Source: a virus (taxonomy: Duplodnaviria > Caudoviricetes). Taken from it: 29,380 nt of DNA. The stretch covers positions 1 through 29,380 of the IMG/VR virus record IMGVR_UViG_3300009095_001142; one strand, written 5' to 3'. Shown one piece after another: positions 1-29,380 of this stretch (position 1 is the stretch's first letter; every line of letters starts with the position of its first letter). The notes under the pieces are model-generated. The model had not been told where the DNA came from. It saw only the letters and a list, made by a program, of their open reading frames with translations, and searched no databases. The translations under genes were made by a program, and so were the position numbers.

Positions 1-719
1 CCCTGGTAACCGGTGGAGAGCACGTTCCCGACGAAGGTGGACAGGTCGAACTCCCCCTGTCCGGGGAAGAGCCGGTGGTGCCGGCTCCACTGCAGCACGT
101 CCATGTCCAGTTTCGGGGCGTCGGCGAGCTGGAGGAAGAACAGCTTTTCGCCGGGGATGGTGCGGATCAGGGCCAGATCGCTCCGCCTGGACATGACGTG
201 GAAGCTGTCCAGGCAGAGTCCCAGCGCGGGGTGGTCCGCGCTGCGGACGATGCGCCAGGAGTGCTGGTAGGTGTTGACGAACTTCCCCCAGGCGAGCGCT
301 TCGTAGGCGATCCGCATGCCGCGGTCGGCGGCGCGGGACGCCAGCAGGTGGAGTTGCTCGGCGGCCAGTTCGTCGTCGTCGACGGCGTCCGCGGACACCG
401 ATGAGCAGACGAGCATGGTGCTCACCCCGAGCCGCTCCATGACCTCGAACTTGCGCTCCGCCCGTCGCAGGTTCGCGGCCAGCACGTCCGGCGGCACCGC
501 TTCGAAGTCTCGGAACGGTTGGTAGAGGTCGATGGTCAGCCCCAAGTCGGCGCAGTACTGCCGGATTTCCTCGGGCGACAAGGCCGAGTTGATCAGATCG
601 TTCTCGAACAGCTCCACCCCGTCGAAGCCGGCCGCGGCGGCTGCCTCGAGCTTGTCCTCCAACGTGCCGGACAGGCACACCGTGGCGATGACGCGCCGGG
701 GTTCACCCGTCAGCGACAT
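1..719 (-). CDS. Sugar phosphate isomerase/epimerase TIM-barrel N-terminus of a QuiC-like (3-dehydroshikimate dehydratase / HPPD-fusion) protein; runs off the window
   Basis: Not in the ORF track. Manual translation from ATG 719: MSLTGEPRRVIATVCLSGTLEDKLEAAAAAGFDGVELFEND...LYQPFRDFE...AYEALAWG...LDSFH...FLQLADAP...WSRHHRLFPGQG. Start overlaps the end of the shikimate dehydrogenase gene. Confidence 0.88.
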   Translation of the reverse strand, partial: MSLTGEPRRVIATVCLSGTLEDKLEAAAAAGFDGVELFENDLINSALSPEEIRQYCADLGLTIDLYQPFRDFEAVPPDVLAANLRRAERKFEVMERLGVSTMLVCSSVSADAVDDDELAAEQLHLLASRAADRGMRIAYEALAWGKFVNTYQHSWRIVRSADHPALGLCLDSFHVMSRRSDLALIRTIPGEKLFFLQLADAPKLDMDVLQWSRHHRLFPGQGEFDLSTFVGNVLSTGYQ

Positions 720-1590
720 GCGGTCCTCCCTGCTCGACGAGCACCTCGAAATGCTCGAGCATCCGTTCGGCGTCGGGTTCGACGCCGGTGAACAGCTGGA
801 AAGCCTCCACGGCTTGGAACACGGCCATTCCGCCACCGTGCAGCACGCAGCAGCCGCGTTCGGCGGCCGCGTTGACCAGTTCGGTGCGCAGCGGCCGGTA
901 CACCACGTCGGCCACCCACAGCTGCGGGCGCAGCAGCTCGGCCGGCACGGGGCAGCCGGGGTGGGCGGCCATTCCGACGGGTGTTGCGTGCACCAGCCCG
1001 TCCGCCCAGTCCAGCGCTCCGCCGCATTCGTCCATCCCCCCGGCGGTGACCCGCTCGGCGCCGAAGAGCTCGCGCAGGCTCCCGGCCAAGTTCTCGGCCC
1101 GTTGCCGATCGATGTCCAAGATCTGCAGGACTCCGACCCCGAGGTTGAGCAGCGCGTAGCCGACCGCTGCCCCAGCTCCACCGGCACCGAGCAGCACCAC
1201 CCGGTCCAGCGGGGCGCCGGGCAGTCCTCTGCTGAAGCTGCGGGCGAAACCGGACCAGTCGGTGTTGTGCCCGACGGCCTTGCCGTCGCGGAAGACCACG
1301 GTGTTGACCGCGCCGAGCGCCGCCGCGTCGGTGGACAGCTCGTCCAGGTGCTCGATCACCAATTGCTTGCAGGGGTGGGTGATGTTGAGCCCGTCGTAGC
1401 CAGCGGTGCGCGCGATGCGCAGCAGTTCCCCGATCTCCTCGGCCGGACGGTCGAGTTCGTCCAGGTTTTACCGTTGGTAGAGGTAGCGCAAGCCGAGTTC
1501 GTCGGCTTCTCGTTCGTGCAGGGCCGGGCTCAGGGAAGGGCCGATGCCCGATCCGATCAGACCGATGAGGAAGCTTCGCTGGGTGTGCAC
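703..1590 (-). pseudogene. aroE: Shikimate/quinate dehydrogenase (AroE/YdiB family) with an in-frame TAA at 1468-1470
   Basis: From GTG 1590 (GGAG upstream): MHTQRSFLIGLIGSGIGPSLSPALHERE...YLYQR*NLDE...GLNITHPCK...GAVNT...GHNTD...LGAGGAG...DVVYRP. The same frame continues across the stop. Confidence 0.85.
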
Positions 1591-1606
1591 GTGGACAGCT
1601 CCGATT

Positions 1607-1627
1607 AATGAACGAACTGGCGAGTTA
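1607..1627. promoter_or_regulatory. Candidate TetR operator in the aroE/tetR divergent region
   Basis: Reverse complement TAACTCGCCAGTTCGTTCATT matches 2402-2422 at 14 of 21 positions; both are AT-rich spots upstream of pathway genes. Confidence 0.45.
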
Positions 1628-1701
1628 ATAGTAGGCAACCGATGGCCTCCGCAAAAGCCCGCCGATTACAGTTGGCCGCGAACCGACCTCGAAGGAGTCC
1701 A

Positions 1702-2349
1702 GTGGCAGCACCAGCATCCGAGAACGCCGGAAAGCAGCGGGACGCCGACCGGACCCGGGCCGAGATCCTCGACGCCGCCACCGAGGAATTCGCCGCCAAG
1801 GGGTACGCCGGTGCCCGAGTGGACGAGATCGCCGCGCGCACCAGCACCACCAAGCGGATGATCTACTACTACTTCGGCGGCAAAGAGCAGCTCTACCTGG
1901 CGGTTCTGGAGCGGGCCTACTCGGTCATCCGCGGCATGGAGAGCGACCTGGACGTCGACCGGCTGGAACCGACCGAAGCCGTGCGCAAGCTCGCCGAGCT
2001 GACCTTCGACCACCACGAGTCGCACCCCGACTTCCTCCGCCTGGTGAGCATCGAGAACATCCACCACGCCGAGCACCTGCGGAAGTCGCCGATGCTGCCG
2101 GAACTGGCCGGTCCCGCGCTCGACGTGCTCACCCGGATCCTCGAGCGCGGCCGTCAGACCGGAGTCTTCCGCGACGACGTGGACGCGCTGGACGTGCACA
2201 TGCTGATCAGCTCGTTCTGCGTGTTCCGCACCGCCAACCGGCACACGTTCCAAGCCATCTTCGGCCGGGACATGCTCGCCGCGGAGAACCGGGAGCACTA
2301 CCGGAAGATGCTCGGCGACATGCTGCTGGCGTATCTGACGAAGCGATGA
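1702..2349 (+). CDS. TetR/AcrR family regulator (RutR/NicS-like)
   Basis: TRAEILDAATEEFAAKGYAGARVDEIAART...MIYYYFGGKEQLY HTH; GTG 1702 follows GAAGGAG. Confidence 0.93.
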   Translation: MAAPASENAGKQRDADRTRAEILDAATEEFAAKGYAGARVDEIAARTSTTKRMIYYYFGGKEQLYLAVLERAYSVIRGMESDLDVDRLEPTEAVRKLAELTFDHHESHPDFLRLVSIENIHHAEHLRKSPMLPELAGPALDVLTRILERGRQTGVFRDDVDALDVHMLISSFCVFRTANRHTFQAIFGRDMLAAENREHYRKMLGDMLLAYLTKR

Positions 2350-2401
2350 CCCGGCGGAAATTCGCCCTTGACAGATGCGACCACGGCAACACAGCCTCTA
2401 G

Positions 2402-2422
2402 GGACTAACTAGGTGGTTCATT
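2402..2422. promoter_or_regulatory. Candidate TetR operator upstream of the MFS transporter
   Basis: GGACTAACTAGGTGGTTCATT, similar to 1607-1627, downstream of a TTGACA at 2368-2373. Confidence 0.45.
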
Positions 2423-2461
2423 GGTGCCACGGGTTCAGTGACGAACACCCTGGAGTTTGCA

Positions 2462-2548
2462 GTGACGGACACCCCGCCCGCCACACCGGCGCAGCCGAAG
2501 AAAGCCGCCGTCGCGGCCTGGATCGGGAGCGCGCTGGAGTACTACGAC
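2462..2548 (+). pseudogene. 5' fragment of an MHS-family MFS transporter (ShiA-like), interrupted by the prophage
   Basis: GGAG then GTG 2462: MTDTPPATPAQPKKAAVAAWIGSALEYYD. The family continuation FFIYG is replaced by NFLSRLP. Confidence 0.85.
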
Positions 2549-2556
2549 AACTTCCT
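2536..2556. other. Candidate att junction (core) of the prophage
   Basis: Transporter similarity ends at GAGTACTACGAC, about 45 bp from the integrase stop; imperfect inverted arms GGAGT and ACTTCC flank ACTACGACA. The partner att is not in the window. Confidence 0.65.
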
Positions 2557-2593
2557 CTCACGACTCCCCCGGCGGCTCTGACCTGCGGCGAAG

Positions 2594-3856
2594 CTACCTC
2601 GCCCGGGACACTGGGGCACCCTGGGGGCACACCAGCTCGCCGCCGAGCCTGGCGAGATCATGCCCCTCGGTGACCAGCCCGGCGAACGCGTCGTCGATCG
2701 CCTTGCGGGTCCGTTCCTCGCTGGACGGCATGAGGTGCGTGTAGGTCCGAAGCGTAAACCCCGGGTCGGCGTGACCGAGGCACTCGGAGAGCGCCTTGAT
2801 CGACTCGCCAGCGTCGAGAAGAACGCTCGCGTAGTAGTGTCGAAGCGCGTGCGCGCCGTTCTTCCTGTCACGGGGAATGCCGACGGCGTCGAGCGCGGGA
2901 TACCAGACGGCGGCGGTCACGGTGCGGCTGTGCAGAGCCCTCCCCGACTCGTTGGTCACCAGCAACGAGACGGTGTGATCGTCGCCGTCTGGCTCGGCCC
3001 ACGGGAGCGTCACTTCCCGCGCCGGGTACTTGGCGAGGTAGGCGGCGAGTTCGTCGCGCACCGAGGGCGCTAGGGGCACGTGTCGAGTTTTGCCACCCTT
3101 GGGAAGAGCGAACACCCGCCGGTTGCCGACGATCTTCACCTGTCGCCGGACGTGCACCCACCCGCGTAACCAGTCGATGTCGTCCGGGGAGAGCCCGTAC
3201 ACCTCGCCCGGCCTGAGCCCGAGCCCGGCGCCCACGACCACGAGCGGCCGGTACCGTTCGCCGATCTTGTCGCGCATCCCAGCGACCCACGCCGATGACC
3301 ACGGTGTGATCCGTTCGCGCTCCCCCTTCGGAGGCTTGACCGACTTCGAGAGCGCCGGGTTGCGGGGAATGAGTTCGTCGTCAACAGCAGCGGCGAGGAT
3401 GCTCGCGACGTGCGCGAACACGACGCGGGCCGTCGAGTCGGCGATCGTGAGTCCTTTGATCCACGCTTGCACGGTGGACGGCCGGATCTTCACGAGCGGT
3501 GTTTTCCCAAGCTTGGTTCCGGTGACGTACCGGCGGAGCCGCGCTTTGGTGTTTTCGATTGTGAGCGGGTCGGAGGTTCGGTGCGCAAGCCATTCTTCGG
3601 CGTATTTGTCGAAGGTGATTTGCCCGGCTTTCGGGTCGATATAGGACCCTTTGAGCATGTTGCCTTCGATTTCCTTACGCTTGTCGTCGGCGTCCTTCCA
3701 TTTCGTGTAGGACAGTTTGCGCGGCTGCTTGTCGGGGTCACGCCAGCGAAGGAGCCACCGCTTGCCTTTTCCGTAACGGTCGGTTTTGACCTTGCCGACG
3801 ACGTTGCCGTTTTCGTCCTTGACCTCTTTCCACCATCGGTCTTCAATGCTTGCCAT
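2594..3856 (-). CDS. int: Tyrosine recombinase/integrase
   Basis: Catalytic set GLRPGE (R), PKGGK (K), HALRH (HxxR), LGH, YTHL (Y); N-terminal arm-binding region RWLLRWRDPD. Confidence 0.96.
   Translation of the reverse strand: MASIEDRWWKEVKDENGNVVGKVKTDRYGKGKRWLLRWRDPDKQPRKLSYTKWKDADDKRKEIEGNMLKGSYIDPKAGQITFDKYAEEWLAHRTSDPLTIENTKARLRRYVTGTKLGKTPLVKIRPSTVQAWIKGLTIADSTARVVFAHVASILAAAVDDELIPRNPALSKSVKPPKGERERITPWSSAWVAGMRDKIGERYRPLVVVGAGLGLRPGEVYGLSPDDIDWLRGWVHVRRQVKIVGNRRVFALPKGGKTRHVPLAPSVRDELAAYLAKYPAREVTLPWAEPDGDDHTVSLLVTNESGRALHSRTVTAAVWYPALDAVGIPRDRKNGAHALRHYYASVLLDAGESIKALSECLGHADPGFTLRTYTHLMPSSEERTRKAIDDAFAGLVTEGHDLARLGGELVCPQGAPVSRAR
2603..2631. repeat. Three short tandem repeats, probable integrase arm-type sites
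   Basis: GGGACAC / GGGGCAC / GGGGCAC spaced 8 and 11 bp apart next to the att junction. Confidence 0.5.
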
Positions 3857-4262
3857 CCTGACCCTTTCCAGTTACGGCGTCGTGGAGTTCGGCGACTAGT
3901 TCGCGTATGCGGCGCGCCTGTTCGGAATCGCCGCCGAGGTAGTCGGCACCTTGCGCCCAGAGCCGGGCGACAGTCGTGGCGGCTGTCCACGTCGGCGTGA
4001 TGTTGATCTCTGTTTCGGTGTCGCCGAACAGCAGCCGGAGGGGGGTGACGTCGAGTGCGACGGCGAGACACATGAGGTCGTCGACGTCGACAGGTCGGAC
4101 GCCGTTCTCGATCTTTTGGATGACGGTTCCGGAGAGTGGGCGGCCGATCGCGTCGAGCTTGGCGGCGAGCTGGGCGCGGGAAAGCCCGGCGCGGCGGCGG
4201 AGGTCGGCGACGTTGTCGGCGACGCGGCGGCCGGTTGCCCCCGGAGCATGGCTCTTTGTCAT
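3843..4262 (-). CDS. XRE-family HTH immunity repressor
   Basis: VADNVADLRRRAGLSRAQLAAKL...IQKIENGVRPVDVDDL; upstream of int and divergent from xis. ATG 4262 chosen from promoter geometry. Confidence 0.88.
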   Translation of the reverse strand: MTKSHAPGATGRRVADNVADLRRRAGLSRAQLAAKLDAIGRPLSGTVIQKIENGVRPVDVDDLMCLAVALDVTPLRLLFGDTETEINITPTWTAATTVARLWAQGADYLGGDSEQARRIRELVAELHDAVTGKGQDGKH

Positions 4263-4263
4263 A

Positions 4264-4312
4264 ACGACCAAACTAGGGTCGTCTTGACCAATCGTCAAGC
4301 GGCGGGGAAGAT
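4264..4312. promoter_or_regulatory. Divergent repressor/xis promoters with two inverted repeats
   Basis: Minus strand TTGACG(4298-4293)-17-TAGTTT(4275-4270). Plus strand TTGACC(4284-4289)-17-GAAGAT. Inverted repeats ACGACC-N7-GGTCGT (4264-4282) and CTTGAC-N5-GTCAAG (4283-4299). Confidence 0.65.
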
Positions 4313-4352
4313 CGGTACTCGTCTGGCCCAGGTGGCGGACGAGGAGAACGGC

Positions 4353-4535
4353 ATGGAAGAGCTACTCACGCCCGACGAGCTGGCGGCTCGGTTGAAAGTG
4401 AAGGTGGCGACGCTGCGGGACTGGCGGTATCACCAGACCGGGCCGCCGTACGTTCACGTTGGTCGGCGCGTCCGGTACCGGCCGTCCGATGTGGACAAAT
4501 GGATCGAGGGAAGCTCTGTCGGCGCGCCGTCTTGA
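4353..4535 (+). CDS. xis: Excisionase / AlpA-like winged-HTH protein
   Basis: GAGGAG RBS; MEELLTPDELAARLKVKVATLRDWRYHQTGPPYVHVGRRVRYRPSDVDKWI. Confidence 0.9.
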   Translation: MEELLTPDELAARLKVKVATLRDWRYHQTGPPYVHVGRRVRYRPSDVDKWIEGSSVGAPS

Positions 4536-4546
4536 GCGCGAAGCAG

Positions 4547-4583
4547 AGGCGCCCCCGCCTCCACGGCGGAGACGGGGGCGCCT
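4547..4583. terminator. Hairpin between convergent xis and DUF397 genes
   Basis: AGGCGCCCCCGCCTCC-ACGGC-GGAGACGGGGGCGCCT, 16-bp stem with one mismatch. Confidence 0.75.
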
Positions 4584-4606
4584 GTAGTGGCTCCTGCGGT
4601 CGCGAG

Positions 4607-4810
4607 TTAGCCGAGCTCGCCGGACTTCACCCGCGCCAGGAACGCGGCGAACGTGTCGCCGTTGAACTCCAGAATCGGGCGGTGCGGGTCGCTGGCCTGC
4701 TTGGTGTCGCGGATGGCGCGGCCGGAGTCGGCGAAGCCGACCTCCACGCACTGGCCGTTGGGGCTGCTCCGAGTCGACTTCCGCCACCCGCTGTAGCTGA
4801 TCTCTGGCAT
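4607..4810 (-). CDS. DUF397 family protein
   Basis: WRKSTRS...QCVEVG...IRDTK...LEF...FL signature. Confidence 0.93.
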   Translation of the reverse strand: MPEISYSGWRKSTRSSPNGQCVEVGFADSGRAIRDTKQASDPHRPILEFNGDTFAAFLARVKSGELG

Positions 4811-4840
4811 GTCCGTGCCTACCTTCGTACTCTGCTCGCT

Positions 4841-5695
4841 TCACAGTGATGCAGCCGCGTCGGCGAGCATCGCCCGTGAGTCATCCTCACTGAGCGCCAC
4901 CGACGCGAGCTGGTCAAGTAGCACCGTATAGCTTTCGATGTCGCCTGGGTCCTCCTGGTACACAGCACCGCGGCGGTTCTCCACGTACGCGAACGCTGGG
5001 GCGTCTTCATCGGGAAACTGCATCATCACGAACGAACCGGACATTGCCGGATGCGCTCCGGCGGAGAACGGAACAATGCGAATTGAGATGTGGTCCCGCT
5101 TCGCTGATTCGGCGAGGACGCCGAGTTGTTCTCGCATGACTTCTGCGCCGCCCACAACGCGCCGAATTACCGCTTCGTTCAGATAGATGTGCATCTGCGG
5201 CGGTTGACCACCGTCGATCTGCATCTGTCGTTTCTTGCGCAACTCAACTCGGCGGGCGATCTGCTCGTCTGAATAACTCGGCTCGAGGGCACGAGTGATC
5301 GCGTCGACGTACGCGGGTGTTTGCAGCAAGCCAGGAACGTACTCGGATTGGTATTCCCACATGACCGAGGCGTCGCCCTCGAGCCCGACGAATTGCCGGA
5401 ACCAGTCGGGAACCGTTTCGCGGTACTGGGACCACCACCCGCGCTGATTCGCTTCGCGAGCAAGCCGAAGGAGTGTGTCTACCGTGCCCGCATCCGCGTC
5501 ATAGAGCTGGCACAGCAAGCGAACGCTTGGCCCCTTGATCGCCTGTTTCCCAAGCTCGATCTTACTAACGGTTGGCTCGCCAATCTCAAGCCATGTCGCA
5601 GCATCCTTGCGGGTCTTCCCCGCGTCAATGCGAAGCTGGCGGAGCATCGCGCCGAGTTGGCGTCGGCGGACGCTCGGACCAGGGCGTTTCGACAT
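4841..5695 (-). CDS. XRE-HTH / DUF5753 regulator (WhiJ/Scr1-like), partner of DUF397
   Basis: GGAGG RBS, ATG 5695; RRRQLGAMLRQLR...SKIELG, GWW, VPGLLQTPAY, LNEAVIRR, MREQL, YVE motifs. Confidence 0.93.
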   Translation of the reverse strand: MSKRPGPSVRRRQLGAMLRQLRIDAGKTRKDAATWLEIGEPTVSKIELGKQAIKGPSVRLLCQLYDADAGTVDTLLRLAREANQRGWWSQYRETVPDWFRQFVGLEGDASVMWEYQSEYVPGLLQTPAYVDAITRALEPSYSDEQIARRVELRKKRQMQIDGGQPPQMHIYLNEAVIRRVVGGAEVMREQLGVLAESAKRDHISIRIVPFSAGAHPAMSGSFVMMQFPDEDAPAFAYVENRRGAVYQEDPGDIESYTVLLDQLASVALSEDDSRAMLADAAASL

Positions 5696-5748
5696 CGAAC
5701 CTCCACTGACGGCTGATCGCGGCGGGCACAGTCTCGCACGCTGCGGCG

Positions 5749-5824
5749 CGGAGGAACGCGCTCCTCCGTTCGTGTGCACAACCGTATCCGTTCCTGCATG
5801 ACCGTTGCTAGAGGAACGTTCCTC
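5749..5824. promoter_or_regulatory. Two related palindromes in the XRE divergent region
   Basis: CGGAGGA-ACGCGC-TCCTCCG (5749-5768) and the perfect palindrome GAGGAACGTTCCTC (5811-5824). Confidence 0.55.
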
Positions 5825-5910
5825 GTGGCAGGGTGCCTCTCGCGTGAGTGATCGACGACCGTGCGTCGCCGACCTCCCGGTACCAGCTAGTGCACGAGGG
5901 AAGTGGTCCC

Positions 5911-6090
5911 ATGTCCGACCCCAGCAACGTGATCGCGTTCGTCGGGCTCGTCTTGGTCGGCGCGATCGTCTTCGGCTACGCCGTTGCCGACGCCGTTCGC
6001 GACTCGGATTGGTGGGTGATCGCCCGCGGGGTCGCCAGCGGCAAGCGCGCCCGGTTCGTGCGCTTCGTGCGAGGTGTCCGCCGTGGGTGA
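5911..6090 (+). CDS. Small single-pass membrane protein
   Basis: GAGGGAAG upstream; MSDPSNVIAFVGLVLVGAIVFGYAVA, basic C-terminus. Confidence 0.55.
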   Translation: MSDPSNVIAFVGLVLVGAIVFGYAVADAVRDSDWWVIARGVASGKRARFVRFVRGVRRG

Positions 6091-6097
6091 ATCCCTG

Positions 6098-7108
6098 ATG
6101 TGGTCAGCGATCGTCGCGGTCGCGTTGCTGGCGTGGGCGCCTGTCGCTCGTGACCTCCGTGAGGAGTTCAAGGCCCTTCGCTCCGAGTCCGCTCGTCGTG
6201 TGCAGCGCGCAGCGCGCCGCGACGTCGACACGATCCGGTTCTGTGTGGGAGGGAACCGCCCCGAGGTCGTGTCGCGGACCGGAGCCTCGGCCGGTCGTCA
6301 CCGCGCCCCCCCGTGTGGCGAACGGCCGAGCCATGCCACCCGCCGGGACGTATTGGCGAGTGACTGTCCCGGCGAGTGGTCCCGCCACGCGCCACGGGCG
6401 GCCGGTATGCGGGTAGTGCTTGCGCGCCGCCGAGACGGCGTATCAGCAGACGGCGGACCGCCGGAGGTGCACGCCTACCGGGTGCCCGATGACGATGGCT
6501 CTCCGGCCGTGTGGCGAGCGCCGTGCGGTGACGTGGTGAAGCCGGACGAAGTCGAGATCGTCGCCGCCTCGACGGGAAACCCGTGCCCGCGCTGCCTCAT
6601 CCTCGCGGCGCTCGCCAGCGACGCGCCGCCGGTCGGCCGCACCGAGCTCGAAGGCCCGCTCGCGCCGCAGCCTCCGGAAGTACTCCCGGCGGATGTCGTC
6701 ATCGAACCGGCCGTCGTCCCGCTGATGTACGCGCCGTCGTGGCGTGAGCAGGTTTTTCACTTCGCCGAGCCCGGCGCGGAGCGGCGCCCTTACCAGGGCG
6801 GAACGGTCGTCGTCGGGTTGTGCGGCGGGATCGGGTGGGGTCCGCACGAGCACGCGCCGAACAACTGGCCGATGTGCGCAGAGTGCATCCAGATCGCCGG
6901 GGGCGGACGTGAACCTCGTCCGTCCGCGCCCCGGAAACCAGCTCGCCTGGGTCGGCACGGTGCCCGTCGACCCGGACGCGCCGACGAAGCATCGCTACGC
7001 CGCGTGGTTCGACGAGCTTCCGACACAACCGCTGCCGCGTGTGGCCGAAGTGGACGAGCGCCCGCCCATTCGAGGGTTTGCCCCGGTCACCCGAGAACTG
7101 CTCGATGA
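6098..7108 (+). CDS. Hypothetical protein with N-terminal hydrophobic segment and two H...CG...CxxC zinc-finger-like motifs; true 3' end possibly near 6912
   Basis: VHAY...APCG...PCPRC and FHFA...GLCG...PMCAEC. The last ~65 codons are Arg-rich and overlap the next gene. Confidence 0.6.
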   Translation: MWSAIVAVALLAWAPVARDLREEFKALRSESARRVQRAARRDVDTIRFCVGGNRPEVVSRTGASAGRHRAPPCGERPSHATRRDVLASDCPGEWSRHAPRAAGMRVVLARRRDGVSADGGPPEVHAYRVPDDDGSPAVWRAPCGDVVKPDEVEIVAASTGNPCPRCLILAALASDAPPVGRTELEGPLAPQPPEVLPADVVIEPAVVPLMYAPSWREQVFHFAEPGAERRPYQGGTVVVGLCGGIGWGPHEHAPNNWPMCAECIQIAGGGREPRPSAPRKPARLGRHGARRPGRADEASLRRVVRRASDTTAAACGRSGRAPAHSRVCPGHPRTAR

Positions 7109-7136
7109 CGTCCTCGCCGGACTCGCTCGCCTTTAG
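6909..7136 (+). CDS. Hypothetical protein, 75 aa
   Basis: GTG 6909: MNLVRPRPGNQLAWVG...RELLDDVLAGLARL, protein-like composition. Confidence 0.6.
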   Translation: MNLVRPRPGNQLAWVGTVPVDPDAPTKHRYAAWFDELPTQPLPRVAEVDERPPIRGFAPVTRELLDDVLAGLARL

Positions 7137-7182
7137 CGACGCATCGTCACTCTGCGATGACAAGACGTCGCATGTGGAGGTA

Positions 7183-7210
7183 TCGACACCTGCGCATGCG
7201 TCCATACCCT
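7183..7210 (+). promoter_or_regulatory. Candidate promoter for the microprotein
   Basis: TCGACA-16-TACCCT. Confidence 0.35.
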
Positions 7211-7244
7211 GATCAACTCGACCACGGGAAGGGAGGTGTGAGCC

Positions 7245-7340
7245 ATGGCAAGCAACGGTGACCCGTGTCCGAACTGCAACGGCAGCGGCAAGCAGGGTAG
7301 CGAGGAGTGCAACACCTGCGGCGGCACCGGGCAGCTCTGA
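7245..7340 (+). CDS. 31-aa zinc-finger microprotein with two DnaJ-type CxxCxGxG motifs
   Basis: Not in the ORF track. Strong RBS GAAGGGAGGT; MASNGDPCPNCNGSGKQGSEECNTCGGTGQL; high GC3; followed by a hairpin. Confidence 0.82.
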   Translation: MASNGDPCPNCNGSGKQGSEECNTCGGTGQL

Positions 7341-7354
7341 CGGCCCGGGGCGCT

Positions 7355-7404
7355 CCGGTGTGGCTGGGCTGCGACACGGCCCCGAGGCAGCCCAGCCACG
7401 CCGG
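7355..7404 (+). terminator. 18-bp stem-loop between the microprotein and dnaE
   Basis: CCGGTGTGGCTGGGCTGC-N14-GCAGCCCAGCCACGCCGG with one G-U pair; immediately followed by an extended -10-like TGcTAGAGT (7408-7416). Confidence 0.7.
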
Positions 7405-7462
7405 GTGTGCTAGAGTTGCGGGGTCAGCTACCCCCCAGCGTGATGCTTCCGGAGTTGACGAC

Positions 7463-10400
7463 GTGTCCGATCGGTTCGTACACCTGCACGTGCACACCGA
7501 GTTCTCCATGCTCGACGGTGCTGCCAAGCACGACGCGCTGTTCGCCGAGGTCGCTCGGCTCGAACAGCCTGCGGTGGCGATGACCGACCACGGCAACATG
7601 TTCGGCGCGCACAGCTTCTACACGCACGCGCAGAAGTCCGGTATCAAACCGATCATCGGCATCGAAGCGTACGTCGCCCCGGAAAGCCGCTTCCACAAGA
7701 AGCCCGTGTTCTGGGGGAACCGGGCGGTGACCGGCAAAAAGGAAGTCGACGAGTACGGCGAGAGTGGCGACGTCTCCGGCGCGGGTGCGTATACCCACAT
7801 GACGATGATCGCTCTGAACTCGGCGGGGCTGCGTAACCTCTTCAAGCTCTCCTCGCTGGCATCCATGCAGGGTTTCTTCCGCAAGCCGCGCATGGACAAG
7901 GAACTCATCGCCGAGCATTCCGAAGGGATCATCGCGACGAGCGGTTGTCTGGCCGGCGAGGTGCTCACCCGTCTTCGACTCGGCCAGAAGAAAGAGGCAT
8001 TGCAGGCCGCCTCAGACTACAAGGACATCTTCGGGCCTGATCGCTTCTTCATCGAGGTCATGGACCACGGCATCGAGATGGAGCGCAACATTCGCAGCGA
8101 GCTGCTGGACATCGCCCGGCAACTCGATCTGCGCGTCGTGGCGACCAACGACAGTCACTACGTGACCGCCGACCAGGCCGAGCAACACGACGCGTTGCTG
8201 TGCCTGCAGACCCGTTCGATGCTTGCCGACACCGAAAGGTTCCGGTTCAACGGCGGCGGCTACCACATCAAGAGTTCTGAGGAGATGCGCGGGTACTGGG
8301 ATACCGAGGTTCCCGGTGCCGCAGACACCACGTTGTTGATCGCGGACATGGTCGAGGGTTATGAGGAGGCGTTCGCCCGTAAGAACCGGATGCCTCAAGC
8401 CAAGGTCGCCCCCGGCCGCACCGACGTCGAGGTTCTACGCGACGAGGTCGAGGAATTCATCCCGACCCGATTCCCCGACGGGATTCCGCAGGAGTACCGA
8501 GACCGGCTTGAGTGGGAACTGAAGGTCATCACGGAGAAGGGTTACAGCTCCTACTTTCTGGTTGTCGGCGACCTGGTCCGGTGGGCCAAGAACAACGGCA
8601 TCCGTGTCGGTCCGGGTCGTGGCTCGGCCGCGGGCGCGCTGCTGTCGTATGTGCTGCACATCATTGACATCGATCCACTGAAACACGGCCTGCTGTTCGA
8701 GCGGTTCCTGAACCCGGAGCGTGATTCCCCACCTGACATCGACATCGACTTCGACGAGCGTCAACGCGAGCGAGTCATCCAGTACGCGAAGGAAAAGTAC
8801 GGGGAAGAGTACTTCGCGAAGGTCATCACATACGGCACGATTAAGACCAAAGCAGCGTTCAAAGACGCAGCCCGGGTACACCTCGGCCAAGCCGGTTTCC
8901 AAGTCGCCGACCGGTTCTCCAAGGCACTCCCGCCCCCGGTGGGCGCGAAGGACATCCCGTTGTCGGGCATCGTCGACCCCGAGCACGAGCGCTACCCCGA
9001 GGCCGCCGAGGTCCGCTCGTTGATCGACAGTGATCCGCAGGTCAAAAAGATTTTCGACACGGCGCGAGGACTTGAGGGTCTTATCCGCAATGCGGGTGTT
9101 CACGCGTGTGCGCACATCATCTCGCGTGAACCGTTGTTGGACGTGCTCCCGCTGTGGAAGCGCGAGGATGGCGAGATCATCACTGGTTGGGACGGACCGC
9201 AGTGCGAGGCGGTCGGCCTGCTCAAGATCGATATCCTCGGGCTGGTCAACATGACCACGATCGATGACACCGTGCGGATGGTGAAGGCAAACCACGGAGT
9301 CGAGATCGAGCCGTTGGACATTCCCCTTGACGATCGAGCCACCTACGAGATGCTCGGGCGCGGCGAAAGCTTGGGCGTGTTCCAGCTCGAAGGCGGCGGC
9401 ATGCAAAGCCTGCTGAAGCGCATGGCGCCAACCCGGTTCGGTGACATCGTCGCCTGCGTGGCGCTGTACCGGCCCGGCCCGATGGACGTGAACGCGCACT
9501 TGGACTACGCCGACCGCAAGAACGGCAAGAAACCAGTTGAACCGATCCACCCCGAGCTCGACGAACCTCTGAAAGACATCCTTGGCGAGACCTACGGTCT
9601 GATCGTCTATCAGGAACAGATCATGGCGATCGCCCAGAAGGTCGCCGGATACACCCTGGGACAAGCCGACTTGCTGCGGCGGGCGATGGGCAAGAAGAAG
9701 AAGGAGGTGATGGACGCGGAGTTCGCCCGCTTCGAAGCAGGCATGAAGGAACGCGGCTACTCCAAGGACGCGATCGACAAGCTGTGGGCGACGGTGCTGC
9801 CCTTCGCCGGGTACGCGTTCAACAAGTCCCACGCTGCCGCGTATGGTCTGGTGACCTACTGGACTGCCTACCTGAAGGCGCACTACCCGGCCGAATACAT
9901 GGCCGCGCTGCTGACGGCGAACGCACACAACAAGGACAAGACAGCCGTCTACCTGTCCGAATGCCGACGGATGGGTATTCGAGTGTTGCCGCCGGACGTG
10001 AACGAATCCGTCGCTGAGCATGCCGCCGTGGACGGCCGCATTCGCTTCGGGCTTGGGGCGATCCGCAACGTCGGTTCGAACGTGGTCGACTCGATCGTCA
10101 AAACGCGGGAGACCAAGGGGCGCTACACCTCGTTCACCGATTTCTTGGATAAGGCCGAGATCGTCACGTGCAACAAGCGAGTCGTTGAGTCGCTAATCAA
10201 GGCCGGAGCGTTCGACTCGCTCGGACATACGCGTATGGCGCTGAACCAACAGCACGAAGCGGCCATCGACGCGGTGATCGGGTTCAAGCGGCACGAAGCA
10301 ATGGGTCAGTTCGACTTGTTCGGTGGCGCCGACGACACCGCCCGCAGCGATGACGCCTCACCACTTGCCCACTTCCAGTTCACCGAAGAAGAGTGGCCGC

Positions 10401-11050
10401 GTAAGCAGCTTCTCGCCTACGAGCGAGAAATGCTTGGTCTCTACGTCTCGGCGCACCCCTTGGACGGGGCCGAGCGGCTGTTGTCCCCGTACCAGGACAT
10501 CAGTATCGCCGAGCTCGTCGGCGGGGAACGCGAACCCAACGGCAACGGAAAAGACGAAGTCAAGATCGCCGGAATGATCTCGGCGGTTCAGCGGCGCATC
10601 AACAAAAACGGGCAGCCGTGGGCGATCGTCACATTGGAAGACTTTGACGCCAGTGTCGAGGTTCTGTTCTTCCCGAAAGCCTACGAGGTGTTCGCGGAGT
10701 ACCTCGCTGAGGACAATGCGCTCGCGGTGAAGGGTCGCGTGAACGAGCGAGAGGGCGAGATCAGCGTGTTCGCCTCGGATGCAGTCCCGGTCGATATCGC
10801 CGCAGCCGAGCACGCACCCGGCACCGAACCGCCGTTGGTGCTGCGCGCCGACGCGAAGAAACTCAACAAGGACACGATCGCCGAGCTTCGGAACACGCTC
10901 GGTGCCTACCAGGGGGCGACCCCGGTACACATCCACTTGGGGACCACGCGGCTCGCGTTGCCGTCGTGGCCGGTGAAGGTCTGTACTGAGTTGGTGTCCG
11001 AGCTGAAGTCGGTGCGGGGCATCACGATCGAACGTGCGGGGGCAGCATGA
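7463..11050 (+). CDS. dnaE: DNA polymerase III alpha subunit, DnaE1-type (1195 aa)
   Basis: GGAG then GTG 7463. PHP motifs HLHVH, LDG, TDHG, GIEAY, YTHM, SGC, NDSHY; GRGSAAG; PDIDIDF and KIDILGL catalytic aspartates; YAFNKSH; clamp motif QFDLF; OB-fold and C-terminal domain. Confidence 0.97.
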   Translation: MSDRFVHLHVHTEFSMLDGAAKHDALFAEVARLEQPAVAMTDHGNMFGAHSFYTHAQKSGIKPIIGIEAYVAPESRFHKKPVFWGNRAVTGKKEVDEYGESGDVSGAGAYTHMTMIALNSAGLRNLFKLSSLASMQGFFRKPRMDKELIAEHSEGIIATSGCLAGEVLTRLRLGQKKEALQAASDYKDIFGPDRFFIEVMDHGIEMERNIRSELLDIARQLDLRVVATNDSHYVTADQAEQHDALLCLQTRSMLADTERFRFNGGGYHIKSSEEMRGYWDTEVPGAADTTLLIADMVEGYEEAFARKNRMPQAKVAPGRTDVEVLRDEVEEFIPTRFPDGIPQEYRDRLEWELKVITEKGYSSYFLVVGDLVRWAKNNGIRVGPGRGSAAGALLSYVLHIIDIDPLKHGLLFERFLNPERDSPPDIDIDFDERQRERVIQYAKEKYGEEYFAKVITYGTIKTKAAFKDAARVHLGQAGFQVADRFSKALPPPVGAKDIPLSGIVDPEHERYPEAAEVRSLIDSDPQVKKIFDTARGLEGLIRNAGVHACAHIISREPLLDVLPLWKREDGEIITGWDGPQCEAVGLLKIDILGLVNMTTIDDTVRMVKANHGVEIEPLDIPLDDRATYEMLGRGESLGVFQLEGGGMQSLLKRMAPTRFGDIVACVALYRPGPMDVNAHLDYADRKNGKKPVEPIHPELDEPLKDILGETYGLIVYQEQIMAIAQKVAGYTLGQADLLRRAMGKKKKEVMDAEFARFEAGMKERGYSKDAIDKLWATVLPFAGYAFNKSHAAAYGLVTYWTAYLKAHYPAEYMAALLTANAHNKDKTAVYLSECRRMGIRVLPPDVNESVAEHAAVDGRIRFGLGAIRNVGSNVVDSIVKTRETKGRYTSFTDFLDKAEIVTCNKRVVESLIKAGAFDSLGHTRMALNQQHEAAIDAVIGFKRHEAMGQFDLFGGADDTARSDDASPLAHFQFTEEEWPRKQLLAYEREMLGLYVSAHPLDGAERLLSPYQDISIAELVGGEREPNGNGKDEVKIAGMISAVQRRINKNGQPWAIVTLEDFDASVEVLFFPKAYEVFAEYLAEDNALAVKGRVNEREGEISVFASDAVPVDIAAAEHAPGTEPPLVLRADAKKLNKDTIAELRNTLGAYQGATPVHIHLGTTRLALPSWPVKVCTELVSELKSVRGITIERAGAA

Positions 11051-11391
11051 CCAACGGCCCCGAGGTGGAGCTGACACCGCAGCAGCCGTGCGCACGCTGT
11101 GGGTCACCGATCCTGGCTGCGGTCACCGTTCCCGTGCCCGACACCAGGACCGCTGCCTCGCGCCGTGTCACGGCCACCGTGTGCCCCGTCTGCGATCGTC
11201 ACCACCCCGCGCCCGAGGTCCAAGGCGTGATCGCGTACTTCGCCCTTCACGAGCGCGTCACCGATGACGAGGTCGAGGGTGCAGCACAGGTGTTGTCGGC
11301 GTGGGCGCGCTACGTTGCGGCCCACCCGCCGATCTACACCTCCGACGATCTCGATGACGAGATCAGTGCTTGGGAACGCGGCGAGATGTGA
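11047..11391 (+). CDS. Four-Cys zinc-finger protein (resembles DUF6300 from memory)
   Basis: ATGA overlap with the dnaE stop; CARC...CPVCD; acidic C-terminus DDLDDEISAWERGEM. Confidence 0.8.
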   Translation: MTNGPEVELTPQQPCARCGSPILAAVTVPVPDTRTAASRRVTATVCPVCDRHHPAPEVQGVIAYFALHERVTDDEVEGAAQVLSAWARYVAAHPPIYTSDDLDDEISAWERGEM

Positions 11392-11406
11392 CGACACCTC
11401 CTGACA

Positions 11407-11470
11407 AGAATGGCCCCCGCGGAATCTCCCCGCGAAGCGAGCACAACACGGGAGATCCGGGGGGCGTTCT
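11407..11470. terminator. Imperfect hairpin where the dnaE arm and the lysis operon converge
   Basis: AGAATGGCCCCCGCGGAATCTCCC...GGGAGATCCGGGGGGCGTTCT. Confidence 0.55.
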
Positions 11471-11514
11471 CATGCCCGGGGCAGCCAGCCCTACCGGGCG
11501 GGCGCCGAGCGTCC

Positions 11515-11802
11515 TCACTCGGCGAGTCGGGTTGGTGGCGGGGCCGGGACAAGCGCCGTCCCGTCGGCGGTGCGCGGTCGTGCCGCCGGGGTCACCTTAC
11601 GGCGGGTCCACCACGTCAGGAGGACCGACACGAGCACGCCGAGCCCGGTCAAGCCGACCGTGAGCCCGTTGGCCTCCTGGTTGGTGATCCACCCGGCGCC
11701 GACACCGAGTGCCACCAGGACGCGAACGAGTTCGGCGAATCCGGCGGGCTCGGTGTGGATCTTCGATGGTTTCTGCGGGACCTGGTTGGTCATCGTGATC
11801 AC
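11515..11802 (-). CDS. Holin-like two-TM protein (alternative ATG at 11793)
   Basis: EPA...LVALGVGAGW...VLVSVLLTWWTRRKVTP; directly after the endolysin with GTGA overlap. Confidence 0.8.
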   Translation of the reverse strand: MITMTNQVPQKPSKIHTEPAGFAELVRVLVALGVGAGWITNQEANGLTVGLTGLGVLVSVLLTWWTRRKVTPAARPRTADGTALVPAPPPTRLAE

Positions 11803-12776
11803 TTCCAGACGGGGTCGATCTCGACAGCCATGCTCAGTGGGGCGTCGCTGCGGTAGGCGACCGCGATCTGAGTCGCGGCGCCGGGAACCTCGAAGGACTG
11901 CCGATCGCCCGCGACGAGCGTGTAGGCGCCCTGCAGCGGCATCCGTTTGCCCGGCTTGCCGTCTGGCGACCAGTCCTCGTCGGCGTAGACCCCGGCGATT
12001 TCGGTGTCCTCTCCGGCCGCCAGCGACACGAAGACCCTCCCCTGGTCGCCGGTCACGACGCCGTTGCGCGGCGGGACAAGACCGACGAAGGTGCGGACCC
12101 GGTCGGGGCTGGCCGGAAGCGTGTAACCGTAGGCGAGTCCACTTGGAACGTAGCGGCGCACGATGTCGCGGATCTCGGTTGCTATGGACATGTCGAGCTC
12201 ACTTTCCCCGCCTCCCCGGCGGATCAGGTTCGGGTCGTCGCGGAAGCTCCGCACGGTGTCTTGCATCCAGCGGGTGTCGATGCCGACCGGGTCAGGCTTG
12301 CGGCCGGGTGGGAGGCACACGTCTTTGTGCCCGGCGTAGCGGGACGCGTCGCGGCGCATGTAGTGCAGGGCGGCGGCCACGAGACGCGGGTAGGCATCGC
12401 GCTGTGCGGGCGTCCACCCGCCGTGTCCGGCTGATTCCGCTTCGATGCCGATGCTCTCGTCGTTGAGGTCGGTGAACCCGGCCCAGCGGGAGGCACCCGC
12501 GTGCCAAGCAACCCCGGCCGCCACGATGTAGATCGCGCCGGAACGGCCGAGCCCGTAGTTACACAACGGGCCGGGCAGATCCGCCCGGCCCTTGGTCACG
12601 ATGCCCTGTGACGGGTAATCCCCGGGCGCCTTGTCGGATGTGGCCGTGTGGTGGCCTACCACGACCTCCACGGCCCGGAAGCCGCCGTGCCCACGGGTGC
12701 GCCAACCGGGAAGCTCGACCACCGGGTATCCGGTCATGCGCGCCGCGTCGGCGAGCCACGGAATGTAGATCCCCAC
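11799..12776 (-). CDS. Endolysin, N-acetylmuramoyl-L-alanine amidase (Amidase_2)
   Basis: GTG 12776 after GAGGAGG; GWRTRG, HHTA, PGPLCN, AWHAG, SIGIEAE, GHKD...RKPDP. Confidence 0.93.
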   Translation of the reverse strand: MGIYIPWLADAARMTGYPVVELPGWRTRGHGGFRAVEVVVGHHTATSDKAPGDYPSQGIVTKGRADLPGPLCNYGLGRSGAIYIVAAGVAWHAGASRWAGFTDLNDESIGIEAESAGHGGWTPAQRDAYPRLVAAALHYMRRDASRYAGHKDVCLPPGRKPDPVGIDTRWMQDTVRSFRDDPNLIRRGGGESELDMSIATEIRDIVRRYVPSGLAYGYTLPASPDRVRTFVGLVPPRNGVVTGDQGRVFVSLAAGEDTEIAGVYADEDWSPDGKPGKRMPLQGAYTLVAGDRQSFEVPGAATQIAVAYRSDAPLSMAVEIDPVWK

Positions 12777-12777
12777 G

Positions 12778-13047
12778 TCACGCCTCCTCGTCGTAGGCGC
12801 CCACCTCGTCCGCGGTGTCCGGAGCGTGCGGGTCGGCGATCCGGGCGGCAAGGTTCTGCCGCGCCTGGTCGATGGTTTTCGGTCCGGCGCGCTCGGCGTC
12901 CCACCCGGCCGTCTCGTAGTCCTCGCGGGAGTACTGGGCGAGCGGGTCGAGGTCGGTGAGCGTGAGATTCGGGTGGCCGAGAAGTGGCGTTTCGTCCCAC
13001 GCCGACGGTGGCGCGTCGCGGAACACACTCGACTGCGGGTCGGTCAT
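12778..13047 (-). CDS. Acidic hypothetical protein
   Basis: 89 aa, abuts the endolysin start, GGAAGAG upstream. Confidence 0.7.
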   Translation of the reverse strand: MTDPQSSVFRDAPPSAWDETPLLGHPNLTLTDLDPLAQYSREDYETAGWDAERAGPKTIDQARQNLAARIADPHAPDTADEVGAYDEEA

Positions 13048-13143
13048 GACGGCATCTCTTCCCAGGTGGACAGTGCGTTCGTGCTGGTCCGCTTTTGCTG
13101 GCTGACTCCTGCGGGGCTTGCCCAGTCTGTGGTGGACGATCGG

Positions 13144-13407
13144 TTAGATCGCGTCTCGCCTGTCGCGGCGGGTGGTGAGCTCGTCCGGGATCTCCGGCGG
13201 GGTGAGCCCGTGGCGGGCGATGTCTTCGCGTAGCGCGTAGATGTGCCGGAGTGCGGATTCGAACTTGCGGCGTAGGTCCAGGACCTCGGATTCGAGGTCG
13301 ACCACGGATTCCGCCCGCTGGCGTTGGCGGTTGAGCAACAGACCGCCAATCGCGGTGGTCAGTCCGGTGAGTCCGGCGAACACGGCACCGACGAACGCAG
13401 CGTCCAT
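13144..13407 (-). CDS. Lysis-cassette membrane protein (one TM plus coiled coil)
   Basis: AAFVGAVFAGLTGLTTAIGGLLL followed by heptad-like VVDLESEVLDLRRKF; GGAGGG RBS. Confidence 0.8.
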   Translation of the reverse strand: MDAAFVGAVFAGLTGLTTAIGGLLLNRQRQRAESVVDLESEVLDLRRKFESALRHIYALREDIARHGLTPPEIPDELTTRRDRRDAI

Positions 13408-13410
13408 CGT

Positions 13411-13797
13411 TCAGCCCTCCGGGTAGGACGCTGACAGCCCGACCGCCTGCATGGCGAGCCCGGCCGCCAGGCACGCCGTCGCCCACCCGGCGCCGCCGAC
13501 CACGGCCGCGAACAGCAACGCGAACGCGTAGGCGGCGAACACTCCCGCGGCGACCAGCAGCGCCGCCGCCCGCCAGCGGCCGGCGACGAGCGCGGCCAGG
13601 AGCAGCACGGCGGCGCCGCCGAACATGCTCGGCCAGAACGGGCCGACGCTGTCGAGGTAGGCGACCACGTTGGCGGGGCGTCCCGGCGTCGGGTCGCGCA
13701 TCAGGTAGTACGGCGCCGCCCCGGCGAGGGACACCACGATCCCCAGCGACGAGGCGGCGCGGTACGGGACCGGGCGGGTGATGACGTCGGGGCTCAC
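13411..13797 (-). CDS. Multi-pass (about 4 TM) membrane protein, holin-like
   Basis: Four hydrophobic stretches; GTGA overlap with the upstream gene. Confidence 0.75.
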   Translation of the reverse strand: MSPDVITRPVPYRAASSLGIVVSLAGAAPYYLMRDPTPGRPANVVAYLDSVGPFWPSMFGGAAVLLLAALVAGRWRAAALLVAAGVFAAYAFALLFAAVVGGAGWATACLAAGLAMQAVGLSASYPEG

Positions 13798-14132
13798 TGG
13801 ACGCCGAGCTCCGGCGGGATCGCGGGACCGTAGTTCGGGTAGGCGACGAAGAGTTCGTTGATCTGCTCAACGGTGCGCATCTCCGGGACAACACCCATGT
13901 AGGTGATCGACGTCGAGTACCACTCGCCCTGGTTGACAGGGAACTCGTAGGTCCCGTACATGCTGGTCGCGCTGCGGACGGTGGCCGTACCGTCGCCGTT
14001 GTTCACAAAGTCGATGACGTTGCCGGAGTCGCGGCCGAGCTGGGCAAGGTGCTCGCGGATCGCGGCGGTGTTGGTGCCGTCCCAGATCCACACCTTGTGT
14101 GCCTGCGGCCGGGGAAGTACGTCGATGATCAC
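13794..14132 (-). CDS. Hypothetical protein downstream of the tail fibre gene
   Basis: GAAAGGA RBS then GTG 14132: MIIDVLPRPQAHKVWIWDGTN. Confidence 0.75.
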   Translation of the reverse strand: MIIDVLPRPQAHKVWIWDGTNTAAIREHLAQLGRDSGNVIDFVNNGDGTATVRSATSMYGTYEFPVNQGEWYSTSITYMGVVPEMRTVEQINELFVAYPNYGPAIPPELGVQ

Positions 14133-14148
14133 GTGTGTCCTTTCGGGT

Positions 14149-14784
14149 TTACGGTCCGAGCCACGCAACGGTGATCGTGTTGCTGCGGGCTCTCCAGATG
14201 TTTAGCGGTGCGCCTGTTTGCCAGATCGCGGCGTAGGCGGATACCTGTCCTCCGGCGGTGAAGCGCATCAACGCCGACGCCGACTGGACATCCATCGATG
14301 GTCCCGCCACCGAACCGAATTTCGACAGACCCGCACCAGATGCGGCGTTGCTTGGTGACAGCCACAGGGCGCGTACCGATGATCCGGCGGTGTACTGGAG
14401 TGACACGGTCACGAGCCACAGCCCGGGTTGATTGATCGTGACGGTGCCGCCGCTGATGGAGCATCCGGTTGGGGTGCCGACGGCGGAGACGAACTCGGTG
14501 ATCTTCACACCGTCGGAACCGCTGATGGTTTGGCCGATGCCGTTGGCTTGGGCGTTGTTGTCGGTCCACTGTCCGAAGTAGGCGCCCGAGTTCGTGCCGA
14601 CCGGTTTTCCTTCGAGCGTGGTGATCCGGTTTCCTTGGGTGGTCAATGTGGACGTGTTTGCCGCGATACGAGATTCATGGTCGGCGATCTTGTCCGTGTT
14701 GGCGTTGACCACGTCGATCAGGGCGTTTTGTTCGGCGGCGCGGGCGACCTCGCCCGCGACCACGTGAGGGATGGCCATGATCAT
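14149..14784 (-). CDS. Minor tail / receptor-binding protein (coiled coil plus C1q/TNF-like beta head)
   Basis: ATGA overlap; VAGEVARAAEQN anchor, IADHESRI...RITTLEG coiled coil, VTINQPGLWLVTVSL head motif. Confidence 0.7.
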   Translation of the reverse strand: MIMAIPHVVAGEVARAAEQNALIDVVNANTDKIADHESRIAANTSTLTTQGNRITTLEGKPVGTNSGAYFGQWTDNNAQANGIGQTISGSDGVKITEFVSAVGTPTGCSISGGTVTINQPGLWLVTVSLQYTAGSSVRALWLSPSNAASGAGLSKFGSVAGPSMDVQSASALMRFTAGGQVSAYAAIWQTGAPLNIWRARSNTITVAWLGP

Positions 14785-17186
14785 CTCCAAATGAACGACT
14801 GGTCCCACAGTCCGTAGGTCGGCGAGTCCCACACGCCTTGCCCGGGGTTGACGACCATCTCGACGGTGTAGGTGTCGGTCAGCCCATCGCTGTCCATCGT
14901 GCGTTTGATGCCGAGCACCTGAAGCCACATCGACTCGCCGAATCCGTCAGCGTCGTGGACTTCGATCGTGTCGCCGAGCTGAATTCGGGGGTCGCCGGGG
15001 ACGGTCACGGTGTCGAACACCGGGATCGGTCGGGCAATGCGGCCCACGATGGACTGAAGCATGTTCCGGGTCTGAAACTCGTCCTGTAGCCAGGTGTTGT
15101 CGGCGATCTCTAGAACGCGCTCCCCGTACTCGCGAATCGAGTCGTCGGCGCGGACCTCCCATGAGCGCGGCTCGTCGAGCGAGACGATCGTCCCCTTGAT
15201 CCGCAGTCGTTCGATCTGGTTCGGGCCGACAAACCCGGTGGGTACCGAGTTCGGATTCCACATCACGACTTTGGTCATGTCGCGGGAGGTGTTACGCGGG
15301 ACGATGTCCACACGGAACCCGACGTACTTGTCCCCCTGGTAGGACTTGTAGCCTTCGTACGGGTCGTGTTCGGTGAAATCGGCGAACTCCGCCAACAGCG
15401 GCGGCGGGTTCGGCGACACCGACATCATCTCGGGTTTGTTCGCGAACCAGCCTTCCCAAGATCCGGGGTCGATCACCATCACAGACGGAAAGTATTCGCC
15501 GGTTTCCTCACGCAGCCACAGAAGCACGTCGTCGCGGGCGAGGTCGTAGACGATGCCCTCCCCGGCTCGCCCGGTGCGGGTGGTCGCCCGCCACACGTTG
15601 CGGACACTGTCCATGGTGGTTCGCAAACCGAGAGATTCGAGGTCGTCGACGGTGAAGGTGCGCACGACCGTTGACTGTTTGGAGCGTACGTCGTCGTAGT
15701 TGGCGAAGATGAATCGCCCGTACTCGTCGAAATAGACGACACCGTACTCCGCGGAAGCGACCTCTTTCGCCAGCGACCACGCTTCGCGCCCGGAGTCTCG
15801 CAGGGTGTAGGTGATGCGGTTGCGGCCCCAAGACATGTTGGCGTTGGCGTACAGCGTTCGGTCGTAGGTGATGTTGGGGATGTCGTCGGCATAGTAACTA
15901 CGCATGATCTGAAGATCCGAAAGCGCGTACTTGTTGGTGACCGTGACGAGGTTTTGCCAGGGGTGGTCGGCGGACTCGTTGGTCGGCTGGTAGGGGCGGG
16001 CGACGATGGGCGACACCTCGTCGTCGACGCGGGTGCGCATCTTGACGTCCCGCCCGGGATAGAGGTCGAACGCAACCTCAAGGAAGTGCCATCCCGGCTC
16101 GCGCATGAACAGCCAATACCCGTCGGAGAGGACACCTGTGGTTGTGCCCTTCGTGCGAGCGCACACGCCGCCGTTGCTGCCCTCGACGATGAGTTGAATG
16201 GACGTGTTCGTGTCGAACATCTCGACGATCGTTGCGGATTCGTCGACGTTGTTTCCCGGCCAGTAGAGCCAGATCGCAATCGTCGTCGCGCCCCACAGGC
16301 GCCGGTCACTGGGATACAGGGCGGCTGTCTCAGCCCAGAATTTCTTGATAGCCCAGGCGTTTTTCCCTCGTGGCACCGCGTTGAGGGCTAGGTAGTCATG
16401 CGGGCCGACCGTGTACTGTTCGGCGCGTGCCTTGAGCGCCGGATCGCGCTCCCACTCTTCGGTGAGGTGAAATTCCTCGACGTTATCGAGTGAGCCGATC
16501 TCTGGGAGAATGCTCCCGTGGAACGGGACCGAGAGCACGAGTTGCCGCGCCGGGTCGACGTTCTTGTATCGGTCGTACCCGCGTGGTCCGGCGGAGAACC
16601 CCGCCGAGCGAGCGGCGAGATCGATCACGCTTGATGAATCGACCAGAAGCGCCCGCTTGAACCCGTTCACGAGGTAGCGGGTCAACATGCCGTAGGCCGG
16701 GATACGTGTCTTGGTGCGCATCAACTCGACGTTGTCGAGGCATTCGATCCGTACTTCCCCGGTTTCGCGGTTGGCATGCACGTCGCGAACGATCCCGGTG
16801 AATTGAACGTAGGTTTCCCACCCGCGGCGTGTTTCGACATCGATGGAGTATCCACACTGGACTCCGAGTGTGATCCCTTGGGTGTAGAAGATGGAGCGGC
16901 CGTTGTTCGGGGCGAAGTGCGACGCGAGGCTGATTCCCTGGAATTCGCCGGTGATGATCACGTCGAGTTTCGCGGCGGCGTAGCCCTCGACCAACTTGAC
17001 TTCGTCCGGCGCCGTGGCCGTGAGGGTCTGGTCACGAGTGGTCTCGGTGACGTAGCTCGACAGTGCCGACAGAGGGTGGGCGAACCGGCCGTCGTTGTCC
17101 CAGTCCACATAGAACCGGTGGCGGAACCGGCGCTCCGGTGCGGTGATCGCGTCGGATCCGTCCTTGGTGTACTGGTGCACGGTCAC
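14781..17186 (-). CDS. Large minor tail protein (hub/Tal-like)
   Basis: 801 aa after the distal tail gene; YVDWDNDG, YFDEYGRF, DSIREYG, GDPRIQLGDTI, terminal GVWDSPTYGLWD. Confidence 0.82.
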   Translation of the reverse strand: MTVHQYTKDGSDAITAPERRFRHRFYVDWDNDGRFAHPLSALSSYVTETTRDQTLTATAPDEVKLVEGYAAAKLDVIITGEFQGISLASHFAPNNGRSIFYTQGITLGVQCGYSIDVETRRGWETYVQFTGIVRDVHANRETGEVRIECLDNVELMRTKTRIPAYGMLTRYLVNGFKRALLVDSSSVIDLAARSAGFSAGPRGYDRYKNVDPARQLVLSVPFHGSILPEIGSLDNVEEFHLTEEWERDPALKARAEQYTVGPHDYLALNAVPRGKNAWAIKKFWAETAALYPSDRRLWGATTIAIWLYWPGNNVDESATIVEMFDTNTSIQLIVEGSNGGVCARTKGTTTGVLSDGYWLFMREPGWHFLEVAFDLYPGRDVKMRTRVDDEVSPIVARPYQPTNESADHPWQNLVTVTNKYALSDLQIMRSYYADDIPNITYDRTLYANANMSWGRNRITYTLRDSGREAWSLAKEVASAEYGVVYFDEYGRFIFANYDDVRSKQSTVVRTFTVDDLESLGLRTTMDSVRNVWRATTRTGRAGEGIVYDLARDDVLLWLREETGEYFPSVMVIDPGSWEGWFANKPEMMSVSPNPPPLLAEFADFTEHDPYEGYKSYQGDKYVGFRVDIVPRNTSRDMTKVVMWNPNSVPTGFVGPNQIERLRIKGTIVSLDEPRSWEVRADDSIREYGERVLEIADNTWLQDEFQTRNMLQSIVGRIARPIPVFDTVTVPGDPRIQLGDTIEVHDADGFGESMWLQVLGIKRTMDSDGLTDTYTVEMVVNPGQGVWDSPTYGLWDQSFIWR

Positions 17187-18010
17187 GCCTCCAACAGCGT
17201 CACGGCCAGGTCGTTACGCGGGTAGTAGGGGGAGACGCGCTCGACCTGGTCGACGAGCACCAGCGGCGCGGCGCCGCCAAGGTCCCATTCGGTGGCCTGC
17301 GGGCCCGACTCGATTTGCGCGGCGGCGAGCGTGATCGTGCCCCCGTTGGTGTCGTCGATGACCAGAGCCGGGCGAGTGGCTGCCGTGCCGTCCGGGACGG
17401 TCGCGGTTACCGCGTAGCGCGTCCACGCGGTGGTAATCGTGATCTGTTCGGTGGTCGCCGACGTGTGCTCGGGGGCCCCGGACGGGAAGTGGTCGAGGAC
17501 GAGCCGCCCGCCCGTCGACCCGGACTCGGCTTTGAGCCATAGCGAGAACGTCACCGTTTCGGCTGGCAGCACCGGCACCGTCGGCAACCGCACGTAGCCT
17601 CCGGCGGTGTAGCTCGACCATTCGGTCGCGGTGACCGGAACACCGACCTCTGCGGGCCCGGTGCTGGCGCGAATGACACCGCCTACGGAGTGCACGACGC
17701 TGCCCGCCAGTGGCAGCAGTACCGCCGCGTCGCGAGGCAGCCGGTTCGTACCCAGCGGGTCGAGGAGGTAAAAGGGCCCGCCCACGGTCCGGTGGTGCAG
17801 TGCTTCGACGAATCGGGACTCGGCGGGAGTCAGCCACGGGAGGGTGAGTTCCCAGCTCGCCCGGTGCCCGGTCACGTCCATCGTGCGCGCCCCACTGAGC
17901 GCCTGGTGTACGCCGCCGAAGCGCTGGACGGTCCGCTCGACACCCTCCTCCGGGCACACCAGCGGCCGGAGGTCGCCGAGCGGTCCGAGGTACCACGTTG
18001 CGGGTTGCAC
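17183..18010 (-). CDS. Distal tail (Dit-like) protein with probable carbohydrate-binding insertion
   Basis: Follows the tape measure gene; central TFSLWLK...ITTAWTRYAVTATVP...AAQIESG. Confidence 0.75.
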   Translation of the reverse strand: MQPATWYLGPLGDLRPLVCPEEGVERTVQRFGGVHQALSGARTMDVTGHRASWELTLPWLTPAESRFVEALHHRTVGGPFYLLDPLGTNRLPRDAAVLLPLAGSVVHSVGGVIRASTGPAEVGVPVTATEWSSYTAGGYVRLPTVPVLPAETVTFSLWLKAESGSTGGRLVLDHFPSGAPEHTSATTEQITITTAWTRYAVTATVPDGTAATRPALVIDDTNGGTITLAAAQIESGPQATEWDLGGAAPLVLVDQVERVSPYYPRNDLAVTLLEA

Positions 18011-18016
18011 CGGGGG

Positions 18017-20527
18017 CTACCTCCTGGCGTTCGACGCGTTCGCCTGGTTGACCAGCCGGGCGACGCCGTCGCCCTCGACGCGCATCCGTGCCCCGTGCAG
18101 AGCGGCGAGCACGCCCGCCGTTACGGCCGCCTGAACGCCCCGTGGAGCGCCGAACGCGGGTGAAGCGGGTACCGGCGAGGCGACCGGGGTCGCGGCGACC
18201 GCACGGGCCATCTCAGCGGCCGACGCGATCGCGTCTGGCGTGGCGCGCTCGATCCCGTCGGCGAACCCTTCGCCGGTCCAGCGGCCGAGCTGGCGGAACA
18301 CCTTCGACGGCGAGCCGATCCCGAGCCATCGCTTCACGCCCGCGACCGCCTGTTGCGCCATGTCGCGGACGGTGCCGAGCAGGTTTCCGATCATGGACTT
18401 GACCCCCTCGATCATTCCGCGGACCAAGTCGGCTCCAGCACTCCACAGCAGGCGCCCGAAGTCGCCGATCGCGCCGAGGATGCGCCCGCCGAGCCCGGCG
18501 GCGAGCCCGATCAGGTTGCCGAAGCCGTCGCGCACGATCGAGACCACGAGTGAGACGGCGCCGGACACAATCGACTTGATCACGTCCCAAACGCCCGAAA
18601 TGACCTGTTGGAAGCCGCGCCACACCTGCGACGCGTCGCCTCGCAGGAATCCGGCCAGGATGTCGAGCACGCCACGGATCACCGAAACCGCGGACGACAC
18701 GATCGACGCCGCAACATTGAAAACCGTCGTGACCACCGGGAGAAGTCCGTCGATCGCTGGACGAAGCACACCGACCAACGTGGACGCCAGGTCGAGAACC
18801 GGTGGCAGCACAGGAAGAACGGCGTTCGCGATGGAGAGGATGCCGGAAATCAGTGGCGGCAGGATCGGCAGCATCCCGCCGATCGCCTGAACCAGGTACC
18901 CGCCGAGCCCCTGTGCGATCTGGGCCAGGACGGGCGTCGCGGTGGCCAGCGCCGAGCCGATGATTCCGGCGAGCTCGCCGATCGTAGAGGTCAGCATCGG
19001 CAGCAGCGGAGTCACCGCGTTCAGCGCGGCCAGGAGCACACTGCCCAAAGTGGACGCTAGCTGGCCCAGCAGTGGGGCGACCGAAGCCAGGGCTTGCCCC
19101 AGGGCGGGGCCGAGTTGCTGTGCGATCGGCACGAGCCCGGCCGCGAAGGCGTTCGCCGCAGGGACGACCGCCTCAAGAGCTGGTGCGAGCCCGGAGGTGA
19201 TCCCGCTCGCCAGCGTCCCGGCGACCGTGAGCACGGAGCCGAGGGCGGGTGCGATCATCTGGACGGCCGAGACGAACTGACCGGCCAGCGCCGCGCCCGC
19301 CGCGAAGAACGAGCGCATCGCCTCTTGGGCCTGTGCCGTGCCGGTGATCTCGCGGAGCGCGCCGGTAATGTCGGTGAGCGCGGCGAGCAGTCCGCCGCCG
19401 ACGTCGGAGGCGGCGCCGAAGATGTTGCTCAGCGTGGCGCCGACGTTGAGTGCGACCGTGCCGAGATCGCCGAGCACGGACAGGGCTTGCGAGATGATGT
19501 CGCGCAACCGGCCGGACGCGGCGGCGGCTGTAGCCCAGTCGGCGAAGCGGGTCGCCACGTCGGTCACGCCCGCCGCCAGTCCCGGAAGGAACTGCGAGCC
19601 GACGGCGCCGATCTGTGCGAAAGCCCGTACGACCGCGCCCCCGGCGGGGATGAGTTCGCGGAACGCGGCGGCGAAGTTGTCCAGCGCTGTTCGGTACGCG
19701 GCGATCGTGTCCGGCCGCATGAGGGCTTGCCCGGCCTTCTGCGCGGCGGCGCCCATCGCGGCGGCGACCTGGCGCAACCCGTCTCGCAGGATGGGCAGAT
19801 ACGTCCCGCCGACCTCACGGACCGTGGTGCCGAGCCCTTCGAAGAACTGTTGCTGAACGTCGAGCTTCAGCGCGTCGAAGGCCGGTTTCAAGTCGCGTAC
19901 CGCGATCGCGGTTTCCTGCGCGGCGGGCGCAAGGTCCTTGATGGCTTCGGCGAACTTCGCGGGATCGCCGAGGTTTTTCATGGCTTCGCCAAAACCAGCG
20001 AACGCGAGCGTGAGCGTGCCGACGCCGACGGCCGCCGCACCCACCGCGGCCGGAAGCAGGAAAACGGCGCCGGACGCCTGCATCGCGATCGAGCCGAGCC
20101 CAGCGATTCCGGCGATCGCCGGACCAAGTCCGGCGCTGGCGATCGATCCCGCGCCGCCGAGCCGAGTCAGGCCGGACGTCAGGCGCCCGATACTGCGCAC
20201 GGCGCCGCTGATCTTCCTGCGGTCGCCGTCGACGTTCAGCGTCACGTCGTGACCGCTGGCGCGCTTGGCGATCGCGGCGACTTCGGCGTTCACGCGGTCG
20301 CCGTCGACGAGCGCGTCCAGGGTGACGCGGGCGGAACGCTCGGCCATGTCGGCGAGCCGCTGAACGTCGCGGATGAACCCGGTGGAGTCCACCACGGTCG
20401 GGATCTCCACACGTAGCGAGCGCTCCATGCGGTGTAGATACTTCTCTAGCGAGCGGCCGAACGCGCTCGTGTCCGGCAGGACGCGGACCGACACACGAGC
20501 GATCTCGCGCCCTCCCGGACCCGCCAT
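18017..20527 (-). CDS. Tail tape measure protein
   Basis: 836 aa Ala/Gly/Leu-rich helical repeats; RVSVRVLPDT start, LGIGSPSKVF near the C-terminus; after the tail chaperones. Confidence 0.94.
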   Translation of the reverse strand: MAGPGGREIARVSVRVLPDTSAFGRSLEKYLHRMERSLRVEIPTVVDSTGFIRDVQRLADMAERSARVTLDALVDGDRVNAEVAAIAKRASGHDVTLNVDGDRRKISGAVRSIGRLTSGLTRLGGAGSIASAGLGPAIAGIAGLGSIAMQASGAVFLLPAAVGAAAVGVGTLTLAFAGFGEAMKNLGDPAKFAEAIKDLAPAAQETAIAVRDLKPAFDALKLDVQQQFFEGLGTTVREVGGTYLPILRDGLRQVAAAMGAAAQKAGQALMRPDTIAAYRTALDNFAAAFRELIPAGGAVVRAFAQIGAVGSQFLPGLAAGVTDVATRFADWATAAAASGRLRDIISQALSVLGDLGTVALNVGATLSNIFGAASDVGGGLLAALTDITGALREITGTAQAQEAMRSFFAAGAALAGQFVSAVQMIAPALGSVLTVAGTLASGITSGLAPALEAVVPAANAFAAGLVPIAQQLGPALGQALASVAPLLGQLASTLGSVLLAALNAVTPLLPMLTSTIGELAGIIGSALATATPVLAQIAQGLGGYLVQAIGGMLPILPPLISGILSIANAVLPVLPPVLDLASTLVGVLRPAIDGLLPVVTTVFNVAASIVSSAVSVIRGVLDILAGFLRGDASQVWRGFQQVISGVWDVIKSIVSGAVSLVVSIVRDGFGNLIGLAAGLGGRILGAIGDFGRLLWSAGADLVRGMIEGVKSMIGNLLGTVRDMAQQAVAGVKRWLGIGSPSKVFRQLGRWTGEGFADGIERATPDAIASAAEMARAVAATPVASPVPASPAFGAPRGVQAAVTAGVLAALHGARMRVEGDGVARLVNQANASNARR

Positions 20528-20534
20528 GCCAGAT

Positions 20535-20897
20535 TCACCCCTTGCCGTTGAGTTCGGCGACGGTCACGACGCGGCGGCGCCTGCTGGACGGTCGTTTGAG
20601 CGGCTTCGGCTTCGGGCCTTTGCCTCCGGCGCGCTGGTAGTTCCCGGTCGCGAGAAGTTCCACAGTGGTCACAGCGGCGTGCCGGTCGACGTTCCAGCCG
20701 CGATGCTGCGGTCCGCCTTGCTTGCTGGCGAAGTACGCCGACGAGTCGGGAAGCCACTCGACCAACCACAGGACGTAGCGCGGCGAGATCGTGGGCTCGT
20801 CGGCGAACAGCTCGCGGAGGTCGACGCCGAGCGATGCCATGTCGTACAGCAGTGCCGCGCCGTGCTCGTCGATCAGTTGGCCGAGTGCGAGGCTTCC
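20535..20897 (-). CDS. Tail assembly chaperone, -1 frameshift extension (gpT-like part)
   Basis: Frame entered by -1 slip at GGGGGAA: SLALGQLIDEHGAALLYDMASLGVDLRELF...WLPDSSAY...PKPLKRP. Confidence 0.82.
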   Translation of the reverse strand, partial: GSLALGQLIDEHGAALLYDMASLGVDLRELFADEPTISPRYVLWLVEWLPDSSAYFASKQGGPQHRGWNVDRHAAVTTVELLATGNYQRAGGKGPKPKPLKRPSSRRRRVVTVAELNGKG

Positions 20898-21259
20898 CCC
20901 GGCTGCGTGCGCTCCGAGTACTGCTCGAAAAGCGTTTGCAGGACGGACAAATCCTCGCCGATCGCGTCGATGAGAACTTCCGCCCGCTCGCGGTCGTCGG
21001 CCACGGTGCGGATCATGTCGCGGAGCAGTCCGAGAAGGTCCTCGTCGGCGTACTCCGGGTCGTCCTGCATCGCGCCTAACTGCGACTGCATCCGGCGCAG
21101 CTTCGTGCGGTTCTCGCTGGACAGCCGCAGAGGTGCGCGAAGTACGACGGTGGTGTGATCGTCCAGCCGGATCGGGTAGTCGGCATACCGTCGGCTCGCC
21201 TCCTGGCGGAGACCGTCGAGCGTCGCGCCGTTGCCGCCCATACCTTGGACCACGTCCAT
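20873..21259 (-). CDS. Tail assembly chaperone (gpG-like)
   Basis: GGAGG RBS, ATG 21259; VVLRAPLRLS; ends TQPGEASHSAN. Confidence 0.87.
   Translation of the reverse strand: MDVVQGMGGNGATLDGLRQEASRRYADYPIRLDDHTTVVLRAPLRLSSENRTKLRRMQSQLGAMQDDPEYADEDLLGLLRDMIRTVADDRERAEVLIDAIGEDLSVLQTLFEQYSERTQPGEASHSAN
20894..20900 (-). other. Programmed -1 frameshift slippery site G GGG GAA
   Basis: CCG GGG GAA seven codons before the chaperone stop; the -1 frame is open to 20535. Confidence 0.85.
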
Positions 21260-21293
21260 CGCGCAGACCTCCCACAGCGCGGACCGAAACGAG

Positions 21294-21336
21294 GGTCGCC
21301 GGTGGACGGGTCCGCGCAAGTCGCCCACCGGCGACC
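21294..21336 (-). terminator. Hairpin after the major tail gene
   Basis: GGTCGCCGGTGG-N19-CCACCGGCGACC, perfect 12-bp stem. Confidence 0.65.
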
Positions 21337-21340
21337 GTCA

Positions 21341-21892
21341 TCACGCCGGAGTCGGCAGGCCGGGGCCGTCCACGGTGAACAGGTAGTCGAGCGAAGAGTC
21401 CCCGAGGATGGTCGCGGCAACCGGCATCCCGGACAGGGCCTCGACGTCGTGCTCCTCGTCGTCAGAGCCCAGGATCGACGCCTTCGGGAAATGGCGATCC
21501 CACCTGTTCGCGCCGTCGATGATCACGACGTAGAGCGCGTGCTCCTGCGGCGTGGGTGTCTTCGGGACCTCGAATCGGCCGGACACCGGGTCGACGGCGC
21601 CGCCGCCGTAGTACAGGCGGTGAGCGAGCTCGTCGTACTGGAGCAGGCGGAACGCGATCTGGTACGTGGTCGGCTCGATCCGCTCGCGAAGCGCTTCGTT
21701 CTGCCAGCTTCCCAGCGTTTCACGGTCGCCGCCTTCACGGCTGATCGTCAGCGGCTCGTCGCGGGACGTGTGGCCGACGTTGACCCACGGCGCCGGGGGC
21801 TCGCCGGTGCCGGTGGGAACGGCGGTTCCGGTGGGTGCGATGTAGAAGTACCCCTTGCCGGGCACCATCACCGCGTTGTCGTCGAGTGCCAT
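21341..21892 (-). CDS. Major tail tube protein
   Basis: PGKGYFYIAPTG, WVNVGHTS, LGSWQ, LLQYD...YYG; lies before the chaperones. Confidence 0.9.
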   Translation of the reverse strand: MALDDNAVMVPGKGYFYIAPTGTAVPTGTGEPPAPWVNVGHTSRDEPLTISREGGDRETLGSWQNEALRERIEPTTYQIAFRLLQYDELAHRLYYGGGAVDPVSGRFEVPKTPTPQEHALYVVIIDGANRWDRHFPKASILGSDDEEHDVEALSGMPVAATILGDSSLDYLFTVDGPGLPTPA

Positions 21893-21946
21893 CGGTGACC
21901 CTCCCTTATGGATGTCTGGTCGCCCGCGGACTACGGCGCGGGGAGA

Positions 21947-22357
21947 TCAGTCGGTGCGCAGCGGCGGCCGAGTCGCGAGCGCGTAGCTCGCCTGGTAGCG
22001 GTGCAGCGTGTCGGTGTGCTCGCCGGTCGTGAGCTCGGTCGGTCCGGACTCCTCGCGGAAGTAGGCGAGGTGTCCGAAGTCGGTCACCGTCTGGCGCTCC
22101 CACGCCTCGACCAGAGCGGCGCGGACGTCTTCGGCGAGATCGGCCGCGCCGAGTTTCGTCGCGTGCCAGGCGTCGACGCTCACGACCGGTTGGTCTAGGA
22201 ACCGGGCATCGATCGCCGCACCCGCCACGCGGCGAATGACCACGTACGGGACGCGGTCGGCGATGTCGTCGGGAATCAACGTTCCGAGCGACACAGTCGG
22301 CAAGCGCGGCCGGAGCAGCGCCAATACGAGCCGTTCGGCGTCCGGGAGCAGACGCAC
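21947..22357 (-). CDS. Tail terminator-like protein
   Basis: LPDAE...PYVVIRRVAG...VSVDAW...RYQASY; position before the tail tube gene. Confidence 0.8.
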   Translation of the reverse strand: MRLLPDAERLVLALLRPRLPTVSLGTLIPDDIADRVPYVVIRRVAGAAIDARFLDQPVVSVDAWHATKLGAADLAEDVRAALVEAWERQTVTDFGHLAYFREESGPTELTTGEHTDTLHRYQASYALATRPPLRTD

Positions 22358-22367
22358 GGGCGCCCCC

Positions 22368-22646
22368 TTATTGAGCGGCGTTGGTGAGGATGTAGAGGCC
22401 CTGCACGACCGTCCCGTCCCGCTTCACGCCGCCGAACTCGATCGCGGCGGCGGCCGGGTCGATCAGGTGGACGAGGTAGTCGGGTGTGCGGCTCTCTACG
22501 CGGATCTGCGCCGCGCCGGTATCCCGGTGCCGGGTGAGGCGTGCGCGGGCGCGAGCGGCGATCTCACGGCCGTGTGCGGCCACCTCAGCGCGCACCCCCG
22601 GAAGGCGGGACACGATGCGCGGCGCGTACGGGTTCACCCAGGCCAC
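22368..22646 (-). CDS. Neck/tail completion protein (DUF5403 / HK97 gp10-like)
   Basis: AAAAIEFG...GLYILTNAA motif; synteny. Confidence 0.75.
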   Translation of the reverse strand: MAWVNPYAPRIVSRLPGVRAEVAAHGREIAARARARLTRHRDTGAAQIRVESRTPDYLVHLIDPAAAAIEFGGVKRDGTVVQGLYILTNAAQ

Positions 22647-22648
22647 GG

Positions 22649-22984
22649 CTACGCACCCACCCGGCGGACGTAGAGCACGCGGTGATGCGGTCCGGCCGGA
22701 GAGTCGTGTCGGCGCGGGTCGCCTTCGAGCTCATACTCCCGGCCTTCCCACACCAGATGTGACCATGCGTCGAGCCCGGTCACGTCCGGCCGGACGAACA
22801 CCTTCAGCCGCGTCTCGCGTACCTGCCCGTCGGCGAGGGCTTCGGACGTGTCGAGCGGCTGGACGTAGGCAGGCACCTCCGCGCCGCGTGCGTCAGGGAC
22901 GCGGACCGGGTTGCCGTAGTCGTCGACCGCCTCGACGGAGGCGACCGGGCGCACTCGGTGCGGAAGCAGGTGATCACCGATCAC
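22649..22984 (-). CDS. Head-to-tail stopper/closure protein
   Basis: DDYGN...YVQP...WEGREYELEGDP...HH. Confidence 0.8.
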   Translation of the reverse strand: MIGDHLLPHRVRPVASVEAVDDYGNPVRVPDARGAEVPAYVQPLDTSEALADGQVRETRLKVFVRPDVTGLDAWSHLVWEGREYELEGDPRRHDSPAGPHHRVLYVRRVGA

Positions 22985-23118
22985 GACGCGTCTCCCGTGC
23001 TGAGTGGACGAACACTTCCTGATCGCTTACAGCGATCTTCAACGCGGCGTTGTGGCTGGTCAGCGCATGCCGGCTGTGAGCCCGCGGGCAGCTGGCGGAT
23101 TCCGCAGTGGATGGAGAT

Positions 23119-23664
23119 TTACGGCAGCGAAAGCCACGCGACACCGACGTCCGGTGTGCGGTAGCGATCCAGCGTGGCGCGGTCCGTGCGGTCGACGATC
23201 ACGCGCCGAGCGAGCGCGGACTCCGGGAGCCCGTAGGAGTACTCCCCGATCGACTCCCGCGAGTACAGCGGCGCGGCCGGGGACGTTGCGAGCCCGCGAA
23301 GGACCATCGCGGCGACCACGGACACGATGTCGTCGGGCACCTGGTCGTAGCCGTGCTGGTAGGTGACGGTCACCTCGCACCCGGAGAGGCCACGCAGCGT
23401 GGCGCCGACGAGGTCCGGTTCGTCGACCGGCTCGCCGTCAATCGCGGCGACGGCGTTCACGGGACGCTGAGGCAGCGTCACCCGGCCGCCGACCACGGGC
23501 AGCGTCACCGTCGACGTACCGACGGTGATGAGCTGGCCCGTGTAGGCGCGCACCTCCGCCGACGCGTCGGCGATCAGGGCGTCCACACGCGCCGTCTCGG
23601 CGGCGGTGAGCGGGCGTCCGAGACGCGCTTCGATGTCCTGGGAGGAGATCAGCGGAACGGCCAC
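23119..23664 (-). CDS. Head-to-tail adaptor/connector
   Basis: DIEARLGRPL...LIADASAEVRAY...VTYQHGY...ESIGEYSY. Confidence 0.85.
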   Translation of the reverse strand: MAVPLISSQDIEARLGRPLTAAETARVDALIADASAEVRAYTGQLITVGTSTVTLPVVGGRVTLPQRPVNAVAAIDGEPVDEPDLVGATLRGLSGCEVTVTYQHGYDQVPDDIVSVVAAMVLRGLATSPAAPLYSRESIGEYSYGLPESALARRVIVDRTDRATLDRYRTPDVGVAWLSLP

Positions 23665-23679
23665 GGACGCCCCCTCTCC

Positions 23680-23847
23680 TTACCGCGACGCCCGGCGGCG
23701 CCGGGTCTTCGTCTCGCCGTCGCCAGCATCCGGAGCCGAGCGCGCCGACTTCTCCTCGGCGTCTTCCCACCCGGCGGCGAGGTAGCGTTTCCCGGTCTCC
23801 TCGCCGACGCTGACCACGGTCCCGGTCTGCGGGTTACGTACTCGCAT
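23680..23847 (-). CDS. 55-aa protein between capsid and adaptor genes
   Basis: Not in the ORF track: MRVRNPQTGTVVSVGEETGKRYLAAGWEDAEEKSARSAPDAGDGETKTRRRRASR; fills the gap. Confidence 0.78.
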   Translation of the reverse strand: MRVRNPQTGTVVSVGEETGKRYLAAGWEDAEEKSARSAPDAGDGETKTRRRRASR

Positions 23848-23860
23848 CACCGATCACGCC

Positions 23861-24775
23861 TCACGGGGTCGGGGTGTCGACGTACTCGACGAACGCGTCC
23901 ACATCACCGACGACGAAGCCGTACTCGGCCTCAGCCAGCAGAGCGACGAGGTTGTTCTCCCACAACGAGGTGAGCGTCCCGTCGATCGTGACCGTGACCT
24001 CTCGCGACACGCTGTAGGTGATGTTCGAACCGATGCCGTAGGCGGCCTTCGACCAGTCGCCGCCCAGAATCCGCAAGTTCGCGCCCGCGCCGGAGTCGGC
24101 CGCAACGCCTTCGGAGATCCCGGCCGGGCGGCCGATGAGCCGGTTCCCGACCGTCGCCTCTGCCGGGGCGTCGACCCAGATCGGGCGCCCCTGAAGGTCG
24201 ACGCTGGACAGGAGAACGGGCTCGGCCTTCGGGTCGACGGCGAAGCCGGTCAGCCGCTTGTCGTCGTCGACGAGCAGCTTCAGACCGGCGACCAGGTCGC
24301 CGTACGTGCCGCCGTTGGCCTGCGTGGTCGTGCCGAGCTCCACGCTCTTGGTGGTCTGCGTCAGGTACGACGGGAACGGACCGGCCGAACCGTCGTGCGA
24401 GACACCGTGGATCGCCGCCAGGTCGAACGCGGTCGCGAACGCTTCCTGGATCTGCGGGCGGATGTTCGCGTACAGCTTCGTCGGGTCCGAACGGACGTAC
24501 TCCATCGAGAAGACCACGATCGCGGCGAGCTTCTTCCGGTCCATGTTCACGAAGTTCTGACCGGCGTTGGTGGTCGGCTTGCGCTGGCCTTCGGTGACCC
24601 AACCGGCCTTGGGCTTCTCGCTCGTGATCGGGATCATCGTGCCCGACTCCGGCAGGTTTACCCGCCGGGCGAGTCGCTGAACGACGGATTCCCTTGCGAC
24701 GTCTTCGAAAATCGCTTCGCTGATCTGGCGCGGGAACGTCTGCGAGCCCGCCGCCGGGAGCGTGATCGGTGGCAT
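23861..24775 (-). CDS. Major capsid protein (HK97 fold)
   Basis: AGWVTEGQRKP, KKLAAIV, DLQGRP, LGGDWS, SLWENNLVALLAEAEYG. Confidence 0.95.
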   Translation of the reverse strand: MPPITLPAAGSQTFPRQISEAIFEDVARESVVQRLARRVNLPESGTMIPITSEKPKAGWVTEGQRKPTTNAGQNFVNMDRKKLAAIVVFSMEYVRSDPTKLYANIRPQIQEAFATAFDLAAIHGVSHDGSAGPFPSYLTQTTKSVELGTTTQANGGTYGDLVAGLKLLVDDDKRLTGFAVDPKAEPVLLSSVDLQGRPIWVDAPAEATVGNRLIGRPAGISEGVAADSGAGANLRILGGDWSKAAYGIGSNITYSVSREVTVTIDGTLTSLWENNLVALLAEAEYGFVVGDVDAFVEYVDTPTP

Positions 24776-24787
24776 CGTTGATCGTCC

Positions 24788-25327
24788 TTACTTCAGGCTT
24801 TGTGTGATGAGCTGGCCGAAAACGTCCGCAGGATTGGTGCGGGCGGCGCCTCGCGTTCCCTGGCCGAGGTCGCTCGCGAGGCGCGGTTCGGTCTGAGCCG
24901 GGGCCAGCTGGTCGAGCCACGCCGTCACCGCCTCGCGGTCGACGTCGCCGTCCTCGGTGAGAAACTTCGAGCGGTCGACGTTCGCGAGCAAGGCGTCCAC
25001 ATTGAGCGGACGGCCGACCGCGGCCGACCGGATCTCGGCGTCGACCAGGCGACCCGCCATTTCGCGGAGAGCTTCGGCGCGACCGGCGTCCCGAGCTTCG
25101 GCGACGGCGCGTTCCTGGTCGGACATGGCCTCGCGACGAAGCTTCTCCAGCTCTCGCCGGGCTTCGTTGCGCTCCCGCTTCATGCGCTCGATCGCACGCT
25201 TTCCGGCGTCGCCGAGCTGCGCCTCCTCCGGAGTCTTCTGCTGCTGCGCGTCGGGTTCCGTTGCGGACTCCTCGACGGGCTCCGCGGTTTCGGGCTCCGG
25301 AACCTGCGCGGTCTCCTCAGTAGGCAT
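24788..25327 (-). CDS. Capsid scaffolding protein
   Basis: ATG 25327 after GGGAGG; acidic N-terminus, LGDAGKRAI, coiled coil, DLGQGTRG; precedes the capsid gene. Confidence 0.87.
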   Translation of the reverse strand: MPTEETAQVPEPETAEPVEESATEPDAQQQKTPEEAQLGDAGKRAIERMKRERNEARRELEKLRREAMSDQERAVAEARDAGRAEALREMAGRLVDAEIRSAAVGRPLNVDALLANVDRSKFLTEDGDVDREAVTAWLDQLAPAQTEPRLASDLGQGTRGAARTNPADVFGQLITQSLK

Positions 25328-25337
25328 CCTGCGGCCT

Positions 25338-25375
25338 CCCGTTGCGGGTAGAGATGAGATCGCCCGTTGCGGGCG
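25338..25375 (-). repeat. Two CCCGCAACGGG mini-hairpins in the scaffold leader
   Basis: Exact 11-mer at 25338-25348 and 25363-25373; the proximal copy overlaps the RBS. Confidence 0.7.
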
Positions 25376-25411
25376 CGAGCCGTCCACGCGTGGACGGAAG
25401 AACAGGCGGCA

Positions 25412-26224
25412 TTACGCCGCGTCGGCGGCAACCTCGTCCGGGCCGCGAAAGTGCTCGCCCGGTGCGCGCAGAACCGGGCCGAGCTCGCCGTGTTCGCGCA
25501 CCACCACACGGGCGCGCTTGAGCTTTTCCATCGTGGTGCCGCCCGCTTGCCGGTAGAGCTCGGCGAGCTCGTCGGCGTTGAGGCTGCGGCCGGGATCGTT
25601 CGCGCCGACGATCGGCAACGTCTCGCACTTGCACCGGGCGTGCAGGGGCAGCAGGTCACCTCGTGCGTACGTGCGGTCGCTGGCGGCGACGCACAGACCG
25701 CAGGTGCCCCCGGCTGACAACTCCGGCCGGATCACCCGGCGGTAGCCGGTCACGCCCGGCGTGCGCGTGTAGACCTGCCGGGCGGCTTCCCGCGCTGCGA
25801 GCGACAGGTCCTCGTCAACGATCAGCCGCGCCCGGTTCACCGCCCGCGCCCGTGCGGCGTCGTCGTCGAGACCGTCGGCGCGGTGACGGCGGTACTCGGC
25901 GGCGACCCGCTCCAACACCTCCCGGTGCGGCGTCTCACCACGGAGCCGGTTCGGGTCGATCCGCACGCCGACCGGTGCGGCCGGGCGCCCCCGCAGCTCG
26001 CCAATCACGCGGGCGAGGTAGGCGTCCGTGGTCGACGCCGTGCGTGCCTGCGCGGGCTCGACCAGGCGGGCAAGCGCGTCGACCAAGCGCCGCACCTGCG
26101 CGGGCGAGGCGAAGTCCGCCCAGCCCCGAACCAGGTTCGCGACGGCGGCCGTCACCGTGCGGCGAACGCGGTCACGCTGCGCGGCCTGTGCATCGACCAG
26201 GCGCACGACGTTACGACTCGCCAC
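25412..26224 (-). CDS. Minor head / MuF-like (capsid maturation) protein
   Basis: GYRRVIRPE...TCGLC...PLHARCKC...EHGELGP; start uncertain (GTG 26224). Confidence 0.8.
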   Translation of the reverse strand: MASRNVVRLVDAQAAQRDRVRRTVTAAVANLVRGWADFASPAQVRRLVDALARLVEPAQARTASTTDAYLARVIGELRGRPAAPVGVRIDPNRLRGETPHREVLERVAAEYRRHRADGLDDDAARARAVNRARLIVDEDLSLAAREAARQVYTRTPGVTGYRRVIRPELSAGGTCGLCVAASDRTYARGDLLPLHARCKCETLPIVGANDPGRSLNADELAELYRQAGGTTMEKLKRARVVVREHGELGPVLRAPGEHFRGPDEVAADAA

Positions 26225-26393
26225 CGGATGATCCACCGTGTCGCCGAAGCGTGGCGGGCGGCTCAACGGGCGAAACGCCGTGGATCTCCACCTCATCAAG
26301 CAACCGCGCCACCCTCTCCGGGCCGCCAAAACACGCCACGGCGAAGTCCATCGCGAGCCGGGCGTCCATCCTCATGAACTCGTCACTGTCCAT
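26211..26393 (-). CDS. Hypothetical 60-aa protein
   Basis: GGGAG RBS; short overlaps with portal and MuF-like genes. Confidence 0.5.
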   Translation of the reverse strand: MDSDEFMRMDARLAMDFAVACFGGPERVARLLDEVEIHGVSPVEPPATLRRHGGSSGGES

Positions 26394-27783
26394 TGGAATC
26401 TCCCGGAGGAATGTCGATCGTGGGCAGAGTGGCGAGCTCGGCGTCCAGCATCTCGCCGGACCGGTCGGCTTCGTCGCGGGCGATCGACTGCGGCGTCATC
26501 TGCAAGATGTCGCGCTGCAAGGTGCGGCGCGAGACAATGTCCTTGAGCTTCCCGGCAGCGTCGGCGAGTTCGCTCAACGTGTGGCGCTTCGGGTTCGCCC
26601 ACAGCACCTCAAGATCGTTGCGGTTCGCACGGGTGGTGTCGCCGAGCACTTCGAACGCAAGCGACATCACGGCTTCCCACGACTCGCCCGCCTGCAACAG
26701 GCGAGAGCCGACCTTCGCCACGAGCCCGGACTCCGTCACCGTGTACGCGTCGGCGGAGACGTTCACCAGCTCCGCCAGAAGGTACGACGGAGGCGTCCGG
26801 GTGATCGCGCCCATCGCTCGCACGTCGTCGGACACGGCATCGAGCAACGGCTTCAAGTTGACCTCGTCGAACTCGCCGAGCTCCACCCCGGCGGGCAGTG
26901 CCCACAGCGCCCCGGCCGAGGCCGAGAGCATCGACGACAGATCGACCGGATTGCCTTCAGCGTCCTTCGTGGACACGCCCTTAACCCAGCGTTGCCGGAA
27001 GGCTTGCATCGCGGCGACGACGAGCCGGTCCAACACCATGTGGTTGATCCGGTCCTGAATGTCGATGACGTCTTCGAACTCACCGAGCGTGTCGCCGAAC
27101 AGGTTCTCCCGGTTGCCGAACTTCACCACGGGGACACGATCGATCGGCAGCGAGCCGGAAAGCGTCTCGTCGACGTCCCACACCGAGCCGTCGAGCGTGC
27201 CCTCCTCCGTCACACCGGTTGCCTTGCGGCGGCGCCGGAAGTGCCACACCTCGCCGGGCAGGTAGACGACGATCCGGTCTTCGTCCCGGATGTCGTCCGC
27301 CCACGTCTTGAGCGCGGCGTCCACCGTGCGGCGGCGCCCCGGCGCGGCGGCCGTGATCACTTGGCGCGGGTCCTCCGGCGTGATCAGCGGGACGCCGTCG
27401 ACCGGCGGGCCGACGATGACGTACGACTCGCTCATGACGACCGACGCGTCATGCACGAGCCCGGCGTCCGCGTCGAGCGCGTTGGACTGCCAGATCCGCC
27501 ACGCGACCTCGTCGCCGATCTCGTCGCGGTCCGCGCCCGTGCGGAAACCGACCGGGATCATGCGCTCGGTGACCGCGCTCGCCACCAGCCCGACGTAGTT
27601 CGTCCGGGCCTTGCGCTGGAACCGCCGATACGCCTCCGGGCACTTCTCGGCGCCCTCCGGCAGCGGGTGATCACCCCGGTTGTAGGCGTCGAGCTCGGCG
27701 TACCGAGGTTGGCGACTCGCGAGCTCGGCCGCGAGGTTCTTCGCCCACCAACCCGGCGAGTCGGGCGTCTCGGTGTCGATCAC
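26383..27783 (-). CDS. Portal protein (SPP1 gp6-like)
   Basis: GAGGGAGG then GTG 27783; NYVGLV, IWQSNALD, VPVVKFGN, IDIQDRIN, AFRQRW. Confidence 0.94.
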   Translation of the reverse strand: MIDTETPDSPGWWAKNLAAELASRQPRYAELDAYNRGDHPLPEGAEKCPEAYRRFQRKARTNYVGLVASAVTERMIPVGFRTGADRDEIGDEVAWRIWQSNALDADAGLVHDASVVMSESYVIVGPPVDGVPLITPEDPRQVITAAAPGRRRTVDAALKTWADDIRDEDRIVVYLPGEVWHFRRRRKATGVTEEGTLDGSVWDVDETLSGSLPIDRVPVVKFGNRENLFGDTLGEFEDVIDIQDRINHMVLDRLVVAAMQAFRQRWVKGVSTKDAEGNPVDLSSMLSASAGALWALPAGVELGEFDEVNLKPLLDAVSDDVRAMGAITRTPPSYLLAELVNVSADAYTVTESGLVAKVGSRLLQAGESWEAVMSLAFEVLGDTTRANRNDLEVLWANPKRHTLSELADAAGKLKDIVSRRTLQRDILQMTPQSIARDEADRSGEMLDAELATLPTIDIPPGDSNGQ

Positions 27784-28146
27784 GCTCGCGCCTCCCTCGC
27801 GGTCACGGTGAGTGAAATCAGAGCGGTCCGCGGAACGATCTACGTTCCGGCCGGGCAATAGTGTTGAGCTGCGGTAATGGCAACCCGCGGCCAGCTGGCC
27901 GGCTCACCCGGTCGGCTTAGCGACCTGCGCTTACTGGTTGTGACATTCGGGGCAAAAGTGGCTTACGTGTCGCGGTTCGACGACGGCTCGTTAGCCAGCG
28001 CAACACGTGAATACCGACACATGTTTACGAGTAGACAGCCGCTGTGCGCTGTGCGTTTACTGGGAAACAGCGGTGAGCGAATGGCTCCCGATCATCCCGC
28101 CTCGCGCCCGACACGGCGCGGGGTCTTTCCCGAAGGGTTCACCGGC

Positions 28147-28831
28147 ATGAATGCCACCCACCCGCAGGCTGCCCAGCAGCCGTACACGACCCAACCGGCG
28201 CGCAACGGCTTCGGCATTACTGCGCTGGTCTTGGCGCTGGTCGGCGCCGTGTTCGGCATCGTCCCGCTCACCGGCTTTATCGCCTTGATCCTCGGGGGGG
28301 CTGGTCGTCGTGTTCGGTCTGCTCGGCATCGCCCGCACCCGGAAAGGCATCGCCACCAACCGCGTGATGTCGATCATCTCCACAGTGCTCGGCGTGGGCG
28401 TCGCAGCGCTCGGAATCTGGGGCATGTCGATCGTCTTCAGTGCCGTTGACCAGCTCGGTCGCGACCTCGAAGAACTCGGCGGAGACTTCGAGACCGCCGC
28501 ACCCGCCGTCCCCGGCGGCGTGACTGGCACCTCGGACACGAGCGCGCTGCACGATGTGACCGTCAAGAGCTGCACCACGGAGACCAACTACGGCACGACC
28601 AGTGCAAACGCCACGGTCACGATCACCAACAGCACCGACCGGCCCCGGTCGTACTGGGCGACGATCGCCGTCGACGACCCGGCCGGGAAGCGGCTCGGCG
28701 AAATCTTCGCCATCGCGAACGCGCTCCAGCCCGGCCAGACGACCGAACTGTCCGGAATGGAAGCCATGACCATGATCAGTGAACCTGCTGAGCAGGTCAC
28801 GTGCACCGTGGTCGCCGTCGACCGGTTCTAA
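28147..28831 (+). pseudogene. Moron membrane protein (DUF4190-like TM region plus secreted beta domain) frameshifted at a G7 run, 28294-28300
   Basis: ARNGFGITALVLALVGAVFGIVP...LILGG continues in another frame as LVVVFGLLGIARTRKGIATNR...CTVVAVDRF; removing one G gives a 227-aa ORF. Confidence 0.8.
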
Positions 28832-28856
28832 TAGCACCACGCGCACAACCCGCGAT

Positions 28857-28882
28857 GCCCGGTACCGGCGACGGTGCCGGGC
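28857..28882 (+). terminator. GNRA-capped hairpin after the moron gene
   Basis: GCCCGGTACCG-GCGA-CGGTGCCGGGC. Confidence 0.6.
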
Positions 28883-28909
28883 TCGCGGCATATGAGAGGA
28901 CACCTCCCC

Positions 28910-29152
28910 GTGTTCGAGACCGAAGCCGAAGTTTTCGCCTACCTCGACGAGCTCCGCCAGCGGCGAGCCGAGGCCCAACGTGTCGAAGCGGAGATCCTTG
29001 ATCAGATCAAGTCGGCCGTTCGTCAGGCAGGCGCGCTGCGGATCGGGGGCGAACCCATCAACCGATCGAAACTGATCGAACACTCCGGACTGTCCCGGCG
29101 CACGGCGTACAAGATCCTCGACGCGCTTCCCAGCGACCAGCCGGAGCCGTGA
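28910..29152 (+). CDS. Small coiled-coil plus HTH DNA-binding protein (alternative ATG 28892)
   Basis: AGAGGA RBS before GTG 28910; INRSKLIEHSGLSRRTAYKIL HTH. Confidence 0.75.
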   Translation: MFETEAEVFAYLDELRQRRAEAQRVEAEILDQIKSAVRQAGALRIGGEPINRSKLIEHSGLSRRTAYKILDALPSDQPEP

Positions 29153-29157
29153 GCCAC

Positions 29158-29250
29158 CTACGCCGCTCCGGCCAGATGCAACACCAACCACACCACGAGC
29201 ACCAAGACCACGAGAACGACCAGCCACCCGAGAACGGTCTGAGGATTCAC
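29158..29250 (-). CDS. 30-aa single-TM peptide
   Basis: Not in the ORF track: MNPQTVLGWLVVLVVLVLVVWLVLHLAGAA; AGGTGG upstream. Confidence 0.55.
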   Translation of the reverse strand: MNPQTVLGWLVVLVVLVLVVWLVLHLAGAA

Positions 29251-29260
29251 GGTCACCACC

Positions 29261-29380
29261 TAAAGGTTGTCCCGTAATCACGGGTCTGTGGTCGTAGTGG
29301 ATCATGGACGGGTGCAGGTGATCGGGGTTGACCAGCCGGCGTGGATACCGACGTTTACGGGGTTGTCGGTGCGGCAGTTC
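29261..29380 (+). mobile_element. Left end of an IS5-family (IS112/IS493-like) insertion sequence
   Basis: Terminus TAAAGGTTGTCCCGTAA resembles actinomycete IS5-family inverted repeats and is followed by a transposase start. Confidence 0.75.
29312..29380 (+). CDS. Transposase N-terminus (partial)
   Basis: MQVIGVDQPAWIPTFTGLSVRQF, the WIxxFTGLSxRQF motif of HTH_Tnp_4-type transposases. Confidence 0.75.
   Translation, partial: MQVIGVDQPAWIPTFTGLSVRQF

Follow-up and report, generated by a model that had tools for sequence, protein, structure and literature searches.

The window, which is the whole stretch of DNA that we analysed, comprises 29,380 nt (positions 1 to 29,380 of record IMGVR_UViG_3300009095_001142; Duplodnaviria; Caudoviricetes) and carries a prophage of a filamentous soil bacterium. 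Its features are collected in Table 1. Empty-site contigs run from the left junction into a gene that, read by eye, encodes an MFS transporter. Contig depth was 113 for the flank, 123.6 for the core-type dnaE1 of the host and 21 for the element, which on this measure is carried by only part of the host population. A defective prophage, considered on account of a portal gene with no terminase after it, was rejected, as one contig of run X8, with the depth of the element, extends for about 13 kb beyond the IS-like end. Rfam and tRNA scans gave 0 matches.

Table 1. Features of the dnaE locus and its surroundings (window coordinates)
Feature	Position	Strand	Remarks
Left prophage junction	2529..2558	.	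depth drop at 2558
Integrase	2594-3856		just inside left junction
XRE-DUF5753/DUF397 pair	4607-5695	-	common to sister prophage; context, outside the dnaE-DUF6300 pair
Divergent small ORFs	5911-7136	+	common to sister prophage; context (whole stretch 4607..7136)
Swappable cargo slot	7137..11406	.	ends approximate
Microprotein, 31 aa, double CxxCxGxG	7245..7340	+	passenger in swapped segment
Hairpin, 19-bp stem, without U tract	7350..7410	.	likely terminator or insulator, microprotein/dnaE boundary
-10-like hexamer TAGAGT	7411..7416	+	predicted own promoter of dnaE-DUF6300
dnaE, DnaE1-type Pol III alpha, 1195 aa	7463..11050	+	open frame, Pfam, NCBIfam
DUF6300 (PF19817) Cys4 protein, 114 aa	11047..11391	+	conserved partner gene
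Hairpin between DUF6300 and convergent lysis genes	11407..11470	.	terminator-like

The dnaE frame opens with GTG, just 3' of a GGAG, and encodes five Pfam domains (PHP, DNA_pol3_alpha, finger, HhH_6 and OB), confirming the complete gene of the preliminary description. Two DNA runs match the window with one letter of difference over 7396-14000 (X1) and 7432-14000 (X8), and dnaE is free of indels. Residue mapping recovered every motif claimed for the protein: the nine PHP zinc ligands (H9, H11, D18, H43, E68, H112, C162, D230 and H232), the catalytic Asp residues D425, D427 and D590, and the clamp motif QFDLF at 949-953, which precedes the Pfam OB domain. For the Mycobacterium tuberculosis (Mtb) counterparts of the PHP ligands, numbers other than D23, E73, H107 and D226 are presumed here, in part from an alignment to the structure. 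Those four, together with a composition of five His, three Asp/Glu and one Cys, are given in PMC5636811. A QxxLF motif followed by OB and C-terminal domains is described as a DnaE1 feature (PMC3919608), and the proposed assignment to DnaE1 rather than DnaE2 agrees with the NCBIfam scores (1414 bits with PRK05673, whose cut-off is 1002; 598 with the error-prone model PRK05672, below its cut-off of 939). The statement that DnaE2 lacks the clamp motif was too strong, as about 85% of DnaE2 proteins are credited with a non-canonical one in the same source (PMC3919608). No imuA/B was detected among the 39 ORFs scanned, again as claimed. The enzyme is 69-70% identical to Saccharopolyspora core-type DnaE1, and the host core-type dnaE1 lies on a separate contig of a public DNA run, at host depth; the polymerase is thus neither near-identical to the host copy nor the only dnaE1.

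Clade-specific changes occur in the palm at positions that are near-invariant in core enzymes (E432, G578, H551, I589/I591, K453/Y457 and Q648). E432 corresponds to Mtb D428, reported as half of a fidelity pair (PMC12641269). This palm signature was not found in the DUF6300-linked enzymes of Streptomyces and Nonomuraea. The groove arginine is replaced by V595, and the host core enzyme likewise has no groove arginine; Y110, F262 and the groove residues R433, T598 and D602 are kept. All three nargenicin-contact residues (Q641, R670 and H790) are also retained, as they are in insensitive enzymes covered by PMC11762266. Comparison with the DnaE of Saccharomonospora phage PIS 136 indicates purifying selection (residues 301-660; dN 0.10, dS 1.10).

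The four-Cys gene noted across the dnaE stop codon overlaps it by ATGA and encodes a DUF6300 protein (61.3 bits; gathering threshold 27.8) in which C15, C18, C46 and C49 vary little or not at all across 46 sequences. A predicted model (pLDDT 88.6) gave 0 Foldseek matches at E<=0.001 and a best Z of 3.7 against 48,161 chains in VIA, and only DUF6300 clusters exceeded the naming bar in the ESM Atlas; these searches do not show that the fold is new or what the protein does. Among 60 profile matches there was no fusion of DnaE size. We found no literature on DUF6300, and the dnaE-DUF6300 pair is not described in the literature searched.

The upstream microprotein is present as reported, but the cassette of three genes reduces to a unit of two. 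Among scanned loci the microprotein occurs only in the window and in PIS 136, where it is inverted and downstream; none of the plasmid loci in that scan has it. Its 6-residue-spaced motif was found at 77 viral loci; at one of these a distant DnaE lies no more than 5 kb away, and XRE, DUF397 and DUF6300 occur at none. We rejected the microprotein as a part of the module. The score against RtpA (Anti-TRAP) was 24.4 (cut-off 65) and DnaJ models fell far below cut-off, indicating a likeness of motif only.

Both hairpins said to enclose dnaE are borne out (upstream, z -5.47, with 0/200 shuffles equally stable; downstream, z -2.7 on the plus and -3.25 on the minus strand), but the downstream one is shared with a sister prophage that has no module, and is therefore the phage's own rather than the cassette's. 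The -10-like hexamer lies 5' of 11/12 DUF6300-linked loci versus 1/6 others, the Streptomyces matches not being independent. Neither a PafBC motif nor CGAAC-N4-GTTCG (<=2 mismatches), which we take to be the LexA (SOS) box, occurs in the 330 nt upstream of dnaE in the window. Contigs from an RNA run contain scattered pieces of dnaE; lysin is covered likewise, so these are no sign of dnaE expression.

The sister prophage, G001, shares 78-88% DNA identity with the prophage of the window and carries in the same slot a graspetide RiPP cluster (a precursor-like ORF, an ATP-grasp ligase and a PIMT). A polymerase was not matched among its 29 right-arm ORFs; its other half encodes an initiator, SSB, RecT and RusA and gave no polymerase match, in keeping with the earlier view of dnaE as part of a stand-alone module. 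Because G001 has the graspetide cluster and no polymerase there, we regard the slot as swappable cargo; presence in one phage and absence from the same site in a close relative is also the pattern by which morons are recognised. In the window the pair has phage and XRE-operon genes as neighbours, and lies between the XRE operon and the lysis genes, convergent with the late genes.

The pair is a two-gene mobile module that is chiefly plasmid-borne and also found on two phages; it is not confined to phages. DUF6300 was matched in 33 records of the plasmid collection, and in every one of them dnaE lies directly 5' of it (18 established by annotation, 7 by inspected regions and 8 by coordinates; seven records are near-identical). 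The suggested check of neighbouring genes thus upheld DUF6300 and not the microprotein. The converse dependence is looser: DUF6300 was matched in 32 of the best 60 plasmid dnaE records and was lacking in 28, 12 DUF-less dnaE loci gave no DUF6300 match downstream, and the partner is therefore dispensable for many extra dnaE copies. Some dnaE genes keep a truncated DUF6300 copy beside them. The pair is retained across three orders, and the neighbours of plasmid dnaE genes are unrelated between loci. Viral contigs yielded nothing with DUF6300 and four distant loci (35-48%) with DnaE, while a genome-contig scan gave a single, spurious match.

The two halves of the polymerase resemble different relatives. 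The palm is most like that of PIS 136 (79-92%), whereas the clamp/OB region resembles Saccharopolyspora core DnaE1 (77-80%), giving a layout in which PHP and palm would derive from a mobile lineage and residues ~700-1100 are Saccharopolyspora-core-like. A test for mosaicism was positive (chi2 86.5; 0/2000 permutations), and trees of the regions conflict; to judge from these comparisons, the polymerase is a natural chimera. A single clade of DUF6300-linked DnaEs was rejected (p-AU 3.9e-5); one made up of the three from Pseudonocardiaceae alone was not (p 0.062). As the trees included no core DnaE1 from Streptomyces or Nonomuraea, the host matching applies within the Pseudonocardiaceae only.

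Actinobacterial DnaE1 (Mtb, PDB 7PU7/5LEW; Saccharopolyspora core) has the same domain order, PHP ligands, catalytic Asp residues and QxxLF motif, and the module enzyme scores 1477 bits against 7PU7; it differs in being accessory, mobile, coupled to DUF6300, mosaic and remodelled in the palm, the host keeping its own copy. PIS 136 DnaE (AAL66178), which PMC1766352 lists with the PolC-type polymerases of phages, is 71.6% identical, adjoins an integrase and has DUF6300 directly after it, with a double CxxCxGxG microprotein and XRE/DUF397 nearby. Apart from the placing of the microprotein, it differs in that its DUF6300 is annotated as a shorter hypothetical protein and residues 900-1100 are 47-60% identical. 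The full-length DnaE of Streptomyces phages such as Maneekul (Arquatrovirinae) is also phage-borne, but is 49% identical, lies inside a nucleotide/replication run (dNMP kinase, ThyX, RNR) and has no DUF6300. The ImuA'-ImuB-DnaE2 mutasome, often found on plasmids (PMC3919608), likewise joins an accessory C-family polymerase to partner genes; the module has in contrast a DnaE1-type enzyme with intact PHP and canonical clamp motif, no imuA/B or SOS box, and an unrelated partner. NarR/NgnU, compared by description alone, is also a second actinomycete dnaE, proposed as a self-resistance gene against a DnaE inhibitor beside the nargenicin cluster (PMC8922275); the module differs in having no adjoining biosynthetic cluster and in being mobile cargo with DUF6300.

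We tentatively favour, at a little under an even chance, a stand-in replicase, partnered by DUF6300, that would enter the replisome of the host whenever the native DnaE1 is blocked or in short supply. The pair would be transcribed in the lysogen from its own promoter, and the C-terminal half, which is host-like and includes HhH, clamp motif and OB, would permit loading on the host clamp, as a plug-in enzyme would need. With its distinct palm the polymerase may go on working when host DnaE1 cannot, such as in the presence of a DnaE inhibitor, and DUF6300, being co-translated, may bind or regulate the linked DnaE. For M. smegmatis it has been suggested that variant copies of DnaE1 are competitors of the native polymerase for the replisome (PMC12641269). 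At five loci with an extra dnaE there is a divergent LysR gene (LysRs 36-87% alike), as expected of an inducible protection gene. Against this reading stand the absence of an adjoining antibiotic cluster, the retained nargenicin-contact residues, the lack of the palm signature in the Streptomyces and Nonomuraea enzymes, and the dispensability of the partner for many dnaE copies.

A toxin and immunity pair, in which DUF6300 would inhibit or displace host DnaE1 and the linked DnaE would be a resistant replacement that may also block rival elements, would make the cell dependent on the element. The one-way dependence of DUF6300 on dnaE, including the truncated copies, fits this reading, but the same asymmetry would arise if DUF6300 were useless without its polymerase. 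The order (antidote first, with coupled translation) suits it too, although an antitoxin is not usually an enzyme of 1195 aa. Inhibitor escape would agree with a distinct PHP/palm joined to a C-terminal half like that of the host, and the slot otherwise carries conflict-type cargo; PADLOC, however, matched neither DUF6300 nor DnaE, and carriage by part of the population, known from contig depth, says nothing about addiction. We consider this unlikely, and give similarly little credence to its bolder form, whereby the mobile elements carried by filamentous actinomycetes would capture chromosome replication with an immune DnaE, DUF6300 acting as a new kind of replisome toxin against host DnaE1, and would repeatedly refit this DnaE with the host clamp/OB half by recombination while keeping the resistant catalytic half.

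It is improbable that the module, as an analogue of the mutagenesis cassettes of plasmids derived from DnaE1, raises mutation or bypasses damage through a polymerase that has lower fidelity or tolerates lesions and is regulated by DUF6300. The palm changes and V595 would point that way, but the PHP ligands, Y110, F262, R433, T598 and D602 are kept, the change from D to E is a conservative one, the groove arginine is missing from the host core enzyme as well, and SOS/PafBC motifs, imuA/B and an above-cut-off PRK05672 score are lacking. We rate as equally improbable that dnaE simply serves the replication of the element, as DnaE does in the lytic cycle of phages or in large plasmids, or that it is a host gene captured and retained with no special role. 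In favour, a near-full-length DnaE relative is present in 389 phage records, dnaB and an epsilon-like gene lie ~20 kb off in PIS 136, ~13 kb of the element past 29262 lies outside the sequence examined and one plasmid copy is near a RepL2 gene. Against it, the sister prophage has no dnaE, the pair lies between the XRE operon and lysis, convergent to the late genes, and has a predicted promoter of its own, its plasmid neighbours at one locus bear no relation to those at another, and purifying selection with retention of the partner across three orders argues against neutrality.

Two DnaE1 copies were counted in 6/945 genomes, with two such rows in the table of that survey (PMC3919608). Extra copies of this kind, recorded as rare oddities, can now be seen as a recurring cargo module of actinomycete plasmids and phages, and the pair provides a first context for DUF6300, a partner without a structural match in the searches run. 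The natural chimera offers a direct test of which parts of DnaE must match the host replisome. If the enzyme escapes DnaE inhibitors, the module would be a mobile means of protection from a class of antibiotics where their producers live; if DUF6300 inhibits DnaE1, a drug target of value would have a natural inhibitor that is a protein.

The conserved unit on plasmids and phages is dnaE followed by the DUF6300 gene. A search of a plasmid collection with a Streptomyces DUF6300 query matched 33 records (from Streptomyces, Actinacidiphila and Amycolatopsis, plus one Nonomuraea chromosome that the collection classes as a plasmid; seven of the records are plasmids nearly identical to one another), and dnaE lies directly 5' of DUF6300 in 33/33, as established from the annotation under the match for 18, fetched regions for 7 and coordinates for 8. 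On an Embleya plasmid, a gene with weak likeness to DUF6300 occupies this position. With DUF6300 of the Saccharomonospora phage PIS 136 as query, only PIS 136 itself, where the pair is present, was matched among 50,697 phage records. The dependence of dnaE on DUF6300 is weaker, with DUF6300 matches in 32 of the 60 top-ranking plasmid records for dnaE and no match downstream of dnaE in the 12 DUF-less loci scanned. It is unlikely that this coupling reflects toxin and immunity, with DUF6300 directed against host DnaE1 and the linked DnaE immune. The preliminary description had added the upstream microprotein as a third member of the cassette, which the comparison does not bear out: among the loci compared it occurs only in the window and in PIS 136, where it is inverted and downstream, and its motif is common in viral contigs (77 loci, one with a distant DnaE and none with DUF6300).

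Five extra dnaE loci, one also DUF6300-linked, carry a divergent LysR gene instead of, or besides, DUF6300. They belong to Streptomyces, Embleya, Nonomuraea and Rhodococcus, their LysR proteins are 36-87% alike, and an ACAACC...GGTTGT-like box was seen by eye at four of them; LysR-linked extra dnaE1 is possibly a ligand-inducible second replicase. Phage DnaE, that of PIS 136 included, is already on record (PMC1766352), and genomes with double DnaE1 are listed as rare (PMC3919608). A literature search, with subscription papers and supplements outside its scope, found 'DUF6300' in no paper and no account of the dnaE-DUF6300 pair.

Every feature first described is found in the window, and NCBIfam scores agree that the polymerase is DnaE1, not DnaE2, with the complete set of DnaE1 motifs intact. 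DUF6300, predicted from its motif to bind zinc, conserves four Cys residues, W86 and a C-terminal W-x-x-G-E motif (46 sequences), and its predicted structure comprises a beta hairpin and three helices (pLDDT 88.6). Neither an SOS nor a PafBC motif was found upstream of dnaE in the window. A -10-like hexamer is located 44-69 nt 5' of the first motif in 11/12 DUF6300-linked loci as opposed to 1/6 others, its frequency in shuffles being 0.06-0.26 per locus.

Features of the window and of compared loci
Sequence	Coordinates	Feature	Remarks
Window	2413-2558	Prophage insertion	in 5' end of putative MHS-type MFS transporter gene, read by eye
Window	6306; 6898	Single-base indels	by comparison with two DNA runs
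Window	7245-7340	Microprotein
Window	7463-11050 (+)	dnaE	start GTG 7463; 1195 aa
Window	11047-11391 (+)	Four-Cys gene	Pfam DUF6300
Window	27790-29260	About 1.5 kb directly 5' of portal gene	element depth; membrane or lipoprotein-like ORF and small HTH-like ORF; terminase at corresponding place in sister
Window	28294	Frameshift in membrane/lipoprotein-like ORF	not in three runs
Window	29260	High-copy IS-like end	missing at that site in two runs
L005 (PIS 136)	12533-12889	PIS_114	annotated as short hypothetical protein; longer frame overlapping dnaE end is full DUF6300
L032 (G001)	4983-7447	Graspetide-type RiPP cluster	MvdD-type ATP-grasp ligase; directly continues XRE/DUF397-divergent operon
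L007	4753-9597	LysR-divergent extra dnaE1
L138	1706-6603	LysR-divergent extra dnaE1
L048	3862-8597	LysR-divergent extra dnaE1
L047	~3940-8537	LysR-divergent extra dnaE1
L058	2880-7546	LysR-divergent extra dnaE1

The palm of the polymerase is remodelled yet conserved. Nineteen related enzymes have common changes at positions that hardly vary among 28 comparison enzymes, including E432, K453, Y457, H551, G578, I589, I591 and Q648. E432 is the counterpart of Mtb D428, described as half of a fidelity pair in PMC12641269, and the partners R433, T598 and D602 are unchanged in the window DnaE. The polymerase is under purifying selection (dN/dS about 0.09 versus PIS 136, residues 301-660). That it acts as a mutator appears improbable, more so than toxin and immunity.

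The window covers the left portion of a prophage. It opens with host genes, after which come the junction at 2558, an integrase, a repressor, an excisionase-like gene and an XRE-DUF5753/DUF397 pair accompanied by divergent small ORFs; the dnaE module is next, and beyond it the genes for lysis, tail and head occupy the opposite strand. Contig depth in two DNA runs is 113 and 78 for the host flank versus 21-26 for the element, contigs of the empty site diverge from the window at 2558, and the nearest named proteins are from Saccharopolyspora. Empty integration sites co-occur with the prophage in public runs. ORFs of the XRE-divergent operon are probably mis-framed in the window through assembly errors at the two indels.

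The dnaE-DUF6300 pair is swappable cargo. G001, a sister prophage without the polymerase, matches the window at 88% identity in the integrase region and at 78-83% across the stretch running from the lysis genes to the portal gene, and has in common with it the XRE operon and the hairpin that lies downstream of DUF6300; between XRE operon and holin it encodes a precursor-like ORF, an ATP-grasp ligase and PIMT. PIMT remnants adjoin the XRE/DUF397 pair of PIS 136, and phages of this kind may use the XRE operon as a general dock for cargo. The other arm of G001 matches terminase, RusA, SSB, a replication initiator, RecT, exonuclease and repressors, and its 29 scanned ORFs gave no polymerase match. 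For the element in the window, the analysis covered the sequence as far as the IS-like end, past which the element runs on for about 13 kb. An ordinary replicase of the element, or a neutral capture, is as improbable as a mutator.

Although distinct from the host copy, the polymerase is host-matched. In both S. gloriosae and S. shandongensis, one DnaE shares 88-89% identity with the window DnaE and another shares 69-70%, the latter copy being core-type, a label denoting tree position and species names, not gene context. A separate core-type contig of the public run X1 (depth 123.6) has a start resembling Saccharopolyspora core DnaE1 and matches the window only at 7475-7516, which upholds a host dnaE1 distinct from the prophage copy. 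In a tree of 103 sequences the window DnaE clusters with second Saccharopolyspora copies and PIS 136 inside Pseudonocardiaceae DnaE1, while Streptomyces and Nonomuraea DUF6300-linked enzymes (53-56% identical to it) are placed separately, the trees being without any Streptomyces core DnaE1. Monophyly of the seven DUF6300-linked enzymes tested was rejected (p-AU 3.9e-5, 14 rows). Possibly an ancestral dnaE1-DUF6300 link was later lost from core loci.

Over residues 301-700 the window DnaE shares 79-92% identity with PIS 136 and 57-74% with Saccharopolyspora core-type copies; over residues 901-1100 the corresponding values are 47-60% and 77-80%. A triplet test for mosaicism gave chi2 86.5 (0/2000 permutations) and a second triplet chi2 68.5, its break falling elsewhere (626 against 872); in a control triplet that omitted the window DnaE, chi2 was 10.0 (74/2000). 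Trees of separate DnaE regions conflict. From these profiles, tests and trees we infer that recombination, in whichever direction and at whatever date, fused the catalytic half of a mobile lineage with a half of host type containing the clamp motif and OB domain. In a palm-region tree the Saccharopolyspora core-type proteins P0094, P0107 and kin, which are without the groove arginine, group with mobile-type copies and not with Amycolatopsis core (support 0.71), hinting that exchange may also have run from element to chromosome.

Nargenicin contacts of DnaE (residues according to PMC8922275) are retained in the window enzyme, but are not decisive on sensitivity, since the same text ties this to DNA affinity and not to contact residues. 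It also describes a precedent, NarR/NgnU, in which an extra dnaE is proposed to be protective. The pair, in which the DnaE1-type gene is intact and coupled to that of DUF6300, is mobile, accessory and mosaic. We tentatively favour a stand-in replicase in the host replisome, as first proposed: the pair would be transcribed from its own predicted promoter, the host-like half of DnaE would load on the host clamp, DUF6300 would be a putative partner of the linked DnaE, and this polymerase may stand in at replication where inhibition or shortage holds back host DnaE1.
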